Source of the DNA: Escherichia phage RB49
Reading direction: 5' to 3' (one strand)
Sequence record: NC_005066.1
DNA: 64,000 nucleotides
Part shown: positions 1 to 64,000 of the stretch, in pieces
How the letters are laid out: each line of letters begins with the position of its first letter
How positions within the stretch are numbered: the stretch's first letter is position 1
Notes under the pieces: generated by a model
What the model was told of the DNA's origin: nothing
Database searches by the model: none
What the model saw: the letters and a program-made list of their open reading frames with translations, nothing else
Made by a program: the position numbers and the translations under genes

Positions 1-204
1 TTTATAGCTACCCGCATTTTCACTTGTTGCGTCTGCTACAGTTAGCGTAGCTGTGTTATTTTCATGTGGTTGGTCGTCTTTTGTCCATGTATATGTCAAA
101 TTGCTGGGTAATGGTTCGTCACCCGCTACAGTCGCTGTTAAGGTGAAACCATCTCCAGCAAGAAAACATCTTTTGTTAGATTGTATTGATACTGTGAAAG
201 CCAT
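1..204 (-). CDS. hoc: Hoc-like head outer capsid protein, N-terminal Ig-like domain (partial; ATG ~202-204, continues past window start)
   Basis: Minus-strand translation from 204: MAFTVSIQSNKRCFLAGDGFTLTATVAGDEPLPSNLTYTWTKDD... resembles T4 Hoc N-terminus (MTFTVDIT...); Ig-like motifs; position next to uvsW. Confidence 0.5.
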   Translation of the reverse strand, partial: MAFTVSIQSNKRCFLAGDGFTLTATVAGDEPLPSNLTYTWTKDDQPHENNTATLTVADATSENAGSYK

Positions 205-373
205 ATAAAGCCACTCCCATCGAAAATCCGAATTTAATTAATTGAAATAGTTGATTGTCATCAACCAGATAACCATTGCGAGATTCCAATACATGAGTAT
301 TAGAATAGTGATGCAACGAGGCCGAAATAGTATCGATCTCGTCTGGGTATTTGTTCTGTTTGATGTAATACAT
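176..373 (-). CDS. small protein (65 aa) with ESRNGY motif resembling the end of the T4 Hoc capsid-binding domain
   Basis: Track ORF, ATG start; motif KYPDEID...ESRNGY recalled from T4 Hoc C-terminus; weak RBS; may be a gene fragment. Confidence 0.35.
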   Translation of the reverse strand: MYYIKQNKYPDEIDTISASLHHYSNTHVLESRNGYLVDDNQLFQLIKFGFSMGVALYGFHSINTI

Positions 374-468
374 TGATTTTGTTAGACATGTAGTATCCTC
401 TTTTTAATTGCATAACGGAACTACAATTAAAATTATAACAAATATTTCACAACTTTTATCACCCAAAA

Positions 469-1197
469 TTACTTGAGTGTGTGGAATTGGCTATGTTTAG
501 TCTCTCGCACCTTGACAGACCCATCGCGTTTGATATAATAGATCAGTGACTTGAGGGTGTCGTGTACATACGCGTGCGGGAAACGCTCTGGATACTTCTT
601 CCAATCTGGAGTATTAACGATCCAGTCGAAAATCCACCACGGGCAGGAGTAGTAACCACGACCGCCACCGATCAAGCAAATGGTCGGACGGAAGCCAGTA
701 AGATCGCAAAATGAATCAGTGTCATGTGCTGGGGAACGATGTTCTGCTTCGTCAGAGAAAATGTTGGCTACCGGAGATTCCACTTTAACTTCCGGTACAT
801 CTACAACTTCAATTGTAACTGGTACTGTGTGTGGTTTGGCTTCTTCTACAACTTCAATTGTAATTGGTTCTTCTTTTTGTTCTGGTTCTTTCATTGCTTC
901 AACCAGAGACGGATCAACTTCGTCGAATACCACTTTATCATCTACGGTGTCTGCTGCCAGAATAAGATCGTTAATACTGGTTCCTTCTGCCGGAGTTTCT
1001 TCTTCCATTTCGGAAGCCAGTTTAGTTAATTCGGTTTCTACGAACTCGATCATGTTCTCTAGTGATAAAGTCTTTTTGACCTTAATATCAAATTGTTTTG
1101 CGTAGTCAGCTAATTCTGTTTTAGCTGTTTTCTGTGCTTCTTTGTCGTCGGACGCCGCAATAGCGCGGAGTTCTTCGAAATATTCTTTATCAAACAT
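469..1197 (-). CDS. acidic protein (242 aa) in the T4 inh position; C-terminus carries W/Y-rich motif (YYSCPWWIFDW) resembling Hoc capsid-binding domain
   Basis: Track ORF, ATG with AGGAGA RBS; synteny (hoc-inh-uvsW in T4); C-terminal motif similarity from memory only. Confidence 0.5.
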   Translation of the reverse strand: MFDKEYFEELRAIAASDDKEAQKTAKTELADYAKQFDIKVKKTLSLENMIEFVETELTKLASEMEEETPAEGTSINDLILAADTVDDKVVFDEVDPSLVEAMKEPEQKEEPITIEVVEEAKPHTVPVTIEVVDVPEVKVESPVANIFSDEAEHRSPAHDTDSFCDLTGFRPTICLIGGGRGYYSCPWWIFDWIVNTPDWKKYPERFPHAYVHDTLKSLIYYIKRDGSVKVRETKHSQFHTLK

Positions 1198-1223
1198 GTT
1201 ATTCTCCTGAATGGGGGTGTTTG

Positions 1224-1231
1224 TATAAATA
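1224..1231 (+). promoter_or_regulatory. T4-type late promoter TATAAATA upstream of uvsW
   Basis: Exact TATAAATA ~40 nt upstream of uvsW ATG. Confidence 0.55.
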
Positions 1232-1267
1232 TTTGTATACTGTATTTATTGAGTGAGGCTATTCGCT

Positions 1268-2770
1268 ATGCAAGATATTAAAATTCACTTTCTGAACTAC
1301 TCCCATGTTCAAATTGAATGTAGCGATTCAATTTTATTAGAAATGCGAGATTATTTTAGTTTTGAAGTCGAGGGAGCGCGGTTTCAAAAAAGATTTAAGT
1401 ATGGTGGATGGGATGGGCGTATTCGTCTTTTAGATTACAACGGAAAGCTGCCAATCGGCCTAACTAAAACCGTGGGAATCTTCGCTAAAAATATGGGCTA
1501 TAGCGTATGGGTAGATCCTCGCTTATTCGAAAAAGAACAAGTTACAGAAGAAGAAATTACAAAATGGTGTAATGACTTAGAATTATATTCCGGTGCTAAC
1601 AGGATCACCCCGCACTGGTATCAATCAAAGGCTGTCTTTGAAGGTATTCATCATAAACGCCGTATGTTAGTTTTGCCTACGTCCGCTGGTAAATCTGCGA
1701 TTGCTTGTATGTTGTCTCGTTGGTACTTAGAGAACTACGAAGGGAAAGTGCTGATCATCGTTCCTACCACGTCGCTAGTGCTGCAAATGCGTGATGATTT
1801 TGTTGATTATCGCCAGTTTCCGTATGAAGCAATTCATACTATCATGAGCGGTACTAGTAAACACGTAGGTGATCGCCTGATCGTTGTTAGTACGTGGCAA
1901 TCAGCATGTAAACAGCCGAGTGAATGGTTCCAGCAATTTGGGATGGTTATTGTTGATGAATGTCACAAGGCCACTGCTAAAAACCTGCTAAACATCGTTA
2001 CTGATATGGATCATTGCCAGTTTAAGATCGGTATGACTGGTTCCCCTCGTGACGGGAAAGCTAACATGATGCAGTATGTCGGTCTTTTCGGTGATATTTC
2101 TAAGATCGTGAGTATTGACCGCCTGATGGAAGAAGGTCAAGTGACGAAACTGAAAATCAACTGTCTTTTCCTTCGTTATACCGATGAGGAATGTAGCGCG
2201 GTTAAGGGTAGAGAATATGCGGAAGAGATCAAGTATATTACGTCTAACCCACGACGTAATAAGTTTGCTTGTAATTTGGCGCTAAAACTCGCTAAGAAGG
2301 GCGAAAACGTATTCCTGATGTTCCGCAATACTAAGCACGGAAAACTTATGTATGATGCGTTACAGAAGGTACACGACAAGGTTTATTATATTGACGGTGG
2401 AGTTAAGACAGAAGAACGTGATGAATTTAAGAAATTAGCGGAAGGGGAAACAGGGATCATTTGCGTTGCATCCTATGGTGTGTTCTCTACTGGTGTTTCA
2501 ATTAAGAACTTGCACCATGTTATTTTCGGTCATCCAGTGAAGGAATCAACTATCGTTCGTCAGAGTATCGGTCGTGCATTGCGTAAACATGGTTCTAAGG
2601 ATATTGCAACGGTCTGGGATCTTATAGATCATCTGGCGGTGAAGACAAAGAGCAAGAATGCTAAGAAACAGTTTAGCCACCTTAATTATGCTCTTAAACA
2701 TGCCCTTGAAAGAATAAAAATTTACAACACCGATCGATTCGAATATGTCACGAAAACCATCGAGATTTAA
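1268..2770 (+). CDS. uvsW: UvsW DNA/RNA helicase (SF2)
   Basis: Strong similarity to T4 UvsW N-terminus (MDIKVHF...); Walker A LPTSAGKS, DEAH-like VDECH; track ORF begins at upstream GTG, ATG at 1268 has GAGG RBS. Confidence 0.95.
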   Translation: MQDIKIHFLNYSHVQIECSDSILLEMRDYFSFEVEGARFQKRFKYGGWDGRIRLLDYNGKLPIGLTKTVGIFAKNMGYSVWVDPRLFEKEQVTEEEITKWCNDLELYSGANRITPHWYQSKAVFEGIHHKRRMLVLPTSAGKSAIACMLSRWYLENYEGKVLIIVPTTSLVLQMRDDFVDYRQFPYEAIHTIMSGTSKHVGDRLIVVSTWQSACKQPSEWFQQFGMVIVDECHKATAKNLLNIVTDMDHCQFKIGMTGSPRDGKANMMQYVGLFGDISKIVSIDRLMEEGQVTKLKINCLFLRYTDEECSAVKGREYAEEIKYITSNPRRNKFACNLALKLAKKGENVFLMFRNTKHGKLMYDALQKVHDKVYYIDGGVKTEERDEFKKLAEGETGIICVASYGVFSTGVSIKNLHHVIFGHPVKESTIVRQSIGRALRKHGSKDIATVWDLIDHLAVKTKSKNAKKQFSHLNYALKHALERIKIYNTDRFEYVTKTIEI

Positions 2771-2775
2771 TAAAT

Positions 2776-2800
2776 AGGGGCTTTAATGCCCCTTTATTCT
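2776..2800 (+). terminator. intrinsic terminator after uvsW
   Basis: Hairpin AGGGGC-tttaat-GCCCCT followed by T-rich run. Confidence 0.6.
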
Positions 2801-2813
2801 ACGGAGATTAAAA

Positions 2814-3050
2814 ATGATTAGCTTTAAACGTTTTTTGGTTGAGGCCGCTATTGACGGTTTCATGAGTAAGATTTATTCTTGTAATACTATCGAGGGATTA
2901 AATGAACTTGAGGCATATTATGAGAAGCGCAAGAAAGAAACAGAATTGAAACCTGCTGATGATATTTCGATCCGTGATGCCATCGCTGGACGCCGTAAGC
3001 AATTGGAAGCGGACAACGAGCCAGAAGAGGAGCCGGAAGAGGATTTTTAA
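2814..3050 (+). CDS. uvsW.1: UvsW.1-like small acidic protein
   Basis: Track ORF 78 aa directly downstream of uvsW, as in T4. Confidence 0.6.
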   Translation: MISFKRFLVEAAIDGFMSKIYSCNTIEGLNELEAYYEKRKKETELKPADDISIRDAIAGRRKQLEADNEPEEEPEEDF

Positions 3051-3055
3051 GATAT

Positions 3056-3082
3056 AAAAAAGCCCCATCATTGATGGGGCAA
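3056..3082 (-). terminator. intrinsic terminator for minus-strand 26-25-uvsY transcripts
   Basis: Hairpin GCCCCATC/GATGGGGC followed by T6 on minus strand. Confidence 0.65.
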
Positions 3083-3113
3083 AATAAACCAATTAAAATC
3101 GGTTATCAACAAA

Positions 3114-3290
3114 TTACATTAACAGCATTGTTTGCTCTACGAGTTGTTCTTGTTCTTCGCCGTTCGCATCTTCACTAATCGAACGTTCTGTTACTAGCTG
3201 TAAGCAGTAGCCAGTATGAACAACGCCGTTTTCTGTCTGGACGGATAACGCATCCTCGACAGGTTGTTTACAACAAATACAGATTTTCAT
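3114..3290 (-). CDS. small Cys-containing protein (58 aa) in uvsY.-1 position
   Basis: Hand-found ORF below track cutoff: MKICICCKQPVEDALSVQTENGVVHTGYC...; AGGAGG RBS 6 nt upstream of ATG. Confidence 0.55.
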   Translation of the reverse strand: MKICICCKQPVEDALSVQTENGVVHTGYCLQLVTERSISEDANGEEQEQLVEQTMLLM

Positions 3291-3311
3291 AAAAATTCCT
3301 CCTGCATGTAT

Positions 3312-3719
3312 TTAGCGACCAGATTCCAGCATACGCAATTCTATAGCATTCTTGATCGCAAAGCCACGAGATTTAACGATATCAAGTGCGCGACCAGCAA
3401 AATCCATTACCATCTGGTAATATGCAATTTTCGTATCAAGCGGTAAGATCTCGTCGTCTGCTGCCATGACAACTTTCAATTCTGATTTCTCATATTCAGC
3501 ACGACACCAGTCATCACTACGGTTAGTGTAAAAGTCAAGACGATTTTTCATAGCCTTTTTCTTTTTAGCCTCAAGAGCAATCGTCTCTCTTTTCGCCTCG
3601 CTGTAAATCCTTAACCACTTTGAGTATACTACCGGATTATTCAGCGCCTCCCATTGCAACTTAGTCGCATCGATCTTCATGTCAGCTTCTAATTGTTCTT
3701 TCAAATCGTTTAGGTCCAT
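3312..3719 (-). CDS. uvsY: UvsY recombination mediator
   Basis: Similarity to T4 UvsY (KSRGFAIK motif, size 135 aa), synteny. Confidence 0.9.
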   Translation of the reverse strand: MDLNDLKEQLEADMKIDATKLQWEALNNPVVYSKWLRIYSEAKRETIALEAKKKKAMKNRLDFYTNRSDDWCRAEYEKSELKVVMAADDEILPLDTKIAYYQMVMDFAGRALDIVKSRGFAIKNAIELRMLESGR

Positions 3720-3766
3720 AATATCCCCTTATTCACACTAAGACCTATATCATATCACACACAAAA

Positions 3767-4153
3767 TCACTTTGCAAGTCTTATGCGTAGTTGTTCAAGA
3801 TCATCTGGGTTGTCTATTACTGAAAAGTAGATTGATACTATGATTGAGTTATCGTCGTACTGCGGAGTTACTTCTACTGTCAGGTTTCGGACCCGTGGTT
3901 CATAGTTTCGGATCGCCTCATTGATGTTTTTTGATAAGGTATCCACCGTCAGTGGGTTCATGTTCTCAAACAAAGATTTATTGAGATCGCATCCAAACAG
4001 TGGATCAAATGGACGAGATCCCTTGCGAGTAGTCACGATCAGTAGAATAGAATCCTTAACCGCTTTAATCCCTATGTTCTTTTTAACGTCGTTATTCCAC
4101 GATCTGGATATATTGAGATCCAAATCAGTATACATCTGATTAATAGTTGCCAT
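3767..4153 (-). CDS. 25: gp25 baseplate wedge subunit
   Basis: Strong match to T4 gp25 (TTRKGSRPFDPLFGCDL, RNYEPR, FSVIDNPDD); start moved to ATG with GAGG RBS. Confidence 0.92.
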   Translation of the reverse strand: MATINQMYTDLDLNISRSWNNDVKKNIGIKAVKDSILLIVTTRKGSRPFDPLFGCDLNKSLFENMNPLTVDTLSKNINEAIRNYEPRVRNLTVEVTPQYDDNSIIVSIYFSVIDNPDDLEQLRIRLAK

Positions 4154-4161
4154 GTTATACC

Positions 4162-4791
4162 TCAAAGAATTTTAAGGAAACTGGATAGACCTGATAATGA
4201 ATATACACCAGATTCCCCGCATTCGCACTTGATCGGTACTGCCAGCGTGATTTGATTTCTTGTTAGCTCGTCGATCACTTCTTCCACTTTATCCGTGGTA
4301 AGCATATCCAGCACGCGGTCAAAGTCCTGTGCGTTCAGGTCGTCTATATTGAATTGCTGATCGCCGATCACGATATATTCGATACATGCAATTACCATCT
4401 GCATAATATCAACATCTTCTGTAAACTTAGGTTGACGAAACTTGATTTTTACTTGTCCTAAGTCCAGAATATACGGTTCAACTTCTGGTATCTGTGTGCG
4501 TGAAACATCAAGAGAGTATACTTTCTCTTTATTGCATACACCACACACCCAAGTAGCATCAAATTTCATCTTATTGAGGCTGTGACACCATAAGAGAAGA
4601 AAAATATATTCTGCTTCGCATTTCTCTAGCTCTAATGCATTGATCCCCGTACATTCATGTATGATCTCTATAACAACCTCTGACAGCTTGCCAGTCTCTT
4701 TTGCTGCTACCAGTTTTTGAAATTCGCCGAAGGTGAAAGCACGGGCGTGTATCAACTTTTCGCCTAATTGGATCTTGAAAAAGTATTGCAT
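4162..4791 (-). CDS. 26: gp26 baseplate hub subunit
   Basis: Size (209 aa vs 208 in T4) and position between 25 and 51. Confidence 0.65.
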   Translation of the reverse strand: MQYFFKIQLGEKLIHARAFTFGEFQKLVAAKETGKLSEVVIEIIHECTGINALELEKCEAEYIFLLLWCHSLNKMKFDATWVCGVCNKEKVYSLDVSRTQIPEVEPYILDLGQVKIKFRQPKFTEDVDIMQMVIACIEYIVIGDQQFNIDDLNAQDFDRVLDMLTTDKVEEVIDELTRNQITLAVPIKCECGESGVYSLSGLSSFLKIL

Positions 4792-4833
4792 AATAAAACA
4801 CCCTTTATAAACACATAGAATTATTTAGTATTT

Positions 4834-4841
4834 TATAAATA
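4834..4841 (+). promoter_or_regulatory. T4-type late promoter TATAAATA upstream of gene 51
   Basis: Exact TATAAATA ~20 nt upstream of ATG. Confidence 0.6.
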
Positions 4842-4861
4842 CCCGAAAGGGGGATTATACC

Positions 4862-5632
4862 ATGAATATTATCCGAATAAAACTACCGGAAGGTGTGCAG
4901 AGATTTAAACCGTTCACGGTAAAAGATTATAGAGATTTCCTTCTGGTGTCAACTGAAATTAAGATGAATCCAGAAGAAGAACAAACGATTCTTGATGAGC
5001 TATTAGAAGAAATATATCCAGACGTAGACCCGGCATTTCGTGAATATATTTTCCTGAATGTCTTTACTAGTTCAATTGGTAAAACTAAGATACCGCTTTG
5101 TTTTACTTGCCCGACTTGCAACAAAGAAAGAAAAATGTTGCTTAACTTACAGGTTGAAGCACTAAAACCAATCGTTCTAGAGGCCGCAGGGCTTAAAATA
5201 ACTTTCCGGTATGTTAAACCATCAACCGACTATGCAAAAACGTTTCTGGATGCGATAGAGCGTGTATCTGATGGTATTAATGATTATCTATGGACTGAAT
5301 TACCGGAAGAAGTTAGAGAACAGGTTATAGATTCAATCTCATTTGCTGAATTTGAAGAAGTTGTTAAGCAGATGCACACAATCAAGATCGAACAAAAGAT
5401 ATCTTGTTGTGAAAGTCATGACCTGAAATACATAGGTCTTCTTCCATTGTTCAAATTGTTGTTGAATCCAGATGAGTTATTCATCTTTTATCGAATAAAC
5501 CATCTATTGGCAAAATCAAATTATTCTATCAGTGATCTTATGGATATGTTACCGATTGAGAGAAACATTGCACTGACACTGGTCGAGAAAGACGTAAAAG
5601 AGGCAAATAATGCAAAGAACGGGGTTTCCTAA
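4862..5632 (+). CDS. 51: gp51 baseplate hub assembly protein
   Basis: Size and synteny (26/51 divergent, followed by 27). Confidence 0.65.
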   Translation: MNIIRIKLPEGVQRFKPFTVKDYRDFLLVSTEIKMNPEEEQTILDELLEEIYPDVDPAFREYIFLNVFTSSIGKTKIPLCFTCPTCNKERKMLLNLQVEALKPIVLEAAGLKITFRYVKPSTDYAKTFLDAIERVSDGINDYLWTELPEEVREQVIDSISFAEFEEVVKQMHTIKIEQKISCCESHDLKYIGLLPLFKLLLNPDELFIFYRINHLLAKSNYSISDLMDMLPIERNIALTLVEKDVKEANNAKNGVS

Positions 5633-6719
5633 TGTCTCAATAAAACTTTATCAGGATTATGAGGCATTTCTAAATCATCGCTTTATAGAGTTGGGTGCTA
5701 CCTTTGTTACAATGACTCTGCGTGATTCGATTCGTGGGGTGAACGAAGGATTGTTGCAATTCTATGATAATAAGGTGATGCATACAAAATTAAACGGGAG
5801 AGAGATCATTCAGATTTCGCTATCCACTGCTAATACAGATGAAGTGTTTAACCGAATCTATGGGATCTCTCATAGTAATGTAACAATTGACCAAAAATCC
5901 GACAATATTTTAACATTCCAGTTAAAGAGCTATCACGAAACATTAAACCTTAAATTTTCTCGCTCATTGACAAATAACGCGGTTAATAACGTAACTAGCA
6001 TGATTGATGCCATCTATAAGGAAGTTCCTTTATGGAAACCTACTATAAAGGGTGATAACGTTGTTATTCCTCGTTGTCCGTGGGTTAGTACCATAAATGA
6101 CTATATGGATTTTGTGAGGGCATACGGGCAAAGCGTAGAAACAGAGTCTTTCGTGTATTGCTGGGAAGATTTTGATGGTATAACGATCGCTGGACACGAT
6201 ACAATATTAAAAAATGAGCCAATACCAGCTATAATCTGTGAGCCTAGACTCATGGGGCAGTTTATTGATATGTCGCCTAATCTGATGGTTTTTAATTTCG
6301 AGTGGCAGACTAAGAGTAATGCTAAAGTTAAAAATTCATTTAGCAATGTGACATACACAACTATTGATTTTGTTACTAAGCAGTATAATAAAATTGTTGT
6401 TGGTAATGGGGATAATATTGCACACTTTGCTCATGGTGGCGCTTATGGTAATTTAACTTATAAGAATGCGTTTTTGGAAGGTTCTAAACTTGCCACAATA
6501 GAACAATATGATTCATATGCTACCGCCGTGTGTCACGGTAATTTTTCGTTGCGCCCCGGTATGGTTATTCGATTCTTTGATGAGAAACAACAAGCACGCA
6601 ATGATTTTATTGTTGACGAAGTTGTGCATGAAATTAGCCGAGAGCAATCATTAACTCACCTGTATATGATCGGTAACAGCGAAGAATTACAGGAAGTCAA
6701 ATTTGAAGGTAAGATATAA
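5610..6719 (+). CDS. 27: gp27 baseplate hub subunit
   Basis: N-terminus matches T4 gp27 (GFPNVSIKLY..., TMTLRDS, NEGLLQFYD). Confidence 0.9.
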   Translation: MQRTGFPNVSIKLYQDYEAFLNHRFIELGATFVTMTLRDSIRGVNEGLLQFYDNKVMHTKLNGREIIQISLSTANTDEVFNRIYGISHSNVTIDQKSDNILTFQLKSYHETLNLKFSRSLTNNAVNNVTSMIDAIYKEVPLWKPTIKGDNVVIPRCPWVSTINDYMDFVRAYGQSVETESFVYCWEDFDGITIAGHDTILKNEPIPAIICEPRLMGQFIDMSPNLMVFNFEWQTKSNAKVKNSFSNVTYTTIDFVTKQYNKIVVGNGDNIAHFAHGGAYGNLTYKNAFLEGSKLATIEQYDSYATAVCHGNFSLRPGMVIRFFDEKQQARNDFIVDEVVHEISREQSLTHLYMIGNSEELQEVKFEGKI

Positions 6720-7237
6720 TGACAGAAACTAAACCTATGTTAAAATTTGTTGTTCCTGTAAAAAAATTAGAGATAAACGGGAAACATATTAAGATCCCAA
6801 AAATGGGGATTAAGCAACATCGATTATTAAAAGATGTTCGTAGCTGTGATGAAACATTAAAGATTCTTCTTGATTCAATCTGTCCTGGGTTAAACGCTGC
6901 CGAGTCTGAATTGGTTATGCTTAACCTTTGTGCGTTTAATGGTAAGTGTCTGGAAGAAAAAGATGGTCTTAAGCTGTCTGATGTGTATATTTGTACAGAG
7001 ACCGAATTTACTTTAAATGGTAAAGTCTTTAAATTTAAAAATCCAATGTATACTTCTGACCCCATTATCGATGACGCTGATTTCTTGAGTCATCATTATC
7101 ACGATCCTAGCGTAGACTTCCATGATTTCCCAGCTTTTATTATGGATTGGGCTACAGGATTAAGAAAAACTATTGCACTGGATACACCGGAAGGTACTAT
7201 CTATGGTGGAATTAACATATTGGATCGCCTATCATGA
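6719..7237 (+). CDS. 28: gp28 baseplate hub distal subunit
   Basis: Size (172 aa) and synteny; coupled start/stop overlaps. Confidence 0.65.
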   Translation: MTETKPMLKFVVPVKKLEINGKHIKIPKMGIKQHRLLKDVRSCDETLKILLDSICPGLNAAESELVMLNLCAFNGKCLEEKDGLKLSDVYICTETEFTLNGKVFKFKNPMYTSDPIIDDADFLSHHYHDPSVDFHDFPAFIMDWATGLRKTIALDTPEGTIYGGINILDRLS

Positions 7238-8967
7238 ATGACGCATTAACATCATTTCGCGGGATGCGCAAGGAAGCGGAAGAAAACCCGATTGATAAAC
7301 TTAACAAATTAGATAAACTTGATTCTATTGATAATTTGCAAGCCGCTACCGAATTGGTGGCAGAGACAGTAGAACAAAAATCTAATGAAGTTGTTGGTGC
7401 GGTAGAGGATAACACCGCAGCCAATGAATTGACGGCCGAGAATACCCAATCTACCGCTGGCAATACCCAAAAAACTTATGAAGAATTGCAAAAACTCAAT
7501 AATTTCTCTTCTCAGATGAATGAGAAATTACGTGGTTTTGGTGTTATGATGGAACGTAGATTTGGTGTTGTCAGTAAAATGGCTAGCGGTATTGGTGCGA
7601 TTGAAGAAGCACTGAAAAAACCGGAACAACCGCAAACAATGCCATCACCTCAGCCATTTTTGCCTACTGTACCGGAACAGCCTAATAATGACAACTATCA
7701 AGGTCTTCCAAAGAAAAAACCGGATGTTGATGACCGAAAGAAAAAGAACGCCACAGATAAGCGTAATGCTGATTCTATGGAAAATCTTCTTAAAGTTGTT
7801 CGTGGAGGATTTAAAGAAACCATAGGTATCTCTAATAAGGTCTTAGGGATGTTATTTAAGATCACTTTGACCGCTATGGCAGAAGCCGCAAAATGGGGTG
7901 CTATTTTGATGGGTATTGTTTTTGTCATTGATACCCTGATGGTTCATTTCAGATATTGGAGTGATTTATTCGAAACAAAATTCAAGGAATTTATGGATAA
8001 GGCCGGAGGATGGGCTGGTCCTATTAGCGATATTTTAACTACTGTTCGTCAGGTTCGAGATTATTGGTCTAAAGGAGAATATAAAGAATTAATTAAATCT
8101 CTGGTTATGGGTATTGGTGATGCGTTCTATAAAACCTTTATCCAACTTGATCGAATTATCACTACTGGTATTGCTAAAATTCTTCGCATGATCCCTGGTA
8201 TGGGTGATTATGCCGATAATTTAGAATACGGTGCTTTAAAGTCTGCTGTTGCTAAAGGCTATAAGCCAAATGAAAGAGAACTCGAATTAATGGATAAGGT
8301 CGAGTCTGAACACGAAGAAGACAAATATGGAGAGCGCACAGGATGGACAGGAAAAGCCCGTGATATTGGCGAGGCCATAGGCGAATCTATTAAAGATAAA
8401 TTTAATGAAGGTCTTGTTAGTCTGGGCTGGAGAGATCAAAAGGATGTTGACGCAGAGAAACGACAAGAAGAATTAAAACGCGGGGAATACAAGTCTGTTT
8501 CTGCTGAACAACGATCTGCTAGTCGTAAACTTAAAATTAAAAGCGAGGGAGCGATCAATAATATTAATGAAGTTATGGAGAATTTGAGCGGTGACTATGA
8601 CAAAGAAAGAATGGAAGAGTTGAAAAAGGATATTGATGTTTACCGTGAACAAGTTCAAGATCCTACATTAGTTGAAAGTGATCGTTCTCAGTTAGAGCGT
8701 CTTATTGAAAAATTTGATGAGATGTATGCTGATAAAACTAATGGTGTGGTTCCAACTAACCCTGTTCCTGCAACTGAAACGGAAACAGCAAAACAAGCGG
8801 AACGTACTGAACAAATGCAGAAACAAGCTGCAATCCAGCAACAAACGACAAATCAGACCTCAAACGTAAATAATACACAAATTGTAACAAACAATAGAAC
8901 TATTAAACAGGGTGCACCAACAACTAGAATTGATGCCCCTGGTACAATTAATATGGGGAACTTTTAA
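7234..8967 (+). CDS. 29: gp29 baseplate hub/tail-length determinator
   Basis: Size (577 aa vs 590) and synteny. Confidence 0.7.
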   Translation: MNDALTSFRGMRKEAEENPIDKLNKLDKLDSIDNLQAATELVAETVEQKSNEVVGAVEDNTAANELTAENTQSTAGNTQKTYEELQKLNNFSSQMNEKLRGFGVMMERRFGVVSKMASGIGAIEEALKKPEQPQTMPSPQPFLPTVPEQPNNDNYQGLPKKKPDVDDRKKKNATDKRNADSMENLLKVVRGGFKETIGISNKVLGMLFKITLTAMAEAAKWGAILMGIVFVIDTLMVHFRYWSDLFETKFKEFMDKAGGWAGPISDILTTVRQVRDYWSKGEYKELIKSLVMGIGDAFYKTFIQLDRIITTGIAKILRMIPGMGDYADNLEYGALKSAVAKGYKPNERELELMDKVESEHEEDKYGERTGWTGKARDIGEAIGESIKDKFNEGLVSLGWRDQKDVDAEKRQEELKRGEYKSVSAEQRSASRKLKIKSEGAINNINEVMENLSGDYDKERMEELKKDIDVYREQVQDPTLVESDRSQLERLIEKFDEMYADKTNGVVPTNPVPATETETAKQAERTEQMQKQAAIQQQTTNQTSNVNNTQIVTNNRTIKQGAPTTRIDAPGTINMGNF

Positions 8968-10025
8968 TGAAAATTAGTGTTATCAATGATGCCGTTGATA
9001 GCTTTAAAGCGGGGGTTAAAACCTCCGCTGGTTTTACCTCAAAAAATAAAGGGAAAACATTAACCGCTCAATTCCCCGCTGAACGTGCTAGCGGTAATGA
9101 TGCTAGCGGTTATTATATCAACGACTTATATAATAATGGTCTGTTATTCACTGCATACGATTATACATCTCGTACTACCGGATCGTTGCGTGATTTCAGG
9201 AAAAAGAAAAATGTTGCTAGCGGTTTTGGTGGTAGCGTTAATATCGCTGGTTTTGATTTAAATTTGGGTGGGAGAAATGCTGCATTTGACCGAGAGGCAA
9301 TTGCTAATATTCTTCTTCCTCGTAGTCAATCTGACGTTGACGCTGCCAGCCATAAGTTTAATGATGTTGGTGAATCTGTTATTTCTCGCGGCGGTGGTAC
9401 TTTAGGCGGTGCTCTTTCTAATATGGCATCTACTGCCGTTTTTGGTGGTATCGAAAGTATTACTGGTGGATACCTTGCCGATCACGGTGAACAGATTTAT
9501 AATACTGCGCGAAGCATGTATGCGGGTGCTGACGCACGAACGAAAAACTACGTATGGCATCTAACCCCACGTAGTATTGAAGACCTTCGCAATATTCTGA
9601 TCATATACGAAACGTTTTTAGAATTGTCTTATGGTTCTAGTGGTATTTCCAGCACCGCAAAAGAATTAAAAGCGGAAGTTGATGCGTGGTATAAAAATAC
9701 ACTATTGAGAAAATCCACTCCAGAGGAAGCGAAGAGAAATGATACTCTGTTTGAAGGGATCACCGATTTTCTATCAAACGTAATTACTGTATCTAACCCG
9801 ACAATATGGATGATCTCTAACTTCGGCAAGCGTACATCGTTTGAAGGGCGTAGCGATGCATTTGGTCCCGCTCAGATCTCAAGTGTACGTCTGGACAAGT
9901 CGCCTGATGGTAAGTTTAATGGCCTTGCTATTTCTCCTAACTTGCCGAGTACCTTTGTTCTGGAAGTAACATTTAGAGAGATCTTGACACTTTCCCGTGG
10001 TACTATATTTGGGAGTGCGGCATAA
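8967..10025 (+). CDS. 48: gp48 baseplate tail tube cap
   Basis: Size and synteny. Confidence 0.7.
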   Translation: MKISVINDAVDSFKAGVKTSAGFTSKNKGKTLTAQFPAERASGNDASGYYINDLYNNGLLFTAYDYTSRTTGSLRDFRKKKNVASGFGGSVNIAGFDLNLGGRNAAFDREAIANILLPRSQSDVDAASHKFNDVGESVISRGGGTLGGALSNMASTAVFGGIESITGGYLADHGEQIYNTARSMYAGADARTKNYVWHLTPRSIEDLRNILIIYETFLELSYGSSGISSTAKELKAEVDAWYKNTLLRKSTPEEAKRNDTLFEGITDFLSNVITVSNPTIWMISNFGKRTSFEGRSDAFGPAQISSVRLDKSPDGKFNGLAISPNLPSTFVLEVTFREILTLSRGTIFGSAA

Positions 10026-10957
10026 TGTTTGATTTAAATGACTTTAACGAACAAGCCGCTAACCTTGACTTTCAGCGATCGAACTTATTCAGTGTGGCAT
10101 TTGCCACCACTCCAAGTAATAAGACACAAGCGATCCTAGAAAGTATGGGTGGTGCGGTATATGATATTATACCAAATGCATTAAATGACTATTTCGGGAT
10201 TACTCGTGGTGATTATACTGACGCATTAACAAATCTTGCTGTACAGGGTGTTAGGCGTGCTGTTGATTCATCTGGTGTCAAAAAGTATCTTTTAGGTGCA
10301 ATGTCATCCCGCGTAGTTCAATCTCTTCTGGGGCAATTTGATGTTGGTACGTATGCGCTTGACTGGTTCAATATGGCATATAAGACAAGCGGTCTTCTGG
10401 TGTATGCTGTTAAGGTTCCAGAAAACAGATTGAATTATGAAATGGACCGTAACCACAATGCGCCAAACATTCGAATTACCGGACGTGATTTTGATCCGCT
10501 TGTATTGAGCTTTAGAATGGACTCTAGCGCATCAAACTATAGAGCAATGCAGGATTGGGTTAACTCAGTAGAAGACCCCGTTACAGGGCTTCGTGCGCTT
10601 CCTGTTGACGTTGAAGCAGATATTCAGGTCAACTTACATAACCGAATGGGAGTTCCTCACACGATCATGATGTTTAATGGTTGTGTTCCTGTTGGTGTGA
10701 GTGCACCGGAATTAAACTATGAAAACAACAACGAAATCACAACATTCGATGTTACTTTTGCGTATAGGACTATGCAAACTGGTGCTGTAGGAGAGCAAGC
10801 CGCGCGAGAATGGATTGAGGATAAGGCAATAAACGCAATAACAAACACTTTCGGTAATAATTTACTTGATAGTGGGTTATCTGCTGCTGGTAATGCTTTA
10901 TCGCGTCTAAATGGCGTTGGTGGGCGTGTGGTGAATACTGTTACTAACTGGTTCTGA
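10025..10957 (+). CDS. 54: gp54 baseplate tail tube initiator
   Basis: Size and synteny. Confidence 0.7.
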   Translation: MFDLNDFNEQAANLDFQRSNLFSVAFATTPSNKTQAILESMGGAVYDIIPNALNDYFGITRGDYTDALTNLAVQGVRRAVDSSGVKKYLLGAMSSRVVQSLLGQFDVGTYALDWFNMAYKTSGLLVYAVKVPENRLNYEMDRNHNAPNIRITGRDFDPLVLSFRMDSSASNYRAMQDWVNSVEDPVTGLRALPVDVEADIQVNLHNRMGVPHTIMMFNGCVPVGVSAPELNYENNNEITTFDVTFAYRTMQTGAVGEQAAREWIEDKAINAITNTFGNNLLDSGLSAAGNALSRLNGVGGRVVNTVTNWF

Positions 10958-10965
10958 TAAGCGAA

Positions 10966-10995
10966 AGGCGGGGATAATCCCCGCCTTTTTATTTT
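10966..10995. terminator. intrinsic terminator after gene 54 (overlaps stop of convergent minus-strand gene)
   Basis: Hairpin GGCGGGGA-taat-CCCCGCC followed by T5. Confidence 0.7.
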
Positions 10996-11474
10996 GCTAA
11001 ATCATTGCAATATTTTAGTGCCTTAGTTTGAAATTCTGCGCTGTTAAGTTCTTCATAACGGTCATAATCACCGTTTAATGCTGCCTTTCTTGCTTCTTGC
11101 TCTATCTGCATGTCAGACATGATAATACAGCGATCCCGCGCTTTCATCTTCTCAAGTTGTATAGACTCTTCTTTCTGCTTGCGCAATTCTTCTTGACGCT
11201 TCTTTTCTTCTTGTGCTTTCTCTTCCCGCGCTTCTTTGATTGCATCCTTGAACATCTGCGTTTGTGGTGCTAAACCAACTTTAACTCGATCTACGTCTCG
11301 ACGTTCCATTTTAGAAATAAAGCATGATTCGATCTGATCATCACTTGCATATGCTGCTTTACATTCACGAAGCAAGAAAACCGGATCTGATTTAGCATTC
11401 ATCATAGCTTCCATGTTGGCACAACCAGTAAGCATGAATACAGCCGCAAGACCAATCAGTTTAATCATTTTCAT
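10989..11474 (-). CDS. putative lipoprotein with coiled-coil region
   Basis: Signal peptide with lipobox LTGC; KR/E-rich coiled-coil segment. Confidence 0.6.
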   Translation of the reverse strand: MKMIKLIGLAAVFMLTGCANMEAMMNAKSDPVFLLRECKAAYASDDQIESCFISKMERRDVDRVKVGLAPQTQMFKDAIKEAREEKAQEEKKRQEELRKQKEESIQLEKMKARDRCIIMSDMQIEQEARKAALNGDYDRYEELNSAEFQTKALKYCNDLAK

Positions 11475-12295
11475 TTAGTCACCTCACCGAAAATTGTAAA
11501 TTGTCTACGATTCTCATCGCCGAAAGATTCTACTACGTCGTTTACCTTGACGCAAGTCCCGCGCGGTAAAATTACTTCACATTCGCAAGGGTTCCATGCA
11601 ATGGACCCAACAACAAAACCTTTATGATCTTTTACGTCAATTACCCATGATACATTACAAGAATGTTGCATCTTTCCGGTCATTGATTCATATCGATTCT
11701 CACAATAAAGGCTAGTGCTGTTTGATAGCCATCCTCCAAAGATGATCGGTGTCATGCTGGTTGACACAAAGTTTTTAAAGGTAAATTCCTTATCTTCAAT
11801 AATACGCTCTATTGTCTGAATGTCAAGATGTTGACCGCGATAAAGAGTACCGTTTAACTTTTCGGTTTTATCCATGACGCAATCCATCAAATCAACAATC
11901 TCTGATATCTCATCGGTCATGTCTTCTTCCCCTAAGAGAGCACCATTTACCCATTCGTATTGCTCAGACACATAATCACAGATTGCATTATATTCTGCTG
12001 GTGTTATGTTGTTATGTTTGTAATGTTTGAATACATTATCTCCAAAGTCTTCGGAGTGTACTTCATACATCACATTAATGATTTTCTTGACAAATCCATA
12101 ATCTTGTGTCTCACGCTCAAGGAAGCGGATAACCTTCACATAATCATCAAAGTTAATCTGATCGCTGATCATCTCAGTGATCATGTAACCATTAATCCCC
12201 TCAATGTCATATGTTTCAATATAATTGTCCATACGTTCCATCATTGATTCGCGTGATTCTTCCGAAAGACGAAAATCCTGTAATTTCTTGAACAT
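11471..12295 (-). CDS. Alt-like ADP-ribosyltransferase paralog (274 aa)
   Basis: R-S-E triad motifs shared with adjacent Alt: LYRGQ, FKNFVSTSMTPIIFGGW, ECEVILPRG. Confidence 0.8.
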   Translation of the reverse strand: MFKKLQDFRLSEESRESMMERMDNYIETYDIEGINGYMITEMISDQINFDDYVKVIRFLERETQDYGFVKKIINVMYEVHSEDFGDNVFKHYKHNNITPAEYNAICDYVSEQYEWVNGALLGEEDMTDEISEIVDLMDCVMDKTEKLNGTLYRGQHLDIQTIERIIEDKEFTFKNFVSTSMTPIIFGGWLSNSTSLYCENRYESMTGKMQHSCNVSWVIDVKDHKGFVVGSIAWNPCECEVILPRGTCVKVNDVVESFGDENRRQFTIFGEVTK

Positions 12296-12372
12296 TTTAA
12301 ACCTCCCATATAACAGAAAACGGGGCTAGTATAAAACTAGTCCCCGTTTGAGTCAACCATTATTTCTTAAAA

Positions 12373-14424
12373 TTACATTTTAAATTTATCTGGCATTGCG
12401 TCTACAGATACCAGATCAGCGATAAGCTGACGTAGAGTTGCCTTATCTGCTTTCTTACGTTCGGTTTTAGCTTCGCTAATGAAGCTGGAGAAAGACAGGT
12501 CAGAAGCAGGTTTAACAACACCTTCACGGATGAATGCATCACCGTCCGCGATCATCTCGCCAGATTCTTGTAATGCTGCCAGTTCATTTTTGTTCATAAT
12601 ATGTGCCTCAATGTAATAAGTTTCTTGTGAATCCGTCGATGCCGTAGCACGAGTTACCGTATCAAAGGATAACACAACACCGCGAGGAAGTAAAATCTCG
12701 CATTCTTTGTAAGCAAATGCTTTGTTACCTACTGGCAAGACAGGGATGTTTTCCGCGCCAGCAATGGAGAAAGCAACATTGGCGCCACCTTCACCGCGAG
12801 AGCCAGCCATAGAATCAACACCAGCAACGGCACTAGCCACGTTTGCATTCCAGCCGCCAAAAATGTTAGGTGCAAGGGAAGTGCTCACATAGTTTTTAAA
12901 GTAAAACGCTTTTTGCTTACGTGCAGTTTCCCACATTTGCGACCGGAAGTCCATACCACGATACAGAATAGTACCCGGATCAAGTTTAACGCCATAGTTG
13001 GAGAAGGCATTATCCAGTGCATCGCACATCTTGACCAATTCTTCTGGATCTGATATGCCTTCAAACTCTTCCAGCTTGCGGTCGGTTAGGAAGTTGTTCA
13101 TATTGATGTATGCTGCATCGGCATATTCGCTCAACACAAAACCTTCCGCGCCTGGCAGATCAAGATCAATATCTGCCATCATTTCACCCATGTTGCTAGC
13201 AATTGCTTCAAACATACCGGAAGCAACATTACGTAGGGCATCGGTTTTAATCTGGGTGATATGACTACGCAGCATTTCAGCTTTTACATCTGCTGGCATA
13301 GACTGGTCTACTCGATCCATTGCCAGGGCGGTGATCTTGTTTTCGAATACTTCCTCGCTCATGATTTCTTTTAAGCGTTTGACCGAGGCTGCGATAACTT
13401 CCGCAGACAACGGATCATATTGATCCTGAACTTTTACCAGTTCGCTTACTGCGTATTTTGCATCGGCTTCGCTTTCAAAAATAGTACGCATGAAACCATA
13501 GCGAGTGATAATATCACTTGTCCAGTCATTCAGAGAACGGGCGGTTGAACGTTCTAAGGCTTGACGGTCAATCAGAGTATTAAACTGTTTCTTAGGTTCG
13601 GCTTCGGTGATATCTTCTTCCGGTTTAAGATTAATTTTTTCTGGATGATTCACATAGTCGCTGTTATAGGTCGCTTGAGTTTTCAGCATTTCTTCTTTAG
13701 TCAAACGAGATTTAGCCGCTACGCGTTGTTCTGCTTCCGCGTTTCGTTCTTCTTCTGACACAAGACTAGCCGCATACGCTTCATCTTTAGTCAGAGATTC
13801 ACCAGTAGCCTTAGATACCCAGCGATCACCTAAATCACTTTCTACTTTAGTGAACAAGGATTCATCAAGTTTAATCCCTTTAATCTTATCAATCGCCATC
13901 CCGCGACGCTTGACAACAACTAAAGCGATCTTTTTGCTGGTCATTACTTCCTGCTGGAATACTTCAAACTTCGGTGTACGACGCACCAAACGCTCTATAA
14001 CGCGCTTAACCAGTTCGGTCTTACCTTTCATGCGGGATACGTTAAAACGGAACATAACAGCGTCTAATTGCGATTTACGGGCTGTTTCCATAACCACATC
14101 AAAAGCACTTGCCATGACTGCAATCGGGTTATCGCCTAGACCATTTTTAAGCTGTACAATACGACCGCTTTTGTTCATTTCGCACAGTACAACATGTGCG
14201 GTCTTGTCACCCATACGAATGATTTTAGGTGTTTTGTTGGTGAAGTTACAAAGACGGACAATCACATCTTTATCGCGTGTCTGTACTGCAAAAAGCTGTT
14301 TAGGATTCTGCTTAGGCTTTAAGCACTGTACCGGAGCAATACTGCCAAAGTTTTCTTCCTCTTCCGTCAACAGCCATTTCTCGAAAGATTCAATCATTAG
14401 ATCGTCGATTTCTAAGTTAAACAT
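12373..14424 (-). CDS. alt: Alt RNA polymerase ADP-ribosyltransferase
   Basis: 683 aa (T4 Alt 682); YRGMDF, FKNYVSTSLAPNIFGGW, ECEILLPRG. Confidence 0.9.
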   Translation of the reverse strand: MFNLEIDDLMIESFEKWLLTEEEENFGSIAPVQCLKPKQNPKQLFAVQTRDKDVIVRLCNFTNKTPKIIRMGDKTAHVVLCEMNKSGRIVQLKNGLGDNPIAVMASAFDVVMETARKSQLDAVMFRFNVSRMKGKTELVKRVIERLVRRTPKFEVFQQEVMTSKKIALVVVKRRGMAIDKIKGIKLDESLFTKVESDLGDRWVSKATGESLTKDEAYAASLVSEEERNAEAEQRVAAKSRLTKEEMLKTQATYNSDYVNHPEKINLKPEEDITEAEPKKQFNTLIDRQALERSTARSLNDWTSDIITRYGFMRTIFESEADAKYAVSELVKVQDQYDPLSAEVIAASVKRLKEIMSEEVFENKITALAMDRVDQSMPADVKAEMLRSHITQIKTDALRNVASGMFEAIASNMGEMMADIDLDLPGAEGFVLSEYADAAYINMNNFLTDRKLEEFEGISDPEELVKMCDALDNAFSNYGVKLDPGTILYRGMDFRSQMWETARKQKAFYFKNYVSTSLAPNIFGGWNANVASAVAGVDSMAGSRGEGGANVAFSIAGAENIPVLPVGNKAFAYKECEILLPRGVVLSFDTVTRATASTDSQETYYIEAHIMNKNELAALQESGEMIADGDAFIREGVVKPASDLSFSSFISEAKTERKKADKATLRQLIADLVSVDAMPDKFKM

Positions 14425-14465
14425 TTTATATCCTCTAGTTGATAACCTATAAACCTATATTTATG

Positions 14466-14490
14466 AAAAGGGGGCTTAACGCCCCCTTTA
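14466..14490. terminator. hairpin terminator between small early gene and alt
   Basis: AAGGGGGC-ttaac-GCCCCCTT with flanking T/A runs. Confidence 0.5.
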
Positions 14491-14703
14491 TTATAATGCA
14501 CCATCGAGCAATTGCTCTAAGGTGTATCCTGAATAGTCTTTTTCAATCAGGGTATATTTTCCTACTCGTTTAATCCAGCCACGCATTTCAACGTATTCTG
14601 CGTAGTTGATGGTGCGAGTTGTTCCATCTTCTAGCAAAGCAGTACCGATTTCGTTAATGCGGTCATAAGTTACGTCGGTAATGATGATTTCGATGTTAGC
14701 CAT
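14491..14703 (-). CDS. small early protein (70 aa)
   Basis: Track ORF preceded by PeSL cassette with GGAG RBS. Confidence 0.6.
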   Translation of the reverse strand: MANIEIIITDVTYDRINEIGTALLEDGTTRTINYAEYVEMRGWIKRVGKYTLIEKDYSGYTLEQLLDGAL

Positions 14704-14774
14704 TTGATACTCCTTAGTAGTTCGTTTCGGTATGGGTGTATTATGATATACACCCTCTGTTATGTCAACAACTT
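14704..14774 (-). promoter_or_regulatory. PeSL-like early promoter cassette (-35 TTGACA, -10, 5' UTR with SD)
   Basis: Conserved tcgtttcggtatgggtgtattat...tgtcaacaactttt (plus-strand reading). Confidence 0.65.
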
Positions 14775-14954
14775 TTAGAACATTTTTGAAATTAATTCTG
14801 CTTTGATTTCGCAGAGAACATCTAAAGATTTCTCGTCACCTGCTTTTGCGGCTTCTGTTTGCATTTTTGAAATGGCTTCAATGTCAGTGCAATTATAAGC
14901 CGCTTGAACTTTAGCGATTGCGATGATTGCCGATTCGATGGTTAAGTGTTTCAT
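14775..14954 (-). CDS. small early protein (59 aa)
   Basis: Hand-translated ORF MKHLTIESAIIAIAKVQAAYNCTD... below track cutoff; preceded by PeSL. Confidence 0.5.
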   Translation of the reverse strand: MKHLTIESAIIAIAKVQAAYNCTDIEAISKMQTEAAKAGDEKSLDVLCEIKAELISKMF

Positions 14955-15022
14955 GTTTGATTCTCCTTTCGTTTCGGTATGGGTGCATTATAGGGGATCG
15001 GTGACCCCCTGTCAACAACTTT
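14955..15022 (-). promoter_or_regulatory. PeSL-like early promoter cassette with stem-loop
   Basis: gattctcc...gtttcggtatgggtgcattat AGGGGATCGGTGACCCCCT gtcaacaactttt. Confidence 0.65.
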
Positions 15023-15541
15023 TTAGTTATTTTTTAATTGTTCATCTTGCAATAATGCAATCACATGCTGGCGATGTTCTTCCGATTGAGACACACCGAA
15101 AAAGTTTGTTTTGTAGAAATACTCTAATCGGTCTTCTCGTGTGCTCTCTTCCATCATGATCGCGGGTAGTCCGAGATTTCGGAAACGTCGCTTTTCTGCT
15201 GGCGTAAAATCACTGTAATACAACATAGAATCATCATTACAAGCAATGCTAAACTCATCCTTCATAAAGGAGAATATTGCGTTTAAACGCTGTTTACCGT
15301 CCACGATTTCGATCTCATAGCGAGAGCCATCATCAATCTTAGCCATTGCGATAGCACCAACCGGAAAATCATTAATCAGGTTTTCGATAAACATACGTTT
15401 GTTTTCGGTGTCCCATACTAAAGGACGCTGATAATCTGGGTTCATGTTGATATAGCCATCTTCTAACCATGCTTCATAAACAGAGATAACAAAGTTTTTA
15501 GTATTGGTATAGTAACGGCGTTTAGGCGTTAAACGGTTCAT
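15023..15541 (-). CDS. DUF262 (ParB-like nuclease/NTPase domain) protein
   Basis: Motifs PDYQRPLVW, FPVGAIAM, VDGKQRLNAI; start placed at ATG with AGGAG RBS (track ORF begins at upstream TTG). Confidence 0.7.
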   Translation of the reverse strand: MNRLTPKRRYYTNTKNFVISVYEAWLEDGYINMNPDYQRPLVWDTENKRMFIENLINDFPVGAIAMAKIDDGSRYEIEIVDGKQRLNAIFSFMKDEFSIACNDDSMLYYSDFTPAEKRRFRNLGLPAIMMEESTREDRLEYFYKTNFFGVSQSEEHRQHVIALLQDEQLKNN

Positions 15542-15542
15542 G

Positions 15543-15872
15543 TTATAGTCTCCTGAATGGATCATCACGTAAATCAATATCTTTTAAGAACTCATCCCAT
15601 GAATGGCGGATATTGTTCTTAATTCTCCAGATAAGAGCAGGGATTGAACGCTCTCCCATCTGGAAGTATGGATCATATGATCCGTATGCCCAATATGCTA
15701 CTACAATTCCACAATCAGCGCAATAGTATTCTATTTCACTTGCTGGCGACCAAAGTCCATCAATATGATCGGTGATCTTGCTTTCGATGTTATGGCTATG
15801 ACAATCAGGGCAACGGATGCAATGACCTTGTTTATCGTAATTTGACGTTAGCGAATACTTAAACAATCTCAT
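15543..15872 (-). CDS. Zn-ribbon protein (109 aa)
   Basis: CIRCPDCHSH ... CADCG cysteine pairs; TAATG overlap with upstream gene. Confidence 0.6.
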   Translation of the reverse strand: MRLFKYSLTSNYDKQGHCIRCPDCHSHNIESKITDHIDGLWSPASEIEYYCADCGIVVAYWAYGSYDPYFQMGERSIPALIWRIKNNIRHSWDEFLKDIDLRDDPFRRL

Positions 15873-16588
15873 TATAGATCCTTATTTGCTTCAAATACTG
15901 CCTTTGCGAATCCTCGCGGGGTAAGTGACCTGATAGTCTTTGTTTTCGTTCCTTTCCCGCCTAGCTTAGAATGCTGTTTACTGTACCCTTTATTAATCTG
16001 CAAAGGTTTCTTTTCTGGCATTATAAAGCCTTGTCCGGTCCATAAGCAAGTCTTTTTCGGGTACATATCACGGGCGGCAATATACTCAGGAAAAGTAGGA
16101 TGTTTATCATCTTCCGGCAAATAACCGCCATATTCCCACGGATGGAACATATAATCAGGCTTACGCCACATGCTAGAGATAACGCTTACAGGATTCTCTA
16201 TCATGTAGGGAACTCCTATCCATTCACCCAAATAAGCGGTTATTTTAGCTGCCCTTACATCATGAACTTGAATCAATGGTCCTTGTTCTAGTTTCTTTCG
16301 TTCAAAGTGCGCAGCGCCACTAACAGCTAAATTGGTGCACGGTGGGAATGCAAAGATAATATCCGGTTTCCCCCATTCAAGGTCCATTGCTCTTTCCAGC
16401 CAGTTCAAATCAATCCAGGTGTTTACATAGGTAATGTTTGGATGTTCAAATCTGGTATTATATTTTTTGTATGTACCGTGGTCGCCATCGTCAGCATTAA
16501 AGCAGATCACCTTATGACCCGCTTTAGCCCATTCTAACCCCATTATCCCCGACCCGTCAAAGTTGCAGAATATTAATTTTTGTTTCAT
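15872..16588 (-). CDS. C5-cytosine DNA methyltransferase-like protein (238 aa, short)
   Basis: Motif I-like FCNFDGSGIMG..AG, motif IV-like FAFPPCTNLAVSGA, motif VI-like MIENPV. Confidence 0.55.
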   Translation of the reverse strand: MKQKLIFCNFDGSGIMGLEWAKAGHKVICFNADDGDHGTYKKYNTRFEHPNITYVNTWIDLNWLERAMDLEWGKPDIIFAFPPCTNLAVSGAAHFERKKLEQGPLIQVHDVRAAKITAYLGEWIGVPYMIENPVSVISSMWRKPDYMFHPWEYGGYLPEDDKHPTFPEYIAARDMYPKKTCLWTGQGFIMPEKKPLQINKGYSKQHSKLGGKGTKTKTIRSLTPRGFAKAVFEANKDL

Positions 16589-16830
16589 ATACGCCCCTTT
16601 AATCCAACACAGATTTTAGAAGGTTCTTTGCCGTGCCACATTAAGTAAAGTCCGTTAATGCGGCCTTGTTTTGTATATGATTCTTTTCTGATCTTCTTAT
16701 AGTGTCGTGTTTCCTCTACCGATTGTTTAGAATACCAATCATAAAGGAAGAGGAACAAAGGCCAACCATTAGCAACCTTAATGCAGTTATTCAAAAATTC
16801 CTTATTTCGTTTAATTAATTTTCTTTTCAC
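16585..16830 (-). CDS. small basic protein (81 aa), GTG start overlapping upstream stop
   Basis: Track ORF, 4-nt overlaps on both sides. Confidence 0.5.
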   Translation of the reverse strand: MKRKLIKRNKEFLNNCIKVANGWPLFLFLYDWYSKQSVEETRHYKKIRKESYTKQGRINGLYLMWHGKEPSKICVGLKGRI

Positions 16831-17078
16831 GCTGCCCCCATTGGTTTGATAGTAACAGAATCTAAAAGACCTTTGTTAGCCAGTTCGCGGCAAGTTTTCA
16901 GATCCGCAACTTCCCAGCCAGCCGCAATCAGGTTATCAATGAGGCTGTTAGCAACTTCTTCGCTCATGAAAGAGCACTGTTTGCCGATGGTGTAGCGTAC
17001 ACGCTGTAATTTCAGTTTACGGAAGCCTTTAACGTTCAGGTCTTTAGCGATTTTCTTTGCGGTTTCGATGTTAGCCAT
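16827..17078 (-). CDS. small protein (83 aa), first gene of 5-gene operon
   Basis: Track ORF, ATG preceded by PeSL with GGAG RBS. Confidence 0.6.
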   Translation of the reverse strand: MANIETAKKIAKDLNVKGFRKLKLQRVRYTIGKQCSFMSEEVANSLIDNLIAAGWEVADLKTCRELANKGLLDSVTIKPMGAA

Positions 17079-17158
17079 TGTTTGATTCTCCTAAGTGGTA
17101 TCTCGTCTTGATGGTTGTATTGTAGGGGAGTTATCCTCCCCTGTCAACACTTTTTATA
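17079..17158 (-). promoter_or_regulatory. PeSL-like early promoter cassette
   Basis: gattctcctaagtggtatctcgtcttgatgg...GGGGAGttatcCTCCCC tgtcaacac. Confidence 0.65.
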
Positions 17159-17161
17159 AAA

Positions 17162-17329
17162 TTATTTGTTAATTTCTGGTGCGTTGCTAGGATAGTAACC
17201 TTCTTTAACTCCGAGGTATTTCGCAACCATCCCTACAATCTTCTGTGCTACTACAATGTCAAATTTCAGATAATCTTCGCCGTGGGTTTCAACGATATAT
17301 GCTTCACATGCTGCTTTAGTCTCGAACAT
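17162..17329 (-). CDS. small protein (55 aa), paralog of 21488..21655
   Basis: MFETKAACEAYIVETHGEDYLKFDIVVAQKIVGMVAKYLGVKEGYYPSNAPEINK; ~85-90% nt identity to second copy. Confidence 0.65.
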   Translation of the reverse strand: MFETKAACEAYIVETHGEDYLKFDIVVAQKIVGMVAKYLGVKEGYYPSNAPEINK

Positions 17330-17400
17330 TTTGATTCTCCTATTTCGTTTCGGTATGTGTGTATTATAGGGGATCTCCCGATCCCCGTCAACAACTTTTT
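17330..17400 (-). promoter_or_regulatory. PeSL-like early promoter cassette
   Basis: ttgattctcc...tcgtttcggtatgtgtgtattat AGGGGATCtcccGATCCCC gtcaacaactttttt. Confidence 0.65.
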
Positions 17401-17404
17401 TAGA

Positions 17405-17881
17405 TTATTTGCACCACACTGTAATTTTCTTATCATGTTGGTAGTGAATCCATCGAATATCATCTTTATCAATCATGACAGTAACATACCCATTTACTAG
17501 TGATTTGTCAAAACGGTTATGTAACAGTGCAATATATTGAAAGAATGGTTCTTTTGTATTTGAATATATTCCCTTACCATCAAACGTCATGACATTTTTG
17601 TGAACTTTAAATTCATTACGAAGAACAGCCGTCATTGTCCCGTCTTCATTAGTTTTGAGTTTTAATTCGGATTCTTTGTAAAAATATGCGTCACGGGCTT
17701 TACTTTCTTCCCCGTCTTGTACTCTTACTTCACTAGCATAATCACACTGATAGGTCTTATCTACATTTTCGATCTTTTCTTGTGTCATATCAAAAAGCGG
17801 TGCGACCTTTTTCTTGGCCGCGTGTGCTACGTTGGTCATGGACAGTGCTGCAACAACCGCAATAGCAATAATCTTCTTCAT
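17405..17881 (-). CDS. secreted protein (158 aa) with signal peptide
   Basis: N-terminal MKKIIAIAVVAALSMTNVAHA signal sequence. Confidence 0.6.
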   Translation of the reverse strand: MKKIIAIAVVAALSMTNVAHAAKKKVAPLFDMTQEKIENVDKTYQCDYASEVRVQDGEESKARDAYFYKESELKLKTNEDGTMTAVLRNEFKVHKNVMTFDGKGIYSNTKEPFFQYIALLHNRFDKSLVNGYVTVMIDKDDIRWIHYQHDKKITVWCK

Positions 17882-17946
17882 AGTATTCTCCTTTTGTTTT
17901 GTGTTGGGAGTATCTTAGCGACACTCCCGTTATTTTTCAAATCTTT
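17882..17946 (-). promoter_or_regulatory. PeSL-like variant (stem-loop GGGAGTATCTTAGCGACACTCCC, no canonical TTGACA)
   Basis: SD-complement ggagaata plus hairpin in intergenic region. Confidence 0.35.
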
Positions 17947-18228
17947 TTATTCGTGATTAGTTTCGATGTTGTGCATTTTGCACCAGTTCAACCAATCGCC
18001 CAGATCTTGATAGTTGATGCTTTTATCTGCTGCCATCGTTTTTGTCTTGATACCCATATGTGCGTTATGAGTAAGCATTTTTACAGTGAACTCAATTTTA
18101 TCACCTTTAGCTTTAACATCAACCAGTTTGGTCCACTGGCTACCAGCGCCGCGAATGTTCATACCAACGATGTTTCCGATGTATGCTTCTTTGTTTTTCA
18201 GGATTTCGGTTGCTTTGATGAATTTCAT
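17947..18228 (-). CDS. small protein (93 aa)
   Basis: Track ORF preceded by PeSL. Confidence 0.55.
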   Translation of the reverse strand: MKFIKATEILKNKEAYIGNIVGMNIRGAGSQWTKLVDVKAKGDKIEFTVKMLTHNAHMGIKTKTMAADKSINYQDLGDWLNWCKMHNIETNHE

Positions 18229-18297
18229 TTTTGATTCTCCAGTTCGTTTCGGTATGGGTGTATTATGCTATGTTCTTACTTTGGTGTCAACAACTTT
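18229..18297 (-). promoter_or_regulatory. PeSL-like early promoter cassette
   Basis: tttgattctcc...gtttcggtatgggtgtattat...gtgtcaacaactttttt. Confidence 0.65.
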
Positions 18298-18567
18298 TTA
18301 GATATTTTCAGAAATAAATTTTAAAACTTGACGTAAATGTTTCTCATCTTTGATAGTCGCCGGAAGTTCTTCTTTTACTTCCTGTGCAAGATAGATATTT
18401 CCGTTCCAAGTGAAAGATCCGTCTTCGTTTACGCGATAGCTGAACATCCACTCGCAATCATTTTCGATTTCATATACACACAGAAGGGTGTAATCGTTAA
18501 AGCTAGTGATTTCAAGGTCGAAGCCGTGACGTTTTGCAAAGTTGGTAGTGGTTTTAGTCAGTGCCAT
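18298..18567 (-). CDS. small protein (89 aa)
   Basis: Track ORF preceded by PeSL. Confidence 0.55.
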   Translation of the reverse strand: MALTKTTTNFAKRHGFDLEITSFNDYTLLCVYEIENDCEWMFSYRVNEDGSFTWNGNIYLAQEVKEELPATIKDEKHLRQVLKFISENI

Positions 18568-18650
18568 TGTTTGATTCTCCTAAGTGGTATCTCGTCTTGA
18601 TGGGTGTATTATGCTATAGTCGTGATCTGGTGTCAACAACTTTTTTAAAT
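18568..18650 (-). promoter_or_regulatory. PeSL-like early promoter cassette
   Basis: Shares 31-nt gattctcctaagtggtatctcgtcttgatgg with cassette at 17079; tgtcaacaactttttt. Confidence 0.65.
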
Positions 18651-18658
18651 TTTTGGAA

Positions 18659-18689
18659 ATAAAAAAGCCGACACTAAGGTCGGCACATT
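18659..18689 (-). terminator. intrinsic terminator
   Basis: GCCGAC-actaag-GTCGGC hairpin; T6 on minus strand. Confidence 0.7.
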
Positions 18690-19001
18690 TTAAAAATTCT
18701 TGCTATATATGCAAGCCTCATAATCTAGAGGATGACCGCCAATCCTACCAGGCTTAATATTCCAACCGCATCGATATTTTCTGACCATGCTAACCGTTTC
18801 GGTTCTTAGAGCATTTCTTTGCAAATCATACCCCCTAAATTCTTGTCTATAAGGACAGTCCGCTTTGCAAGTTGGCGGTTCTACGTCATTTAGCGGGTCG
18901 GAAGCAGTTGGCTTTATTATCAATTCTTTGTTTGCAATAATCATAAGCACATCCCATTGAAGACAATTTAACATCTTCGCAATAAGTGTTGAATCCGTCA
19001 A
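18690..19001 (-). CDS. Cys-rich protein; overlaps upstream ORF by 116 nt, probably starts at internal ATG or is joined by frameshift
   Basis: Track ORF begins at TTG; internal ATGs at ~18974 and ~18944. Confidence 0.35.
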   Translation of the reverse strand: MTDSTLIAKMLNCLQWDVLMIIANKELIIKPTASDPLNDVEPPTCKADCPYRQEFRGYDLQRNALRTETVSMVRKYRCGWNIKPGRIGGHPLDYEACIYSKNF

Positions 19002-19077
19002 ATACGATCACTTCGTATTTGACTCCATCAGCGATAGCTTTTACTTTATACCATCCATGCTTGTATAAAATCTTCAT
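18886..19077 (-). CDS. small Cys-rich protein (63 aa)
   Basis: ATG with GAGGAAA RBS directly after PeSL. Confidence 0.5.
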   Translation of the reverse strand: MKILYKHGWYKVKAIADGVKYEVIVFDGFNTYCEDVKLSSMGCAYDYCKQRIDNKANCFRPAK

Positions 19078-19150
19078 CTTTATTTCCTCAATCTCGTTTC
19101 GATGGGTGTATTATGCTATAGGCTAGACCAGGTTGTCAACAACTTTTTTA
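19078..19150 (-). promoter_or_regulatory. PeSL-like early promoter cassette
   Basis: tcgtttcgatgggtgtattatgctat...ttgtcaacaactttttta. Confidence 0.65.
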
Positions 19151-19162
19151 ATTTTTTGGGAA

Positions 19163-19190
19163 ATAAAAAAGCCGACGCTAAGGTCGGCTA
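19163..19190 (-). terminator. intrinsic terminator
   Basis: GCCGACgctaagGTCGGC hairpin with T7 on minus strand. Confidence 0.7.
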
Positions 19191-19196
19191 ATAAAA

Positions 19197-19505
19197 TCAT
19201 TTGGACAAATAATCATTCTGTGCAATCCGGTCGGCGTATGCTGGTGTTATGTCAATCGCCAGCACTTTAACGCGTGCTTTCTTGCGACCTGGGTTTTCTC
19301 GTAACCAGTGCTCATGACCGTGAACATTTTTATACTTTGATGCTTCTTCAAATGTACGGATCGGACCTGGGTAATCAGCGTAAAGGATCTCTAGGTCTTC
19401 GGTGATGTAAAAATATACATCGTAATTACTGTTCTCTAGTTTAAGCAGAGAGTTGCGAAATTGTGGTAAATTCTCGCGGGTAAATTCAACTACAAGATTT
19501 TTCAT
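19197..19505 (-). CDS. H-x-H-W family small protein (member 1)
   Basis: HGHEHW ... VLAIDI motif shared with five neighbouring ORFs. Confidence 0.6.
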   Translation of the reverse strand: MKNLVVEFTRENLPQFRNSLLKLENSNYDVYFYITEDLEILYADYPGPIRTFEEASKYKNVHGHEHWLRENPGRKKARVKVLAIDITPAYADRIAQNDYLSK

Positions 19506-19529
19506 AGTGATATCCTCATTCAGATAGAT

Positions 19530-19552
19530 TAAAAGGGGCTTAACGCCCCCCG
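19530..19552 (-). terminator. intrinsic terminator
   Basis: GGGGC-ttaac-GCCCC hairpin followed by T4 on minus strand. Confidence 0.5.
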
Positions 19553-19556
19553 TATA

Positions 19557-19844
19557 TTAAAACAGTCCTTCCTGTACACCGTAGTAGAGTTCGTCACTGA
19601 TAATTTCATTAATGCGACGGTGTGCATATTCCTGATTTGCGAAGTTATCAGCAAGTTCTACTTTAGTTTCGCCGTCATGAGTCCATTTAGTGATAACTTT
19701 ACCATCTGCAAATTTGAAGTTGAACTCTTTAGCTACTGCATCGCGTACCAGACGTGCGAACTTGTTGTTACGGATGGCATTATCGGTTTCGTGTGCAGCG
19801 TGAGCGAATTTGTTAACTTTCAGAGTGATAGTAATGTATGCCAT
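19557..19844 (-). CDS. small protein (95 aa)
   Basis: Track ORF preceded by PeSL. Confidence 0.55.
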   Translation of the reverse strand: MAYITITLKVNKFAHAAHETDNAIRNNKFARLVRDAVAKEFNFKFADGKVITKWTHDGETKVELADNFANQEYAHRRINEIISDELYYGVQEGLF

Positions 19845-19925
19845 AATTTGATTCTCCTAGTTAGAAAGTGTATCTCGTTTCGATGGGGATATTATGCTAT
19901 ATCCCCGATCCGGTGTCAACACTTT
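19845..19925 (-). promoter_or_regulatory. PeSL-like early promoter cassette
   Basis: aatttgattctcc...tcgtttcgatggggatattat...GGGGATattatgctatATCCCC...gtgtcaacac. Confidence 0.65.
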
Positions 19926-20219
19926 TTATAAAATAATTTTTTGATATTTTTCTATGATGTTTGTGTAGGTCACGTCAACCGCTAGCACCGTTGCTTCGAA
20001 TCCACCGTTTAGCCAATGGCTATGATCATGATCGTGAAAGAAACCTAGACCAGTACGAAGACCTTCTTTATATTCTGCGCGTACATTCAGTTTGTCGTCG
20101 ATAAACAGATAAAACCATGAATTTTTACTAGGATTGATGATACAACCTTTCAGATTAGGAAGAATATCACGACTAAGAATAAACTTATCACCTACTTTGA
20201 ACATAATATTAGTCCTCAC
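19926..20219 (-). CDS. H-x-H-W family small protein (member 2)
   Basis: HDHDHSHW ... VLAVDV. Confidence 0.6.
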   Translation of the reverse strand: MRTNIMFKVGDKFILSRDILPNLKGCIINPSKNSWFYLFIDDKLNVRAEYKEGLRTGLGFFHDHDHSHWLNGGFEATVLAVDVTYTNIIEKYQKIIL

Positions 20220-20529
20220 TTATAAGGTCAAACCAATTGTTTTTCGCATAATGCTTAATGCGTGCTTGATCTGCTTCCGCTGGTGATAGATTCCATGCAA
20301 CCACTACAACTTCTGACGCATCGTCATCCGTTTCTGATACCCAATGATTGTGATTCATACAGTTATTTGCTATCGAGTGAGCAAATGATTTCATCACTGG
20401 AGACGTATAATCATAGTAACGGATTTTCAGATTTTCATCAACGTACAAGTAGATCGTATACGGCTTATATTCAGTAACCAGTAACAGACAGTTACGCAAT
20501 TCTGGGAAAATCTTTTTAGTTAATTTCAT
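20209..20529 (-). CDS. H-x-H-W family small protein (member 3)
   Basis: NHNHW motif; N-terminus parallels member 1; start at ATG with GAGGA RBS. Confidence 0.55.
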   Translation of the reverse strand: MKLTKKIFPELRNCLLLVTEYKPYTIYLYVDENLKIRYYDYTSPVMKSFAHSIANNCMNHNHWVSETDDDASEVVVVAWNLSPAEADQARIKHYAKNNWFDLISED

Positions 20530-20530
20530 T

Positions 20531-20749
20531 TTATAATCCTCGGTCTCGGCTATAGTACACGGTACGCCATACAATTTCATGTTTCGTGTCGCTCCAGCAC
20601 ACGATCTCATTTACTCTTAAATCTTTGTTATCAACAAAAGATGAACATTGTGACGCTTCTTTCATCATTTTATCTGCTGTTTTCTCATCAAATACAGCAC
20701 AGATTTCTTTATACACTCGATAATCTTTGAATTGACTCTGAATACCCAT
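20531..20749 (-). CDS. small protein, tandem paralog A (KMMKEASQC motif)
   Basis: FKDYRVYKEI...KMMKEASQCSSF parallels next ORF; start moved to internal ATG. Confidence 0.5.
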   Translation of the reverse strand: MGIQSQFKDYRVYKEICAVFDEKTADKMMKEASQCSSFVDNKDLRVNEIVCWSDTKHEIVWRTVYYSRDRGL

Positions 20750-20972
20750 AATTAACACCATTCCAACCAATTGTTTTTGAGAAAACGTTTATCCACTGTT
20801 GAGTGTAGCATGTTTCTTTCCATGATACAATACGAGTGGAATAATGGTTTTTGTTTCCAGAAAAGGACGGGCATTTTGATGCATCTTCCATCATCTTTTC
20901 GGCGAACTCTGGTGCGTATACTCGCAGGATCTGTTGATATGCTTTGTATTCTTTAAATTTGCTCATAATCAT
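20709..20972 (-). CDS. small protein, tandem paralog B (KMMEDASKC motif)
   Basis: KFKEYKAYQQIL...KMMEDASKCPSF. Confidence 0.5.
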   Translation of the reverse strand: MIMSKFKEYKAYQQILRVYAPEFAEKMMEDASKCPSFSGNKNHYSTRIVSWKETCYTQQWINVFSKTIGWNGVNYGYSESIQRLSSV

Positions 20973-21231
20973 TCACTACCTTATCAGCTTCTTTTGTTGT
21001 TTTTACATCAACTGCGATAACTCGTAAAGGTTCGTCATGGTTCCACCAGTGGTCATGAATATCAGCTTGTGATTTATCACCAAAGGAATCACGAATATCA
21101 TTTTTACATTTATAGCTAATGTGACCTTCATAGTCAACATAAAGGTAATTATCGAAAATCGGCGTTTTTAAGATCATACCGAAAAATCTTTCTTTGTGTG
21201 TCTTATCCAGCGTTGCAGTAATTCGCATCAT
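20953..21231 (-). CDS. H-x-H-W family small protein (member 4)
   Basis: DIHDHWW ... VIAVDV. Confidence 0.6.
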   Translation of the reverse strand: MMRITATLDKTHKERFFGMILKTPIFDNYLYVDYEGHISYKCKNDIRDSFGDKSQADIHDHWWNHDEPLRVIAVDVKTTKEADKVVNDYEQI

Positions 21232-21243
21232 AATATATTCCTC

Positions 21244-21423
21244 TTAGAAAGGGATGGTCATTTCTTGAGCTTGTACATTCTCGTTAGGATTAAACTTCAT
21301 CCAGCCGATATTGTCTACCAGCATATGCACATTTTTATCATATCCTACGTGAGTAGTCAACACTAAATGTGCTTTACCTTCAATGATGAGTTCCATGTAC
21401 TTCTGAACTTCGATAGCTTTCAT
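21244..21423 (-). CDS. small protein (59 aa)
   Basis: Hand-found ORF MKAIEVQKYMELIIEGKAHLVL... directly after PeSL. Confidence 0.5.
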   Translation of the reverse strand: MKAIEVQKYMELIIEGKAHLVLTTHVGYDKNVHMLVDNIGWMKFNPNENVQAQEMTIPF

Positions 21424-21487
21424 TTTGATTCTCCGTTTGTTGTCTTGATGGGAGTATCTTACTACTCCATTTAATCATTGTCAACTA
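21424..21487 (-). promoter_or_regulatory. PeSL-like early promoter cassette
   Basis: gattctccgtttgttgtcttgatgGGAGTAtcttacTACTCC...ttgtcaactat. Confidence 0.6.
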
Positions 21488-21655
21488 TTATTTGTTAATT
21501 TCTGGTGCGTTGCTCGGATAGTAACCTTCTTTAACACCTAGATATTTTGCAACCATTCCGGTGATCTTCTGTGCTACTACGATATCGAATTTCAGGTAGT
21601 CTTCACCGTGGTTTGCTACAATGTATGCTTCGCATTCTGCTTTAGTCTGGAACAT
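21488..21655 (-). CDS. small protein (55 aa), paralog of 17162..17329
   Basis: MFQTKAECEAYIVANHGEDYLKFDIVVAQKITGMVAKYLGVKEGYYPSNAPEINK; track ORF is extended into the PeSL. Confidence 0.65.
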   Translation of the reverse strand: MFQTKAECEAYIVANHGEDYLKFDIVVAQKITGMVAKYLGVKEGYYPSNAPEINK

Positions 21656-21723
21656 TTTTGATTCTCCTATATCTCGTTGGTATGTGTGCATTATAGGGGA
21701 TCACCGATCCCCTGTCAACAACT
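21656..21723 (-). promoter_or_regulatory. PeSL-like early promoter cassette
   Basis: tttgattctcc...AGGGGATCaccGATCCCCT gtcaacaacttt. Confidence 0.65.
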
Positions 21724-22017
21724 TTATAATGCTTTATATGCGTATTTCATAAATTTGTCTGCCACTTCATTGGCATGTTCAGATTCTACGCCTGATTCGA
21801 GAACAATAGCTAGGTCGGTTTCGTCATTCCCGCCGTACCAATGATTTGATGTTCGATTTTTTTCAATTGGAAATTGGTCACTTTTATCTGTGCGACAAAA
21901 TACATCTAAATGCTCGTCGATGTAAAAGATCCAATCTTCATAAAGAATAACGGTATTAGCAAGATTTTTATTGCCTTCAACGAAAGGTTCCGCGACAAAT
22001 AGCTTAGTTTGTTCCAT
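21724..22017 (-). CDS. H-x-H-W family small protein (member 5, divergent)
   Basis: NHWYGG...AIVLESG; start at ATG with GAGGAAA RBS. Confidence 0.5.
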   Translation of the reverse strand: MEQTKLFVAEPFVEGNKNLANTVILYEDWIFYIDEHLDVFCRTDKSDQFPIEKNRTSNHWYGGNDETDLAIVLESGVESEHANEVADKFMKYAYKAL

Positions 22018-22033
22018 AGTAATTTCCTCAAAA

Positions 22034-22225
22034 TTATACAGTTTCGTAAACTTCCCAATGTTCAGCGCCAACACGCTTAACGAAAAGGTTTTCTTTGATG
22101 TTATTCATAAACGTCTGGATGGATTTAATGCGGTTTGAAGGTTTCCATTCTTCGTTGGCATTGCGTCGATACATCATAACATTACCAGTTCGCTTATATT
22201 CAGCAACCATTTTAAGACCACACAT
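22034..22225 (-). CDS. small protein (63 aa)
   Basis: Track ORF, GAGGA RBS. Confidence 0.5.
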   Translation of the reverse strand: MCGLKMVAEYKRTGNVMMYRRNANEEWKPSNRIKSIQTFMNNIKENLFVKRVGAEHWEVYETV

Positions 22226-22282
22226 AATATTATCCTCAATTTGTGGGAGAGTATTACCCCTCCCAATGATTGTTATGTTATA

Positions 22283-22603
22283 TCACACAAAATGGCGTGT
22301 CAATGCTTCTTTTGCGGTTCCGCTAAGACTTTCAATCTCGCCTGGCATAACATCAACCGCCAGAACTTCTACAACATCCTCGGACCCTAACCAGTGAGTA
22401 TGGCCTTTGTAGAACTTGATAACCAGACCACCTTCCTCGTCCCATTTAACGCTATCGCTAGCCCACCACACATCACCGTCGATAAAGTTGATGTAAAGCA
22501 CACTACGCCACATTGAATTAATTACTTTCAATACTGCGCCTTTCATCTCTTCCACGGTATGGTCTTCCATTTTGAAGACCTCACCTACCTGAACTTTTGC
22601 CAT
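22283..22603 (-). CDS. H-x-H-W family small protein (member 6)
   Basis: GHTHWLGSEDVVEVLAVDV. Confidence 0.6.
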   Translation of the reverse strand: MAKVQVGEVFKMEDHTVEEMKGAVLKVINSMWRSVLYINFIDGDVWWASDSVKWDEEGGLVIKFYKGHTHWLGSEDVVEVLAVDVMPGEIESLSGTAKEALTRHFV

Positions 22604-22620
22604 TTAGTCACCTCTCTTTA

Positions 22621-22800
22621 TTACATAACAATCACGCCAGCCGTTGAAAGTTGATGTTTCAACTGAGCATTTTCTGCTACCGTCAAATCAATGATTTCTT
22701 GTGACGCTGCAATCATATAGCCATTGGTGATATTGTTTTGCATCAGTTCAATGGTTTCTTCGTTGTAGCGGATTTTAGCGATGATTTCGTTGAAGTTCAT
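22621..22800 (-). CDS. small protein (59 aa)
   Basis: MNFNEIIAKIRYNEE...; track ORF is extended into the PeSL. Confidence 0.55.
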   Translation of the reverse strand: MNFNEIIAKIRYNEETIELMQNNITNGYMIAASQEIIDLTVAENAQLKHQLSTAGVIVM

Positions 22801-22872
22801 AATTGATTCTCCTAGTTCGTTTCGGTATGTGTGTAGTATAGGGGATCGGTGATCCCCTGTCAACAACTTTTT
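22801..22872 (-). promoter_or_regulatory. PeSL-like early promoter cassette
   Basis: aattgattctcc...tcgtttcggtatgtgtgtagtat AGGGGATCggtGATCCCCT gtcaacaactttttt. Confidence 0.65.
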
Positions 22873-23202
22873 TTAAAGTTTTTCCATGATAACGGTCATA
22901 ATTACATCTTCTGCGCGAGCTGTCAGATTATCAGCGTCAGCATGTGGGCGGTTGGTTGTTACAGAGATAACACCGTTGCGCACTGGTTTGATATTGATAT
23001 CAAGATGATCCGCGAAACGTTCGTGATCCGCGAAACGTTCGCCAGTTACAGAATGAATTTTGGTGTTAAATTCTTTTGCCAGTGCCTTGCGAACTTCACG
23101 AATCAGGATAGCGTTTTTCAGTTGGTTCTCCGCGCTCATGGTCTTCTGGGTGTTCATGGTTCCGTCGAAGTCAATCATTGGCAGCGTTACGATGTATTTC
23201 AT
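22873..23202 (-). CDS. small protein (109 aa) containing in-frame duplication ERFADH-ERFADH
   Basis: Track ORF preceded by PeSL. Confidence 0.55.
   Translation of the reverse strand: MKYIVTLPMIDFDGTMNTQKTMSAENQLKNAILIREVRKALAKEFNTKIHSVTGERFADHERFADHLDINIKPVRNGVISVTTNRPHADADNLTARAEDVIMTVIMEKL
23007..23042. repeat. 18-bp perfect-to-near-perfect tandem duplication inside coding sequence
   Basis: gatccgcgaaacgttcgt / gatccgcgaaacgttcgc, adjacent. Confidence 0.8.
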
Positions 23203-23285
23203 TTTTGATTCTCCGTTTAAGAAAGTGTGTTTCGTTTTGATGTGTGTAGTATAGGGGATACGTGATCCCCTGTCAACAACTTTTT
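23203..23285 (-). promoter_or_regulatory. PeSL-like early promoter cassette
   Basis: ttttgattctcc...AGGGGATacgtGATCCCCT gtcaacaacttttttg. Confidence 0.65.
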
Positions 23286-23289
23286 TGAA

Positions 23290-23634
23290 TTATTTTTTCA
23301 TGAGCTTAATGGCTTCTTCCATAGCCAGCACATTTCGATAGTTAGGGTATCGTGTTAGATCGTCATACATTCGCTTAAGGGTGGAAACTTCCTCAAACTC
23401 TGGGTTTTCTAGATACAGTTGAACAAATTGTTTCTCTACCATCTCTGCTTTTAGCTTGTCTGCTTGTTCCTGTTCATATGATTTAGTTGGACCCAACACC
23501 AACAAAATGATAAAGGTGATCAACGGGCTAATGATCAACGATAGGAGAACATAACCGATAACGCTACGGTTTAAACGGCTTGCGTACATGCCTACTAGGA
23601 AAACAAAAAGGATATAGATAAACAGAAAGAACAT
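23290..23634 (-). CDS. small membrane protein (114 aa, two predicted TM helices)
   Basis: Hydrophobic N-terminal half MFFLFIYILFVFLVG...LLSLIISPLITFIILLVLG. Confidence 0.55.
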   Translation of the reverse strand: MFFLFIYILFVFLVGMYASRLNRSVIGYVLLSLIISPLITFIILLVLGPTKSYEQEQADKLKAEMVEKQFVQLYLENPEFEEVSTLKRMYDDLTRYPNYRNVLAMEEAIKLMKK

Positions 23635-23641
23635 ATAATGG

Positions 23642-24115
23642 TTACTCCTTATTTTCTCGCTCGTACTTTTCGAAATAAAATTCTACTGGCTGGTCATGAA
23701 TTGACAGCAAGCCAAAGCGTTTAGCCGCTCGCAATCCCATATTGCGCTGAATGTACTTCTGGAAGTTCTCGCGTATACACTTACGCCAGTATTCTAAGCC
23801 CATACAGCTTTTATAAAGATTGCATTGCACACACGCCGGATTCATGTTATCAAGTATATCATGTTCCGGTTTATGCATTCCTACAACCTTATACTTCCAC
23901 GATCCATCATCATTACGGGCAATTCGTCCATTTTCATCATAGACTACCTTTGAGCGTCGCAATACTGGTTTGATGTGGTCTGCGTGCCAGCGATCCCCTA
24001 GTTCCTCGCCACAATAGGCACAACGTCCACCATATTTCATTTTCAGGATCTGGCGTTGCTCTTTCTTTGACAATTTTTTAGGTTTAGGGGCTTTCGCCCC
24101 TTCATTATCACACAT
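23642..24115 (-). CDS. HNH endonuclease (157 aa)
   Basis: CAYCGEELGDRWHADHIKP ... NMNPACVQCN: CxxC-HxDH-N-CxxC HNH signature; overlaps 3' end of ligase gene. Confidence 0.75.
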   Translation of the reverse strand: MCDNEGAKAPKPKKLSKKEQRQILKMKYGGRCAYCGEELGDRWHADHIKPVLRRSKVVYDENGRIARNDDGSWKYKVVGMHKPEHDILDNMNPACVQCNLYKSCMGLEYWRKCIRENFQKYIQRNMGLRAAKRFGLLSIHDQPVEFYFEKYERENKE

Positions 24116-25604
24116 CGAATACCTCTTTTACTGTATTTGCAGTGGTCTTGTCGTAGCGAATACGTTTGATGATTGGGAGAAATAAAGAGAACTCCGGTTC
24201 ATCTTCTTTACGTGATTTGCTGCGGATATACCCGTTGCATGTCATCTCAATGACTTTTCCAATCAGGTTATGACGGTCAGTCCATAACATTTCTCGGTCG
24301 AGTTCATTTCGACGATCGAACGGAATTACACGTTCAGTACCATCATCACCTTTTTCGGTTGTAGTGTCGGTTAATCCCGATCCGGTGTTAGTCATCATTC
24401 GTCCGCACGCACTACGGACAGTAAAACCGCCTACCTTATTGGGGTCTTTACTATGCGGATATACATCAACAATTTCCGCGTCGAAGTCAATCACTTCTTT
24501 AAATTTAACCTGATCTTTACTACGGCGATCTTCAAATACACCATGTAAATTTTTAAGGATAATACCTTCTAAGCCCATGTTTACATAGCGATGATATACT
24601 TCGCGAGCTTCATCTATATTGTTAACTACAGTGTTTTCGATTATCTGAACACGAGGATCGTTAAGTTCTTCAACAATCTGTTTTAGTTCTTCGAATCGAT
24701 CTTTATATTGCTTCGTTGCTTTCTCATTTCCGTAATACACATCACGGTCGATAACATCCCAGACAGTATAAACAATACATTGGGCTTCTTCTTTTGGAAT
24801 AGTTCCTTTAAGTGATTTGTTGAGGATACCATTTCCAGTCTGACGGTCTGCAACAACGGATTCTTTCACTGCTTCCGCTACTGGCGTTAATGGCATTTCC
24901 TCTTCTTCAAATATCCATGACAGAGTACCATCATAAACGCTCTCAACGAAGTTCTGCGCTGGTGTTTGCGAAAGGGTAGGCATATATACCAATTCGCCAT
25001 CTAGAACAATTCCACGGCCTCGTAGACGCTCTAAAACCGCAAACAAATCATCAAGCCCTTGATAGGTATTACCTGAGCGGGTATAGATTGCTAATGTTTC
25101 CCCGTCAATATCAGCCATACCACGAGCGCCATCGCTTTTAAGTTGTGCATACGCCGGATATTTGATATTGGCAATGGTCTTATCAGAACATGACGATGCA
25201 AGGTGGCACGGCTGCTGGGGGATCAGTTTCTTCCATACCTTGTTTGCAGTGGTAGCGGAACAACCGCATTCCAGGTCACGATTCAGGACCATCATTGCAA
25301 CTTTAGCATCATCTTCTGACAAGCAAGTCAGAGTATCGGTAACTAGCTGTAATGCTGCATTACCAGTTACTTGACGTGTTGCAAGTTTATTTTTAAAGAC
25401 CTGCAATGCACCGGATAAAGACAATACAGACGAATAGCGAGACGGTTTATCGTATTTCTTTACGCCAAACGTAACCTGTTTGCAATATGCCAGATAAAAG
25501 CATTCTTTCAGCGTTTCATTGCTCGCGGATTCTTTCAGAATCTTTTCTTTCAGCGATGTTTTGTCTGTTGCTGCAAGCTGATTAATGATATTAAGAATTG
25601 ACAT
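24108..25604 (-). CDS. 30: gp30 ATP-dependent DNA ligase
   Basis: Collinear with T4 DNA ligase (KYPAYAQLKSDGAR adenylation motif, RDLECG); track ORF begins at upstream GTG. Confidence 0.95.
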   Translation of the reverse strand: MSILNIINQLAATDKTSLKEKILKESASNETLKECFYLAYCKQVTFGVKKYDKPSRYSSVLSLSGALQVFKNKLATRQVTGNAALQLVTDTLTCLSEDDAKVAMMVLNRDLECGCSATTANKVWKKLIPQQPCHLASSCSDKTIANIKYPAYAQLKSDGARGMADIDGETLAIYTRSGNTYQGLDDLFAVLERLRGRGIVLDGELVYMPTLSQTPAQNFVESVYDGTLSWIFEEEEMPLTPVAEAVKESVVADRQTGNGILNKSLKGTIPKEEAQCIVYTVWDVIDRDVYYGNEKATKQYKDRFEELKQIVEELNDPRVQIIENTVVNNIDEAREVYHRYVNMGLEGIILKNLHGVFEDRRSKDQVKFKEVIDFDAEIVDVYPHSKDPNKVGGFTVRSACGRMMTNTGSGLTDTTTEKGDDGTERVIPFDRRNELDREMLWTDRHNLIGKVIEMTCNGYIRSKSRKEDEPEFSLFLPIIKRIRYDKTTANTVKEVFDV

Positions 25605-26070
25605 TTTCACCTCGTTTTGTTAAACGTTCACGAATATCATTGAGGATACTACAAAATTCCGATTCAGTCAATATAGTCTTTAACGGATCAGTTCCACCTA
25701 TGCTATGACGTAATTTCTTATTTCCGGTCGCGAGTAATGCTTTACAAAATTCTGGGTTATTCCGTGCCATCGTAACAAATGCCAGATGTACCAGTCTGTA
25801 ATAATGCTCACTCATTCGATGAATCGGGCGACCCTGAAAATATAACATGTGATTCTCAATCTTTTCAGTTCTTCCGGTTCTTTTTGCTTTGCCGCCGTGC
25901 ATCAAAAAGATTTCTCTTTGTCTCTGAGGGTTCTTAAATCTTAGCCCCTGTAAAAATCCTTCTGTGCTGTTAATATCGCAACCAAATAGACGGAATGGTC
26001 TTTTATTGAAATTACTCAATTCACCCGATGGATAAGGTCCACCCGCATAGATATCAATTTCAGAAGTCAT
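25591..26070 (-). CDS. NADAR (YbiA/DUF1768)-like protein
   Basis: LSNF..., STEGFLQGLRF, LLATGNKKL..GG pattern consistent with NADAR domain (from memory of family consensus). Confidence 0.5.
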   Translation of the reverse strand: MTSEIDIYAGGPYPSGELSNFNKRPFRLFGCDINSTEGFLQGLRFKNPQRQREIFLMHGGKAKRTGRTEKIENHMLYFQGRPIHRMSEHYYRLVHLAFVTMARNNPEFCKALLATGNKKLRHSIGGTDPLKTILTESEFCSILNDIRERLTKRGENVNS

Positions 26071-26224
26071 TGAAACTAATCTCGCTAATCAGAGAGAACG
26101 GATCATAATCGTCATTAGGAATATCGATAGTAATCGAATGAGGATTTACCCATACACCAAACTGGTCTTCTTCGGTGAATACTTCGGTATGGATTTCGTG
26201 GATGTTTACATTCATAGTTTTCAT
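26060..26224 (-). CDS. small acidic protein (54 aa)
   Basis: Hand-found ORF MKTMNVNIHEIHTEVFTEEDQFGVWVNP...; AAGGAA RBS; stop overlaps next ATG. Confidence 0.45.
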   Translation of the reverse strand: MKTMNVNIHEIHTEVFTEEDQFGVWVNPHSITIDIPNDDYDPFSLISEISFNDF

Positions 26225-26276
26225 AATAAAATTCCTTAATAATCAATAACTTACAAAATCATATAGCCAAAATATA

Positions 26277-26300
26277 GGCGGGATTATTTCCCGCCGTTTA
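26277..26300 (-). terminator. hairpin terminator after gene 31
   Basis: GGCGGGA-ttattt-CCCGCC with T-rich tail on minus strand. Confidence 0.5.
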
Positions 26301-26306
26301 AAATAA

Positions 26307-26630
26307 TTAACCGTAAACTACCACAATATTCTGTTTGTGCGTTACAGTCCATTTCAGGTCGATCTCTTCTTCCTTCTTAACGCCGTTAATAACGTCTGGA
26401 TGAGGAACTTTATTCATCTTGCCATGTGGCAGTAAAACAGTTTTACCCAGCAATTCTTTATCTACCGTCTCGCCAATATCAATAATCTTACCTACCAGCG
26501 GAATCTCACCCATAGTGCGCTTTTGCTCAATAATGATCCCCATAGAGCTTTTTACTTCGGTCCCTGCGCTTTCTGCTTTAGCTTCGATAATTACATAATC
26601 ACCAAGTGCTTTAGGAGTTTTAACGGTCAT
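26307..26630 (-). CDS. 31: gp31 co-chaperonin (GroES-like)
   Basis: Similarity to T4 gp31 incl. VPHP motif, 107 aa. Confidence 0.85.
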   Translation of the reverse strand: MTVKTPKALGDYVIIEAKAESAGTEVKSSMGIIIEQKRTMGEIPLVGKIIDIGETVDKELLGKTVLLPHGKMNKVPHPDVINGVKKEEEIDLKWTVTHKQNIVVVYG

Positions 26631-26671
26631 AATTTTATTACCTCTTCAAATCAATACAGTTTAATGATGAA

Positions 26672-26992
26672 TTATTTATAAATTTCGACGATCTGCGCTG
26701 GAGTCAGCCCATCTACATTAATCAGACTATCAAGCCCAAAACTACGGAAACCTTCAACTGCAATTTCATATACTGGCAAAGATGTTTCTGATTCTTTACG
26801 CGGTTTTTCAACATTCGGAACTAACCACTTTTCGTATGTTTCAAACGGCATCAGTGCCGGATCTCGCGTGGCGATCATCTCGCGGACAGTACCATCTTTC
26901 TTAGTAAACTGCAAAGAGTGAGTACCGACCGAGAACATTTTCTTTAGTGCTTCACGAAGTGCGATATTATCAATTTGTTCAGTCATTATCAA
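26672..26992 (-). CDS. hypothetical protein (106 aa) between cd and 31
   Basis: Track ORF; position of T4 31.1/31.2. Confidence 0.5.
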   Translation of the reverse strand: MIMTEQIDNIALREALKKMFSVGTHSLQFTKKDGTVREMIATRDPALMPFETYEKWLVPNVEKPRKESETSLPVYEIAVEGFRSFGLDSLINVDGLTPAQIVEIYK

Positions 26993-27485
26993 TACCCTTC
27001 AAATCAGTCAATAATGCTTTTGGAATACGCGTAACCGTAATGTCGGCTTTATCCAAAATATCAGCCCAATCACGCCCACCGTTTCGGTCGTATGTATCGC
27101 AATAGTATAGATGTTTAATACCACTGTTTGCAATTGCTTTAGCGCAATCTGGACACGGTGAAGCAGTACACCACATACTAGCGCCTTCAATCGATACACC
27201 ATTACGGGCAGCAAACAAAATAGCATTTAATTCAGCGTGGATCTCGTTTTTCTGTGACCATGCACTATGTTCTGGTCGTTTTTCTGGGATCATTTTACCG
27301 TCATCATCCAGCCAACCGCTTTTATGTGCATGACAGCTACAATTTACTTGCCCTGCTGGAGTGCCGTTAAATCCAGTAGAAATGATTCGCCCGTCTTTTT
27401 CGATCAGTGCGCCTACCTTCCACGAAACACATTTAGAGTTCTTTGCGATCAGATAGGCGATCTGCATGTAAGTTTGTGACAACAT
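26979..27485 (-). CDS. cd: dCMP deaminase
   Basis: HAELNAI and PCPDCAKAI zinc-binding motifs of cytidine/dCMP deaminases. Confidence 0.9.
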   Translation of the reverse strand: MLSQTYMQIAYLIAKNSKCVSWKVGALIEKDGRIISTGFNGTPAGQVNCSCHAHKSGWLDDDGKMIPEKRPEHSAWSQKNEIHAELNAILFAARNGVSIEGASMWCTASPCPDCAKAIANSGIKHLYYCDTYDRNGGRDWADILDKADITVTRIPKALLTDLKGIDND

Positions 27486-27506
27486 AATATAATCCTCACA
27501 TAGTAA

Positions 27507-27710
27507 TTAACCGTATACGCGAAAGTATTCTACTGATCCGTCGCTATACTGTTTTACATTGAATGTATTCACACCATGATTATTTCTCATGATGACATAT
27601 ACACTGCGACGTTCATCGCTAAACGGCATAACTGGCGCTGGTTCAATATCAACACTAAAACCACGTTTAGCAAGTGCTTCGCCTAATTGCTTGAGTTTAT
27701 CGGTAAACAT
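27507..27710 (-). CDS. small protein (67 aa)
   Basis: Track ORF between pseT and cd. Confidence 0.5.
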   Translation of the reverse strand: MFTDKLKQLGEALAKRGFSVDIEPAPVMPFSDERRSVYVIMRNNHGVNTFNVKQYSDGSVEYFRVYG

Positions 27711-28588
27711 TAAAATTCTCCGTAGTTAACCTGAAAACATTCTACACCAATTGAGCGGTACATGTCAACCACTTGATCACGGTCATCTACCGCCAAAACA
27801 ACATGATAACGCGGTGCAATTTCAGAGAAGAAGATCTCTTTCTTCACTTCATGATCAGGACGACGATCATTAGTTTCACGTTGAAAGTGATCACTAGGTT
27901 CAATACCCTGTTCACGCAACCATTGCAGAGTATCTTCTTCGCAAACATCCTCACGCCCTGAGCATGTGATGATACGATAGCCATTATCACGATACAGTTT
28001 AAGCATTTCGACCACTTGCGGACGAGGTTTATCTTCTTTGACCTTTGTCCAGTCAAACGGATGACGACCGCCCTTATCCGCTAATGTTCCATCAATATCA
28101 AAGATCACTGCCTTTGGCAGCATAGTATTCGGTTTGTATACTTCTTGACCCATATATTCCTGCATCAGATAAAATTGGTTACGCAAATGAGAAAGTGGAA
28201 TTGCTTTCTCGCCGCGATAGAAATTACGTTTCTTTAGTGTCTCAAACGGTTCATTGAACACTTGTTCAGTATACACCGCGTTAAATTCTTTTGCAAGTTC
28301 TTTGTAGAATACACGATGTTTTTCTTTCAGATTAGTATCAGAGATAATGATACTTAATCCGCGTGATAGAGTCTCACGAGCAATCATTCTCTGAATAGAC
28401 TCTACCAGCTTTTCTTTTTCCTTAGTATACTTGTATTTCAAATGTGAGTCAACACCAAACAACATAAGACGAAGATCATCGCGATTCACATTACGATAAT
28501 TACTAAACCGTTTACATGTTTCCATCGCCCATGTAGTTTTACCGGACCCAGAACAACCAACGGTTAAAATCACTTCACATTTCGGCAT
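27710..28588 (-). CDS. pseT: polynucleotide 5'-kinase/3'-phosphatase
   Basis: Collinear with T4 Pnk: P-loop GCSGSGKTTWA, HAD motif VIFDIDGTLA, C-terminal RIGVECFQV. Confidence 0.93.
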   Translation of the reverse strand: MPKCEVILTVGCSGSGKTTWAMETCKRFSNYRNVNRDDLRLMLFGVDSHLKYKYTKEKEKLVESIQRMIARETLSRGLSIIISDTNLKEKHRVFYKELAKEFNAVYTEQVFNEPFETLKKRNFYRGEKAIPLSHLRNQFYLMQEYMGQEVYKPNTMLPKAVIFDIDGTLADKGGRHPFDWTKVKEDKPRPQVVEMLKLYRDNGYRIITCSGREDVCEEDTLQWLREQGIEPSDHFQRETNDRRPDHEVKKEIFFSEIAPRYHVVLAVDDRDQVVDMYRSIGVECFQVNYGEF

Positions 28589-29040
28589 TATTTCTCCTTC
28601 GGTTTGCACCGTTCCTCATTAAGTTCTTTTCGATAATAACACATGATCAACTTACTTTCAAGTGTATATCTCTTAATATCCGCAAGCCAGACTCTGAATT
28701 TTTGGGAGTCCTCCCACGACATAGAAACTCTAGGTTTACCGTCTATTGTATCCACTTTCAGGTTAATGTCAACTTTTTCTATTGGTGCTGGTAGTGGAGG
28801 ATGTAATTTCGGTTCCTGTGAATAATGGTCCATTGTACACGAAGAAAGAGCAAATACAATAGGCACAGCGAAGACATGGATTATGGCGGTCTGAAAATTC
28901 TTATGTGCTTTCTTAAACATCCAGTGTATCACGAAAATTGAAAACACCATCAGGATAATAATGCTTGCACCTATCCCCAGATAATCAACCAGATTAAAAT
29001 TGCTTATCTGCTCTTGTGTAGGCAATATTTCTATGCTCAT
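28588..29040 (-). CDS. membrane protein (150 aa)
   Basis: TM segment LGIGASIIILMVFSIFVIHWMF and second hydrophobic segment. Confidence 0.5.
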   Translation of the reverse strand: MSIEILPTQEQISNFNLVDYLGIGASIIILMVFSIFVIHWMFKKAHKNFQTAIIHVFAVPIVFALSSCTMDHYSQEPKLHPPLPAPIEKVDINLKVDTIDGKPRVSMSWEDSQKFRVWLADIKRYTLESKLIMCYYRKELNEERCKPKEK

Positions 29041-29360
29041 TTAGTAGCCTCCTTTAATTCTTCGGTAAACTCCTTAAATGAATCATTAAGCTGTTTCTCT
29101 ACCAACTTGGGTTTTTGTGCTACTACATAGCCTCGTGTAGCGTCTTTCATTGCTTTGTTTTGTTCTTCTGCAAACTTAGTTCTTATTCCGTACATCTCCT
29201 TTTGTAGCGAGTCTACAATCTTCATCTTATCATCTGTCTTTTTCTTATACTCTGTAAATTCCTGATTCAGTCGATCTACCTCCTTTTTATTTTCCCACCA
29301 CATATTGCCACCCACCCCCAGCAATACAGATATGATAACAATGTATATCAGCTTTGACAT
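29037..29360 (-). CDS. single-pass membrane/coiled-coil protein (~107 aa)
   Basis: MSKLIYIVIISVLLGVGG TM then charged coiled coil; start moved to internal ATG. Confidence 0.5.
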   Translation of the reverse strand: MSKLIYIVIISVLLGVGGNMWWENKKEVDRLNQEFTEYKKKTDDKMKIVDSLQKEMYGIRTKFAEEQNKAMKDATRGYVVAQKPKLVEKQLNDSFKEFTEELKEATK

Positions 29361-29375
29361 ATTACCCCCAACGAC

Positions 29376-29402
29376 AAAAGGCGGGGAACTAGCCCCGCTT
29401 AT
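29376..29402 (-). terminator. intrinsic terminator after rnlA
   Basis: GCGGGGCTAGTTCCCCGC hairpin followed by TTTTG on minus strand. Confidence 0.6.
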
Positions 29403-29404
29403 TA

Positions 29405-30574
29405 TTACCAATCAATCTTATCAGCCGGAATAAGTTTCTTATAATTCCGTAGATAGTAAGTTTTCATTGAATCCATAATACGGTCATAATCAAGACCATC
29501 AAATGCAATCATCAGACACATGAAAATATATGCGTGTGCATCACCGTGTTTACGTGATTCGATAGTCGCATTTGATGCATATGTCTTTCTGTCTTCTCCC
29601 GCGTGTGCGTTATAAAATTCTGTTGCTGTCGTGAAGGCATTGCGAAGAATAGACCTGAATGCTTCCTCGAATAGCTCGATTCGTTCCAGTGCTTCCGGTT
29701 CGCCTTCATATGCAGCACGCAAATCATCGGTTTCGCTTTCTACGACATAGTAGATCAGGTTATTAGGAAACATCGATGTGTTTTTAATGTTATGCACACC
29801 AATATACCATTCACTCTTCACCTTGAACATTTGACCGTCTTTAGTGCGTGCAACAATTCCTTCGATACCTTCTGCGATCCGAACTTCATCAAGAATATTG
29901 CTAAAACGCGCTGAATCAACCTGTAACGCATTTACCAGATGAGGACGTAGGATTGCGTCAGCAAATAGCATTTGATGCGGTACGTACTCTCCTGTGACGT
30001 TATGGCGTACATTCAGAAGTGTTAGCGACGGTTCAGAATATTCTACAACAATTCGGTTGCTGGGTGCTGTATATTCAAAGTTGAAAGTATAATCAGACCC
30101 AATATCAGCAATCTTAGCGCGTAGATCCGCATACTTCTCTGAATACAGAAGACCGTTTGCTCTCTCTGCCTGGCTTGAGTACAAGGCCGCTTTAGACTTC
30201 AACTGAACATAGCCATTATCAATGTATGTGCTTACTAGACTACCGTCCATTTTGTCCATGACCATTTCCACATCTTCCGGCTTAAAGCGAGCGCGATCAT
30301 TCTCACCCAAATTAAAAAACTTCTCCATAGGACGAGATGCAATGCGGACCGGACGACCTTTATCGTCAATTTCAAACATGATCCCGCGACACTCTAACGC
30401 ATCTGGTTTATTCCACATTTCCGGTTTGCTCAAGTACAGATAGCTAAAAATGCGCATACGGGTTTGCATCGCCGTAATTTCATCTTTGTAATAGAACGTA
30501 TCAGATCCGTCACATAGTGCCATCAGATTTTTGAACAATGCTAAAACTTTTTTGTTGTTTTCTTTTGTTGACAT
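29405..30574 (-). CDS. rnlA: RNA ligase 1
   Basis: Collinear with T4 RnlA (DALECRGIMFE, RIASRPMEKFFNLGEN, KMDGSL adenylation lysine, RKTYA). Confidence 0.93.
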   Translation of the reverse strand: MSTKENNKKVLALFKNLMALCDGSDTFYYKDEITAMQTRMRIFSYLYLSKPEMWNKPDALECRGIMFEIDDKGRPVRIASRPMEKFFNLGENDRARFKPEDVEMVMDKMDGSLVSTYIDNGYVQLKSKAALYSSQAERANGLLYSEKYADLRAKIADIGSDYTFNFEYTAPSNRIVVEYSEPSLTLLNVRHNVTGEYVPHQMLFADAILRPHLVNALQVDSARFSNILDEVRIAEGIEGIVARTKDGQMFKVKSEWYIGVHNIKNTSMFPNNLIYYVVESETDDLRAAYEGEPEALERIELFEEAFRSILRNAFTTATEFYNAHAGEDRKTYASNATIESRKHGDAHAYIFMCLMIAFDGLDYDRIMDSMKTYYLRNYKKLIPADKIDW

Positions 30575-30971
30575 AATTTGTGTTCCATTCTGGTTTAAAT
30601 TTGGTGATCAAAACAGGTTCTTCGATATCGGCAGTGCTTATAATATCCTTACCCGTTGGATTCTCGATGTACAACTCAAAGCACTGTCGGTAATAGAATG
30701 TTACTGTCTTACCTTCCTCTAGCGCCTTATGAATATTCTTACTCTTGCGAGTATCCGCTGTTGGTGTTTGTCTGTTAATGCTAGTCCGGTAATAATTGAT
30801 CCGCTTTCTGAGATTGACAGTCTGACCAATATATACCAGTTCATCATCAACAACAATAGCGTAAAGAACATTTAAACGGTTCTTCTGAGGCGGTAGAATC
30901 ACATCACCATCTTTACACTCTAAACATGAATATTTAACGAATCCATAGTTTTCTATTAGCTCATTAATCAT
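30510..30971 (-). CDS. denA: endonuclease II (GIY-YIG family)
   Basis: Collinear with T4 DenA: NVLYAIVVDDELVYIGQTVNLRKRINYYRT; C-terminal extension overlaps rnlA start. Confidence 0.88.
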   Translation of the reverse strand: MINELIENYGFVKYSCLECKDGDVILPPQKNRLNVLYAIVVDDELVYIGQTVNLRKRINYYRTSINRQTPTADTRKSKNIHKALEEGKTVTFYYRQCFELYIENPTGKDIISTADIEEPVLITKFKPEWNTNYVNKRKQQKSFSIVQKSDGTM

Positions 30972-31021
30972 TATCCTTTCCTCACGTCACAACAAAGGCG
31001 GGATTTCTCCCGCCCACCTTA

Positions 31022-31420
31022 TTAACTTTCCAGAATATCGCGAGCTTCGTTACGCTCCTTGATGATTTTCAGGACAAATTCCAGTTTTTCTTTGTTCAGC
31101 GTTCCATTTTCCATTGCTTCTTTGACGGTAAACACTCCGCCACCTTGCCCGTATACAGTGACAGTGATTTCACCTAACATCGTGGTATGAAAACCGCCAA
31201 TTTTCGGTGATTCGAAAGAAACAATTACCTCGCGGACAGTATTACCGTCGTTGATTTCTGAGAGGGTAATGTCGTTTTTGTAGGCGGTTGCTTTAACCAT
31301 ACGGATCAGCATAGTCTGATCTGGGGAGATGGTCATTTTGTCCATTGCATGTTGCAATGCAGCGTAACCGAAAACTTTAACGAAGTCCAGAACGTCTTTG
31401 CGAGTTTGAAATTTAATCAT
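31022..31420 (-). CDS. hypothetical protein (132 aa)
   Basis: Track ORF preceded by PeSL. Confidence 0.55.
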   Translation of the reverse strand: MIKFQTRKDVLDFVKVFGYAALQHAMDKMTISPDQTMLIRMVKATAYKNDITLSEINDGNTVREVIVSFESPKIGGFHTTMLGEITVTVYGQGGGVFTVKEAMENGTLNKEKLEFVLKIIKERNEARDILES

Positions 31421-31490
31421 CTTGATACTCCTTAGTTGTTTTGGTATGGGAGTATCTTACTACTCCCGTGATATGCTGTCAACTGCTTTT
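31421..31490 (-). promoter_or_regulatory. PeSL-like early promoter cassette
   Basis: cttgatactcc...GGGAGTAtcttacTACTCCC...gctgtcaactgctttttt. Confidence 0.6.
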
Positions 31491-31640
31491 TTATGCAACC
31501 GCAAACATCAACATTTGAACATTCTTGGCTGTCTGGCTTTCAAAGTTCTGACATTCTTTGATAATGTCCTCTACTTTCTCGCCGGAGATCTCCGCGTAAG
31601 TTTCGATTGCCATTTTCAGTACCGCGTCAAAGTTGTTCAT
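31491..31640 (-). CDS. small protein (49 aa)
   Basis: Hand-found ORF MNNFDAVLKMAIETYAEISGEKVEDIIKECQNF... flanked by PeSLs. Confidence 0.45.
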   Translation of the reverse strand: MNNFDAVLKMAIETYAEISGEKVEDIIKECQNFESQTAKNVQMLMFAVA

Positions 31641-31707
31641 TTGATTCTCCTTAAAGTGTATTTCGTTTCGATGGGGGTATATTACTACCCCCGTTTCATG
31701 CTGTCAA
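31641..31707 (-). promoter_or_regulatory. PeSL-like early promoter cassette
   Basis: ttgattctcc...GGGGGTAtattacTACCCCC...gctgtcaactacttttt. Confidence 0.6.
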
Positions 31708-31926
31708 CTACTTTTTAATGACAAGTTCGAATTTTGCTACCTTGCGTCCTCGTTTATTGAAAGCAACCCACGGACGGTTTTCAATGTAGAACAATTCTTC
31801 ACCAATAATGAATACTGGCTGATTGTAAAGGCGACCCATCAGGTCACGCTGGCGAATGGTAGTAGATTCGTATACTTCGCCTACTACAAAGTGTTTGCTG
31901 ATAGAGTCGGTGCAAGTAAATTTCAT
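31708..31926 (-). CDS. small protein (72 aa)
   Basis: Track ORF flanked by PeSLs. Confidence 0.5.
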   Translation of the reverse strand: MKFTCTDSISKHFVVGEVYESTTIRQRDLMGRLYNQPVFIIGEELFYIENRPWVAFNKRGRKVAKFELVIKK

Positions 31927-31995
31927 TTTGATTCTCCTTTGTTTCGTTTCGATGGGAGTATCTTACTACCCCCGTTATTCAGTGTCAACTACTTT
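31927..31995 (-). promoter_or_regulatory. PeSL-like early promoter cassette
   Basis: ttgattctcc...cgatgggagtatcttactaccccc...gtgtcaactacttttt. Confidence 0.6.
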
Positions 31996-32214
31996 TTACT
32001 TGTTGTATTCATTCCACCATTGGGTGAGCTTATCAATTATTTTTGTGTTTCTATCCAACTTCTCCCACCGTTTTCTAGGGTTTATCAACCGGAATAGGTA
32101 AGGTGTACTTGTTAAGTGGACTCGGTCAATGTAGTGATTGATGTACTGCTTTTCAATTCTAAGTTTCATCTTTTTACGATGAAAATATGCAATGACTTGT
32201 TCTTCTGTTTCCAT
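31996..32214 (-). CDS. small protein (72 aa)
   Basis: Track ORF flanked by PeSLs. Confidence 0.5.
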   Translation of the reverse strand: METEEQVIAYFHRKKMKLRIEKQYINHYIDRVHLTSTPYLFRLINPRKRWEKLDRNTKIIDKLTQWWNEYNK

Positions 32215-32272
32215 ATGTTCCTCCGTTTCGATGTGCGTATTATGCTATGGCAAGATCAGATTGTCAACACCC
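32215..32272 (-). promoter_or_regulatory. PeSL-like early promoter cassette
   Basis: ttcctccgtttcgatgtgcgtattatgctat...gattgtcaacac. Confidence 0.55.
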
Positions 32273-32282
32273 AATAACAAAA

Positions 32283-32312
32283 AAGTCGCCACTATGGGCG
32301 ACTTTGAACAAA
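32283..32312 (-). terminator. intrinsic terminator after HAD phosphatase gene
   Basis: GTCGCC-actatg-GGCGAC hairpin with T6 on minus strand. Confidence 0.7.
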
Positions 32313-32314
32313 CA

Positions 32315-32791
32315 TTAATCATGACCGTGATTTGCAATATCCGCTCGCGTCTTATCTTTGTGATTTCCTACGTCAAAGACACGATAACCATTTTCACGCA
32401 AAACTTTAATCACTTCTGGGTTATCCTCAAAGACTCCGACAACTTCATCTTTATCAAAGGATTTAATTACCTCTAATTTGATGTGATAGTCTTTACGGGA
32501 ATCGGTACGGCCTCTCATAAAGATTTTATCAAAACACACCCCGTTAGAAATTAACCAATCAATTGTTTCCATGTAAGCATGTGAACTTCGTCCGGTGAGG
32601 ATGTAAATCAAATGCCCGTTGTCGGAAAGAGCATTAATAACACGAATTACATCGTAAATGGGGGAATCTCCCCCACATGCCTTGTTATATTCGATCCATG
32701 ACTCAACTTTATCAAGATTTTCGGTTGGCATCTTTGCTAGTCGATGTGTTGGATCTGTGATCGTAAAATCTAAATCGACAAAATATATCAT
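32315..32791 (-). CDS. HAD-superfamily phosphatase (possible nucleotidase)
   Basis: N-terminal VDLDFTIT (DxDxT) motif; sits in nucleotide-metabolism cluster. Confidence 0.6.
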   Translation of the reverse strand: MIYFVDLDFTITDPTHRLAKMPTENLDKVESWIEYNKACGGDSPIYDVIRVINALSDNGHLIYILTGRSSHAYMETIDWLISNGVCFDKIFMRGRTDSRKDYHIKLEVIKSFDKDEVVGVFEDNPEVIKVLRENGYRVFDVGNHKDKTRADIANHGHD

Positions 32792-33948
32792 AGATATTTC
32801 CCGAATCGGTTGTAGTCTTCGTCTGTTAAATCGGTATTAACCTGAGATACCAGATACATAATCTCTACTTCCTGCGCTGCATTCTGTACTTCGTCAGAGT
32901 TCAACCATTTACGCATCCACGGTAACGGATGACGACGAACACTAAACGGGCTTTTCAGTCCGGCAGCGCGCATACGGGAATCTGCCAGGTATTCTACATA
33001 GGTTTTCAGAATTTCCGGTGACAGGTTAGGAATTGCCCCCATTGCGAATAAGTGGTCTACCCATTCTTTTTCTTGCTCGACAACATCCAGAAAGATTTTC
33101 GTTGCTTCGCCTTCAAGTTCTTCCGCAATCTGTTTCCACTCATCACCATCAACCCCCGTTTGCCATTGACGAATAATGTATTGTGTGCCTTTTAAGTGAA
33201 GTTGTTCATCACGCGCAATAAATTTCATGATCTTCGCGTTACCTTCCAGTAAACCACGTTCGGCAAAGCTGAAAGTACATGCAAAGGACACATAAAAACG
33301 GATTGCTTCCAGTGCATTTACGCAGTGTGCACACAGATAAATCGAAGCCATCAGATCTCGTTTTGTGTCTTCAAAAAATCTTCGCGCATCATCTAATGCT
33401 GTCTGGTCGTCTCGTTCTTCCCAATAGCGGAGATCTTCTTTTGCATTCTCATACTTACGAATCCAATAAAGAACATCATCATAATATTTCCCGATAGATT
33501 CCGCTCGCTTCATGATAGCAGGGTTATCGATGATCTGGTCGAACTCACTAGCCGGATCAATGAAACAGTTACGCATAATGTGTGTATAGCTTCGGCTATG
33601 AATCGTTTCGCTGAATGTCCATGTTTGCAACCATGTATCGAGAGTTGGATCAGATACAATTGGACCAAATGCTGCGGACGGTGCGCGACCTTGAATAGAA
33701 TCAAGTAATGTCTGATACTTCAAGTTTTCAGTAAAGAAACGCTTTTCAACGTCACCCATATTAAGATATTGAATACGGTCGGTTGCAAGTGAAATTTCTT
33801 CTGGACGCCAGAAAAATGACAATTGCTTTTCGATCAGTTCTTCAAATACTTGATGACGCTGAATATCATAGCGAGCGATACCCAACCCACTACCCAGAAA
33901 CATTGGTTCGTTCATAATATCAACATGTTCGCGGTTAAATACGCTCAT
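32788..33948 (-). CDS. nrdB: ribonucleotide reductase class Ia small subunit
   Basis: 386 aa; di-iron/tyrosyl radical family features (ExxH motifs), adjacent to nrdA. Confidence 0.85.
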   Translation of the reverse strand: MSVFNREHVDIMNEPMFLGSGLGIARYDIQRHQVFEELIEKQLSFFWRPEEISLATDRIQYLNMGDVEKRFFTENLKYQTLLDSIQGRAPSAAFGPIVSDPTLDTWLQTWTFSETIHSRSYTHIMRNCFIDPASEFDQIIDNPAIMKRAESIGKYYDDVLYWIRKYENAKEDLRYWEERDDQTALDDARRFFEDTKRDLMASIYLCAHCVNALEAIRFYVSFACTFSFAERGLLEGNAKIMKFIARDEQLHLKGTQYIIRQWQTGVDGDEWKQIAEELEGEATKIFLDVVEQEKEWVDHLFAMGAIPNLSPEILKTYVEYLADSRMRAAGLKSPFSVRRHPLPWMRKWLNSDEVQNAAQEVEIMYLVSQVNTDLTDEDYNRFGKYL

Positions 33949-33963
33949 TAATTCACCTCACTA

Positions 33964-34131
33964 TCACTTTTTAACACAAAAGAACTTAGTATTTCTGTTT
34001 ATTTCGCTATCCTGCTGCAATTCCTGCACAGCTTCAAAACAATTTTGATATGATGAAAACTCTACGCTGGTAACAGTTCCTTTATTATATACGCCGACGC
34101 TAACGGAAAGCAATAACCATAATGTAGCCAT
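33964..34131 (-). CDS. small hydrophobic-N-terminus protein (55 aa), paralog 1
   Basis: MATLWLLLSVSVGVYNKGTVTSVEF...; TAATG junction with upstream ORF; SD before nrdB follows. Confidence 0.45.
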   Translation of the reverse strand: MATLWLLLSVSVGVYNKGTVTSVEFSSYQNCFEAVQELQQDSEINRNTKFFCVKK

Positions 34132-34304
34132 TAGTTCACCTTTTGTTTTTCAACGCAATATAGATTCATAAAGCGTTTATTGTCTTCGCGGATAATCTCG
34201 CGAGCTTTAACGCAATCCTGCTTTGTTGCAAACTCAATGCTTGACATATTTCCGTAATTATACATTGAATTGCTTATTGCAATCAATAACCATACAGTAG
34301 CCAT
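34131..34304 (-). CDS. small hydrophobic-N-terminus protein (57 aa), paralog 2
   Basis: MATVWLLIAISNSMYNYGNMSSIEF...; TAATG junctions. Confidence 0.45.
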   Translation of the reverse strand: MATVWLLIAISNSMYNYGNMSSIEFATKQDCVKAREIIREDNKRFMNLYCVEKQKVN

Positions 34305-34471
34305 TATCCGACAACCTCAAAACATTTATCATCAGGAAGAATCGCCCATTCTACACCGTATTCATCCTCGACGTAGTAGCAAGTCCCATCATGTCGAGCA
34401 TCATATTCATCACCAACAACAAAGCTATCAGCTAGTTCAAAATCTACAGCAACACATTTTAATTTGGTCAT
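34304..34471 (-). CDS. small acidic protein (55 aa)
   Basis: MTKLKCVAVDFELADSF...; track ORF is extended into the PeSL. Confidence 0.5.
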   Translation of the reverse strand: MTKLKCVAVDFELADSFVVGDEYDARHDGTCYYVEDEYGVEWAILPDDKCFEVVG

Positions 34472-34539
34472 AATAAAATCCTCACTTGTTTTTGATGGTT
34501 GTATTATAGCGGGGATTTCTCCCCGCGTCAACACTTATT
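34472..34539 (-). promoter_or_regulatory. PeSL-like early promoter cassette (abuts nrdA stop)
   Basis: aatcctcac...ttgtattat aGCGGGGAtttcTCCCCGC gtcaacactt. Confidence 0.6.
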
Positions 34540-36783
34540 TTACAGCTTGCAAGATGAGCACTCGCTAGCGTCTTCCGTACCATCAGCACCATCACGCACG
34601 TTAGCGTAATACAGGGTTTTCAGACCGTAATATTGAGCAAACAGCATATCATCTAACACATCAGCAATATCGACTTTACCAGTCTTATAAGTGCTTGGAT
34701 CGTATGATGTATTGGAACTAATCGCCTGATCCACAAACTTCTGCATGATCGCTGCCAGTGTCAGATAAGGCTTGTTACCTTTCTTGATCAGTGTCCAAAG
34801 CAGGTCAATAACATCAGCATTATTCTCTACGTTCGGAATAACCTGATTAAATTGCCCTTCTTTCGATCCTTTAACCGATACAATCCCGCGAGGCGGTTCA
34901 ATACCATTTGTGCTGTTAGACACCTGAGAGGACGACTCACAAGGCATCAGCGCCGACAGTGTACTGTTACGAATGCCATATTTTTTCAGGTCTTTGCGCA
35001 GTTCTTCCCAATCCATCTCATACACCGGATCAACCAGTTCATCTACTGTCTTTTTGTACCAGTCGATAGGCAGTTCACCGCGTCCATAACGTGTTTCGTG
35101 CATCAGTTCGCAAGCACCCTTCTCTTTAGCCAGTTGCACACTAGCCTTAATCAGAGCATATTGCAAGCGTTCAAACGTTTTATGCGTAAACTCGTTAGCG
35201 TCTTCATATGTGAAGAAATTATCCGCTAGATATGACGCAAAGTTAGTCACACCAACACCCAGAGAGCGACGTTTTTTGGCTGTTAGAGCTTGTTCTACAG
35301 GATAATCCTGATAATCTAACAGGTTGTCCAGTGCACGCACCATAACCATAGCAATGCGTTCTACTTCTTCCATATTTTCGATATCGAAATTACCTAAAAC
35401 ATATGCTGCCAAAGTACATAGGCTAATTTCTGAATCATCACGACCCATCGGTTTAGTAGGCAGTGCAATTTCACAACACAGGTTAGATTGTTTAATCGGT
35501 GCTACATTACGAATAAACGCCCCGTGATTGTTCATGTTGTCTGTGAACGTTGGGTAGATTCGACCAGTGTTAAAACGTTCAATTGCCACCGCTAAAAACA
35601 GGTCTTCGGCTTTAACACGAGTTTTACGAACACTCGGATCTTTTTCCAGTTTTTCGTAAAGCTGGCGGAAACCTTCCTCATCTCGGAAGTATAGATCCCA
35701 CAACAAGCCACCCGCAACATCTGGACTAAACAGAGTAATGTAATCCCGTTTAAGGAATCGCTCTACCATCAGGTTATTAATCTGTACGCCGTAATCAAGA
35801 TGACGAATGCGGTTATCTTCCACCCCCTTATTGTTCTTTAACACAATCAGACTTTCAAACTCTAAATGCCACATTGGGTAATAGAGAGTCGCCGCCCCGC
35901 CACGAATACCGCCTTGTGAGCATGACTTAACGGCAGTCTGAAAATGTTTCCAGAATGGGATAACGCCAGTATGACGAACTTCACCATGCCCGATCTTAGA
36001 TCCTTCCGCGCGAATCATACCAGCGTTGATACCGATGCCAGCACGCTTGCTAATATACTTGATGATTGCATTTGCTGTTTCGTTGATGCCCTGCAATGAG
36101 TCATCACTTTCAATCACCACGCACGAACTAAATTGTCGTGTTGGAGTACGCACACCCGCCATAATCGGAGTAGGCAGAGAGATTTGCTTATTCGCAACAG
36201 CATTATAAAAATCAATCACATGTTCAAGTCTATTTTCTGTCTCTTCTTGATGTAAGCACATACCGATCAGCATATACGCAAATTGCGGTGTTTCGATGAT
36301 TTTCTTAGTGCTGCGATCCTGAACAAGATATTTCTCTTTTAACTGCATCGCACCAGCATAGGTCATTTTAAAATCAAGTTTATGGTCGATGAATTTCTCC
36401 AGATATTCCACTTCTTCACGGGAATACTTTTGCAGAATTTCGCGATCATATTTTCCGGTTGCAATATTACGCTCAATATGGCTGTAAAAATCAATCGGTT
36501 GGAATTGACCGTATACTGATTTGCGAAGCGCGAACATTGCAAGGTTACTTGCTACATATTGATAATCGGGCGTTTCTACCGTGATGTTATCTGCGGCGAC
36601 CTTAATCAATACTTTCTGGATATCATTGGTAGACATACCTTCTGTCAGAAGTGGTTCAACCATATCAAACAATTCATATGGATCAACGTTATGACCTTCG
36701 GCTGCCGCTTCCAGAATTTTCATTACTTTTTCTTTTTCAAACGGAACAGTCAGACCGGAAGACTTAACAACATTTTTAATCAT
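34540..36783 (-). CDS. nrdA: ribonucleotide reductase class Ia large subunit
   Basis: 747 aa; NLCCEIALP active-site motif; C-terminal Cys pair (CSSCKL). Confidence 0.9.
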   Translation of the reverse strand: MIKNVVKSSGLTVPFEKEKVMKILEAAAEGHNVDPYELFDMVEPLLTEGMSTNDIQKVLIKVAADNITVETPDYQYVASNLAMFALRKSVYGQFQPIDFYSHIERNIATGKYDREILQKYSREEVEYLEKFIDHKLDFKMTYAGAMQLKEKYLVQDRSTKKIIETPQFAYMLIGMCLHQEETENRLEHVIDFYNAVANKQISLPTPIMAGVRTPTRQFSSCVVIESDDSLQGINETANAIIKYISKRAGIGINAGMIRAEGSKIGHGEVRHTGVIPFWKHFQTAVKSCSQGGIRGGAATLYYPMWHLEFESLIVLKNNKGVEDNRIRHLDYGVQINNLMVERFLKRDYITLFSPDVAGGLLWDLYFRDEEGFRQLYEKLEKDPSVRKTRVKAEDLFLAVAIERFNTGRIYPTFTDNMNNHGAFIRNVAPIKQSNLCCEIALPTKPMGRDDSEISLCTLAAYVLGNFDIENMEEVERIAMVMVRALDNLLDYQDYPVEQALTAKKRRSLGVGVTNFASYLADNFFTYEDANEFTHKTFERLQYALIKASVQLAKEKGACELMHETRYGRGELPIDWYKKTVDELVDPVYEMDWEELRKDLKKYGIRNSTLSALMPCESSSQVSNSTNGIEPPRGIVSVKGSKEGQFNQVIPNVENNADVIDLLWTLIKKGNKPYLTLAAIMQKFVDQAISSNTSYDPSTYKTGKVDIADVLDDMLFAQYYGLKTLYYANVRDGADGTEDASECSSCKL

Positions 36784-36851
36784 ATTACCTCACTTCATAT
36801 TTTAGCAGGAACAAGTTTATCCTCCATATTGGGGGCTTTCGCCCCCTTTGT

Positions 36852-38084
36852 TTATACTGCCATTTGAGCGGTGATTGCTGGATGGCTTTGATAGTTGTGA
36901 ATTTTAAAATCTTTCGGAGTCTTTGTCAATACCTCATCTAAAGATTTAAATTCCGGCAACTCAATTGTTGGTTTATCAAACGGAACACGGCTTAACTGTT
37001 CCATAACTTGATCAAAATGGTTTTTGTAAATGTGAGTATCTCCACCAGAGAAAATCAGTTCTCCTACCTCAAGATCACACATTTTCGCTATGATGTGAGT
37101 TAACAGCGCATAGCTGGCGACGTTAAAGGGCAAGCCCAAAAAGCTGTCTACGCTTCGCTGAAACCACATACAAGACAGTTTACCTTCATTGACGTAGAAT
37201 TGTACGAACGGATGACATACACCCAACACAGCATTATGTGTTCCTTGTACGTTCCATGAGTCAATAATGATCCGGCGATCCGTTGGATTGTTTTTAATTT
37301 GTTCAATCACGTTTTGTAACTGGTCTTCCCAAATCTTCGGGCGATAGACATATTCTTCATCGTCTTTAGTGCTCGATGTGTCTACGTCCATACTAGCAAA
37401 GATCGTGGTATCTGGTGCTAAAATATCCCCACCCAGATAATCACTATCAAGCAGATAACCGAAATAACCATCATCTACCCATTCCTGGAATCCCCACAAG
37501 CAATATGCATCATTAACAAAATTAGATTGAGTCTTCCAGTGGTCTGCTACTAAGAATAGATTATACTCAGAATCAAACTCTTCATAACGCATACCACGCC
37601 AGATAGCACATAAACGGTCTTCTGTTTCATTGGTTGGCGTAAAGTCTTCTACCCACGGGTGTTTAAATGTATGTGTATATTTGCTCTTAACGCGCTTAAT
37701 TTTGATTTCACCGTGTGGATGAATCGGTTTGCGTCGCCATGCCATACCATACATATTACCGACATTATAACCATTGAATCGCAAAGGATTCTTTTCTTTC
37801 ATATCAAGACAGTTGCCGCGCCAAATATCAAAGGCTTCCTCGTCAAACTTACCGCGTGTAATTTCCTGTAAGCGACGGCGGTCAAGTGATCCCTCCATAA
37901 ACCATAGCAACTCGCCAATTACAGAGGCTGTAGCCATCTTTTTAGTGGTCAGTAAGGGGAAACCCTTGCTTAAATCAATTCGCATCTCTGCGCCGAATTT
38001 AGAGAGCGTACCTACCCCCGTGCGGTCTTCACGAGGCCAACCATTATCAAGAACATCACGCAATAGTTTCAAATATTCTTTCAT
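36852..38084 (-). CDS. td: thymidylate synthase with ~125-aa internal insertion
   Basis: Collinear with E. coli ThyA at both ends (RTGVGTLS..., DRRIIIDSWN, CHPFVQFYV..KLSC.W.QRS.D.FLGLPFN.ASYALLTH, GDTHIY, AITAQMAV); extra segment residues ~125-252. Confidence 0.9.
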   Translation of the reverse strand: MKEYLKLLRDVLDNGWPREDRTGVGTLSKFGAEMRIDLSKGFPLLTTKKMATASVIGELLWFMEGSLDRRRLQEITRGKFDEEAFDIWRGNCLDMKEKNPLRFNGYNVGNMYGMAWRRKPIHPHGEIKIKRVKSKYTHTFKHPWVEDFTPTNETEDRLCAIWRGMRYEEFDSEYNLFLVADHWKTQSNFVNDAYCLWGFQEWVDDGYFGYLLDSDYLGGDILAPDTTIFASMDVDTSSTKDDEEYVYRPKIWEDQLQNVIEQIKNNPTDRRIIIDSWNVQGTHNAVLGVCHPFVQFYVNEGKLSCMWFQRSVDSFLGLPFNVASYALLTHIIAKMCDLEVGELIFSGGDTHIYKNHFDQVMEQLSRVPFDKPTIELPEFKSLDEVLTKTPKDFKIHNYQSHPAITAQMAV

Positions 38085-38325
38085 CCCACATCACCTTTTT
38101 CTTGTTGATTGCTTTCTTACGCAGTTTTGCTACTGTCTCGTCAATATCGATAAAGACAACGCCACGGTCGAATACAGTAGCAGGTCTTGAAATGTCGCTA
38201 TTTTCCTGTACTGGAAGCCATGATGCGCTCGCTTCATCATAGAGATATTGTAAACCATAATAATCTACGGCTACTGCGTAGTTTTCACTGGTAGCCGTCC
38301 ATAATTGAATAATACCGACTTTCAT
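38056..38325 (-). CDS. small protein (~90 aa) between frd and td
   Basis: Track ORF (begins at GTG); start uncertain. Confidence 0.4.
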   Translation of the reverse strand: MKVGIIQLWTATSENYAVAVDYYGLQYLYDEASASWLPVQENSDISRPATVFDRGVVFIDIDETVAKLRKKAINKKKVMWDERIFETIA

Positions 38326-38418
38326 TATTGTTCCCGTCCGCAATGTAAGCACCGACTACCAGCAAACATCAAAGATTCACCACAATGTTTGCACTCATAA
38401 TCTGTAAGAATTTTCATG

Positions 38419-38988
38419 TTACGCCTTCTTACGTTCTAAGATTTGTTCGCTGATCAGGTAATCATCAAGGAAGTAATTATGTTCTTCTTTTGTTGCAAAG
38501 TCAAAATATAATTCCTGAATCATTTCCTTAGAAATACCAACATCATATTCAAATGGATCGTTGATTCCTGAACGTTGAACATACGTTAACACAATACGGT
38601 CCGCAAAGTCAACTGCTTTTTCAATCAGGGAAGGTCCACCAATAACACTTACCAAACCTTGCGTTTTCTCCAGGACTTTTAACAGATCCTTTAATTCAAT
38701 TCCAGTATACACATTAGGCTGGTCGCCGTTTTTGGCTTTCGGTGTCGGCTTGCTGGCATCGGTACTAATAACCACATTAAGACGACCTTCCAGTGCTTTA
38801 GGCAGACTTTCAAAGGTATTACGTCCCATTACAACCGCCGCAAGTTCAACATCTCCCATAGTGCGCATTTTAAAGTTTTCCATGTCCTTTTTGATTGGAC
38901 GACCCCACGGTAAACCGCCTTTAAAACCAAAAGCCCAATTTTCATCTGACATTTTAGTGTCACCAATCGCAAATACACATTGAATCAT
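38419..38988 (-). CDS. frd: dihydrofolate reductase
   Basis: GGLPWG motif, size 189 aa, adjacent to td. Confidence 0.85.
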   Translation of the reverse strand: MIQCVFAIGDTKMSDENWAFGFKGGLPWGRPIKKDMENFKMRTMGDVELAAVVMGRNTFESLPKALEGRLNVVISTDASKPTPKAKNGDQPNVYTGIELKDLLKVLEKTQGLVSVIGGPSLIEKAVDFADRIVLTYVQRSGINDPFEYDVGISKEMIQELYFDFATKEEHNYFLDDYLISEQILERKKA

Positions 38989-39003
38989 AATATAAATCTC
39001 CCA

Positions 39004-39333
39004 TCAAATCAGTTTGAAATAGTTTTCGTTTACATTTTCTTCTGTGATTGCGGTCTTAAATTCTTGACCGTTATCCGGTGTGATGAAATAACGGTCAGAA
39101 TAATCACGAAAACGTTTTAAGTGAGATACCCCAACATTAACACCATTTTCCCAGAAACGAAAGGTAATCATTTTTGGTTCATATCGATAGTCGCTGGTTA
39201 ACACAGTACCATCACCGCGACGGGCTTCATAAACCGTAATACATTCACGATTAGCGGCTTTTAGGCATTCTTCAATAGTGCCACATGAGATAATACTTAC
39301 TTTTTCATCTACGATTTGTTCTACAGTCCACAT
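39004..39333 (-). CDS. hypothetical protein (109 aa)
   Basis: Track ORF preceded by PeSL. Confidence 0.5.
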   Translation of the reverse strand: MWTVEQIVDEKVSIISCGTIEECLKAANRECITVYEARRGDGTVLTSDYRYEPKMITFRFWENGVNVGVSHLKRFRDYSDRYFITPDNGQEFKTAITEENVNENYFKLI

Positions 39334-39400
39334 AATATAGTCCTCACTTTGATTCGATGTTTGTATTATACACTGTTGCGTTACGCTGTCAACTCTTTTT
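39334..39400 (-). promoter_or_regulatory. PeSL-like early promoter cassette
   Basis: agtcctcac...cgatgtttgtattatacac...gctgtcaactcttttt. Confidence 0.6.
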
Positions 39401-40838
39401 CAAAAGATTTTACGATATACATGATAGTGCTCAATTCAGACGGCGCTACTGTCTCTGTCCAACCATCCGGCATATCTTCTTTCGAGATATAGGAAGTTTT
39501 ACCTTTCATCGCTTCCTTGATCTTGTTCTCTAAGTCTAAGATCTTTTGACCGTCTTGTAAAGTCAGTTCATAAAAGATCTCGTGGTCGAATTTAGAAACG
39601 TTAGATTGCTGTTTCATTCTTTCTTGTGTTGTTTTATTTGTTATACCAAATTTAATTCCCACCAAGAAAGAATCTTTAATTATTTTCTGTATATACAATA
39701 CGCCTTTTTTGGATGGTCTAAATCCATAATGTGCACAATTCGGACATCCTTTACCAGATAAAAAATTTTGTGCGGATGTTGTATATTCTCCACAATTAGA
39801 ACACAACAATTTTAGATTTTTTACTTTTCCTCCTTTATAACCAGAATCAAAGCATACAAATGTTATATTATCACGGTCTTTAGATTCTTTAATAATATCG
39901 AGCATGGCTTCTTCTTCGGTTTTTAATCCAACCCCAGCACATTTAGCACACCCGTTTCTTCCATTTTTAATAGAATTTAATGATGTTGTATACTCACCGT
40001 GTCGGTGACAACTAACTACCAAATTTTTTGTGTTTATATTTTTATAGCCATCAATAAAACCAACAACAGTTAAACCGAGTTGATCTGCACACTCTTTTGC
40101 AAAATTAATAGCGTCTTCTTCTGAAAATGTTCTCTTAGACACTGCTTTATTTTTACTACATATAGGACAGCCACGACCCAACCTACAGAAATTGTAATAA
40201 CTGGTTTTAAATTCACCATGAATAAAACATTCAACAATTAAATTTCTCTCATTGTTTTTTACATACCCACCTTCAAATCCGACAACTACACAATTTCCTA
40301 GTATATTTGCACGTTCGACCGCTTCTAGTGTAACAATGTTTATGTCATATTTTGGTGTTCCTTTGCATTTAGGACAACCACGCCCTTGCATATATTTGTT
40401 ATGCGAAGTTTTATATTCTCCATGATGTTTACAGTTCACTATAAGATTTCTGTATGCGCTTGTTTTATATCCACCGTCGAATCCTATAATATCTTCGGTT
40501 TCTCTTTTCTGAGACTCCATCAAAACATCGGCAAGTGCTTTATTAGTTGAGTTTCTTCTGATTTCAGCAACTCTATTGGTTGCACATTTTTTACAGCCAT
40601 AGTTTTTTTCGTAATTTCCGATATTTGACGTGAAGATGTTTTTACATTTGCATAATATACATGCTTTTGTTTTAACAGAATTCCATTCACCAATAAAGCC
40701 AAGATATATATGTTTTTTGGATAATGATATTTTAATAAATCTTTTCTCATATTCCATAGGAGAAATAGCACTAGATGTTTTTCCAGTCCATTGAATGTCT
40801 TTAGCATATCTAAGAATTGTCATTGATTTAATTTTCAT
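39381..40838 (-). CDS. large protein with five tandem Zn-ribbon modules and C-terminal GIY-YIG/T5orf172-like segment
   Basis: Repeats C-x2-[HC]GE[YF]xTS...G.GCPxC x5, each followed by GF.GGY; C-terminal GVLYIQKII...GIKFGITNKTTQER. Confidence 0.7.
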   Translation of the reverse strand: MKIKSMTILRYAKDIQWTGKTSSAISPMEYEKRFIKISLSKKHIYLGFIGEWNSVKTKACILCKCKNIFTSNIGNYEKNYGCKKCATNRVAEIRRNSTNKALADVLMESQKRETEDIIGFDGGYKTSAYRNLIVNCKHHGEYKTSHNKYMQGRGCPKCKGTPKYDINIVTLEAVERANILGNCVVVGFEGGYVKNNERNLIVECFIHGEFKTSYYNFCRLGRGCPICSKNKAVSKRTFSEEDAINFAKECADQLGLTVVGFIDGYKNINTKNLVVSCHRHGEYTTSLNSIKNGRNGCAKCAGVGLKTEEEAMLDIIKESKDRDNITFVCFDSGYKGGKVKNLKLLCSNCGEYTTSAQNFLSGKGCPNCAHYGFRPSKKGVLYIQKIIKDSFLVGIKFGITNKTTQERMKQQSNVSKFDHEIFYELTLQDGQKILDLENKIKEAMKGKTSYISKEDMPDGWTETVAPSELSTIMYIVKSFEKELTA

Positions 40839-40905
40839 ATTTTATCCTCCGTTGTTTCGATGTTTGTATTATACATTACCACATAGTCATGTCAACACCT
40901 TTTTC
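40839..40905 (-). promoter_or_regulatory. PeSL-like early promoter cassette
   Basis: tatcctccgttgtttcgatgtttgtattatac...catgtcaacaccttttt. Confidence 0.6.
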
Positions 40906-40919
40906 ATAAATTTTTAGGC

Positions 40920-40948
40920 AATAAAAAAGCCTCCCCGAAGGGAGGCTG
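40920..40948 (-). terminator. intrinsic terminator after gene 32
   Basis: GCCTCCC-cgaa-GGGAGGC hairpin with T6 on minus strand. Confidence 0.7.
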
Positions 40949-40957
40949 TAAAATTCA

Positions 40958-41926
40958 TTACATCGCTAACAGAGAGTCCAGGTCATCCAGATCAGAAGCG
41001 GAGGAAGTACCGCCACCCAGATCCAGTGATGCCATCAGGTCATCAGCAGAAGAATCTGCCGCCGTGCTAGCTGCGTTAATACCAACTACAGTGCTAGCTG
41101 CGGCAATACCAGAATCGAATGCATTTAAAGCAGCGTCAAAATCGTCAAGCTGGCTGTTAATCGCTGCCGCAGCACTGGAAGCCGCAGCACCAGCTACCAT
41201 AGAAACGCCCATAGTTTTCTTAAATTTGGTTTCCAGTTCATCGAACGGTTTAAACTGGCTAGGCGCTACAATCTCACTCAGATCAACCATGTTTTCCATC
41301 AGATATTTCTGATATGCTTCGTCTTCAATTTTCGGAAGCTGTGATTGCTGCATGAAACGAGAATCATCATAGTTCTGGTGTTTATCAACCTTCTTAGCTT
41401 TCAGGAGGAAGTTAGCACCGGAGAACACACAAGTTACATCTACCGGAACTTCGCCCATGTCGGTATTCACGTTCACCATTGCAACGATCTTATCATAAAT
41501 TTTCTGACCGAAGCGGAATTTGAATACCTTACCTTCATTTTCTGGTGCTTGAGGATCTTTCAGTACCAGAATATTTGCGTAGTAAGAGGCTTTACGCTTA
41601 ATCAGTTGCCATTCTGTTTTATCGGTATTGTACAGATCTTTTTCGTTAATATATTTGCACACAGGGCAAGAATCAAAATCACCGTGGGTGCTGGAGCAGT
41701 TTTCCCAATACCATTTACCATTAACTTTGAAGGAATGGTTTACCAGTTTCACAATCGGCAGACCGTCTTCTGTCTTAGACGGCAGGAAGCGAATCAGGGC
41801 TTCACCGTTACCTGCTGCATCAGTCTTAATCTTCCACTCTTTCGGATCTTCTTTGGAGAAACCGTTGCCACCTTTCAGTGCGGCCAGTTGAGCTTGCAGT
41901 TTGGAAGAATCTTGGCGTTTAAACAT
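40958..41926 (-). CDS. 32: gp32 single-stranded DNA-binding protein
   Basis: Collinear with T4 gp32 (MFKR..., IRFLPSK, zinc-site [14 protein letters not shown]), acidic C-terminus. Confidence 0.95.
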
Positions 41927-42000
41927 ATTCACTATTCCTTCTTTTGATTAATTTACTAGACTATTATACAGATTTAAATTTACTTGTCAACTATTTGTTT
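41927..42000 (-). promoter_or_regulatory. promoter region upstream of gene 32 with TTGACA-type -35
   Basis: tacttgtcaactatttg and tattatac motifs between 59 and 32. Confidence 0.45.
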
Positions 42001-42667
42001 CGACTTTTAATTGAGATATTTCTTTACACTCTTTAACTACTTTAACAAATAATGCTCTTGCTTTTGCGGCGTCAATAACAAGTAGTTTCTTATACGCCTT
42101 CATTTTAACACTATAAGTTTGCCAAATCAAGTCTTTGGCTACCTTGTCGTGTTCGTCGATTATATTTAGAAAGCTATCTAACAACATAAACGACTCAAAC
42201 GATATAATCCGATTTTGCAGTAGTTTAAAGATACCGCTAGTTTCGGTTGCGGGATTGTATGTAATTAGCTCTTTAAGAGTAACCCCGCGTTTCTCGGAGA
42301 AGTATACCAGACTTTTAATGTCATCGTCAAATCGTGTTGCCGCATCAGTGATTTTACCGATGTACTCCATGTAAAACCCGTATGCGTCAACATCGGTGAT
42401 TTCACCTACCCATGCATCGGTATTAGCTACCAGATTGCTTAGGAATAGGAAGTATAATTCTCTTAGATTGTACTTTTCCGCTAATTTTGCGAAATAATAC
42501 TTATCTCTGCGTTTATTGAATGCGGCATCAGACAACCGCATCCTCCAATTGTATTTTACGCAATCATAACGCCCGTTCATATGAGCTTTCATCATGCAAT
42601 ATAACATATACACAGATTTAGCATTAATTCGCATATCTGGATCTGGAGGAAGACGGTTTCTGATCAT
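41987..42667 (-). CDS. 59: gp59 helicase loader
   Basis: Collinear with T4 gp59 (KSVYMLYCMMKAHMNGRYDCVKYNW, ISFESFMLLDSFLNIIDEHD). Confidence 0.93.
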   Translation of the reverse strand: MIRNRLPPDPDMRINAKSVYMLYCMMKAHMNGRYDCVKYNWRMRLSDAAFNKRRDKYYFAKLAEKYNLRELYFLFLSNLVANTDAWVGEITDVDAYGFYMEYIGKITDAATRFDDDIKSLVYFSEKRGVTLKELITYNPATETSGIFKLLQNRIISFESFMLLDSFLNIIDEHDKVAKDLIWQTYSVKMKAYKKLLVIDAAKARALFVKVVKECKEISQLKVETNS

Positions 42668-42676
42668 ACATACCCC

Positions 42677-42946
42677 TTAAATATCGAGAGTGTTGGTCGG
42701 TTCGTCGATCACTCCCTTCCTGAGCGTTCTATTTACTATACATTCTTGTGTGATCTTGTCAATAATGGACACCGGAATATACTTCTGATAGTGACCATAT
42801 TCTATAGAGTTTTCCTCTACAAACTGAGTGGTCGCTTCAAGATAAGTCAATCCCTCTTCAACAACCAGTTTTTCGATTGCAAGACCGTTTGCTGTTTTGT
42901 TCGCGGCTTTTACCGCATGTTCATTAAGCATTGAACACCCGATCAT
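42677..42946 (-). CDS. small protein in gp33 position (late transcription co-activator?)
   Basis: Synteny only (59-33-dsbA-rnh in T4). Confidence 0.3.
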   Translation of the reverse strand: MIGCSMLNEHAVKAANKTANGLAIEKLVVEEGLTYLEATTQFVEENSIEYGHYQKYIPVSIIDKITQECIVNRTLRKGVIDEPTNTLDI

Positions 42947-43199
42947 AGAGTTCTACCGCTTCATCGCGTTCTGCTTCGAAGGTTTCGCGCTGTTGCTGGT
43001 GATACAGTTTAAACAGAATGCCCCACATTTTACCATCTACGCCTAATTCTTCTTTAGCACGCTGTTTGATCTCTTTGATCTTATCGCCATATGCTTCTTG
43101 AATGGTTTTCTGATCGCTGGCTTCTTTAATCAGTTGTGCCAGGGTATTTCCGTGCACTGCTTCGTCAAATACTACTTTTTCTTTTTTCTGTTCAGTCAT
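42924..43199 (-). CDS. small protein in DsbA position (dsDNA-binding late transcription enhancer?)
   Basis: Synteny and size (91 aa vs 89) only. Confidence 0.3.
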   Translation of the reverse strand: MTEQKKEKVVFDEAVHGNTLAQLIKEASDQKTIQEAYGDKIKEIKQRAKEELGVDGKMWGILFKLYHQQQRETFEAERDEAVELYDRVFNA

Positions 43200-43203
43200 A
43201 ATA

Positions 43204-43800
43204 TTAACCCTCTTTAGTCATTAATTGAAAACCACGTTCAGCTTTTGAGATTTCGCTAGGACTTAAATCGTCACCCACATATTCTAGCATCATTTCTCGG
43301 ATAATGTCAAGTGCTTTTTCATCACCTGATTTTAACTCGAACTCAAGTTCATAGTGAGCATCTCCCATTACTTCGCCGACTTTGCAATAATAGAAAGTGT
43401 CTTTGCACATTTCCACTATAGCACCCTCAAGGTCAATTGTCAATGACTTGCGGTATGTCATTACTTGAAGTAAAGGAACGATAAGGTCGGAGTTTACGCC
43501 TAGACTATCAACATAATGATAGAAATCATCCATTGTTGAAAAAGTAATTTCTTCTCGGTTGAAGAGTCCAGATTCACTATCACCTATTTTGACCATGATC
43601 AATGATCTATTAACGTCAAGTCGAGCATAAATTCCTTTTCGACGCAGTGCATGATCTTCGGTATCATAATAAAATTCGTGTTTTAGAGTGTTAGCACGAT
43701 CTACTAGATTGTACCCGTCATACATTGCTACCCACAAATCACAGATTGTTTCGACGCCAATTTGTGAGTGTGCATAGTATTTTAATTCAAGTTCTTTCAT
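43204..43800 (-). CDS. CYTH-like (triphosphate tunnel metalloenzyme) protein
   Basis: N-terminal ELELK (ExExK) motif, C-terminal ELEFELK acidic strand; 198 aa. Confidence 0.5.
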   Translation of the reverse strand: MKELELKYYAHSQIGVETICDLWVAMYDGYNLVDRANTLKHEFYYDTEDHALRRKGIYARLDVNRSLIMVKIGDSESGLFNREEITFSTMDDFYHYVDSLGVNSDLIVPLLQVMTYRKSLTIDLEGAIVEMCKDTFYYCKVGEVMGDAHYELEFELKSGDEKALDIIREMMLEYVGDDLSPSEISKAERGFQLMTKEG

Positions 43801-43810
43801 ATGTCAACCC

Positions 43811-44758
43811 TTAGAACTCACCAATTTTCTGCAACATTTTAACTAACGCATTTGTTACAAAATAGTTATAAATTTTACCGCGTGGTGCTGGTTTAGATTT
43901 TTCCCATGACTCCAGAATCTGATTCTGAATATCATCTGGGATGTAATCGAAATCAATAAGTTCGCGGTTTTCGTCAAATCGTCGTGCTTCTTCCTCTGTC
44001 ATCAAAGACTTTGGGTCTTCGGCATCGAAAATTTGCTCTAACCATTTGGTTGCAACTGGTTTAGCTCGTTCCCCTTCCAGTCGAGAGATAATGAAATCAC
44101 TACGACACTTGACAGAAGCCACACCGTCTTTTGCGTCACCCTTAACACATTTTACCATAAGGTCTTTGTAAGGGCTACCATATTTGCATTTCTTCCATGC
44201 TTTCTGTACTGGCGCCCACTGTTTCACGTTTTTGTATTTGTGCAACTGTGTGTAGTCTCCATCACCGGAGTTGATCAGCACCTGGCGACCTTCTACAGAA
44301 AACTTTTTAGTTAACACAGCGATTATATCATCCGCTTCAACTTTGTCAACCTTAATAACGTGATAGGGCATATTCTCTTTAAACTCTTCGGTGATCTTAT
44401 TGATCGCAGCAAAGATCATCTCCCAATCACGCGGATCTGCGTCTCGCTTTTCCTTACGGTTGCGTTTATAGTAAGGTGCGATATCACGTCGCCAGTAACC
44501 TTTGCTTGAATCAAAAGCAAGTACCGTAATAGGGTATTGCTCTTTGAATTTTGTCATATTATAACGCATGGTGTCAAGAATAAGATGACGGATCATGCCT
44601 TCATTAATAGGATCTTCCGGTTTAAAGGTATGCGAGATAGTAGCAATCATAAGCTGCGACATATCAATCAAATGCACACCTTCCGGCAGTTTATCTTCTG
44701 GATCATCAAAGAAATCATTAAGTGTAGCGGTAGTTTTTGTAAACGGGTTATACGTCAT
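43811..44758 (-). CDS. rnh: RNase H / 5'-3' exonuclease (FEN)
   Basis: Size 315 aa, conserved acidic clusters (DGD, EADD), synteny upstream of gene 34. Confidence 0.85.
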   Translation of the reverse strand: MTYNPFTKTTATLNDFFDDPEDKLPEGVHLIDMSQLMIATISHTFKPEDPINEGMIRHLILDTMRYNMTKFKEQYPITVLAFDSSKGYWRRDIAPYYKRNRKEKRDADPRDWEMIFAAINKITEEFKENMPYHVIKVDKVEADDIIAVLTKKFSVEGRQVLINSGDGDYTQLHKYKNVKQWAPVQKAWKKCKYGSPYKDLMVKCVKGDAKDGVASVKCRSDFIISRLEGERAKPVATKWLEQIFDAEDPKSLMTEEEARRFDENRELIDFDYIPDDIQNQILESWEKSKPAPRGKIYNYFVTNALVKMLQKIGEF

Positions 44759-44760
44759 AA

Positions 44761-44946
44761 TTAAGTTCTCTCCACTCTCACAACAACATATTCGCCAAAC
44801 GAGTTAGATACTTCACGATCATACCCATATTTCTCCATAACTCGCAGAATTGCATTGTTTAATTCGGCGCGGAAATAATTGTAATCCTTATCAGGGATTC
44901 TGTCAACTACCCATTTTGCACCTTCTGACAAATCAACTTTAACCAT
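44761..44946 (-). CDS. small protein (61 aa)
   Basis: Track ORF. Confidence 0.45.
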   Translation of the reverse strand: MVKVDLSEGAKWVVDRIPDKDYNYFRAELNNAILRVMEKYGYDREVSNSFGEYVVVRVERT

Positions 44947-44984
44947 AATATATCATCCTCTTTTGTTTCTATCAAGCCTTATTT

Positions 44985-44992
44985 TATAAATA
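44985..44992 (+). promoter_or_regulatory. T4-type late promoter TATAAATA upstream of gene 34
   Basis: Exact TATAAATA ~28 nt upstream of ATG. Confidence 0.6.
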
Positions 44993-45020
44993 TGAACATA
45001 CTATAAAAGGAGACCCAATA

Positions 45021-48000
45021 ATGGCAGATTTTTCTCAACATTTCAAGGCCACATTTGGCTTTGACGCTGGTAATGAAAAGGTCGTCAATGTAGCATTGGC
45101 TGATAAGAATGTCAACACCGATGCGGTCAACGTTGAATTTTTCAATTACCATAATGGCATTACTCAGTATGACACAACTCGCGGTTATGATCAATACGGA
45201 ACTACAATTTATCAAAACCGTCCATATTATGCAAAAGAAGATATCACAAAGCCAGCAGGTGATTTTGACCCGACTAAATGGCAAGCACTGCGCACGGACC
45301 CACGTTGGGATTATATTGCAGCAACTTCCGGTGATACTCCTTTAAAGTCTGGTGATTATATCGCAGCAGATGGTCAATTTGCAAACTTGACTTTCTCTAT
45401 GCCAACTAAACCAGCAGAGGGAGACACTATAACAGTAAAAGATATCGGTGGCAAGTGTGGTGTTAACGAATTATCGTTCTTGAGTTCAGGACATGAGTTT
45501 TACCATAACGGTAATGTGTATAACCGAAAATGGTATTGCACTACCCCGTATGCAATGAACTATTTCATCTTTGTTCGGAATCGTTGGCATGTTTATCAGA
45601 CGGGAACAGAGCCGCGCGGTGTGTACGCACAGCCAGCGATTGATGCTATTCAAATGCAGAATGGTGATCAGGTATTTCGTCGTAGTTCGTTGGGTAATAT
45701 TACCTTAGTGCTTCCTAAGTTTGCCAACAATGGCGACATGATCCAGACTACAGACCTTGACGGATTAACCGCAACCAACCACGTTACGGTTAAAGTTCAT
45801 GAGCACGCAGAAGAACAATCAATTGGCACGTCCGGTCTAAAAGAGATTATCGGTAAGCGTAGCGGTCATGGTGTATTCATCTTTGACAAACCGGAAAACT
45901 TATGGCGTTTGTGGGATGGTGATCAGTCTGTTCGTCTTAAACCGATCATCGATGACACTCGCTTGCAACCTAATAGCTATGTTGCTGTATTTGGTGATCG
46001 TGATGTTACTCTGACTCTACCGACCAATGTTGAGCCGGGTGATCGTATTCAAGTTTCTATGCAGTATATGCACGGAAACCAGAATTGCCGTATTATCACC
46101 GCCACAGAGGATACAAAAATCCTTATGTCGAAAAACATGGTTCAGTTTCCGAAGCGTAGCGAGTACCCATTCAACGGGACCGACACATGGAAGGAAGTGT
46201 CTGAATTGTCGTTCAATGCGGCTAGTGATTATGTACCTTATCTGGAGTTCTCTTATTCAGAAGGTGATGATGGTAAGAAACATTGGCTGGTAGCACACTC
46301 TCATCCGATCGTCGAACGAGTAGACCCTACTCGTAAAGATCGTGTTGGTGTAATTGCACTGGCTACCCAGACTGAAACGAATAAAAACCATGAAGAGAAT
46401 CCTAGCGACGAAGTTGCGGTAACACCAAAAATGCTGGCTAATAAAACCGCCAACGAAACTCGACGCGGTATTGCTCGCATTGCGACTCAAGCGGAAACGC
46501 ATCAAGATACTGGTTCCAACTTCCTGGATGATGTTATCGTTACGCCTAAAAAGTTAAATGATTGTGTTGCTACCGAAGCCCGTCGTGGCGTGATGGAAAT
46601 TGCAACCCAGCACGAAACCAATGAAGGTTTAGACGATACCCGCGCTATTACACCTAAGAAATTAGAAGAACGTCGCGCTTCCGAAGATCTCGCTGGTATT
46701 GCTGAAATTGTTCAGGCTGGCGGTAGTGCTGCCGCTCGACGTGGCGAAGCTGGTACAGGGATCTATAACATCAACGACCATGTTAAAATTGTTACGCCAC
46801 AAAACATCAACGAAGTCAAGGCGACCGAAACTTCCCGTGGTGTTGGCTATCTGGCAACTGACGCGGAAGTGCAAGGGGCTACAGAATCAACCCCGCAAGA
46901 TGCTTTACTAATCACGACTCGCACGCTAACGAAACGTACTGCTACCGAATCGCGCACTGGTATCGCTGAAATTGCAACTCAGGAAGAAACAAACTTAGGT
47001 CAAAGTGATAACCATATCATCACGCCTAAAAAGCTGCATACTCGCCGCGCAACGGAAACTTTACACGGTTTAGCAGAAATTGCAACTCAGCCGGAATTTG
47101 ACGCAGGTCTTGACGATGCTCGCATTTCTACCCCATTGAAGATTAAAACCTTCTTTGAGAATGCACAGCGTTTGAAAGTAGATCCGACTCAGGGGCTTAA
47201 CCTTACTGGTGATTTGTGGCAAGGTATCATGATCAGCGGTCTGGATGCAACCGAAGACACAAAGGGTGTCGCTAAAGTTGCTACTACTCAGCTTACGGAT
47301 GCTGGTCAAGATGATACTACAATCATCACGCCTAAAAAGCTGCAAGGCAAAAAAGCCACCGAAGGTAAAGAAGGTATTATCCGCGTTGGTACTCAAGCCG
47401 AAACCGTGGCTGGTACACTGGCTAATGTAGCAATTTCTCCGAAGAACTTCAAATATGTTGTTCAGACAGAGGATACATGGAAAGCAACCGAAGCGCGTCG
47501 TGGATTCTTGAAAGTTGCTACTCAGGAAAACTGTTTTGTTGGTGATAATCTGCAAGGTTCTACTCAAGAACTAGGAAACTACCAGCATGACGGAATTGCT
47601 GTTACTCCGAAAGGATTAAACTACGCACTTGCTAATTTCTTACCTAAGATGGCAACCGCTCAGAATAGTTTGAAATTGGGTAACGTAGAGGCCGCTAAAT
47701 GGGCGCGTAGAGACATTGACCAGACCATAGAGAGCAATTACACGTTTAATAAAAACGTTAACGTGAAGGGCGATTTAGAGTGCTTAAAATCTGGTTCCTT
47801 TGAAACTCTGTCTGTGACTAAGAACTCAACCGATGATCCGAGTAATGGTCATCTGGTGTTGGGTGAGCGTGGAGTTGACGGTCACACCGGAATTACTCTG
47901 CATGGCACAACCGCATCGGAAGGCATGAAAAACTCGTGGTCTATTATCGTTGGTGGTACTGGAACAGCGCAAGTTGTTGATAGTGATGCTATCGCTTTCG

Positions 48001-48761
48001 GTAAAATCAATGATGGTGGAGTCGTCGAGCATTACGCCTTTGCTATGAAACACAATGGCGACGCGACAGCATATAGAGACTTTATTGCAGGTCGCAACCT
48101 GTATGCGAAACAAGGCGGTTTATACATTGTTGACCAGTCTAATCCGGCAATGACTCGTTCCCCAGATGGTATGCTGAATATCGGTCACGGTGGAAGTGTT
48201 AACATCAAGGCAGGTCATCAAACGTTAACTACAGAGATCGCCGGACAGAAATATCAGATCGTACACGCAGGAAACGCTGACGAAGTTCTTAACCGTCAGT
48301 TTGTTAAGAATGCTGGCGATACAATGGTCGGTAAGCTGACTATGGATAATGCGCCTATTGTTTCTGTTAAGCATGAAGCTAGCGCGGCAACCGCTCCAGC
48401 AATCGGTAACATCGGTTTCTGGAATATGCGAGTTACTACCCAGAACATCAAAGAAACTTATCCAGAGAAGAAAAACGGTACTCTGATGCAATGGGGTACT
48501 GACGCGGACGGGCTTACCCAGCTTTGGTCCCCTGATGGTACTCATAAACATTATATCCGTTCCGGTACTGGTGGTCAATGGACCGCATGGGGTGAAATTT
48601 ACACCAAACAGAACAAACCTACCGCCCAGGAAATCGGGGCAGTGGTTGCAGAAGGTGGTTTAATGAACTCTATGACGGTTCGTGATTGGATCAAAGTTGG
48701 TAATGTTAAAATCATCGCCAATAATCTGACTCGTACCGTAGACTTTATCTGGGAAGACTAA
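45021..48761 (+). CDS. 34: gp34 long tail fibre proximal subunit
   Basis: 1246 aa; conserved repeats TETRRGIARIATQAE, ISTPLKIKT as in T4 gp34. Confidence 0.93.
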   Translation: MADFSQHFKATFGFDAGNEKVVNVALADKNVNTDAVNVEFFNYHNGITQYDTTRGYDQYGTTIYQNRPYYAKEDITKPAGDFDPTKWQALRTDPRWDYIAATSGDTPLKSGDYIAADGQFANLTFSMPTKPAEGDTITVKDIGGKCGVNELSFLSSGHEFYHNGNVYNRKWYCTTPYAMNYFIFVRNRWHVYQTGTEPRGVYAQPAIDAIQMQNGDQVFRRSSLGNITLVLPKFANNGDMIQTTDLDGLTATNHVTVKVHEHAEEQSIGTSGLKEIIGKRSGHGVFIFDKPENLWRLWDGDQSVRLKPIIDDTRLQPNSYVAVFGDRDVTLTLPTNVEPGDRIQVSMQYMHGNQNCRIITATEDTKILMSKNMVQFPKRSEYPFNGTDTWKEVSELSFNAASDYVPYLEFSYSEGDDGKKHWLVAHSHPIVERVDPTRKDRVGVIALATQTETNKNHEENPSDEVAVTPKMLANKTANETRRGIARIATQAETHQDTGSNFLDDVIVTPKKLNDCVATEARRGVMEIATQHETNEGLDDTRAITPKKLEERRASEDLAGIAEIVQAGGSAAARRGEAGTGIYNINDHVKIVTPQNINEVKATETSRGVGYLATDAEVQGATESTPQDALLITTRTLTKRTATESRTGIAEIATQEETNLGQSDNHIITPKKLHTRRATETLHGLAEIATQPEFDAGLDDARISTPLKIKTFFENAQRLKVDPTQGLNLTGDLWQGIMISGLDATEDTKGVAKVATTQLTDAGQDDTTIITPKKLQGKKATEGKEGIIRVGTQAETVAGTLANVAISPKNFKYVVQTEDTWKATEARRGFLKVATQENCFVGDNLQGSTQELGNYQHDGIAVTPKGLNYALANFLPKMATAQNSLKLGNVEAAKWARRDIDQTIESNYTFNKNVNVKGDLECLKSGSFETLSVTKNSTDDPSNGHLVLGERGVDGHTGITLHGTTASEGMKNSWSIIVGGTGTAQVVDSDAIAFGKINDGGVVEHYAFAMKHNGDATAYRDFIAGRNLYAKQGGLYIVDQSNPAMTRSPDGMLNIGHGGSVNIKAGHQTLTTEIAGQKYQIVHAGNADEVLNRQFVKNAGDTMVGKLTMDNAPIVSVKHEASAATAPAIGNIGFWNMRVTTQNIKETYPEKKNGTLMQWGTDADGLTQLWSPDGTHKHYIRSGTGGQWTAWGEIYTKQNKPTAQEIGAVVAEGGLMNSMTVRDWIKVGNVKIIANNLTRTVDFIWED

Positions 48762-48794
48762 TTAAAGGGGGCGAAAGCCCCCTATGGGGTTATT

Positions 48795-49934
48795 ATGACA
48801 CAAGATATAGAATTACGCAACACTGGAATTAGGTTTGCGCATTTCGACGAAGACTCTGCGACATTTACCAGCATTTCAGAAAATAACTCTGTGATGTATA
48901 AGCTGGAAGTGCGCGGATCTAATGCGGATTCTACCAAACCAGCAAGAATTCGATTTAATGGAGTGGAGATCGTTGGCACTGGCTATGAAAATGGCCTAAA
49001 TTTTAAAGTTCTTACTCCAACTGGACAACTACACGAAGAAAAGGTATTCTATGGTCGCGGTGCTGTTTTGGCAATGCGTGATTATCTTTCTTTGCTGAAA
49101 GGTGATTATATCATTGCGATGGCAACTCATGGAGAATTGTTTGCAGATCCGATAAGTGATGTTGTATTTTCTAAGATGGGATCTGTATCATTCCCGAATC
49201 ACATTTTGTTACAGCAAATGCCTCGTGTATCATATGCAGCAATTTATTCTACTAAAATGGGTAAAATTGTGTGCGAAGGGATGCAAGCAACTCACGGGGA
49301 AGGACAAGATTCATCTATACAAATTGAGAAAGTCTATGATACTATAGATGATCTTGCTATAACAGGAACACCACAACGATTTTTAGATTATCCGGTTGAG
49401 TATGTTAGCGAAGATGCCGAACATTTCGAGCTAATACAATGGCCTCATGATGAGATCAGCGCACCACTTGAATATTTTAACATAAAGGCAGGTGACAAAC
49501 TATCATTATCATTTGAATTGTTCCGTGATAGTGCCGCAGCCGCAGCCAACGTAACAGCGCGTTTCTATCACAACTATTTTACTGATGGACAATACAAAAC
49601 TGGCGTTCGATACAATGCCAGCAAAAAAGATCAATGGGAAAAGTTTGAAGCCGTCTATACCGTGCCGGAAGGTGTCGATAGTGTAGTAACTGGTTGTATC
49701 AGATATCCAACCAACTCAAATGAAGGTATTGTTAAAATTAGAAACATACTAATAACGCCGATCAGTGGAGTCGTCAAAACTACTGGTCCTACTTCATTTG
49801 GTGTTAATGGTGTTAGAACAACTCATATTCAGGATAACGGTGATTTTACTAACCCTGTAATGAGTCTTCTTAAACTTCCTAGAGATAATAAACACATCAC
49901 ATCCAACAACTTTAAAGAGTTCGATGTTGATTAA
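48795..49934 (+). CDS. 35: gp35 long tail fibre hinge
   Basis: Size (379 aa vs 372) and synteny. Confidence 0.75.
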   Translation: MTQDIELRNTGIRFAHFDEDSATFTSISENNSVMYKLEVRGSNADSTKPARIRFNGVEIVGTGYENGLNFKVLTPTGQLHEEKVFYGRGAVLAMRDYLSLLKGDYIIAMATHGELFADPISDVVFSKMGSVSFPNHILLQQMPRVSYAAIYSTKMGKIVCEGMQATHGEGQDSSIQIEKVYDTIDDLAITGTPQRFLDYPVEYVSEDAEHFELIQWPHDEISAPLEYFNIKAGDKLSLSFELFRDSAAAAANVTARFYHNYFTDGQYKTGVRYNASKKDQWEKFEAVYTVPEGVDSVVTGCIRYPTNSNEGIVKIRNILITPISGVVKTTGPTSFGVNGVRTTHIQDNGDFTNPVMSLLKLPRDNKHITSNNFKEFDVD

Positions 49935-49945
49935 CATTTTTAACA

Positions 49946-49977
49946 AGCCGATCCATGTGGTCGGCTTTATTTTTTAT
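49946..49977 (+). terminator. intrinsic terminator after gene 35
   Basis: AGCCGATC-catgtg-GTCGGCT followed by TTATTTTTT. Confidence 0.7.
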
Positions 49978-50096
49978 ACAGTTGGTTAAAATGTAACCAA
50001 AACGAAGAAAGATCTTTAGAATAATAGAAAATTTGTTTCGGTTAAAAATTAGTCAGTGCCTACGGCACGTCGCGAAGCGATATTTTGTTAACATTC

Positions 50097-50104
50097 TATA
50101 AATA
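50097..50104 (+). promoter_or_regulatory. T4-type late promoter TATAAATA upstream of gene 36
   Basis: Exact TATAAATA ~33 nt upstream of ATG. Confidence 0.6.
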
Positions 50105-50137
50105 CTCGGAACTATAACTAATTTTTGAGGTTACTTT

Positions 50138-51628
50138 ATGGCAGATTTGAAACATGGATCTACTGTAGGCGGATCTCCCATTTGGACGCAAGGAAACTTG
50201 ACGATCCAGCCAGCGGGGGATCAGCTTTTCTACAAAGGTCATAAAATCTATACCGCTTTTGATAGACCTTCGGCTACCGATTTTGATGCTGTTAGTGCAT
50301 CCGAAGGTGGAACATTTCAAAAGCAAGTTCATTTCGAGGAAGGTTTAAGCGTAGGTAGCGCATCGGCTGGAGAAACCAAAAAGAATGGTATCTTTAAAGG
50401 CCAGAGTGATGCTGCTAATTTTGACGGCGTAAGCTGGGGTTTGCATTCATGGAAGTCAATCGGCTTTGTTAATGCCCGTGATGGCGTTATTATGGCTTAT
50501 ATTGACACCACAACGGGCGAATTTAAGTCTAAAGGGACTATCGAAGGGACAACCATTAAAGATACAGGTCAACGCGTCTATAGCCCTGTTAATAAACCAA
50601 CGAATAATGATTTAGATTTGGTGTCTCGTCGCGGTGATACCCTAACAGGAACATATAATTTAAACACTGTCACAGTTAAACTATCGGTTGATTCGAAATT
50701 AATTGCAAGGGAACGTGATTTAATTAATTTTGATGCGACTAAGATCTATTATGGTAACGTTCTTGATACGTTGGTATTCCGAAGTAAAGATGAGCCTACC
50801 ATTTTTGTTAATGGCAAAGAAGGTCGTTTTTATCACACCAACAATAAACCGACTAAAGCCGATGTTGGACTAGGCAATGTCACCAATGATGCACAGGTTA
50901 AACGTGCTGGTGATATTATGGAAGGTAACTTGCAAGCGCCTAGAATGTTGGCGACAAACGATCCTGCTGGTCCTAATGAATTGGTTCGTTTGAGCTACTT
51001 TGAGAGAAAATCAATGGTAGCAAATCCAACCATCATTGGAAACGTTGATTGGAACACTCTTATTAATCGCGGTATCTATCGTGTGGAAAATGCTGGGTCG
51101 GGCACTAATAAACCGTCTGATAGCTATTATAATGGCGTTTTGATGGTATATCGCCCAGAAGATGCGGTCGGTACTCGTCGAATTGTTCAGGTGTATTATC
51201 CTGAATCTATTGACCATCCGATGTGCTGGCGTTCGTGTTCTAATGAATCATGGACTGCATGGAACTATGTAGATCACCGTAAATTAGCCGATATTCGCTA
51301 TGTTAACGTAACTGGCGATACCATGACAGGACCGTTAACTGTTCCGGCTGCAAACGGTGTTAGAACAGCTAAAACTAACTATAACGGGGATAACTGTTAT
51401 GCGGCGTTAAGCGGTGCTGATGGTACTGCTATGATTCACCGCATTAGTGATATTAAAGGGACCGAAAAGCTGGGGATCACCCACGACTCAAAGGTCGTGT
51501 TTTTCCGTTCTAGAAACAATACTCAAACCGTGGACCGCTATCAGCTTTATCATGAAGGTAATAAACCTACTCCGGCTGATGTTGGAGCGGTTCCACTTAA
51601 TGCGGTGATTGATTTTGGTACTTTCTAA
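50138..51628 (+). CDS. 36: gp36 long tail fibre distal-proximal connector (expanded, 496 aa)
   Basis: N-terminus matches T4 gp36 (MADLK.GST.GGS.IW.QGN); much longer than T4 (221 aa). Confidence 0.8.
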   Translation: MADLKHGSTVGGSPIWTQGNLTIQPAGDQLFYKGHKIYTAFDRPSATDFDAVSASEGGTFQKQVHFEEGLSVGSASAGETKKNGIFKGQSDAANFDGVSWGLHSWKSIGFVNARDGVIMAYIDTTTGEFKSKGTIEGTTIKDTGQRVYSPVNKPTNNDLDLVSRRGDTLTGTYNLNTVTVKLSVDSKLIARERDLINFDATKIYYGNVLDTLVFRSKDEPTIFVNGKEGRFYHTNNKPTKADVGLGNVTNDAQVKRAGDIMEGNLQAPRMLATNDPAGPNELVRLSYFERKSMVANPTIIGNVDWNTLINRGIYRVENAGSGTNKPSDSYYNGVLMVYRPEDAVGTRRIVQVYYPESIDHPMCWRSCSNESWTAWNYVDHRKLADIRYVNVTGDTMTGPLTVPAANGVRTAKTNYNGDNCYAALSGADGTAMIHRISDIKGTEKLGITHDSKVVFFRSRNNTQTVDRYQLYHEGNKPTPADVGAVPLNAVIDFGTF

Positions 51629-51632
51629 TTTT

Positions 51633-51658
51633 AGCGGGGATTATCTCCCCGCTTTTCT
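51633..51658 (+). terminator. hairpin terminator/attenuator after gene 36
   Basis: AGCGGGGA-ttatc-TCCCCGCT followed by TTTTCT. Confidence 0.6.
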
Positions 51659-51698
51659 AAATAATATTATTCTAATAACCGTTTAAGGATTTTATAAA

Positions 51699-54638
51699 AT
51701 GGCAGATTTAAGCAGAATCCAATTTAAACGCACTAGCACTAAAGGTCGTCGACCTGATGCTGGTACGATGAATCCGGGGGAATTGGCAATCAACCTTGCG
51801 GATCAATATCTTCTTACTAAAAATGATTTCGGTGCTATTATCAATTTAAGTTGTCCTCCGGTTTATGACCGCGATGTTACAATGGCAGGTAAGGTTAAAG
51901 GTAATAATTATATCTTAAGTAAAACCGCTAACTATCTGGAAGATCAGACAGCGCGAGATCTTAATTACTTTGGTGCTTTCCGTACCAATGGTCTTGATGG
52001 TCTTCTCGAACTCACGCTAAACGTTCCTCATTCTTCTGGTGTTCAGCATGGTCGAGGATTTACTTTCCAGTATGGACATACTGGATCACGAGTAGAAACC
52101 TATGGCTATAATAGAGAAGGTCAAAAAGCATTTAGTTATAAAATGTATCACGAAGGCGATAAACCTACACCATCGGAATTGAACGTTTACAGCAAACAAG
52201 AAATTGACCGTATGTTTGTTAAGAACGTTAAAATGGTTGTTCCTTCTGGTGGTGCAACCCGTGGTTATTTTAAAATTGCATCCGCAATGATCCCGCAGAG
52301 TGGTCGGATGGTGTTTCTGCGAATCTATGATGGTAATGGATATAATGTAAACTCATATGATCAAGTTGATTTTCTTGAAATTGTTATTCGTAGTGGTAAT
52401 AATAACCCTAAAGGTGTTAGTATTGCTGCTTATCGTCGAAATGCTCTGAACGTTCATCAAGTATTTGCGGTTAATACTTCCGGTGATAACTACGATATCT
52501 ACGTTAACTACGGTCGTTACACCGATAACGTTATTGTCGAATACGGTAAAACTAATGATGTTACTCTGACAGTACATGATGTTCCTGAATTAACTCTCGT
52601 TAAACCTTCTGTTGGTGTTACCGATGCTCGTGTTATTACAATGTTCAACACCGAAAACAAAGCCGGAACGTTGATGTTTGATAATAACCCGCAAGGGACT
52701 TACGATATTATCAGTTTGAGTAATGCTGCTGATAATAATAGAAATTATCTGCGTAAATTCCGAAGCAAAGCTAGTGAAATGGTTTGGCATGAAACCGTTC
52801 AGGGTGCTGTATATCGTCTTGCTACTGGTGCTACAGATTCTACAGAAGTTATTAGAATTGATTCTAATAGTGCAATACCGGGTAATTATAAAGGATATGT
52901 AATTACTGGTAAAATGGAATTGCACGGTAGTGGTAATGCGATGACTTTACATCGACAGACTGGTCAAGCTGCATATATGGCGTGGTGGGATCGTCGTGAT
53001 GGTAAAAACCAACGTAGTGGTTATATCGGTCATGCGGATGGTACTAGTGATGGTTTTGTGTGGCGTAATGATGTTGGTGCTAACTCATTTGATTTGGAAG
53101 GTAGTGGACAAGTAAATTTGACTACAGGAAAAACAAAAATTGTATATACCAATGGTCAATATTATTCCGCTAACGCCGATGCATACCGTATGATCTTTGG
53201 TAATTACGGTGCATTCTGGCGTAATGACGGCACTAAAGTTTATCTTCTGTCTACTGCTGAAAATGATAAGTATGGTGGATGGAATGCCTATCGTCCATTC
53301 ATTTATGATTTAACTTCCGGTAACGTTCAATTAGGCGGTGATGGTAACGAAGAAGCATTAACGTTAGAACGTGCTTCTCGTGCCGCTCGCTTTAGTAATG
53401 ACGTTTACATTAAGAAAGGGCATTTGACTTTCGACGCTGGGCGATTAAATTCCCGCGATTACTTCCGGTTTAACCATTGGGGTGATAGTAATAATGCTCG
53501 TGATAACATCTTACAGCTTGACGATAGCAAGGGTGCTCATTTTACCACTGAACGTACTTTAGCAACTGGTGCAATTAAAACTAAATTCTTCGGTGATTTG
53601 GAATCTGCTGGTCAAATTAAATGGGGTAAAGGGACCGCCACATCTACGTTTACTCTACGTGTATGGGGTAACGATAGTCGTAAACAAATATTTGAATGCG
53701 GCGATGAAAGCGGGTGGCATTGGTATACCCAACGAGCGGGGGGTCCTGGTACAAATGAGATTATATTCAATGTTAACGGGAAATTTCAATCTCGGGATTT
53801 TGAGACTTCCGGTAATATTAAGATAACTGGTCCAGACATTGAGTTTCGTCGCACTGGTAATAAGCACATCTGGTTTAGAGATCCGAACGGTTTAGAATTA
53901 GGTTTGATGTACTGCGATGATGCTGGTGCTATTCGCTTCCGTGGTCAGAAACAAGCCCAGACGTGGAAACTTGCGGATAAGATGATTCATCTTGAGGCGG
54001 GGACTGTCGGCGGATCTGATAAAGGTTTGATTCGTGGTAGTGTTGCTGGTGGTAGCTGGGCTAGCTGGCGTGATCGTTCTGCCGGAATCCTCGTAGACTG
54101 TCCTCAATCAACCGATTCCGCTCATAACATCTGGAAAGCGACTCATTGGGGAAAATATCATATTGCGGCAATGGGTGTACACGTTCCTGGCGGCACTATA
54201 GGTAATGCTATAGCACGCCTAAACGTTAATGACGCAAACTTTGAATTTAGCGCCTCCGGTGACATGTCGGCAGGACGTAACGGTAGCTTTAACGATGTGT
54301 ATATTCGTTCTGATGCTCGACTTAAAATCAATAAGGAAGAGTATAAAGAGAATGCCACCGATAAAGTTAATCGCTTGACTGTATACACCTATGATAAGGT
54401 TAAATCTTTAACCGACCGTACTGTCATTGCCCACGAAGTTGGTATTATTGCACAGGATCTTGAGAAAGAATTGCCGGAAGCAGTAACAACTTCTAAGGTT
54501 GGCGATCCTGATAAGCCAGAAGAAATCTTAACAATTTCTAACTCTGCTGTCAACGCTCTTTTAATTAAGGCGTTCCAGGAAATGAGCGAAGAACTTAAAG
54601 CCGTTAAAGCTGAACTAGAGGAACTTAAAAAGAATTAA
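51699..54638 (+). CDS. 37: gp37 long tail fibre distal subunit (receptor-binding) with C-terminal chaperone domain
   Basis: N-terminus matches T4 gp37 (IQFKR....G.RP.A......GELAINL.D); 979 aa. Confidence 0.9.
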   Translation: MADLSRIQFKRTSTKGRRPDAGTMNPGELAINLADQYLLTKNDFGAIINLSCPPVYDRDVTMAGKVKGNNYILSKTANYLEDQTARDLNYFGAFRTNGLDGLLELTLNVPHSSGVQHGRGFTFQYGHTGSRVETYGYNREGQKAFSYKMYHEGDKPTPSELNVYSKQEIDRMFVKNVKMVVPSGGATRGYFKIASAMIPQSGRMVFLRIYDGNGYNVNSYDQVDFLEIVIRSGNNNPKGVSIAAYRRNALNVHQVFAVNTSGDNYDIYVNYGRYTDNVIVEYGKTNDVTLTVHDVPELTLVKPSVGVTDARVITMFNTENKAGTLMFDNNPQGTYDIISLSNAADNNRNYLRKFRSKASEMVWHETVQGAVYRLATGATDSTEVIRIDSNSAIPGNYKGYVITGKMELHGSGNAMTLHRQTGQAAYMAWWDRRDGKNQRSGYIGHADGTSDGFVWRNDVGANSFDLEGSGQVNLTTGKTKIVYTNGQYYSANADAYRMIFGNYGAFWRNDGTKVYLLSTAENDKYGGWNAYRPFIYDLTSGNVQLGGDGNEEALTLERASRAARFSNDVYIKKGHLTFDAGRLNSRDYFRFNHWGDSNNARDNILQLDDSKGAHFTTERTLATGAIKTKFFGDLESAGQIKWGKGTATSTFTLRVWGNDSRKQIFECGDESGWHWYTQRAGGPGTNEIIFNVNGKFQSRDFETSGNIKITGPDIEFRRTGNKHIWFRDPNGLELGLMYCDDAGAIRFRGQKQAQTWKLADKMIHLEAGTVGGSDKGLIRGSVAGGSWASWRDRSAGILVDCPQSTDSAHNIWKATHWGKYHIAAMGVHVPGGTIGNAIARLNVNDANFEFSASGDMSAGRNGSFNDVYIRSDARLKINKEEYKENATDKVNRLTVYTYDKVKSLTDRTVIAHEVGIIAQDLEKELPEAVTTSKVGDPDKPEEILTISNSAVNALLIKAFQEMSEELKAVKAELEELKKN
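54309..54635 (+). other. intramolecular chaperone (peptidase S74-like) domain; predicted autocleavage before Ser of SDARLK
   Basis: YIR|SDARLKINKEEY... matches the SDARLK cleavage motif of phage fibre/endosialidase chaperone domains. Confidence 0.7.
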
Positions 54639-54680
54639 GGAAAATTCCCAGGGAAGGGAAACTACTAAGGAGAAACGGCT

Positions 54681-54920
54681 GTGGTCTATAATATCATCAT
54701 TGGTGCTTTGTCTAATTTCGGAATGAAATTATTGTCAAAGTTAATTAGTGAAAAGATGCTCACTAAAATTTTCTTCTATTGCGCTCGTCGTCTTGCGGCT
54801 TATACCAATACGCCAATTGATGATCGTTTTGTGGAAGAACTTTATAAGGAGTTTAATAAAGATCAGTCAGAAGATAGTAACGAGCAAGATAAACCTAGTG
54901 ATAGTCAACTACCTAAATAA
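54681..54920 (+). CDS. small protein (79 aa) with hydrophobic N-terminus
   Basis: Track ORF between 37 and t (position of gene 38 in T4, no similarity). Confidence 0.45.
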   Translation: MVYNIIIGALSNFGMKLLSKLISEKMLTKIFFYCARRLAAYTNTPIDDRFVEELYKEFNKDQSEDSNEQDKPSDSQLPK

Positions 54921-54953
54921 GAGTACACTGTCATAGTTATCTTAGGGCATTAT

Positions 54954-55610
54954 ATGCAAGTTTCTGAAAAAGGGAAAGACTTTGCTATCTCAAATGTCCT
55001 GCGCGCTATTTTCACAACTAAAAGCACGGAGTTGCTCGTACTTCGTGTTTTTGCTGCCGTCGTGTTGTCCATATTAGCATTTGTCGTTTATAGTAAAAAC
55101 GAGTTATTTGCGCTTTATAAAGAGACTCGTTATGAGACTTATGCTCACATTCTCCAGGTAGAGAAAGACCGCAATTTTGATAATGCAGCACAGGAGCAGT
55201 TACAGATAGTTCATGTGTCGGCTGATGCCGATTTTTCTGCTGTTTTTAGTTTTCGTCCGAAAAACCTAAACTATTTTGTTGATTTGGTGGCATATGAAGG
55301 AAAGCTACCGCACACAATCGATGAAAAAAATTTAGGCGGATTCCCTATCAATAAAACGAGTGAAGAATATCGTAGGCATCTTTTAGGTAAATCCTATTTT
55401 ACCGATAAAGATTTCCAGTATATTCCATCAAGAGAAAAGAAATTAGAGAATATCGATATAGGTTTCATGTATTCTTGTCCTATATTCAATCTCGATAATG
55501 TCTATTCTGGTAGTATCGCCATTTCATGGAAGAATAAACCGGATATTGACATTGAGAATTTAGATACTCTTTGCAATCAATCTGCCAGAATCCTCGGAAG
55601 GATTAGATAA
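54954..55610 (+). CDS. t: holin
   Basis: 218 aa, collinear with T4 T (QLQIVHVSADADFSAVFSFRPKNLNYFVD..AYEGKLP, MYSCPIFNLDN, ARILGR). Confidence 0.95.
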   Translation: MQVSEKGKDFAISNVLRAIFTTKSTELLVLRVFAAVVLSILAFVVYSKNELFALYKETRYETYAHILQVEKDRNFDNAAQEQLQIVHVSADADFSAVFSFRPKNLNYFVDLVAYEGKLPHTIDEKNLGGFPINKTSEEYRRHLLGKSYFTDKDFQYIPSREKKLENIDIGFMYSCPIFNLDNVYSGSIAISWKNKPDIDIENLDTLCNQSARILGRIR

Positions 55611-55614
55611 CTTA

Positions 55615-55650
55615 AAGGGGAAGCCTTTCGGCCTCCCCTTCTTTTTATTG
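55615..55650. terminator. hairpin terminator after t (convergent genes)
   Basis: GGGGAAGCC-tttc-GGCCTCCCC followed by TTCTTTTTATT. Confidence 0.6.
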
Positions 55651-55893
55651 GCGCATAGAAGCCCCTGAATCGCATTTTGACGCTGTATGATGAAAACAGG
55701 TAGCGTACCAGTCATCGGCTTGTTTGTCTTCGTCAGAAAACGCGTAATTTCGTTGTATGCCGTTTTCTACTTTGACAAGTGCAATAGCTGTTTCTGGAAG
55801 ATCAATCAATCGGACAAAATCACCATCTTCCCACTCTACACGAGCAATATCATAGCCCATCTCAAAGTATACAATCGCTTGTTCTAATTTCAT
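55645..55893 (-). CDS. small protein (82 aa)
   Basis: Track ORF. Confidence 0.45.
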   Translation of the reverse strand: MKLEQAIVYFEMGYDIARVEWEDGDFVRLIDLPETAIALVKVENGIQRNYAFSDEDKQADDWYATCFHHTASKCDSGASMRQ

Positions 55894-56219
55894 TCTGGAA
55901 ACTTCCCGTAAACATTCTCTGCCAGCTTACGTGCATCTTTTACAATATCTTTCATATAATGACTATAATTTTTAGCTAGATCAATGATGCAATCAACAAA
56001 GAAGTAATAGCGTCGCAGTGCTACCAGCTCAACATCTTCAAGATGACCATTTTCTCCAATCGCTGAAATATGTTTAAATTCCTTTCGGATCGCGTCCATC
56101 GCTACATTAACTTCTTTTATAATATCTTTCGTATTATATGCACCTCGACTAATCAAAATTTTGGTTAGGTCTTCTGCTTTTTCATGAAAGTTGTCAATTT
56201 CAAACTCGATCATAATCAC
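55890..56219 (-). CDS. small protein (109 aa), paralog of 56328..56660
   Basis: Shared C-terminus ...DARKLAENVYGKF vs ...EARIMTENIFGKF. Confidence 0.55.
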   Translation of the reverse strand: MIMIEFEIDNFHEKAEDLTKILISRGAYNTKDIIKEVNVAMDAIRKEFKHISAIGENGHLEDVELVALRRYYFFVDCIIDLAKNYSHYMKDIVKDARKLAENVYGKFPE

Positions 56220-56262
56220 CTCTCATAGTTTCACGCTGTTGTGTCAACATTTTTTCGTGGTT
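56220..56262 (-). promoter_or_regulatory. early promoter-like element (TTGACA -35)
   Basis: gttgtgtcaacatttttt upstream of gene start. Confidence 0.4.
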
Positions 56263-56327
56263 TACTAATTCTATACATTGTAATAGCATAACCAGTGAAA
56301 TTTTCAATGATTCATCATCTTTCATAA

Positions 56328-56660
56328 TCAAAATTTACCGAAAATATTCTCTGTCATAATTCTTGCTTCGTCGATTATTTTCGTCATGTTCATGGTGTAG
56401 TTATGACCATTTAGTGCCTTAATAACAACGAGCAAGGAATCTAAAAACACTCGATACCGGGTATATTCTACGCTATTTGTGAATACCGATGTTTTCTCTA
56501 CTTTATCGATCAGATAGCCTAAAGCCGATAGCGCCTCGTTTACTTCCCTTGTTACTTTATCGGCGCTAAACAACACCGGATAAAGACGCGGTGTGATTAA
56601 CCGCGCTGCCTCTTTCAATTCGGTCGCTTTCCATGATTCATATTTGTCATAGTTAAACAT
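56328..56660 (-). CDS. small protein (110 aa), paralog of 55890..56219
   Basis: See paralog. Confidence 0.55.
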   Translation of the reverse strand: MFNYDKYESWKATELKEAARLITPRLYPVLFSADKVTREVNEALSALGYLIDKVEKTSVFTNSVEYTRYRVFLDSLLVVIKALNGHNYTMNMTKIIDEARIMTENIFGKF

Positions 56661-56672
56661 TGTATAGTCCCC

Positions 56673-57005
56673 TTACAGATGAAAACCTGTTACGATCACC
56701 GCATCGATCATACCGCTAGGAATAAACGGTTCACCCTCTTTTATTTCAACTTTGAATTGATGCCATTTCGCTAATACTTCTTCCGGTACACCCAGCGATT
56801 CGGCGTCTGCTTTAGTTTCATCCATAATCCAACTAGGCTGCATGAGAGCATAGTTTACATAGTCCATTTCTGGGGTCATGTCATCAATGTTAATATATTT
56901 GCAGTTGACGCGTTTCAGAATTTCAAATTCTTTATTGTCAACCTGTACCATGTATAATTCAGTAGTTTCTGGAATCAGTTCCCACACAATCAGTACATTT
57001 TTCAT
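56673..57005 (-). CDS. small protein (110 aa)
   Basis: Track ORF. Confidence 0.5.
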   Translation of the reverse strand: MKNVLIVWELIPETTELYMVQVDNKEFEILKRVNCKYINIDDMTPEMDYVNYALMQPSWIMDETKADAESLGVPEEVLAKWHQFKVEIKEGEPFIPSGMIDAVIVTGFHL

Positions 57006-57013
57006 AGTTCACC

Positions 57014-57382
57014 TCACTTAACAAAGATTTTCTTTAATGCTTTCAGGATCGTTGCTTCCGGCGCTTCTTCCGGTGGAGGAAGCAATTCTACCACTTCCTC
57101 TTCCAACTCGATATAGTCTACCAGATATTCTACATAGAATGCAAGTGCTTCCATGAAATTAGATGCTACATCCGATTCACCACAAGCGCCTACATGCATT
57201 GTATAAACATCACTGCGATCAAGTTTGTGGATGCTTCCCAGATAGTTTCGGTTATACCAGACTTCCCACACTTTCAACTTTCCGGTTTTTGTTGATGTTT
57301 TATAATCGGTTTCGTAATGATGCAATTGACGTTGCAGATCATTGATAATAACACATTTTTCGTAATTGTTTTGAATTTCCAT
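57014..57382 (-). CDS. small protein (122 aa)
   Basis: Track ORF. Confidence 0.5.
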   Translation of the reverse strand: MEIQNNYEKCVIINDLQRQLHHYETDYKTSTKTGKLKVWEVWYNRNYLGSIHKLDRSDVYTMHVGACGESDVASNFMEALAFYVEYLVDYIELEEEVVELLPPPEEAPEATILKALKKIFVK

Positions 57383-57392
57383 GATGCAATCC

Positions 57393-57584
57393 TCACTTAT
57401 CGTTCAGAAGTTCTAAAACTTTCTGTCGTACTTTGTCAATATTAGTTGATTCAAAAACTGTACGGTATCCCCAGCTTTGACCGTATGATCGCGAGCAATC
57501 CCCATATCCCCATTGTTCAATCTGATAGTATTCAAGGAATGGGTGCTGCCGAACTATGATACCATCGCGATTAAAAATTACCAT
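57393..57584 (-). CDS. small protein (63 aa)
   Basis: Track ORF. Confidence 0.45.
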   Translation of the reverse strand: MVIFNRDGIIVRQHPFLEYYQIEQWGYGDCSRSYGQSWGYRTVFESTNIDKVRQKVLELLNDK

Positions 57585-57610
57585 AATATAATCCTCACGT
57601 CAACAACTTA
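57585..57610 (-). promoter_or_regulatory. compact early promoter-like element
   Basis: cctcacgtcaacaacttatttt. Confidence 0.35.
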
Positions 57611-57895
57611 TTTTCGGTTGTGGTCACGATATGTTTTAAAATATCCCTCGTACCACGGTAAAATATCTGGATTTTTACCACTATACAGACCTTTAACCAT
57701 CATGTCAATAAGGCCATCTGGTGTTTGATAGTTTCCAGCTTTTATAAGCTCTCTGATTAAAATCTCTCTGTATATGTCTTTCGGATCTTCGTAATCAACT
57801 TGTATTGTGGTTGTGGTCTCATTCAATTTGGTTTCTGGAGTATCTCGCATCGCATCCCACCAATCTTTTGTGATCTTCATGTTATTGAATTGCAT
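57608..57895 (-). CDS. small protein (95 aa)
   Basis: Track ORF. Confidence 0.5.
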   Translation of the reverse strand: MQFNNMKITKDWWDAMRDTPETKLNETTTTIQVDYEDPKDIYREILIRELIKAGNYQTPDGLIDMMVKGLYSGKNPDILPWYEGYFKTYRDHNRK

Positions 57896-57906
57896 AATTT
57901 AACCTC

Positions 57907-58665
57907 TTACTTGCAAACGTATTGATCTACATCAATTGCGCCACCGAATGTAGGATGACGTTTTTCGAATCGAATAGTTCCGTCGTTTGGTTCGAAAACG
58001 GAGTATTCATATAGATCTTTCTTGCCAACATTCTTATAAAACCCGCCTTTAGTCATAACGGTTTCTTGTACGTTTGCTTTGTGTACGTTGTATTCATCAA
58101 TGTATACAAAATCAACCATCTTCCCATTTTTAATGGTTACTTTAAGATCTCCTGGTTGGTTTCCATATTTTGCATACAGTGGAGCTTCTTTAATTTTGGT
58201 GGAAATTCCATCTTTCATACTCCACTCATAACGAACGGTGCATTGATAGGTAAAAGTTTCGACCTTCGGTTCTTCCACCACTTTTTCTTCCTGTTTCGGT
58301 TGTTCTTCTTCAACCTTCGCAGAAGTCTCTGAATCGCTTTCTGACGCGGTTTCTTCTTTAGGTAATACATTCATCAAGTTTTGGATTTGAGCGTTGTATA
58401 CAGCCTCCAGTGGCTGAATCTGCCCGATATTGATCATTGTATCACGAACAGTTTTATTCCAGTTGCGTTGCTCTTGTTTAAGCGACGGGTCAATCTTAAC
58501 AGCCTTAACATATACTTCATGAAGTTTAGAATCAAGTGCGGAGATAGACTCATTAGCACAAATAAACTTCTCTGATTTGGTAGTAGCTTTAGCGCAATCA
58601 AAGGACGCAGCGTTAGCACCGAAAGCAGTAGCAGAAAGAACGATAGCAGCGATAATGTTTTTCAT
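57907..58665 (-). CDS. secreted DUF1311/LprI-like protein (252 aa)
   Basis: Signal peptide MKNIIAAIVLSATAFGANA; FDCAKATTKSEKFICANESISALDSKLHEVY resembles DUF1311 N-terminal motif. Confidence 0.5.
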   Translation of the reverse strand: MKNIIAAIVLSATAFGANAASFDCAKATTKSEKFICANESISALDSKLHEVYVKAVKIDPSLKQEQRNWNKTVRDTMINIGQIQPLEAVYNAQIQNLMNVLPKEETASESDSETSAKVEEEQPKQEEKVVEEPKVETFTYQCTVRYEWSMKDGISTKIKEAPLYAKYGNQPGDLKVTIKNGKMVDFVYIDEYNVHKANVQETVMTKGGFYKNVGKKDLYEYSVFEPNDGTIRFEKRHPTFGGAIDVDQYVCK

Positions 58666-58735
58666 AATATATTCCTCATTGTTTTGTCTTGATGGGAGTA
58701 TCTTACTACTCCCTTAATCCGGTGTCAACTACTTT
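58666..58735 (-). promoter_or_regulatory. PeSL-like early promoter cassette
   Basis: tattcctcattgttttgtcttgatGGGAGTAtcttacTACTCCC...ggtgtcaactacttttt. Confidence 0.6.
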
Positions 58736-58891
58736 TTAAATTTCTTCTACAGTAAAGTCTTCAATGTTGTTGTGCTCGGCGAACGTTGCCAGACCAGCAT
58801 TCCATGCATCATCCTCAGAGAAGAATACACCGTAACGTTCATATCCTTTAGCGCCTTCAAATTTAACCATTAATTTGTGAGTATGTTTCAT
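58736..58891 (-). CDS. small protein (51 aa)
   Basis: MKHTHKLMVKFEGAKGYERYGVFF...; track ORF is extended into the PeSL. Confidence 0.5.
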   Translation of the reverse strand: MKHTHKLMVKFEGAKGYERYGVFFSEDDAWNAGLATFAEHNNIEDFTVEEI

Positions 58892-58961
58892 TTTGATTCT
58901 CCTTCGTTGTCTTGATGAGTTTAGTATAGGGGATCGCCGATCCCCTGTCAACAACTATTTT
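58892..58961 (-). promoter_or_regulatory. PeSL-like early promoter cassette
   Basis: ttttgattctcc...AGGGGATCgccGATCCCCT gtcaacaactatttttt. Confidence 0.65.
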
Positions 58962-59174
58962 TTAATTTTTACCCGCTCGTGCATTAATACGCATTTTCTG
59001 CATAGCCATGATCTGGTTTACTGCTTCTTCTTTACGTTCTTGCGTGATAACGTGACCAGATTCCGCAAACTCTCCCGCAACTTCTTCTACGATCTCGCGA
59101 ACTTGAGAACGTCCAAAGATGCGGTTTCCTTCGTAGCTCATAAATTCAGTCACTACTTGCTCGATAGATTTCAT
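58962..59174 (-). CDS. small protein (70 aa)
   Basis: MKSIEQVVTEFMSYEGNRIF...; start moved to ATG after PeSL. Confidence 0.5.
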   Translation of the reverse strand: MKSIEQVVTEFMSYEGNRIFGRSQVREIVEEVAGEFAESGHVITQERKEEAVNQIMAMQKMRINARAGKN

Positions 59175-59238
59175 GTGATTCTCCTTCTTTCGTTTGGTAT
59201 GGGAGTATAATACTACTCCCATTTCTTTACGTCAACAA
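59175..59238 (-). promoter_or_regulatory. PeSL-like early promoter cassette
   Basis: gtgattctcc...GGGAGTAtaatacTACTCCC...acgtcaacaactatttt. Confidence 0.6.
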
Positions 59239-59400
59239 CTATTTTAAATTATTTTCGACCTTCACCCATTCCGCGTATTCTTGCGCGGCTACTTTCGGAT
59301 TTAGTCCGTCTTCGTACATTGCATCAAGTAATTCTTTGTCGGTGGGCTTATACCCTAGATAAGCCTCCACCTGATTTTTCCAAATTTTATACCAGTTCAT
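59239..59400 (-). CDS. small protein (53 aa)
   Basis: MNWYKIWKNQVEAYLGYKPTD...; start moved to internal ATG. Confidence 0.45.
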   Translation of the reverse strand: MNWYKIWKNQVEAYLGYKPTDKELLDAMYEDGLNPKVAAQEYAEWVKVENNLK

Positions 59401-59404
59401 ATTA

Positions 59405-59677
59405 TCACCAGTCAAGAGCGCGTGTCTCTGCGTCTTCCCATGCTTGATCCATAACAGCCTTGAAAACATATTCTAAAGTATCATCTTTAGAGAATCCGAA
59501 GACCTTAGACGGAATATCTTCAATTGCTACTCCCGCAACTTCTGCATTACGCGCTTGGCAATAATGCAACTCTAAGTTATCGAGATAGCGACCGCCTAAT
59601 TTCTCCATATCATCCCAGCATTTCCAGTAGCCTACTTTATCTGCAATTGCTAACACTTTGCTGTTTTTGTTGCTCAT
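59405..59677 (-). CDS. small protein (90 aa)
   Basis: MSNKNSKVLAIADKVGYWKCWDD...; ATG directly after PeSL. Confidence 0.5.
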   Translation of the reverse strand: MSNKNSKVLAIADKVGYWKCWDDMEKLGGRYLDNLELHYCQARNAEVAGVAIEDIPSKVFGFSKDDTLEYVFKAVMDQAWEDAETRALDW

Positions 59678-59748
59678 CTTTGATTCTCCTTTTGTCTGGT
59701 ATGGGTGTATTATGTAGTGTTGGATTCTGTAAGTCAACAACTTTTTAA
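59678..59748 (-). promoter_or_regulatory. PeSL-like early promoter cassette
   Basis: tctttgattctcc...tctggtatgggtgtattat...aagtcaacaactttttaaa. Confidence 0.65.
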
Positions 59749-59778
59749 AATAAAAAGCCGACCACAAGGATCGGCTTA
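59749..59778 (-). terminator. intrinsic terminator
   Basis: GCCGACC-acaagga-TCGGC hairpin with T-run on minus strand. Confidence 0.6.
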
Positions 59779-59786
59779 ATAATCAG

Positions 59787-60182
59787 TTACTTACTAAATT
59801 TCTTTTTGGCTTCGTCTACCGCATGAGATGCCAGTACCGCAGCCGCATGTGCACTTTTATCTGTGTTGCAGAGAACGCCCAGATAAACATCACGCCAAAG
59901 TTTAATCATCTCGTAGATCATATCAATATCATTTTCTTGTTTGTTGGCGATGCTATTCGTCGTTATCTGGTAAGGTAACGGCTTGATCTGTACTGGTTCC
60001 GCCATCGGGCTAATAGGTTTCGGATCTGTCATAATAGGTGCTGTTGTGGGCGGTGTTTTCCATACACCATTATTCCACGGTTTAATCGTTGTGTCGTAAA
60101 GTTTATAAGGATTTTTGTCTGGGTCAACCATCCATGCATGATGAGTACCCAAACCATTTGAAGTGATGCGTCGTTCAGTCAT
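59787..60182 (-). CDS. hypothetical protein (131 aa)
   Basis: Track ORF. Confidence 0.5.
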   Translation of the reverse strand: MTERRITSNGLGTHHAWMVDPDKNPYKLYDTTIKPWNNGVWKTPPTTAPIMTDPKPISPMAEPVQIKPLPYQITTNSIANKQENDIDMIYEMIKLWRDVYLGVLCNTDKSAHAAAVLASHAVDEAKKKFSK

Positions 60183-60185
60183 AAT

Positions 60186-60389
60186 TTATTTCCTCTCTGA
60201 AAATTCTTTCATCAAGCTGTCGATCTTTGCTCTGTGTTCTGGCGTGTTTGTCATCTCTGCTAATTTGCTCAGAGATTCACTGGTGATCCGGTTGGATTCT
60301 TCCAGTGTTTCAACGACCATTGGCACAATCTTTTTATTGTTGTACACAAATGCAATATAACCGCCTTCTGGATATTCTTTCATAATCAA
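60186..60389 (-). CDS. small protein (67 aa)
   Basis: Track ORF, coupled to gene 52. Confidence 0.5.
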   Translation of the reverse strand: MIMKEYPEGGYIAFVYNNKKIVPMVVETLEESNRITSESLSKLAEMTNTPEHRAKIDSLMKEFSERK

Positions 60390-61765
60390 CCCTTCTTAAG
60401 TTCTTTAAGATCTTTCTTATATTCCTTCATTGCGGTCGTCTTTGTCCAATACTCATATTCACTATGATGTTTATCGGCATCTTTGACCAGTCGATCATAC
60501 TCTTCTTGAGTAACGCTATACAATGGCATAGAAACTAGCTTATCGGCGTATGGACGCAGTTTTTCATGTCCATTGATGGATTGCATTACCTCGGACTTTT
60601 TCTTGCCCTGTAGCTCGATTTCGCCCTTAATTACGCGATCGATAAATTCGGCTTTAGCCATTGCATAATTGTATGCTTCCAGCGTTTCCGCTTGCATCAA
60701 TTCAATGCGTTTATCGACATACCCTAATCGGATTTCGACGAATCGACGGATCAGATCGCTCGCTTTCTCGAATACTTCTACTAAACCACGTTCGTTAACT
60801 ACTACGATATTCTGGGCTACTAACTGCGTTAGTTTAAAATCCTTCATGATTTGCTCATGTCGAGCGGATTCATCTTCGCTTTTGAAATAATCGCGTTTCA
60901 GTGTTACTTCAAATCTGAATCCGTCCTTAGAGCAACGGTCATTATACGATACAATCAGATCTTTTTCTTCCAGTGCATCCAGTACCGCTACATATTCTTC
61001 ACGGTCGAACTTATAAGGAACTTCTGATATTGTCAGTTTAGTCTTGCCGTTTAGTTCATATGTACCCTCAAGAATCACACCATCGCGATCATCTCGCGGG
61101 ATAACTTTACCTGTGAATTTCGGGAATTGAACACTAGGTTCTTTATCCAGTTTTCCGGCAAGTGCTAGCTCTGTGCATTCAATAAGGCTTTCCAGTGAAT
61201 GCGGTAAAATGTCAGTTTTATACCCTGTAGCAATACCACTAATACCATTAGCCAATACCATTGGCACAACTGGCAAGTAGAACGCTGGCGGGATGTGTTC
61301 CAGATCTTCGTGCTTAGGTGCGCAATTCATATCTTTATAGATTTTAAAGAAGTTTTCATGCACACGAGCAAAGATATAACGTGCCGCACCTGCTTTCTGG
61401 ACTAAACGCGATCCGAAGTTACCTTGACCGTCAAGCAGTGGAGTATTATTGCTCCATGTATTCGCCATGAGTGATCCGGCTTCTACGGCATTAGTTTCCC
61501 CGTGGTGATAACCCAACTCAGCAACACCAGATCCAATATCTGCCATCTTACGGAATTTCTTACGGTCGCCTTTACTCTTTTGCAAAGCACATTCCATAAC
61601 AAAGCGTTGCACTGGTTTAAGCCCATCCACTAATTGAGGAATCCCGCGTTCCTCAGCAGAATAGATCGCATATTCCTTAGCTTCATTATGTACAATGCTT
61701 TCAAGGCTGCGGTAAGTAAATGTGTTTACAATTTGACTAATTTTATCCATCTTCACCTCATACAC
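60386..61765 (-). CDS. 52: gp52 DNA topoisomerase II medium subunit (GyrA-like)
   Basis: RGIPQLVDGLKPVQRFVM matches GyrA/ParC N-terminal motif; 459 aa. Confidence 0.88.
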   Translation of the reverse strand: MYEVKMDKISQIVNTFTYRSLESIVHNEAKEYAIYSAEERGIPQLVDGLKPVQRFVMECALQKSKGDRKKFRKMADIGSGVAELGYHHGETNAVEAGSLMANTWSNNTPLLDGQGNFGSRLVQKAGAARYIFARVHENFFKIYKDMNCAPKHEDLEHIPPAFYLPVVPMVLANGISGIATGYKTDILPHSLESLIECTELALAGKLDKEPSVQFPKFTGKVIPRDDRDGVILEGTYELNGKTKLTISEVPYKFDREEYVAVLDALEEKDLIVSYNDRCSKDGFRFEVTLKRDYFKSEDESARHEQIMKDFKLTQLVAQNIVVVNERGLVEVFEKASDLIRRFVEIRLGYVDKRIELMQAETLEAYNYAMAKAEFIDRVIKGEIELQGKKKSEVMQSINGHEKLRPYADKLVSMPLYSVTQEEYDRLVKDADKHHSEYEYWTKTTAMKEYKKDLKELKKG

Positions 61766-62120
61766 GCTTACAAATCACATTCTTTACTTTATCAGATTTA
61801 TCAGCCCAATCCAATAGCCATTTTAACGGAAGGATTGACACAATAAACGGGGCAGCAATCAAAGCAAACATGATACACCTGATAATCAGGAAAACGCAAG
61901 TGACAAAACTAGCGATAGTGATCCCGACAAAACAAAATACCATAGAAAACAGAGTAATGATATAGAAAGGCCAGAATACCCACTCCCGCATCTTAACTCC
62001 TTTGTATTCTCTGAATTGCTTAAAATCTACAAACAACTCTCGGATAGACGCGTACAGGACCGAAAAATCATCTTTCATTGCTCTGAATGAGCAATCTTCT
62101 ATTTTAGAGTGACCTAGCAT
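61758..62120 (-). CDS. membrane protein (120 aa)
   Basis: Two long hydrophobic segments. Confidence 0.5.
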   Translation of the reverse strand: MLGHSKIEDCSFRAMKDDFSVLYASIRELFVDFKQFREYKGVKMREWVFWPFYIITLFSMVFCFVGITIASFVTCVFLIIRCIMFALIAAPFIVSILPLKWLLDWADKSDKVKNVICKRV

Positions 62121-62122
62121 TA

Positions 62123-62416
62123 TTAACCGCCTTTCATCATTGATACTGGAATCGTTTTCTGATTGGTGTATAATTGGCCTACTTCAATTTTTTCTTGAAT
62201 CACCACGACGTTACAATATCCACTGTCTTTAAGTTTTCTGATAATGACTCTCTTTTGTTCGTCGGTGATAGGATTGACTGTTCTCACCAATTCACCGCAA
62301 ATAATAGCACCATCTTTACAATTACCAGTAACTTTCATGCTACGACCGTGAACAACAACCACGTCACCGTAAATCACATTTTCGTCGTCGTATTTGGTAA
62401 TAACCGTGACCGTCAT
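62123..62416 (-). CDS. small protein (97 aa)
   Basis: Track ORF. Confidence 0.45.
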   Translation of the reverse strand: MTVTVITKYDDENVIYGDVVVVHGRSMKVTGNCKDGAIICGELVRTVNPITDEQKRVIIRKLKDSGYCNVVVIQEKIEVGQLYTNQKTIPVSMMKGG

Positions 62417-62461
62417 AATGTATACCCTCTAAGAAAGGCCGCGCAAAGCGGCCTATGTTGA

Positions 62462-62788
62462 TTATTGTTCTACAGTATAGCCGTTGTTTTCAAGCCATGC
62501 AATAACAATCTTTTCGCCAATTTCATCGAGCATTTCATCATAGCCATATTCTTTGATGAAAATCGATGGATCGTTATTGCTTACTACGTGCTGGATCACA
62601 ACATGTTCAGGAATTGCGTCTAGCAGTTCGCTATGATCATACTCATTAACGATATCTTCAACACTAACATTATTAACCAAATCAACATCATCCATAGTCA
62701 CAGTAACGCGACCGGACGGACGCAATGAATATTGACTACTTTCAACTTCAACATGTGCACTTTCGCAAGTAACTTTCATATCAACCAT
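62462..62788 (-). CDS. small acidic protein (108 aa)
   Basis: Track ORF. Confidence 0.45.
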   Translation of the reverse strand: MVDMKVTCESAHVEVESSQYSLRPSGRVTVTMDDVDLVNNVSVEDIVNEYDHSELLDAIPEHVVIQHVVSNNDPSIFIKEYGYDEMLDEIGEKIVIAWLENNGYTVEQ

Positions 62789-62802
62789 AATTAATTCCTC
62801 TG

Positions 62803-63804
62803 TTAGTAATGGCTAAAACCTTCGGTCACATCTTCAACCACATAGTAACGATGACAGCGCATTTTGGCATTCGCATAATCTTTCGGGATACTTACAACGT
62901 GACGCGGATCAACTTTACATTTAATGATTCGGCCTCGTCCACCGCCATAGTGCGGAATATAGTGTTTCGCTGCAACGTGGAGGCCATTAGAGCAAGTGCG
63001 ATCATCATCTGGGTCCACGTCTTTACGCTTCATTTTAACCGTGCGCCCTGGGCTATTATCAAACGTATGCGTAAAGAAATCTTTATAATCAACATCAACA
63101 CGTTTCCATGCATAGAAACAACCATCTTCCCCGATCTCAATGTCGTTGTGCTCTAAGAAGTCAAACAGACGATCTACGGCCTTACGGCTAGGGTTTTTCT
63201 TGCACTTCTCAAAGAAGTTCAGATAGTGCGTATATGGCTTATTCTCTTTAATCGACTCCACAACTCGACGAGTCAGATTATTATCAAGAACAATATTATG
63301 ATAATACACAATACCATTTTCGATACGGAAAGCTCCGTGATAATATACTTCAACCGCTTTCTTAATGTCAATCAGCGTAATTGCTTTAATGAAATCATTC
63401 TGTTTAACTGCTTCCAGTGCTTCCTTAAAGTTAACATGTGATGGATCGGCAGTATAAACAATGTCACCACATGTAATAGTAATAAACTTAGTTGAGGCTA
63501 TGGCTACGATTTTTGAGGAAGTAGTCACGGGCTTTTTTGCGCGTTCACCGCCTTTTCCTTTACTGGTTTTACGGCGTGCTTTACGTTTTTCTAGTGCCTT
63601 GCGACCTTCCGCTACTGCGTCTTTCTGAATCAGTAATACGCGGGAAGCAGTACGACGAGATACACCAAATGCTGCCGCAAGTGCTTCGCGGGTAGTAAAC
63701 TTACCTTCGCCCCACTGTTTAGCCAGTTTGATTTGTTTTTCAGAATCCAGGCATTGAACGTTACGGTCAGAGACGGTGATTTTTGCTTTAGTCATAGTAT
63801 TCAT
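62803..63804 (-). CDS. rIIB: rIIB protector from prophage-induced early lysis
   Basis: Matches remembered T4 rIIB segments (KAVDRLFDFL, EDGCFYAWK, TFDNSPGRTVKM, HPRHVVSIP, KMR..YYVVEDVTE); N-terminal HTH. Confidence 0.8.
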   Translation of the reverse strand: MNTMTKAKITVSDRNVQCLDSEKQIKLAKQWGEGKFTTREALAAAFGVSRRTASRVLLIQKDAVAEGRKALEKRKARRKTSKGKGGERAKKPVTTSSKIVAIASTKFITITCGDIVYTADPSHVNFKEALEAVKQNDFIKAITLIDIKKAVEVYYHGAFRIENGIVYYHNIVLDNNLTRRVVESIKENKPYTHYLNFFEKCKKNPSRKAVDRLFDFLEHNDIEIGEDGCFYAWKRVDVDYKDFFTHTFDNSPGRTVKMKRKDVDPDDDRTCSNGLHVAAKHYIPHYGGGRGRIIKCKVDPRHVVSIPKDYANAKMRCHRYYVVEDVTEGFSHY

Positions 63805-63857
63805 TCCTCTATTAGTTGGGCGACTATCGCCGCCCGATTCACATCATTATACCAGAA

Positions 63858-63998
63858 TTATTTTGCTTCTACAACCTTGCGGATTGTGCGGTCTGATACA
63901 TTATAGATTCGTGCCAGTTCGCCTTTAGTCAAGCCGCGAGCGTATTGTTTACGGATGGTTTCTTTCTGGATAGCGGTCAGTTTAGTCATAATATCACC
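63858..63998 (-). CDS. rIIA: rIIA C-terminal end (partial, continues beyond window end)
   Basis: Open frame to window edge ending ...RGLTKGELARIYNVSDRTIRKVVEAK*; synteny upstream of rIIB. Confidence 0.5.
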   Translation of the reverse strand, partial: GDIMTKLTAIQKETIRKQYARGLTKGELARIYNVSDRTIRKVVEAK

Positions 63999-64000
63999 TC

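Follow-up and report, generated by a model that had tools for sequence, protein, structure and literature searches.

Both promoter and terminator activity have been reported for the PeSLs of phages RB49 and phi1, cassettes that shuffle ORFans (Arbiol et al. 2010, PMC2839356). Counterparts to proteins encoded between two such cassettes in RB49 have also been described. The Dcm-like enzyme of K42, when expressed alone, raises the level of 5mC on msDNA as measured by LC-MS and activates retron Ec86 (bioRxiv 10.1101/2023.08.16.553469); the CCWGG target given in that study was taken from the host Dcm, and its only support is mutagenesis of the motif, carried out in a dcm+ strain. DUF262 forms the N-terminal domain of GmrSD, BrxU and SspE, and among phages the ParB-CTPase fold is often fused to DNA methyltransferase domains and 5-methylpyrimidine dioxygenases are activated by ParB-fold proteins. 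The Krischvirus methylase considered below has itself been noted in earlier literature, and many Krischvirus records already list it under the name Dcm or DNA methyltransferase.

We analyzed a window of 64,000 nucleotides from Escherichia phage RB49 (NC_005066.1), whose sequence identifies it as a T4-type phage of the genus Krischvirus (RB49-like), and concentrated on five minus-strand genes that lie between two PeSLs. The original prediction, made from the sequence alone, was that these genes are outside the T4 core, which is correct, and that their combination could be a DNA-modification or anti-restriction module. Our results make it probable that the block is a single early unit of independent accessory genes, including an orphan 5mC methylase and a self-contained DUF262 protein.

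Results

Organization of the five-gene block

An ORF listing of the window confirmed five minus-strand ORFs encoding proteins of 83, 81, 238, 109 and 172 aa. Gene 1 (16827–17078, ATG start; phrog_14908) is an ORFan confined to Krischvirus and gene 2 (16585–16830, GTG start; phrog_7065) encodes a small basic protein. Gene 3 (15872–16588; phrog_757) encodes a short orphan Dcm-like C5-cytosine DNA methyltransferase, gene 4 (15543–15872; phrog_2993) a zinc-ribbon protein with four cysteines, and gene 5 (15023–15541) a stand-alone DUF262 (GmrSD_N) protein with a predicted ParB/Srx fold. The last protein had been given as ~173 aa, but has 172 residues when read from the ATG at 15541; an alternative ORF of 184 aa begins at a TTG that is not used as a start in annotated relatives and homologs. 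Overlaps of 1–4 nt had been expected at every junction, and three were found, namely GTGA (4 nt), in which the GTG start of gene 2 overlaps the stop of gene 1, ATGA (4 nt) and TAATG (1 nt). At the junction of genes 4 and 5, however, stop and start are separated by one nucleotide (TAA-c-ATG), and an AGGAG Shine-Dalgarno sequence lies 8 nt upstream.

Comparison with three relatives gave pN/pS values of 0–0.31 for each of the five genes (0–0.15 for gene 1), a level of purifying selection which indicates that all five are real coding genes. Sequences ≥95% identical to the block occur in 54 phage records, including Krischvirus LF73P4, TB34, Phi1 and JSE, as well as in RB49.

Sequence and consensus matches also bore out the predicted arrangement of a tightly packed block behind a PeSL promoter with PeSLs on both flanks. 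The upstream PeSL (17119–17157, minus strand) has a -35 hexamer TTGACA (17147–17142), a stem-loop GGGGAG-gataa-CTCCCC (17141–17125) and a -10 hexamer TACAAT (17124–17119), that is, 11 of 12 consensus matches and a 17-nt spacer that contains the stem; it is presumed to be the early sigma-70 promoter of the five-gene unit. The downstream PeSL (14987–15021, minus strand), with TTGACA, the stem GGGGGTCACCGATCCCC and TATAAT, matches the consensus at 12 of 12 positions, its hexamers lying within 15015–14987, and is presumed to serve both as the terminator of the unit and as the promoter of the next gene (59 aa, 14775–14954). The window contains 10 copies of the cassette pattern versus 0.08 expected, and a search of the minus strand for terminator-like sites inside the block found none. 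On these sequence features, the five genes probably constitute a single early transcription unit packed tightly between two PeSL cassettes.

The gene 3 methyltransferase

The motifs that had been quoted for gene 3, FDGSG, FPPCTNLAVSGA and ENPV, are present in its protein, at columns that are invariant or near-invariant in the family. Across 32 diverse homologs the invariant positions are F10, G12, S13 and G14 of motif I (F10-D-G12-S13-G14), P82, P83 and the catalytic C84 of motif IV, and E131, N132 and P133 of motif VI; other motif residues are K178-K179 and R220-SLTPRG. A profile search matched residues 1–237 to phrog_757 'DNA methyltransferase' (E 7.4e-90). The match to Pfam PF00145 (DNA_methylase) was below threshold (13.2 bits versus a gathering cut-off of 22; E 0.059) and limited to residues 10–93, and a search of NCBIfam with the protein gave no match. 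In the structure model (pLDDT 90.8), the fold is that of a class I SAM-methyltransferase nearest to known DNA C5-methyltransferases, the best matches being DNMT3A/3B among solved structures (E 4e-6, with TM-scores of only 0.43–0.51) and phage cytosine methylases among viral ones. The methyltransferase assignment survived both profile and structure searches, and from its motifs and DNMT3-like model we judge gene 3 to encode a genuine C5-cytosine methyltransferase.

The original prediction had added that 238 residues are too few for a canonical methylase with a target-recognition domain. The length does not speak against a methylase, as gene 3 belongs to a large family of proteins of 225–260 aa (7,310 database matches of 219–260 aa) and a member with 55% identity to it makes 5mC when expressed alone. 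The alignment with that protein, the KarlJaspers Dcm, is full length (E 3e-92), and the catalytic residues mutated in K42/KarlJaspers, C82/E128/K175/K176, align to C84/E131/K178/K179 of gene 3. Between W141-R142-K143-P144 and R220-SLTPRG are ~70 residues (roughly 150–218) that are strongly conserved in the family and which, from their position between motifs VIII and IX, may stand in for a target-recognition domain.

RB49 DNA is cut by HpaII and NheI, and HPLC of TB34 DNA showed canonical cytosine with no detectable bulk modification. On this basis methylation by gene 3 is expected to be site-specific, not global. A sequence-nonspecific methylase acting on all cytosines was rejected on these same observations together with the presence of the conserved 70-aa region at the position of a recognition domain. 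The most plausible role for gene 3 is anti-restriction; to this extent the predicted function stands, whereas a new modification pathway is unsupported.

The gene 5 DUF262 protein

The identification of the last gene as DUF262 proved sound, with a match to Pfam GmrSD_N (PF03235) at E 4.8e-20 and 73 bits versus a cut-off of 33.2. Its quoted motifs, DYQRP and DGKQR, are both present, at positions that vary little or not at all in the family alignment, in which Y37, Q38, R39, W43, G82 and Q84 are invariant and D81, K83 and R85 are ≥90% conserved. The structure model (pLDDT 95.5) matched ParB, Noc, PadC and BrxU with a Foldseek probability of 1.00, sulfiredoxin with 0.99 and SspE with 0.57, and the protein also matches the defence-system profiles NsnA and PD-T4-2_A. 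No DUF1524/HNH domain was found in gene 5, which stops at residue 172, directly after DUF262, and profile searches detected no nuclease domain in any of the five proteins. Gene 5 is therefore not a GmrSD-type restriction enzyme on its own; the model describes a complete DUF262 of ParB/Srx fold without a nuclease domain. We considered whether gene 4 might be a degenerate HNH nuclease that completes a split GmrSD. This was rejected, as the histidines are not conserved in the Nonagvirus homolog, there is no HNH profile match, and conservation is limited to the cysteines (C18-x2-C21 ... C51-x2-C54).

Word-indexed searches for homologs of the DUF262 protein and of the zinc-ribbon protein yielded hardly any matches, and sequence searches of the PDB with both gave no significant match. 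An exhaustive HMMER search was needed for DUF262, and it yielded 334 cluster representatives at E ≤1e-10, many of them stand-alone proteins of 160–185 aa; relatives of 250–290 aa have N-terminal extensions in which no Pfam domain was found. Members of the stand-alone family are encoded by the genomes of ~300 cultured phages, a large share of which are T4-like (Krischvirus, RB16-like phages and their relatives from Klebsiella, Enterobacter, Cronobacter and Citrobacter); the metagenomic clusters that contain it number in the thousands. A search for conserved neighbors of these small DUF262 proteins found lineage-specific ones only. The nucleotide-binding residues of the family are all invariant down to ~28% identity, and it is their retention, with the nuclease domain absent, that suggests gene 5 acts as an NTP switch.

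Several of these properties would also suit an anti-defence decoy, in which gene 5 mimics the DUF262 domain of host GmrSD, BrxU and SspE and poisons them, and is made together with the methylase since such modification-dependent nucleases are drawn to 5mC DNA. Gene 5 has the domain family and fold of the N-terminal domain of BrxU and SspE, resembles defence profiles and carries no nuclease, and TB34, which has the operon, is reported to escape BrxU restriction. However, the authors of that work attribute the insensitivity of TB34 to its unmodified DNA, most phages with DUF262 do not have this methylase, and the invariant nucleotide-binding residues point to an enzymatic or switch activity of the protein's own. 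We therefore regard a decoy as unlikely. Unlikely, too, is an adaptive pairing in which 5mC exposes the phage to nucleases of the GmrSD/BrxU family and the co-translated, nucleotide-binding DUF262 mimic disables them by forming heterodimers with their DUF262. If that were true, the operon would combine a methylase with an antidote to modification-dependent restriction, and the widespread phage family of 160–185 aa would represent a new class of anti-Type-IV-restriction proteins.

Distribution of the five genes among phages

The number of phage records identified by tblastn differs greatly between the genes, from 1,519 for the methylase and 299 for DUF262 to 91 for gene 4 (Krischvirus, Nonagvirus and others), 67 for gene 2 (including T5-like and jumbo phages) and 55 for gene 1, all Krischvirus. 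Gene 2 is dispensable, based on its precise deletion in one relative (contig L007). We then examined loci outside Krischvirus for any of the other four operon genes within 6 kb, and found them at none of 78 DUF262 loci and none of 79 methylase loci. In Dhillonvirus, Vequintavirus and Hanrivervirus the methylase family stands alone among replication genes. The length of the neighbor of the RB16 DUF262 gene had suggested a zinc-ribbon gene there, which was rejected after translation. The distributions of the five genes are thus unrelated, and among the loci examined they are never neighbors outside Krischvirus.

These data argue against the claim that the combination is a module. On that reading the methylase would be loaded onto DNA, activated or directed there by the DUF262 protein, possibly together with the zinc-ribbon protein, and the block would be a split version of the phage systems in which ParB is fused to a methyltransferase or required by a thymine dioxygenase. 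Such an arrangement could draw on the adjacency and translational coupling of the genes, on the conservation of the block in all 54–55 Krischvirus records, and on the published ParB precedents. Gene order in those ~55 genomes carries little weight, however, because all are ≥95% identical, the K42 homolog makes 5mC without partners, and the ParB precedents belong to PF02195, not DUF262. We give a true module little chance, and the separate travel of the genes in other phages gives no indication of new machinery dedicated to DNA modification. The best reading is that a single lineage has gathered independent accessory genes into this block, which is an accident of packing and not a system, although the tight coupling and whole-block conservation would also fit a functional partnership.

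It is very improbable that the operon belongs to a cytosine hypermodification pathway behind the 5-hmdC and glucosyl-5-hmdC reported in Krischvirus SAP: that pathway is unexplained, homologs of dCMP hydroxymethylase and glucosyltransferase are absent from Krischvirus, and a C5-methylase could supply a 5mC-to-5hmC route, but profile searches found no dioxygenase or glycosyltransferase in the block and RB49 DNA is cut by methylation-sensitive enzymes. As the cause of the difference in modification between SAP and unmodified TB34, the operon was rejected, since the coding sequences of the two phages are identical across the whole block, which differs only by a 79-nt tandem duplication of the downstream PeSL in SAP and a 1-nt indel, both intergenic.

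Discussion

The reading that we favor, of accessory genes that act independently, can be set out as a sequence of events. Transcription by the host sigma-70 RNA polymerase would run from the upstream PeSL promoter to the stem-loop of the following PeSL, and the five small proteins would be co-translated by virtue of stop codons that overlap or abut the next start. The setting appears to be a hyperplastic, PeSL-rich region into which the phage lineage packed independent accessory genes, not one that holds a co-evolved machine. Gene 3, using SAM and a Cys84/Glu131 mechanism, would convert cytosine to 5mC within a particular short motif of the replicating phage DNA, whose cytosine is otherwise unmodified; by analogy with the K42 enzyme that motif is probably CCWGG-like. 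The phage would thereby be protected from methylation-sensitive restriction enzymes, and a side effect known for such methylases is that they can trigger retron Ec86. Gene 5, judging from its fold and conserved residues, may be a self-contained switch that binds or hydrolyzes NTP and acts on DNA or a partner protein. Conflict between phage and host is its most likely setting, and it would not depend on the methylase.

Much of the apparent novelty of the locus is removed by these findings, as the methylase comes from an abundant, experimentally studied phage family and the cassettes are published PeSLs. Krischvirus phages are used in therapy and in defence-screening collections, and the Dcm-like methylase predicts that they will be sensitive to sensors of the retron Ec86 type and to 5mC-dependent restriction, and resistant to some Type II enzymes. 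The stand-alone DUF262 family is a reasonable candidate for functional screening.

Each part of the block can be set beside a known system. Gene 5 shares with the N-terminal domain of GmrSD, BrxU and SspE a DGQQR-type motif (here DGKQR) and the ParB/Srx fold, but has only 172 residues without DUF1524/HNH, and is encoded by a phage, outside any host defence island. The ParB-dependent phage thymine dioxygenases and ParB-methyltransferase fusions (PMC13229309, PMC12704722) likewise place a nucleotide-binding domain of the ParB superfamily beside a post-replicative DNA-modifying enzyme; those systems, however, have a PF02195 ParB with conserved co-occurrence or fusion, whereas here the domain is DUF262 and it co-occurs with the methylase in one genus, with no such pairing or fusion at the loci examined outside it. 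Gene 3 has the Rossmann-type SAM fold and motifs I (FxGxG), IV (PC) and VI (ENx) of DNMT3A/3B and the bacterial C5-methyltransferases of PF00145, but differs from the classical enzymes in its score below the Pfam gathering cut-off and in a variable region that is short (~70 aa) and conserved across the family. Its closest counterpart is the Dcm of K42/KarlJaspers (Bas06), of the same family and length (236 versus 238 aa), with the catalytic Cys, Glu and Lys-Lys aligned exactly, although KarlJaspers is a siphovirus (Drexlerviridae) in which the gene stands alone among small genes. The promoter cassettes are already known. Like the PeSLs of RB49/phi1 (PMC2839356; PMC4122927), they have a G+C stem-loop in the spacer of a sigma-70 consensus promoter, between -35 and -10, are repeated in a hyperplastic region and flank small non-core genes; we found no difference between the two sets, which are apparently one and the same kind of element within a single phage genus. 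Most of the units that they delimit in the window have one or two genes, and the unit described here has five.

Results

The window represents a Krischvirus genome (RB49-like, "pseudo-T-even"), and 54 phage records, including those of Krischvirus LF73P4, TB34, Phi1 and JSE, match positions 14700-17500 at 95–99% identity over at least 80% of the length. All five predicted minus-strand ORFs were present as described: gene 1 (83 aa, 16827-17078), gene 2 (81 aa, 16585-16830), gene 3 (238 aa, 15872-16588), gene 4 (109 aa, 15543-15872) and gene 5 (15023-15541), the last encoding 172 rather than ~173 residues and also found in the RB49 record (99.4%). Three of the predicted coupled junctions (GTGA, ATGA, TAATG) were observed, but the fourth is not an overlap, having a 1-nt spacer (TAA-c-ATG) and a good AGGAG ribosome-binding site. 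Values of pN/pS were 0–0.31 in all five genes in comparisons with TB34, ECD7 and one metagenomic relative; therefore, all are genuine genes under purifying selection.

As predicted, PeSL cassettes (promoter-early stem-loop) flank the block on the minus strand: upstream, a sigma-70 promoter close to consensus that contains a G+C stem-loop (17147-17119), and directly after the block a perfect consensus with a stem-loop (15015-14987), with no terminator-like site found on that strand between them. Ten copies of the PeSL-type pattern (AAGTTGTTGACA, 17 nt, TATAAT) are present in the window (0.08 expected), all on the minus strand (14740-23282 and 59709-59743). These cassettes correspond to the PeSLs described for RB49/phi1, promoter-terminator cassettes that border non-core ORFs and shuffle them within hyperplastic regions (PMC2839356). 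Nine of the ten are clustered at 14.7–23.3 kb, marking a hyperplastic region of single- or few-gene units, just downstream of which lies a large gene (12373-14424, minus strand) homologous to the RB49 ADP-ribosyltransferase and so annotated in TB34.

The 238-aa protein had been described as C5-cytosine methyltransferase-like, and several lines of evidence bore this out. Its match to Pfam DNA_methylase is weak (13.2 bits, cut-off 22), and the PHROG family "DNA methyltransferase" covers its whole length (E 7e-90). Among 32 aligned homologues (56–64% identity), (near-)invariant residues were seen in motif I (F10, G12, S13, G14), the catalytic Pro-Cys (P82, P83, C84), motif VI (E131, N132, P133) and the C-terminal I219-R-S-L-T223-P-R225-G; in Y176-P-K178-K179, K178 is (near-)invariant and K179 is not kept throughout. 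The confident AlphaFold model (pLDDT 90.8) best matched the solved catalytic domains of DNMT3A/3B (E 4e-6 to 7e-5), followed by DNMT2, and its top viral matches were phage cytosine methylases. Size, which had been considered too small for a canonical methyltransferase, is no obstacle: ~70 conserved residues between motifs VIII and IX occupy the usual position of the target-recognition domain, and the very large family varies little in length (7,310 database matches of ~220–260 aa). Retron Ec86 is triggered by the 711-bp dcm gene of K42, a phage closely related to KarlJaspers/Bas06; when K42 Dcm is expressed alone, LC-MS shows increased 5mC on msDNA, and the C82A/E128A/K175A/K176A mutant of this enzyme is inactive (bioRxiv 10.1101/2023.08.16.553469). 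The KarlJaspers gene, which we located as bas06_0055, encodes a protein 55% identical to the window protein over its full length (E 3e-92), and the four mutated K42 residues align with C84, E131, K178 and K179, so that by sequence the window protein is placed in a family with demonstrated DNA C5-methylase activity. Many Krischvirus records already label the gene Dcm or DNA methyltransferase, and a comparative paper mentions it.

The 172-aa protein is, as predicted, a DUF262 protein. Pfam GmrSD_N matches it well over threshold (E 4.8e-20), and there are also matches to defence profiles with this domain (NsnA, PD-T4-2_A). Its very confident model (pLDDT 95.5) has matches to nucleotide-binding domains (those of ParB, Noc and PadC), as well as to BrxU, sulfiredoxin and SspE. 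Across 36 stand-alone homologues, down to ~28% identity, Y37, Q38, R39, W43, G82, Q84 and N146 are invariant and D81, K83 and R85, the remainder of DGKQR, are at least 90% conserved. An exhaustive profile search yielded 5,881 cluster representatives at E ≤1e-3 (334 at E ≤1e-10), many of them stand-alone proteins of 160–185 aa; another group is of 250–290 aa with the domain C-terminal. Many close relatives (P0142-P0153 and similar) belong to that size class, with a ~120–130-aa N-terminal extension that matched no Pfam family, and one 563-aa relative (P0209) has DUF262 fused to a Schlafen AlbA_2 domain.

The 109-aa protein (phrog_2993) has the predicted zinc ribbon, with four cysteines and weak Pfam zinc-ribbon matches; its cysteines, but not its histidines, are kept in the Nonagvirus homologue, which rules out an HNH nuclease. 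The 81-aa and 83-aa proteins had no informative profile matches. Residues 12–75 of the 83-aa protein gave a weak PADLOC match (E 2.6e-5) to positions 722–785 of RT_UG35, a 938-position defence reverse-transcriptase profile, which may be fortuitous or may reflect fragment-like mimicry of a defence protein.

Discussion

The original prediction was that this combination could form a DNA-modification or counter-defence module. While the observation itself is confirmed, that interpretation is only partly supported. Among 50,697 phage records, the distributions of the five genes are unrelated: the methylase occurs in 1,519 (Drexlerviridae, Dhillonvirus, Vequintavirus, Klebsiella siphoviruses, T5-like and other phages), the DUF262 gene in 299 (Krischvirus, RB16-like and other large Klebsiella/Enterobacter/Cronobacter/Citrobacter phages, some P22-like), the zinc-ribbon gene in 91 (Krischvirus, Nonagvirus, few others), the 81-aa gene in 67 and the 83-aa gene in 55, all Krischvirus. 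At the loci examined outside Krischvirus the genes are never neighbours; in Dhillonvirus and in Vequintavirus, replication genes surround the methylase, which in Hanrivervirus lies among small hypothetical genes adjoining a putative helicase, and the Nonagvirus zinc-ribbon and RB16 DUF262 genes each sit amid unrelated small genes. A 6-kb neighbour test on viral contigs, run both ways (by tblastn and family HMM for the DUF262 neighbours), found other block genes at 2 of 80 mini-DUF262 loci, both Krischvirus, and at 1 of 80 methylase loci, a Krischvirus contig, leaving 78 and 79 without partners; no neighbour of the DUF262 gene was conserved across lineages at these loci. The block is divisible within the genus too, since in the metagenomic Krischvirus-like contig L007 (4519-4980) the 81-aa gene is precisely deleted, its GTG start being joined to methylase codon 2. 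This contig, whose gene 1 has a different 5' part, is a clean case of recombination at coupled stop-start junctions. The combination is lineage-specific, with no sign of functional coupling, and the reading with most support is an early cassette, bounded by PeSLs, in which independent accessory genes are bundled.

Within such a cassette, the methylase would most likely modify a specific motif on phage DNA whose cytosine is otherwise unmodified, and this would most likely protect against methylation-sensitive restriction. A global cytosine modifier is ruled out, as HpaII and NheI cut RB49 DNA and HPLC of TB34 DNA found canonical cytosine only. The family target has been given as CCWGG, assumed from host Dcm and backed by motif mutagenesis only, in a dcm+ strain (bioRxiv 10.1101/2023.08.16.553469). 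The retron Ec86 tests used dcm+ MG1655, where host Dcm should already methylate CCWGG, yet little 5mC was present on msDNA unless the phage enzyme was supplied (bioRxiv 10.1101/2023.08.16.553469); therefore, the target cytosine or substrate form of the phage enzyme may differ from that of host Dcm. CCWGG (the EcoRII site) is rarer than expected in the whole window (29 sites versus 51 ± 7; all 100 dinucleotide-preserving shuffles had at least 29), a deficit that fits earlier selection by restriction directed at CCWGG, irrespective of any protection of the site by the phage methylase.

A 2026 paper reported 5-hmdC and glucosyl-5-hmdC in Krischvirus SAP, with TB34, 99.96% identical, unmodified and no pathway identified. 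The block does not explain this difference because all five coding sequences are identical in the two phages, which over 14400-17700 differ only by a 79-nt PeSL tandem duplication, one intergenic base and an end-of-alignment artefact. The duplicate (L002 coordinates 1306-1384) copies the PeSL that directly follows the DUF262 gene (window ~15004, between 15023 and 14987), present once in TB34 and the window; near window 17395, SAP also carries a single additional base. The published comparison was based on SNP calling and may have left this indel off its list.

The stand-alone DUF262 protein retains every nucleotide-binding residue and is probably an autonomous NTP-dependent switch or enzyme. 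Activation of the methylase in a ParB-like manner, for which ParB-dependent phage dioxygenases and fusions of ParB with methylases offer a precedent (PMC13229309, PMC12704722), is possible but unsupported, as is a decoy role towards Type IV nucleases that contain DUF262.

The methylase and PeSLs are of already known kinds, and detection by retron Ec86 is a known cost of such a methylase. The stand-alone DUF262 family is uncharacterised, and its window member consists of a complete DUF262 domain but, having no DUF1524/HNH domain, is not a GmrSD-type enzyme.

Follow-up and report, generated by a model that had tools for sequence, protein, structure and literature searches.

Two 55-aa genes in the genome of phage RB49, here called copies A and B, appear to be true paralogues, and we consider it probable that they descend from one module that was duplicated via a PeSL mini-circle and has since been kept while recombining through its repeats. 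The window analyzed is a 64,000-nucleotide stretch of Escherichia phage RB49 (NC_005066.1), a Krischvirus (RB49/phi1-like, T4-type coliphage). The pair is located in the PeSL-rich hyperplastic region that runs from ligase to alt and is bounded by ligase/HNH and alt.

Two diverged copies of a small gene

The initial annotation reported two nearly identical 55-aa genes, each with its own PeSL, and both reading frames are indeed present on the minus strand (Table 1). The proteins are identical at 50 of 55 residues (91% aa; BLASTP, E=9e-38) and the coding sequences at 144 of 168 nucleotides (85.7%), and the upstream cassettes are 88% identical. The 24 nucleotide differences cause a synonymous-only change in 17 codons and an amino-acid change in 5, and the fixed differences between A and B (E3Q, A7E, E14A, T15N and V32T) lie on the two predicted helices. 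Copy A is 98% identical to the ORF191 orthologues of phi1/RB49/JSE, and tblastn found exactly two copies in the window. For copy B, an alternative start at 21691 was rejected because it falls within the -10 box; the true start, 21655, has a Shine-Dalgarno.

Significant similarity between A and B is restricted to the homologous coding sequence. The pair-specific part extends from ATG to stop, and homology ends one base past the stop codon (TAAT), so the likeness is in the coding region and is not confined to the PeSL; similarity of the upstream PeSLs is generic. Each copy is an autonomous module that consists of a PeSL and the coding sequence behind it and runs up to the AT-rich beginning of the next PeSL.

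Table 1. Coordinates of the two copies, their cassettes and the intervening block in the window
Feature	Position	Strand	Remarks
Copy A, 55-aa early ORFan	17162..17329	(-)	phi1 ORF191; PHROG 8009
Copy B, 55-aa early ORFan	21488..21655	(-)	phi1 ORF205; PHROG 8009
PeSL upstream of copy A (PeSL192/191)	17330..17404	(-)	promoter, hairpin and Shine-Dalgarno GGAG
Parts of the PeSL upstream of copy A	-35 TTGACG 17391-17386; hairpin GGGGATC-GGGA-GATCCCC 17386-17369; -10 TATAAT 17368-17363	(-)	
PeSL upstream of copy B (PeSL206/205)	21656..21723	(-)	promoter, hairpin and Shine-Dalgarno
Parts of the PeSL upstream of copy B	-35 TTGACA 21718-21713; hairpin GGGGATC-GGT-GATCCCC 21712-21696; -10 TATAAT 21695-21690	(-)	
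PeSL downstream of copy A (PeSL191/190)	17079..17161	(-)	drives next gene; 3' limit of repeat unit
PeSL downstream of copy B (PeSL205/204)	21424..21487	(-)	3' limit of repeat unit
About a dozen ORFan genes between A and B	17330..21487	(-)	4326 bp missing in Cognac and FL04: this block and one repeat unit

Modules are gained and lost between the copies, so the distance from A to B in different phages ranges from 3.26 to 4.33 kb. A Pfam search with 10 genes in and flanking this block gave no match. The genes adjoining A show no collinear paralogy with those adjoining B, and segmental duplication was rejected because the two sets of neighbors are not paralogous to each other. Elsewhere in the window there are two tandem paralogue pairs, 20709-20972/20531-20761 at 40% identity and 34131-34304/33964-34131 at 38% identity.

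The upstream cassettes are of a generic type

Both upstream cassettes are intergenic elements of the hyperplastic region that stand directly 5' of an ORFan and carry a Shine-Dalgarno. Each has sigma-70-like hexamers with an AT-rich tract, AAAAAGTTG, before the -35, and a stable poly-G/poly-C stem-loop, the GGGGATC...GATCCCC hairpin, between the -35 and -10 hexamers; next come GGAGAATCAAA and ATG. The promoters match the sigma-70 consensus at 12 of 12 positions for copy B (21718-21690) and at 11 of 12 for copy A (17391-17363), with a spacer of 17 in both, and are both predicted to be strong. Whole 75-nt cassettes have a modest stability z-score (-1.5), with the hairpin in both MFE and centroid structures; these include the 7-bp G+C stem of the copy A cassette. 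PeSL191/190, downstream of copy A, folds with z=-3.7. The search pattern for PeSLs was TTGAC...SD...ATG, a stricter earlier pattern having missed the -10 boxes CATAAT and TAAGAT. In phi1, PeSL206/205, which has the same position as the copy B PeSL, reached ~13,000 Miller units when cloned as a promoter, and its stem-loop has the opposite orientation to that in the window (Arbiol 2010, PMC2839356). The stem-loop of phi1 PeSL211/210 terminates transcription in vivo (PMC2839356).

The pair had been put forward as "direct evidence" for cassette-associated duplication. The diverged duplicate is real, but it does not directly show how the duplication came about, and cassette-mediated recombination draws its support from relatives and from published mini-circles. 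PeSL-A matches PeSL-B at 88% identity, and the PeSLs at 22863 and 15015, which drive unrelated genes, match it about as well (88% and 86%). PeSL identity was thus rejected as a sign of co-duplication, since PeSLs of unrelated genes are equally close. On alignment, the downstream PeSLs of A and B showed no pair-specific similarity. With 88% identity, the upstream cassettes are much closer to each other than the two genes are at synonymous sites (pS=0.53), so their likeness reflects constraint or homogenization, not shared history. The A/B pair shares no PeSL sequence of its own, and so the DNA gives no sign of a PeSL travelling with the gene.

Age, selection and relationship of the copies

Copies A and B differ with dS=0.93 and dN=0.047 (omega=0.05), and both have been under strong purifying selection since the split. 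Orthologues differ by about 4-5 nt and paralogues by 18-26 nt, and the A/B dS of ~0.93 exceeds the diversity of orthologues within the genus at least fivefold. Both copies are present in 50 of 57 Krischvirus records, a total in which a few phages count as both GenBank and RefSeq entries. The split is old and most likely predates the sampled genus. All 24 copies across 15 genomes are intact; judged from their reading frames, omega, promoters and Shine-Dalgarno sequences, both copies would be functional. The "divergence" described earlier is correct as to an old split but not as to independence, given that tracts have been exchanged; both copies are strongly constrained as well (omega ~0.05).

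The homologue in siphovirus swi2 has 66% and 67% nucleotide identity to A and B, respectively, and a gene on metagenome contig L003 has 75% and 72%. Because these outside homologues are equally distant from both, A and B are sister lineages. No outside homologue in 50,697 phage records and 5.8e9 proteins is closer to A or B than the two are to one another; their short length (55 aa) and the sampling limit this test, such that an unsampled donor may exist.

Traces of recombination in relatives

We compared 14 relatives, with a comparative set drawn from 12 INPHARED records; an IMG/VR scan gave 2 loci only. In the B copies of Brandy and PTE-Eco09, 6 diagnostic sites in a row (50-74) show the A state; with 6 of 24 sites switched, the probability that all of them adjoin by chance is 1.4e-4. 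PTE-Eco09 also has an A copy with a B-type 5'UTR and with B states at sites 6, 19 and 23, and in RB49, SAP and MIZ6 the A copies show B states at their 3' sites. Such short tracts of one copy type within the other point to gene conversion, and ectopic exchange between co-infecting phages would leave tracts that cannot be told apart from those of intragenomic conversion.

In Cognac and FL04 there is one hybrid copy each, and everything between the two loci is deleted. Their blastn matches to the window run 232xx->21487 and 17398/17400->15830, with an overlap that is the ~240-bp unit; both genomes are collinear with the window on either side of the deletion, and their annotation tables agree with the missing block. 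The crossover points differ. In Cognac, the PeSL and UTR of B are joined to the A coding sequence, with the crossover at SD/ATG, and in FL04 the crossover is within the stem-loop. Two independent repeat-mediated deletions of the ~4.3-kb block have occurred in these phages. The ~240-bp repeats in the window are diverged, with longest identical runs of just 17-28 nt, yet they have recombined repeatedly.

Brandy and JK32 are without copy A and have at the A site a chimeric PeSL, composed of the 5' half of PeSL193/191 and the 3' UTR of PeSL191/190. This site could be either an ancestral empty site or a secondary loss. Polarizing it by Brandy's A-type tract failed: PTE-Eco09 has the same B allele, and the tract is not decisive because it could have spread by ordinary recombination. 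The deletions of MIZ4 and PTE-Eco09 are bounded by PeSLs, and together Brandy/JK32, FL04, MIZ4 and PTE-Eco09 identify the PeSL as a recombination site producing indels.

Origin of the pair

We favor duplication of one module through a mini-circle. A PeSL would combine a strong sigma-70 early promoter, a stem-loop inside it that damps read-through from upstream, and a Shine-Dalgarno. In an ancestor older than the sampled genus, one module may have been excised by recombination of its flanking PeSLs, forming a mini-circle that then re-integrated homologously into another PeSL a few kb off, between ORF193 and ORF190. The outcome would be a dispersed direct repeat. The phage's homologous recombination is very active and still acts on the ~240-bp repeats in three ways: non-reciprocal short tracts are copied between the loci and over the PeSL/CDS boundary, as the mosaic alleles show; A x B crossovers delete the ~4.3-kb block and leave one hybrid copy, as shown by Cognac and FL04; and PeSL-by-PeSL crossovers take out or put in copy A alone (chimeric PeSL of Brandy and JK32). 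We infer the duplication itself as the most likely origin of the pair; its direction could be either, since the A site of Brandy and JK32 fits both an ancestral empty site and a secondary loss. The published RB49 mini-circle 'band H' holds ORFs 191-194 and thus copy A, and PeSL191/190 is its crossover site (Arbiol 2010); no mini-circle with ORF205 or ORF191 alone is reported in the literature.

The strongest competitor, which we regard as possible but unlikely, is that one copy came in as a xenologue: another, unsampled T4-like phage would have contributed a diverged allele of the same ORFan, which entered a second PeSL during co-infection, for example on an encapsidated PeSL mini-circle. A dS at least five times the orthologue diversity of the genus implies either a very old split or a diverged donor, PeSL mini-circles have been reported as encapsidated and proposed as vectors of horizontal transfer, the family crosses phage families (swi2 and SeSz-2), and import from an unsampled relative diverged by ~15% would look the same. 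However, the phage and protein records searched hold no donor lineage, with A and B as mutually closest sequences, and the two copies share a derived C-terminus, ...GMVAKYLGVKEGYYPSNAPEINK, with the outgroups equidistant.

Tandem duplication by unequal crossover of adjacent PeSLs in replicating concatemers, followed by insertion of around a dozen modules between the copies, seems improbable to us. Other tandem paralogue pairs do occur in the window and the A-B spacing does vary with the modules present, however, this route requires many independent insertions into one PeSL, the neighbors of the two copies are not collinear paralogues, and the clean single-module presence or absence at the A site with its chimeric PeSL suits direct insertion or excision better. 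That the likeness is only that of a shared PeSL element, or an assembly artefact from a misplaced repeat, can be dismissed, as it has in its favor nothing beyond generic PeSL likeness, while the coding sequences themselves are alike with mostly synonymous substitutions, the flanks of the loci differ, and an artefact is excluded because the two-copy arrangement recurs across the Krischvirus records.

Relation to known systems

Repeat-mediated deletion and ectopic conversion between dispersed paralogues belong to general homologous recombination, such as the UvsX/UvsY-dependent pathway of T4. The hybrid single copies of Cognac and FL04, with loss of one repeat unit and the spacer, are as in general direct-repeat recombination, and so are the mosaic tracts between 85%-identical repeats, with no mechanistic difference shown. 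The PeSL-flanked ORFan modules described for RB49/phi1 (PMC2839356; PMC4122927) are in the same genus, the same region and at the same loci as A (ORF191) and B (ORF205), and the PeSL-located indel junctions are like those published for ORF192. These papers concern exchange of otherwise unrelated genes through PeSLs, whereas here the coding sequence adds ~170 bp of homology, so that crossovers and conversion tracts also fall in or across it. The main text of PMC2839356 and PMC4122927 makes no mention of ORF191-ORF205 paralogy.

All observations fit the published model of PeSL mini-circles and recombination. PeSL modular shuffling is an established model of accessory-gene variation in T4-type phages, to which the pair adds no new mechanism or function. 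What the A/B locus offers is a concrete case of a PeSL module present twice in one genome, with outcomes that can be read from natural isolates: long retention of both copies under purifying selection, tracts over the promoter/CDS boundary and two block deletions. Its repeats of ~240 bp, ~85% identical and 4.3 kb apart, are a natural substrate on which ectopic recombination and the re-integration of mini-circles could readily be measured in a T4-like phage.

The 55-aa protein family

Both proteins match PHROG 8009, a family without functional annotation, over its full length (residues 1-55 against profile positions 1-55; E=4.9e-38 for A and 1.2e-38 for B), and there is a marginal match to phrog_485 (E=0.008). 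Searches of Pfam, NCBIfam and PDB sequences gave no match. The family forms 6 clusters among 5.8e9 proteins, and a profile search run exhaustively against 1.84e9 representatives gave 7 matches only, all of them either tiny proteins of phage-like type, apparent chimeras or long proteins matched through low-complexity stretches. Homologues with 70-72% aa identity occur in the siphoviruses swi2 and SeSz-2; unlike A and B, which have both, the siphovirus members of PHROG 8009 are without the C-terminal PEINK tail and without a PeSL.

We speculate, from context only, that the protein might be a host-directed binding or take-over factor, since it is small, restricted to phages and driven by a strong immediate-early promoter. 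A further reading, which we hold to be doubtful, is that A and B are functionally distinct variants, such that ectopic conversion between them and the use of the two copies as deletion end-points are selected, giving chimeric alleles of a host-targeting early protein and toggling the 4-kb block in populations. An AlphaFold2 model from a 6-sequence alignment (pLDDT 61.7), too poor and simple for a meaningful fold search, has helices at 5-16 and 18-39 and a disordered tail.

A diverged gene pair, each copy with its own PeSL

The window comes from a Krischvirus, a T4-type coliphage in the RB49/phi1/JSE group, and 57 phage records, nearly all Escherichia or Shigella Krischvirus, match positions 16800-22100 at 80-99% identity. 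The two copies of the 55-aa gene, designated A and B, lie between DNA ligase/HNH and alt in the hyperplastic region, where every gene is on the minus strand. That they are diverged duplicates was confirmed. The proteins share 50 of 55 residues (E=9e-38) and the coding sequences 144 of 168 nucleotides (85.7%), with 17 synonymous-only codon differences and five amino-acid changes (E3Q, A7E, E14A, T15N, V32T). Using tblastn, we found these two copies and no third within the window.

Directly before each copy is a cassette of the promoter-early stem-loop (PeSL) type, which was defined in exactly these phages by Arbiol et al. (PMC2839356). The copy B promoter is a perfect match to the sigma-70 consensus (12/12), and phi1 PeSL206/205, which occupies the same position, is a very strong promoter of ~13,000 Miller units; transcription is also terminated by a PeSL stem-loop (PMC2839356). 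Together with its PeSL, each CDS forms an autonomous module. Such PeSL-flanked ORFan modules are a known class, defined in these very phages.

Coordinates of the two copies and their adjoining PeSLs
Feature	Position	Strand	Description
Copy A	17162-17329	-	55-aa ORF; phi1 ORF191
Copy B	21488-21655	-	55-aa ORF; phi1 ORF205
PeSL upstream of copy A	promoter 17391-17363	-	AAAAAGTTG-TTGACG-[GGGGATC GGGA GATCCCC]-TATAAT...GGAGAATCAAA-ATG
PeSL upstream of copy B	promoter 21718-21690	-	TTGACA-[GGGGATC GGT GATCCCC]-TATAAT
PeSL of next gene, straight after copy A TAA	17079-17161	-	
PeSL of next gene, straight after copy B TAA	21424-21487	-	

PeSL hairpins are found in either of two mirror-image orientations. 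At copy B of the window it reads GGGGATCGGTGATCCCC (21712-21696), while the exact reverse complement, GGGGATCACCGATCCCC, is present at the copy B site of phi1, RB49, SAP and GEC-3S, as well as in the window's own PeSLs at 22863 (22857-22841) and 15015 (15009-14993; GGGGGTCACC...). This suggests that the stem-loop flips, by hairpin inversion or template switching, or is swapped between PeSLs.

The pair-specific homology is the coding sequence

Pairwise alignment of both loci with their flanks delimited a unit of roughly 240-245 bp, which begins near the -35 region and extends a single base beyond the stop codon, with no similarity outside it. The initial annotation gave 85-90% identity including the upstream cassette and took this as direct evidence of duplication and divergence associated with the cassette. 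The figure is right but not diagnostic: PeSL-A shares 88% identity with PeSL-B and with the 22863 PeSL alike, and 86% with that at 15015, and these last two drive unrelated genes. The A 5'UTR, CCGAAACGAAATAGG, resembles the UTR at 22863 more closely than that of B, CCAACGAGATATAGG. Because the cassettes (88% identical) are far better conserved than synonymous sites of the genes (pS=0.53), their likeness reflects functional constraint or homogenisation among PeSLs and not co-duplication. The homology specific to the pair is the CDS alone, ATG to TAA(T). An artefact, or a similarity confined to the PeSL, is refuted. The initial interpretation is partly supported.

Age, selection and relatives

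Nei-Gojobori estimates for A versus B were dS=0.93, dN=0.047 and omega=0.05; the split is old, and strong purifying selection has acted on both copies ever since. In the 15 genomes compared, about 4-5 nt separate orthologues, as opposed to 18-26 nt between A and B of one genome. In a tblastn search of 50,697 phage records, the gene was found in 57 Krischvirus records, with two copies in 50 and one in 7, and, at 70-72% amino-acid identity, in 7 records from siphoviruses, among them Swiduovirus swi2 and Salmonella SeSz-2. The whole family comprises 6 clusters among 5.8e9 proteins, and an exhaustive profile search of 1.84e9 representatives gave 7 matches.

The outgroup genes have no PeSL upstream and are equidistant from both copies (swi2, 66% nucleotide identity to A and 67% to B; metagenome contig L003, 75% and 72%), so A and B are sister lineages, which favours duplication in the Krischvirus stem lineage, with import from an unsampled close relative less likely. 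The homologues in the unrelated siphoviruses swi2 (3001-3156) and SeSz-2 (70-74% amino-acid identity) lack the PEINK tail, adjoin terminase/portal genes and have no PeSL. Their occurrence there suggests that this tiny gene has moved between phage families. Two metagenome proteins begin with the copy B N-terminus and continue with unrelated residues, 52 in P0006 (contig L004, Logan SRR21034874, gene 1165-1398) and 22 in P0009. The P0006 start is an upstream in-frame ATG inside the -10 box. They may be products of chimeric assembly, or else additional recombinant alleles.

The 55-aa protein has no match in Pfam, NCBIfam or PDB, and its family, PHROG 8009, has no functional annotation. The AlphaFold2 model is poor (pLDDT 61.7); it has helices at 5-16 and 18-39, and its YYPSNAPEINK tail is disordered. 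Given the immediate-early promoter and phage-restricted distribution, we speculate that it might be a host-directed binding factor.

Sequence exchange between the copies

Comparison of 24 copies from 15 genomes identified several alleles in which states of both types are mixed. In Brandy and PTE-Eco09, six diagnostic sites in a row (nt 50-74) of the B copy are in the A state; six switched sites out of 24 would be contiguous by chance with a probability of 1.4e-4. The PTE-Eco09 A copy has an A-type -35 and stem-loop, yet a B-type -10-proximal region and 5'UTR, with B states at CDS sites 6, 19 and 23, and encodes a chimera, MFQTKAECEAYIIET...IVG. B states at 3' sites (104-119) are found in the A copies of RB49, SAP and MIZ6 and in the single Cognac copy; A states occur at site 6 in the RB49 B copy and at site 43 in those of phi1 and ECD7. 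These tracts are best read as ectopic gene conversion, some of it crossing the PeSL/CDS boundary. Copies A and B are not evolving independently.

Deletions and PeSL junctions

Cognac and FL04 have a single copy each, located between the ORF206 homologue (normally upstream of B) and ORF190 (normally downstream of A). By blastn, both align collinearly with the window over two stretches, about 232xx to 21487 and 17398/17400 to 15830. As these matches share the ~240-bp unit, the missing 4326 bp is one unit plus about a dozen ORFans. In Cognac, the B PeSL and 5'UTR are joined to an A-type CDS, with the crossover in GGAGAATCAAAATGTTC; in FL04, TTGACAGGGGATC from B is joined to the GGGAG loop and the A-type UTR and CDS, placing the crossover inside the stem-loop. 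Because the junctions differ, as do the flanking haplotypes (RB49-like versus phi1-like ORF206 3' ends), the deletions are two independent events. Both conversion and deletion between the copies recur.

Indels in the region have PeSL junctions. Copy A and ORF192 are missing from Brandy and JK32. There ORF190 comes straight after ORF193, with a chimeric PeSL between them whose 5' half is from PeSL193/191 (TTGACGGGGATCGGGAGATCCCC...ACACACAT) and whose 3' half is from the PeSL191/190 UTR (CAAGACGAGATAC...GGAGAATCAAACA). Such a junction is what is expected when a PeSL mini-circle is excised or inserted. An RB49 mini-circle with ORFs 191-194, formed by crossover of PeSL190/191 and PeSL194/195, has been sequenced (Arbiol et al., PMC2839356). 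In MIZ4 the missing stretch is larger, equivalent to 14745-17946 of the window, and its junction is again a PeSL; PTE-Eco09 lacks ORFs 206-209, upstream of B; and IMG/VR contig L013 has only a B-type copy within the fetched locus. After ORF193 in MIZ4 (11687-11765), a PeSL with a copy-B-type promoter and stem-loop, TTGACAGGGGATCGGTGATCCCCTATAATGCACACATACC, is fused to the PeSL186/185 UTR, so PeSL halves too undergo reassortment between sites.

Between copy A and the ORF193 homologue, window 17405-17881 (minus strand) encodes a 158-aa protein with an N-terminal signal-peptide-like sequence, at the position of ORFan192 in RB49. ORFan192 is the mini-circle ORFan of Arbiol et al. and is missing in phi1 (PMC2839356). 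At this position MIZ6 has a 474-nt gene and JSE a 312-nt gene, apparently unrelated.

Origin of the second copy

Copies A and B are true paralogues. Most probably, one module was excised as a PeSL mini-circle, which then re-integrated into a PeSL a few kb away and produced the second copy. An unlikely alternative is that an unsampled relative supplied a diverged allele; more doubtful still is a tandem duplication whose copies were later separated by many insertions. The main text of the PeSL papers (PMC2839356, PMC4122927) does not mention the ORF191/ORF205 paralogy, the conversion tracts or the two repeat-mediated deletions, and a further literature search found no other paper on them. All are unsurprising outcomes of known mechanisms.

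Other repeats in the window

The window's remaining paralogue pairs, at 28-40% identity, are much older. Adjacent minus-strand pairs with 37-40% amino-acid identity are 20531-20761/20709-20972, which overlaps by about 50 nt, 33964-34131/34131-34304 and 55890-56213/56328-56660. Six minus-strand ORFans of ~100 aa around and between the copies (19197-19505, 19926-20204, 20209-20529, 20953-21231, 21724-22032, 22283-22603) form a very diverged paralogue family with 17-32% identity, an invariant H-W and a ...V-L-A-V-D-V... block near the C-terminus. They have no Pfam match, and BLASTP similarity is significant for a single pair (E=3e-13). The region seems to be rich in old serial duplications.

A composite intrinsic terminator plus PeSL unit is repeated at 84% identity at 18560-18700 and 19070-19205 (minus strand), consisting of GCCGACCTTAG(T/C)GTCGGC-TTTTTTATTT, then AAAAAAGTTGTTGACA...CATAAT. 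The two units precede unrelated genes; therefore, a classical T-run terminator hairpin can move together with a PeSL that lacks a G/C stem in its own spacer.

Follow-up and report, generated by a model that had tools for sequence, protein, structure and literature searches.

A putative HNH endonuclease gene co-inherited with the DNA ligase gene in Escherichia phage RB49 and its relatives

Results

The HNH gene and its neighbours

We analysed a window of 64,000 nucleotides from Escherichia phage RB49 (NC_005066.1), one of the T4-like coliphages of the RB49/phi1/JSE group (Krischvirus). The minus strand of the window keeps the early gene order of T4: pseT, cd, 31, 30.3, 30 (ligase) and then a run of small ORFs. 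The gp30.3 homologue (25591..26070, minus strand) is the upstream member of a conserved block, 30.3-30-HNH. Gene 30 (24108..25604, minus strand) encodes an ATP-dependent DNA ligase of the T4 gp30 type, with matches to PF01068 and phrog_114. Its longest ORF begins at a GTG codon (24108..25610); the ATG annotated in relatives at 25604 gives a protein of 498 aa and was used here. The last gene of the block (23642..24115, minus strand) starts with ATG and encodes 157 aa. It appears in the ORF list and corresponds to ORF212 of RB49 and phi1, which the phi1 RefSeq annotation names 'HNH endonuclease'.

The sequence and the ORF list confirmed that a 157-aa ORF overlaps the 3' end of gene 30, and bore out the description of a freestanding HNH gene adjoining gene 30; the gene is intact and has a Shine-Dalgarno sequence of its own. 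Read from the sequence, the junction at which the two genes would be coupled occupies 24108..24127 (minus strand). The ligase stop codon TGA lies at 24110..24108 and the HNH ATG at 24115..24113, and 8 nt (ATGTGTGA) are common to both genes. The initial annotation placed the HNH start 8 nt before the ligase stop; this figure holds for the overlap with the stop codon included, whereas the ATG itself starts 5 nt ahead of the first stop-codon base. The Shine-Dalgarno sequence AAGAGG (24127..24122) lies within the 3' end of the ligase gene, with a 6-nt spacer to the HNH ATG. The whole Shine-Dalgarno/ATG/TGA junction was identical in 11 of the 11 Krischvirus copies compared.

Downstream of the HNH gene, RB49 carries ORF211 (23290..23634, minus strand), a variable cassette of 345 nt for a predicted membrane protein of 114 aa (phrog_25625). 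It is followed by PeSL211/210 (23248..23277, minus strand), an early promoter plus attenuator composed of TTGACA, a GGGGATC..GATCCCC stem-loop and TATACT, which closes the 30.3-30-HNH(-ORF211) transcription unit. PeSL-bounded cassettes were described by Arbiol et al. (2010), who found by experiment that PeSL211/210 is a strong attenuator with terminator activity (PMC2839356). The sequence GTTGACAGGGG, which represents the -35 box and the stem start of PeSL cassettes, occurs in six exact copies in the window (15006, 17138, 21709, 22854, 23267 and 58942, minus strand) against 0.46 expected, five of them close together in the hyperplastic region that immediately follows the HNH gene.

Some further features of the window were recorded. 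The thymidylate synthase ORF (td, 36852-38084, minus strand, 410 aa) has its Pfam domain split by an in-frame insert of ~135 aa (about residues 118-253), for which no family match was obtained. A 238-aa ORF (15872-16588, minus strand) resembles C5 cytosine methyltransferases at their N-terminus, the match being sub-threshold (E = 0.059), and looks like a short or degenerate methylase. Its probable counterpart in relatives, a C-5/DNA methyltransferase gene, is ~66% identical in nucleotides to that of Salmonella phage Sasha, and in Sasha a homologue of the HNH gene lies 400 nt from the methyltransferase gene. A denA-like GIY-YIG ORF (30510-30971, minus strand, 153 aa), with a Pfam score just under the threshold, shares 65 nt, as called, with the beginning of the RNA ligase 1 gene (29405-30574, minus strand). 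Beyond the hyperplastic region, at 12373-14424, there is a homologue of the T4-like alt ADP-ribosyltransferase gene.

Expression and the invariant run

No sigma-70-type promoter of quality was found from the ligase start down to the HNH gene. The T4-type late promoter (TATAAATA), which several T4 homing genes have as their own, was not present near the HNH gene either, and its five occurrences in the window are no excess over chance. Most likely the HNH gene is read from the ligase transcript. The overlap of its start with the ligase stop, together with its own Shine-Dalgarno sequence, makes co-transcription and translational coupling to the ligase very probable.

Over the 2414 nt from 30.3 to the HNH gene, the 11 Krischvirus copies have 210 segregating sites, and none of them falls in a run of 108 nt (24033..24140, minus strand) covering the Shine-Dalgarno sequence, the ATG and the first 27 HNH codons (p ~0.01 under random placement, ignoring codon structure). 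Next in length among the invariant runs is one at 25582-25638, where 30.3 and the ligase gene overlap. Inside the longer run, 14 nt past the HNH ATG, is a hairpin, GGGGCGAAAGCCCC (24100..24087), and the 121 nt around it are predicted to fold more stably than shuffled controls (z = -2.8). The eight codons of the hairpin are absent in one deeper lineage described below (L007) and varied in another (L053). We suggest that the invariant Shine-Dalgarno/hairpin region may be a translational control element that restrains a potentially toxic nuclease. A translational restraint similar in spirit is present in T4 mobE.

Motifs and fold of the HNH protein

The protein shows the complete HNH signature claimed for it, namely C32xxC35, H44-A-D46-H47, N90 and C95xxC98-N99. 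The four cysteines form the zinc finger and D46-H47 is the catalytic pair; these residues, as well as N90 and N99, do not vary among 40 family members or among five ligase-linked lineages. The match to PF01844 scored 27 bits against a cut-off of 21.4, and only profile positions 1-24 were aligned because of an insert. A much stronger match was obtained to PHROG 2118 (E = 2.7e-54). The C-terminal part is helical and family-specific, with an F146-Y-F148-E149 motif. The arrangement of the protein agrees with the beta-beta-alpha-metal fold of the HNH superfamily, and ORF212 is thus a putative HNH DNA endonuclease of the beta-beta-alpha-metal, Cys4-zinc type.

No recognisable NUMOD, AP2, HTH or other extra DNA-binding module was detected in ORF212. 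A sequence search of the PDB returned IscB/Cas9-like HNH proteins only, with E no lower than 0.18, and searches of NCBIfam and PADLOC gave sub-threshold generic HNH matches (retron HNH, PtuB, Cas9) that provided no functional lead. Membership in the T4 endonuclease VII family (PF02945) was considered and rejected, as ORF212 had neither a match to the profile nor a close structural similarity.

ORF212 was annotated before this study, and from 2006/2010 on it has been counted among the putative homing endonuclease genes. In Table 3 of Nolan et al. (2006), the 'putative mobile DNA elements' include RB49ORF212c, given there as an HNH endonuclease (PMC1524935), and Table 5 of Petrov et al. (2010) counts one 'other HNH' putative homing gene each in RB49 and phi1 (PMC2993671). 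Our literature search found no experimental work on ORF212. The new point of this study, a modest one, is the deep co-inheritance of the HNH gene with the ligase.

Conservation within Krischvirus

A Megablast search with positions 22800-26200 retrieved 58 phage records at 95-99% identity, with one 1.5-kb RB49 record at 100%. The ligase gene is complete in 57 of them and is a 1.5-kb fragment in the other; about five Krischvirus genomes are counted twice, as GenBank and RefSeq copies. The HNH gene was present in all 57 Krischvirus records with a full ligase, always abutting it, at 96.1-99.8% nucleotide identity, and it also followed the ligase in both Krischvirus contigs from IMG/VR. When IMG/VR and the JGI metagenomes were scanned for empty sites or additional ligase loci of Krischvirus type, no more than 2 and 1 close matches, respectively, came up. 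Among the 57 records, the two IMG/VR contigs and the four deeper lineages described below, no HNH-less allele was found.

The initial annotation had regarded the gene as typical homing-endonuclease-like mobile cargo and stated that this would be countered if every relative conserved the gene in the same place and nothing pointed to its mobility. Such conservation is what the 57 records exhibit. Within the clade, no relative that lacks the insert, and could be cut at the corresponding locus, appeared among the genomes compared. A presence/absence polymorphism does occur downstream of gene 30, but it belongs to the ORF211 cassette and not to the HNH gene. The description as mobile cargo suits the wider protein family in other phages; it does not suit ORF212 in the Krischvirus clade.

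Selection was measured by the Nei-Gojobori method on nine genomes, pooled. The pN/pS ratio was 0.022 for the HNH gene compared to 0.037 for the ligase, and the synonymous divergence (pS) was 0.13 and 0.11, respectively. With a pS close to that of the ligase and a low pN/pS, the HNH gene is therefore constrained and of the same age as its flanks. Purifying selection acts on it no less strongly than on the ligase. Conserved and with a dN/dS of ~0.02, ORF212 is a genuine gene and no chance ORF. Accepted homing genes behave differently in these phages: RB49 ORF040 and phi1 segC are sporadic among close relatives (PMC2839356), and the HNH genes of Makalu are likewise sporadic within the genus (PMC11611945).

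One candidate for a decayed HNH copy (L025; MAVA01000210.1, 1-1029), with three 1-nt homopolymer deletions in the catalytic core, was rejected. The 3' end of its HNH gene is joined to positions 22541..22703 of the window in inverted orientation, which marks this metagenome contig as a chimera of amplification or assembly, and its frameshifted gene as an artefact rather than a pseudogene.

The variable ORF211 cassette

ORF211 is present in 20 and absent in 37 of the 57 Krischvirus records, and was reported earlier to be unique to RB49 in comparison with phi1 (PMC2839356). On insertion it changed the final four codons of the HNH gene, from ...EREHQEK* to ...ERENKE* (junction at 23635-23654), and the new HNH end contains the Shine-Dalgarno sequence of ORF211 itself, AAGGAG. 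The distal ORF211 junction and the empty site share AAAAATAATTC. In the 37 records without ORF211, a PeSL (TTGACA, GGGGATC..GATCCCC stem-loop, TATAAT) comes immediately after the HNH stop codon. ORF210 is additionally absent in SSG23 and Makalu_002. In one genome (G2494), ORF211 is damaged by a 15-nt deletion and a 16-nt tandem duplication and appears to be decaying.

The C-terminus of the HNH protein reads E-R-E-H in L007 and L053, as in the ORF211-less allele, E-R-E-L in L056 and E-R-M-Q in L055. The E-R-E core common to L007, L053 and L056 points to the ORF211-less allele as the ancestral one. A PeSL, or a terminator with a promoter, stands right after the HNH gene in L053, L056 and L007 also; L055 had no PeSL at this place. 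The HNH gene is thus the fixed final gene of a conserved early operon, with the hyperplastic region starting at its stop codon.

Deeper T4-like lineages

In the phage collection, the next ligases beyond Krischvirus were at most 44% identical. A search of a large protein database supplied intermediate uncultivated lineages (L053, L055 and L056; ligase ~51-72%), and a fourth lineage, L007/L008, was found via the HNH protein itself. These deeper lineages are single metagenomic contigs, and orthology was judged from synteny and shared motifs. The contigs of L053, L055 and L056 carry 30.3-30 and then directly a gene of about 150-166 aa. Compared to the copy in the window, the HNH protein was 70% identical in L007/L008 (ligase C-terminus 72%), 87% in L053/L054 (ligase 72%), 59% in L055 (ligase about 60-62%) and 60% in L056/L057 (ligase about 51-55%). 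Over the ten lineage pairs, the identity of the HNH protein (57-87%) rises and falls with that of the ligase (52-74%), and that of gp30.3 is lower (51-60%).

The catalytic and zinc residues are all intact in the four deeper lineages. The motifs NLYKS, IQRN and FE.YER are common to the ligase-linked HNH proteins and missing in other family members. Farther out, in a T4-like contig whose ligase is 48% identical, the ligase is followed by alt, as in T4, and there is no HNH gene; four further contigs with 41-44% identical ligases had no HNH homologue nearby. In a tblastn search with 117 matches, the 40 non-Krischvirus ones listed were all in genomes of 12-62 kb. The simplest and most likely history would be one ancient capture at the base of the clade, followed by vertical inheritance.

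L053, L055 and L056 extend the RB49-like clade well past the named genus. They share 30.3-30-HNH followed by arrays of small ORFs, and L053 even has the same PeSL sequence type as RB49. L056 is a 169-kb ENA contig (k141_68074).

The HNH family outside the clade

Homologues outside the clade are 27-51% identical and 115-170 aa long, and occur in phages and prophages of many bacteria. The PHROG 2118 members Sasha gp76, HK225 gp55, eiAU-183 gp20 and Bas79 gp1 are 34-44% identical over ~85% of the length. Their settings are diverse: the Bas79 gene lies just upstream of the large terminase gene, that of HK225 in the nin region, that of eiAU between polymerase and helicase genes and that of Sasha near methyltransferase and ParB genes. 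The fLi-Aba03 homologue follows a helicase gene, further homologues adjoin integrase genes, and one is inserted between terminase and portal genes. In Sashavirus relatives whose flanks are 94-97% identical, the HNH slot is otherwise filled, for example by a 231-nt ORF in Bas82. A mobile, selfish lifestyle is plausible for the family as a whole, judging from these contexts, and the stable Krischvirus copy is an exception within it. A pairing with DNA methyltransferases in the manner of restriction-modification was also considered and rejected; the two genes are adjacent in only 3 of ~11 contexts.

Discussion

A probable resident gene

We believe, with a probability of roughly 70%, that ORF212 is a resident and selectively maintained HNH endonuclease gene that is not currently moving. 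We favour this reading because the gene is fixed at its locus, its synteny is deep, it was not found near the more distant ligase genes examined, it is under selection and it holds the end position of an operon, in contrast to the sporadic homing genes. A gene usually labelled as selfish homing cargo thus behaves here as a conserved core gene, and its linkage to the ligase predates the divergence of lineages down to ~55% ligase identity. To find an HNH gene adjoining an essential gene is, by itself, poor ground for inferring mobility.

The history that we propose starts with a small freestanding HNH gene from a family hopping among the early regions of tailed phages, which would have been captured once by the ancestor of the clade, and since then inherited vertically and kept for its usefulness. 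A selfish origin is likely because the same family is sporadic in Sashavirus and occurs in many unrelated contexts. The nuclease would be divalent-metal-dependent and, with a single active site, would act as a nickase unless it is dimeric. It would be made early, probably at levels restrained through the invariant Shine-Dalgarno/hairpin region, and would act in trans on DNA.

What the resident gene does is a more tentative matter. We rank first a domesticated ex-homing nuclease directed against non-self DNA, either of a co-infecting phage or of the host, which we regard as a possible role and put forward with reserve. A housekeeping partner of the ligase is ranked second, selfish homing third and a packaging function last. 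If a function is found, the locus would be a clear-cut example of a domesticated phage HNH gene.

A possible partnership with the ligase

The HNH protein might also be a housekeeping nuclease paired with the ligase, nicking and processing DNA in recombination and repair or at PeSL stem-loops, with the nicks resealed by the ligase. The tight and ancient linkage to the ligase and the probable translational coupling speak for such a partnership, and an HNH protein with a single active site resembles nickases such as the Cas9 HNH domain and the Gme HNH nicking endonuclease. The HNH gene is also conserved more strongly than gp30.3 and lies at the border of the hyperplastic region, where cassette exchange needs an as yet unidentified nuclease or recombinase (PMC2839356). 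However, gene order in the early regions of phages need not mirror function, other T4-like phages do without the HNH gene, and L055 lacks the PeSL after it that such an enzyme might process. We consider this role rather unlikely.

A bolder proposal is that the HNH protein is a clade-defining core enzyme which, together with the ligase, would make specific nicks or cuts in phage DNA, for instance at PeSL stem-loops, and so give rise to mini-circles and cassette shuffling, or else would serve as a self/non-self nuclease of these cytosine-DNA phages, with the Shine-Dalgarno/hairpin region throttling its translation. It is a long shot. Knowing the function of the HNH protein might also reveal which nuclease shuffles the cassettes of hyperplastic regions in T4-type phages.

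Possible continued homing

ORF212 could instead be an active freestanding homing gene that cuts the ligase region of HNH-less relatives and is copied into it by recombinational repair, the HNH-less population lying outside the sampled genomes. As a freestanding HNH ORF adjoining an essential gene, it resembles the mob and seg genes of T4, and it was listed as a putative homing gene on two occasions (PMC1524935, PMC2993671). Its family is scattered over unrelated phages, varies in presence among Sashavirus relatives of 94-97% identity, and includes a copy inserted between terminase and portal genes; in addition, a recombination breakpoint lies exactly at the 3' end of the HNH gene.

The distribution of ORF212 itself argues against this. 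It stands free between conserved genes as a freestanding homing gene would, but its presence is not sporadic: no HNH-less allele was seen in 57 records, two IMG/VR contigs and four deep lineages. Nor is its divergence decoupled from that of the flanking genes; it tracks the ligase in all ten lineage pairs, down to ~55% identity, which a cycle of invasion, decay and loss would not yield. The pS of the HNH gene equals that of its flanks and gives no sign of a recent sweep, no extra DNA-binding module was recognised in the protein, and the next nearest ligases, at 48% protein identity or less, are too distant for homologous repair. Ongoing homing into unsampled HNH-less populations would leave a signal of purifying selection as well. 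Overall, active homing is improbable, and some residual selfish behaviour may still be left in the resident gene.

Packaging

A packaging-associated HNH protein of the HK97 gp74 type, aiding the terminase in cutting, can be essentially dismissed on position: ORF212 is a small Cys4 HNH protein of similar size and the Bas79 homologue lies just upstream of a large terminase gene, but ORF212 itself has the ligase and ORF211 as neighbours in the early replication block, a long way from the terminase genes, and most homologues are found in replication or nin-type regions. T4-type phages package DNA by the headful with gp16/gp17, and we know of no requirement for an HNH protein in this process.

Comparison with known systems

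The closest known parallels are the freestanding HNH homing genes of the T-even phages (T4 mobA-E; compare I-HmuI and I-TevIII). Like them, ORF212 is a small ORF among conserved genes of DNA and nucleotide metabolism and is probably expressed from the transcript of its neighbour, and it has been provisionally classed with them (PMC1524935, PMC2993671). Unlike them, it is fixed in the genus and its sister lineages under strong purifying selection, and its protein, of the PF01844/Cas9/McrA type, is a Cys4-zinc HNH in which no NUMOD, AP2 or HTH module could be detected. In the survey of 2010, too, it was entered as 'other HNH' and not as 'mob-like' (PMC2993671).

With the other PHROG 2118 proteins ORF212 shares the C..C, H-A-D-H, N and C..C-N motifs and the F-Y-F-E C-terminus, and the starts of their genes also often overlap the upstream stop codon. 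Those genes are found in varied contexts and are present or absent among close relatives, whereas the Krischvirus copy is fixed in place and its product has a lysine-rich N-terminal extension. Compared to the HNH domain of Cas9 and IscB, ORF212 is a stand-alone protein of 157 aa without an RNA-guided partner and is only 15-22% identical. It differs from the terminase-associated HNH proteins of HK97 (gp74) and GVE2 in that it is not beside a terminase gene and its host phage is a headful-packaging phage of T4 type. T4 endonuclease VII (gp49) resembles ORF212 in being a His-Me finger nuclease of 157 aa with zinc, and there are weak PHROG matches to 'endonuclease VII'.

The Odn nuclease of ICP1 and the intron HNH nuclease of PhiKZ-like phages are formerly selfish nucleases that have been kept because they harm competing DNA. 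They provide a precedent for a domesticated nuclease in virus-virus conflict, and ORF212 may have taken a similar course.

Follow-up and report, generated by a model that had tools for sequence, protein, structure and literature searches.

Gene 30.3 and Its Neighbors

The DNA analyzed here (the window) is a stretch of 64,000 nucleotides from Escherichia phage RB49 (NC_005066.1), a Krischvirus, that is, a member of the RB49/JSE-like group of T4-type phages. Our subject is a minus-strand open reading frame at positions 25591 to 26070 of the window, which starts with ATG and extends for 159 codons and a stop. We refer to it as gene 30.3, or adfN, and classify its product as a NADAR ADP-ribosylglycohydrolase of the phage type. 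The 3.5 kb surrounding the gene exhibit 98% nucleotide identity to 58 Krischvirus genomes, including those of RB49 and JSE. The inferred protein matches the gp30.3 deposited for RB49 (AJ550428.1) with 100% identity and is likewise identical to its JSE counterpart, the gene for which differs by three synonymous bases.

The first-pass annotation had placed 30.3 immediately upstream of a DNA ligase gene. This is indeed the arrangement: gene 30 (24108 to 25604, minus strand) encodes an ATP-dependent DNA ligase, as judged by its matches to PF01068 and PHROG 114 and by the annotation of JSE, and its start overlaps the end of 30.3. Specifically, the ATG of the ligase gene at position 25604 lies within the final 14 nucleotides of the 30.3 reading frame, and from our reading of the sequence it is preceded by GAGGTG. 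Because the two coding sequences overlap, 30.3 is probably transcribed, and probably expressed, jointly with the DNA ligase gene; the arrangement suggests that the two genes likely belong to the same transcription unit and are translationally coupled.

On its other side, 30.3 is flanked by an open reading frame of 54 amino acids (26060 to 26224, minus strand), which we identify as 31.-1 from its match to PHROG 15277 (E = 3.7e-42) and from the annotation of RB49. The stop of 31.-1 overlaps the start of 30.3 by 11 nucleotides. This small gene is conserved yet fast-evolving, being 44% identical in a relative whose 30.3 protein is 69% identical to that of the window. It is also the first gene past a GC-rich hairpin with a T-rich tail (26277 to 26295, minus strand), a terminator-like element that was detected by a pattern scan only and that separates gene 31 from the 31.-1/30.3/30 block; the hairpin is weak evidence for a terminator, because shuffled sequence is expected to yield as many such sites as the region contains. 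No strict match to a sigma-70 promoter, a MotA box, or a late promoter was found in the interval that extends from this hairpin to the 31.-1/30.3 block. A T4 late-promoter motif, TATAAATA, is present at 26680 (minus strand), directly upstream of gene 31.

The order annotated in JSE is of the T4 type, namely pseT, cd, 31.1, 31, 31.-1, 30.3, 30, and an HNH gene, with alt located further on. The HNH endonuclease open reading frame (PF01844; 23642 to 24115, minus strand) shares 8 nucleotides with the end of the ligase gene and is probably a free-standing homing endonuclease that was inserted downstream of gene 30. Meanwhile, the homolog of gp31.1 (26672 to 26992, minus strand) contains a domain of the WYL_2 type (PF10902; Sm-like SH3). 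The label "tail fiber protein" occurs among the features under this region in several near-identical phage records and, if attached to the gene for gp31.1, may be an annotation error.

Gp30.3 and the NADAR Superfamily

The first-pass annotation took the product of 30.3 for a NADAR-like protein on the basis of certain residues and their spacing. We located these motifs at Leu18-Ser19-Asn20-Phe21, at Thr36 to Phe45 (TEGFLQGLRF), at Leu112 to Gly116 (LLATG), and at Gly125-Gly126, and comparisons of profiles and of fold support the assignment to the superfamily. The protein matches PHROG 652 and the Pfam family Phage_30_3 ("Bacteriophage protein GP30.3," PF08010), the latter with a score of 132.5 bits where the cut-off is 36 (E = 1.2e-38) and over positions 2 to 138 of a profile of 138. 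A search with the Pfam NADAR model had been put forward as a check on the assignment, with a match to an unrelated family as the outcome that would count against it. The first part of this check is formally negative, because PF08719 scored below its curated cut-off (15.5 bits versus 35.1, E = 0.021), whereas the second came out in favor of the assignment in that the significant match, PF08010, is not to an unrelated family but to a branch of NADAR.

That PF08010 is a branch of NADAR emerges from the family as a whole. Nearly half of its diverse members (42 of 85) reach the Pfam NADAR model at an E value of 0.1 or lower (the best at 1e-6), and no other family approaches this. When an 86-member profile of the family was compared with the sequences in the PDB, the best match was YbiA of E. 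coli (E = 6e-4), with a NADAR of known crystal structure in second place, and alignment of an 85-member profile (alignment A2 without its AR1 row) with YbiA by hhalign yielded a probability of 95.6% (E = 1.2e-8). The structural modeling that had also been proposed as a check was also favorable: the AlphaFold2 model of the protein has a pLDDT of 96.8, and its only structural neighbors are YbiA, a NADAR protein of Phytophthora, and the DarG1-NADAR of Geobacter, while its matches in BFVD are homologs of gp30.3 followed by viral NADAR proteins. The protein thus has the YbiA/NADAR fold and consists of the core domain only. Because of the matches of family members to NADAR, the alignment of the family profile with YbiA, and the structural neighbors, we conclude that gp30.3 and its relatives make up the phage branch of the NADAR superfamily.

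One competing identification arose from a single-sequence phmmer search of the PDB, in which the protein matched the D-alanyl carrier protein ligase DltA (7vhv, E = 4e-4), with a weak echo in NCBIfam. We attribute this match to chance: it vanished when the family profile was used, with YbiA and NADAR coming first, and the fold search revealed no similarity to an adenylation domain.

Residues of known importance in NADAR proteins are conserved. Glu37 (codon GAA, 25960 to 25962, minus strand) corresponds to E36 of T4 AdfN and to E43 of PnNADAR and was aligned, pairwise and by hhalign, with the Glu of the T4-type protein and that of YbiA. Every sequence of alignments A1 and A2 (85 and 86 sequences) has Glu here, as do 161 of 167 family domains; Glu at this position contacts the distal ribose (PMC11543638). 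Toward the other end of the protein, His122 (codon CAT, 25705 to 25707, minus strand), which is present in 160 of the 167 domains, aligns by hhalign with the Glu of the "LVEHT" segment of YbiA. A His here has been described as a signature of phage NADARs, its counterparts being Glu in YbiA and Asp in DarG1 (PMC11125620, PMC11543638). The C-terminal helix is intact as well, spanning residues 136 to 158 by DSSP on the model (region 25594 to 25665, minus strand), and the pairwise alignment extends to the end of the T4-type gp30.3. By comparison, the allele of the DarTG1-sensitive phage RB69 is truncated and lacks this helix (PMC11257639). Finally, all of the near-invariant residues of the family are retained (L18, S19, N20, F26, Q41, Q51, A62, R85, L112, G125, T132, L134, T135, E138, L143, and R147).

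The gene is under purifying selection. Against a syntenic relative whose protein is 69% identical, dN/dS was about 0.12 for 30.3, a ratio that is approximate because synonymous sites are near saturation; it is comparable to the values for the neighboring genes cd and pseT (0.09 and 0.20, respectively).

Among other members of the superfamily, YbiA (2b3w) is the best match of the protein by sequence profile and by structure, and the E-x6-K/R and LSNF motifs are common to both. In the column of the Glu that defines the YbiA family, however, the phage protein has His122, and the physiological role of YbiA is a different one: it is an N-glycosidase for riboflavin intermediates that is encoded on the chromosome between rhlE and dinG/ybiB. 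The ybiA gene has been described as part of a LexA-controlled operon (PMC11125620). DarG1, the NADAR antitoxin associated with DarT1 (BC4488 family; E. coli C7 and Geobacter lovleyi, 8bat), differs in that no gene for a DarT lies adjacent to 30.3, the neighbors of which are 31.-1 and the DNA ligase gene, and in that His122 replaces the catalytic Asp. The RB49-type protein also has no counterpart of the N-terminal helix and beta-sheet extension found in DarG1 (PMC12945103), and in uninfected cells T4 AdfN was unable to take the place of DarG1 as antitoxin (PMC11125620, PMC11825919). The phage NADARs of the Bas32 and Bas60 types and viral NADAR-domain proteins belong to the same superfamily and are structural neighbors in BFVD, but they form separate branches that match Pfam NADAR instead of PF08010. 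Where tested, they had anti-DarTG1 activity, and they can neutralize DarT1 without phage infection (PMC11257639).

Relationship to T4 AdfN

NADAR enzymes hydrolyze guanine-linked ADP-ribose, and their key residues have been defined (Schuller et al. 2023, PMC11543638). Gp30.3 of T4 hydrolyzes guanine-ADP-ribose in vitro (2024 study, PMC11125620; also PMC12945103) and has been renamed AdfN, for anti-DarT factor NADAR (Johannesman et al., bioRxiv 2024; Nat Commun 2025, PMC11825919). Genetic and biochemical work has established it as a DNA ADP-ribosylglycohydrolase specific for guanine that neutralizes DarTG1. In the absence of adfN, T4 or T2 suffers an approximately 10^4-fold loss of plaquing on DarTG1; ectopic AdfN rescues RB69, whose own allele is the truncated one; purified AdfN removes ADP-ribose from DNA modified by DarT1; and DarTG2 is not countered by the protein (PMC11257639, PMC11825919). 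The substitutions E36A and K43A impair AdfN, with K43A permitting partial rescue only (PMC11825919), and adfN was also conditionally essential on DarTG1 in an independent transposon screen (HIDEN-SEQ preprint, bioRxiv 10.1101/2025.11.20.689424). Counter-defense against DarT-like toxins, a function that the first-pass annotation had suggested for 30.3, has therefore been demonstrated for the T4 ortholog (PMC11825919, PMC11125620, bioRxiv 10.1101/2025.11.20.689424).

The RB49-type protein resembles T4 AdfN in its membership of PF08010, its length class (159 versus 152 amino acids), and its core-only NADAR fold; in having the critical Glu (E37/E36), the phage-specific His (H122), and an intact C-terminal helix; and in the location of its gene in the interval from gene 31 to gene 30, in what is likely the transcription unit of the ligase. 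Our T4-type reference was gp30.3 of AR1, the gene for which is 99% identical in nucleotide sequence to that of the T4-derived phage T4_ev151 and in which E36 and K43 occupy their published positions. Unlike this reference, to which it is 38% identical (E = 4e-30), the RB49-type protein has Arg44 at the position of Lys43. In addition, genes 30.1 and 30.2 are missing here, with the result that 30.3 abuts and overlaps the ligase gene, and Krischvirus has been reported to lack the T-even hydroxymethyl-cytosine pathway (PMC13390438). A dependence of AdfN on hydroxymethyl-cytosine DNA would have been awkward for a Krischvirus protein, but we dropped this idea because T4-GT7, the DNA of which is unmodified, is still protected (PMC11825919).

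We therefore regard it as quite probable that 30.3 encodes the Krischvirus ortholog of AdfN, a minimal, single-domain NADAR ADP-ribosylglycohydrolase that most likely removes the ADP-ribose that a DarT1-type toxin of the host attaches to guanines of replicating phage DNA. By analogy with the T4 ortholog, its substrate would be N2-ADP-ribosyl-guanine in DNA and its role would be to counter DarTG1. On this model the protein, probably produced from a transcript shared with the ligase gene, would bind ADP-ribose on the N2 of guanine in phage DNA by means of its small, core-only NADAR domain, Arg44 would hold the diphosphate, and Glu37 and His122 would mediate cleavage of the N-glycosidic bond. The block to replication imposed by DarT1 would thereby be reversed, restoring replication and permitting the phage to grow on E. 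coli carrying DarTG1. The RB49-type protein and its experimentally characterized family were both known already, in that the family, fold, chemistry, and biological role were published between 2023 and 2025 and the exact protein had already been deposited as gp30.3 of RB49. The AdfN counter-defense would thus be carried by the RB49/JSE group of T4-type coliphages, a group from which phages for therapy are being isolated and which is predicted to resist DarTG1-bearing hosts.

Weighing against this explanation are the low identity to the T4 enzyme that has been tested and the presence of Arg44 in place of an important Lys. A further consideration, which we also count against it, is that AdfN of T4 is fully active only during T-even infection, regardless of cytosine modification (PMC11825919), and because of this we can only infer, by analogy, that the function carries over to a phage of a different genus. 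Our literature search found no paper tying Krischvirus or RB49 to DarTG1 or to AdfN.

Three alternatives were considered, each of which is less likely than the AdfN reading. The one that fares best is an enzyme that has been weakened or redirected by the change at position 44, such that it acts on another substrate (guanine-ADP-ribose in RNA or the adducts of another toxin) or is too inefficient to be of use against DarT1. The Arg44 codon (AGA, 25939 to 25941, minus strand) lies at the position of K43 in T4 AdfN and K50 in PnNADAR, a residue that contacts the phosphate and adenine of ADP-ribose. Thus the Lys that is found seven residues past the Glu in T4 (K43), PnNADAR (K50), and C7 (K95) is represented here by a natural variant, Arg, which is a conservative change. 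The change is not obviously neutral, because the equivalent substitution in the DarG1-NADAR of E. coli C7, K95R, preserved activity in vitro but abolished the rescue of cells from DarT1 (PMC11543638). Moreover, Arg is a minority residue (6%) in this column, which among the 167 family domains is Lys in 151, Arg in 10, and something else in 6 (2 of these being gaps), and the protein also departs from the family consensus at other positions (D29F, M36T, W78F, and E89H). Against this, Arg is found in several unrelated members that are scattered through the family (P0018, P0035, P0095, P0097, and P0142), which argues that it is tolerated. The relative with 69% identity (L005) has it as well, as does L006, a T4-like phage from a metagenome that is unrelated and has the same 30.3, ligase, and alt neighborhood. 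Furthermore, Glu37, His122, Arg85, and the other near-invariant residues have been kept, and the lineage that bears the Arg is under purifying selection (dN/dS of 0.12). We accordingly judge a weakened or redirected enzyme to be unlikely.

A related idea is that the AdfN proteins of the Krischvirus clade have undergone a fixed and selected Lys-to-Arg change that has shifted their substrate range, kinetics, or partner requirement relative to T4 AdfN; the shifted substrates might include, for example, RNA adducts or the adducts of other base-directed transferases. We hold this to be doubtful, but if true it could help to explain why the activity of AdfN depends on the infecting phage. A natural Arg at a key Lys position offers a small and inexpensive test case for the importance of the residue in vivo.

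The second alternative, which had been raised in the first-pass annotation, is that gp30.3 is the eraser of a phage-internal pair, acting on marks that are written by the phage's own ADP-ribosyltransferases some 11 to 14 kb away. The window does contain the two transferase genes that had been noted (11471 to 12295 and 12373 to 14424, both minus strand and both PF03496), the second of which is Alt-like, and alt and 30.3 are both close to gene 30 in T4-type genomes. Alt of T4 and other Alt-type enzymes modify arginine on proteins. The NADARs that have been characterized, including gp30.3 of T4, act instead on base-linked ADP-ribose of nucleic acids, the base being guanine or, for some families, cytidine (PMC11125620, PMC11543638, PMC12945103). 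Moreover, adfN of T4 is dispensable when DarTG1 is absent, unlike what would be expected of a regulator of Alt or Mod marks, and the proximity of the genes reflects the conserved gene order of T4-type phages, the gene lying elsewhere in other phages (in a tRNA cluster, for instance). The pairing with the Alt-type transferases is thus without support, and we consider it very improbable.

Least probable of all is a metabolic N-glycosidase that, like YbiA, acts on reactive intermediates of the riboflavin pathway or on other small molecules and not on DNA: the similarity in fold and profile is highest to YbiA, which is annotated as an N-glycosidase, but gp30.3, like all phage NADARs, has His in place of the family-defining Glu of the last strand, and its T4 ortholog acts on DNA, with a phenotype that is specific to defense.

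Homologs in Other Phages and Additional Observations

By tblastn, homologs of gp30.3 are present in 1,508 phage records, in 1,500 of which the match spans at least 80% of the protein. An example of a homolog in a different setting is that of Klebsiella phage Roth16 (PQ657790.1; L003, 2501 to 2950), which is located within a cluster of tRNA genes and hence indicates that linkage of the gp30.3 gene to the ligase gene is not universal. The Roth16 homolog is labeled "anti-CBASS protein acb1." Acb1 is a member of an unrelated protein family. The label is apparently a misannotation, and the HIDEN-SEQ preprint assigns acb1 to gene 57B of T4.

Among metagenomic relatives, the gp30.3 domain is found fused to thymidine kinase, to a calcineurin-like phosphoesterase, to leucine-rich repeats of the BspA type, and to a second copy of itself. 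Other such domains carry a recurrent N-terminal region of about 315 amino acids that is very hydrophobic, that looks membrane-spanning, and that matches no Pfam or PHROG family. (The relatives with fusions or with an N-terminal region are P0019, P0021, P0024, P0039, P0058, P0061, P0070, P0086, and P0100.) The fusion partners are heterogeneous, and some of the fusions may be artifacts of gene calling.

The closest relatives of the window include the Krischvirus phages TB34 and SAP. These phages are more than 99.9% identical to each other, and TB34 has canonical cytosine whereas the cytosine of SAP is fully modified, neither having known modification genes (PMC13390438, 2026).

Lastly, searches with the models of PADLOC produced no match at an E value of 1 or lower for gp30.3 of the window or for its T4-type counterpart. 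The same collection did detect an open reading frame of 184 amino acids (15023 to 15577, minus strand) between alt and a block of small open reading frames, which matched the models NsnA (6e-20) and PD-T4-2_A (6e-12). Its inferred product contains a GmrSD_N/DUF262 domain (PF03235, E = 6e-20), a nuclease domain of the defense type in a lytic phage.
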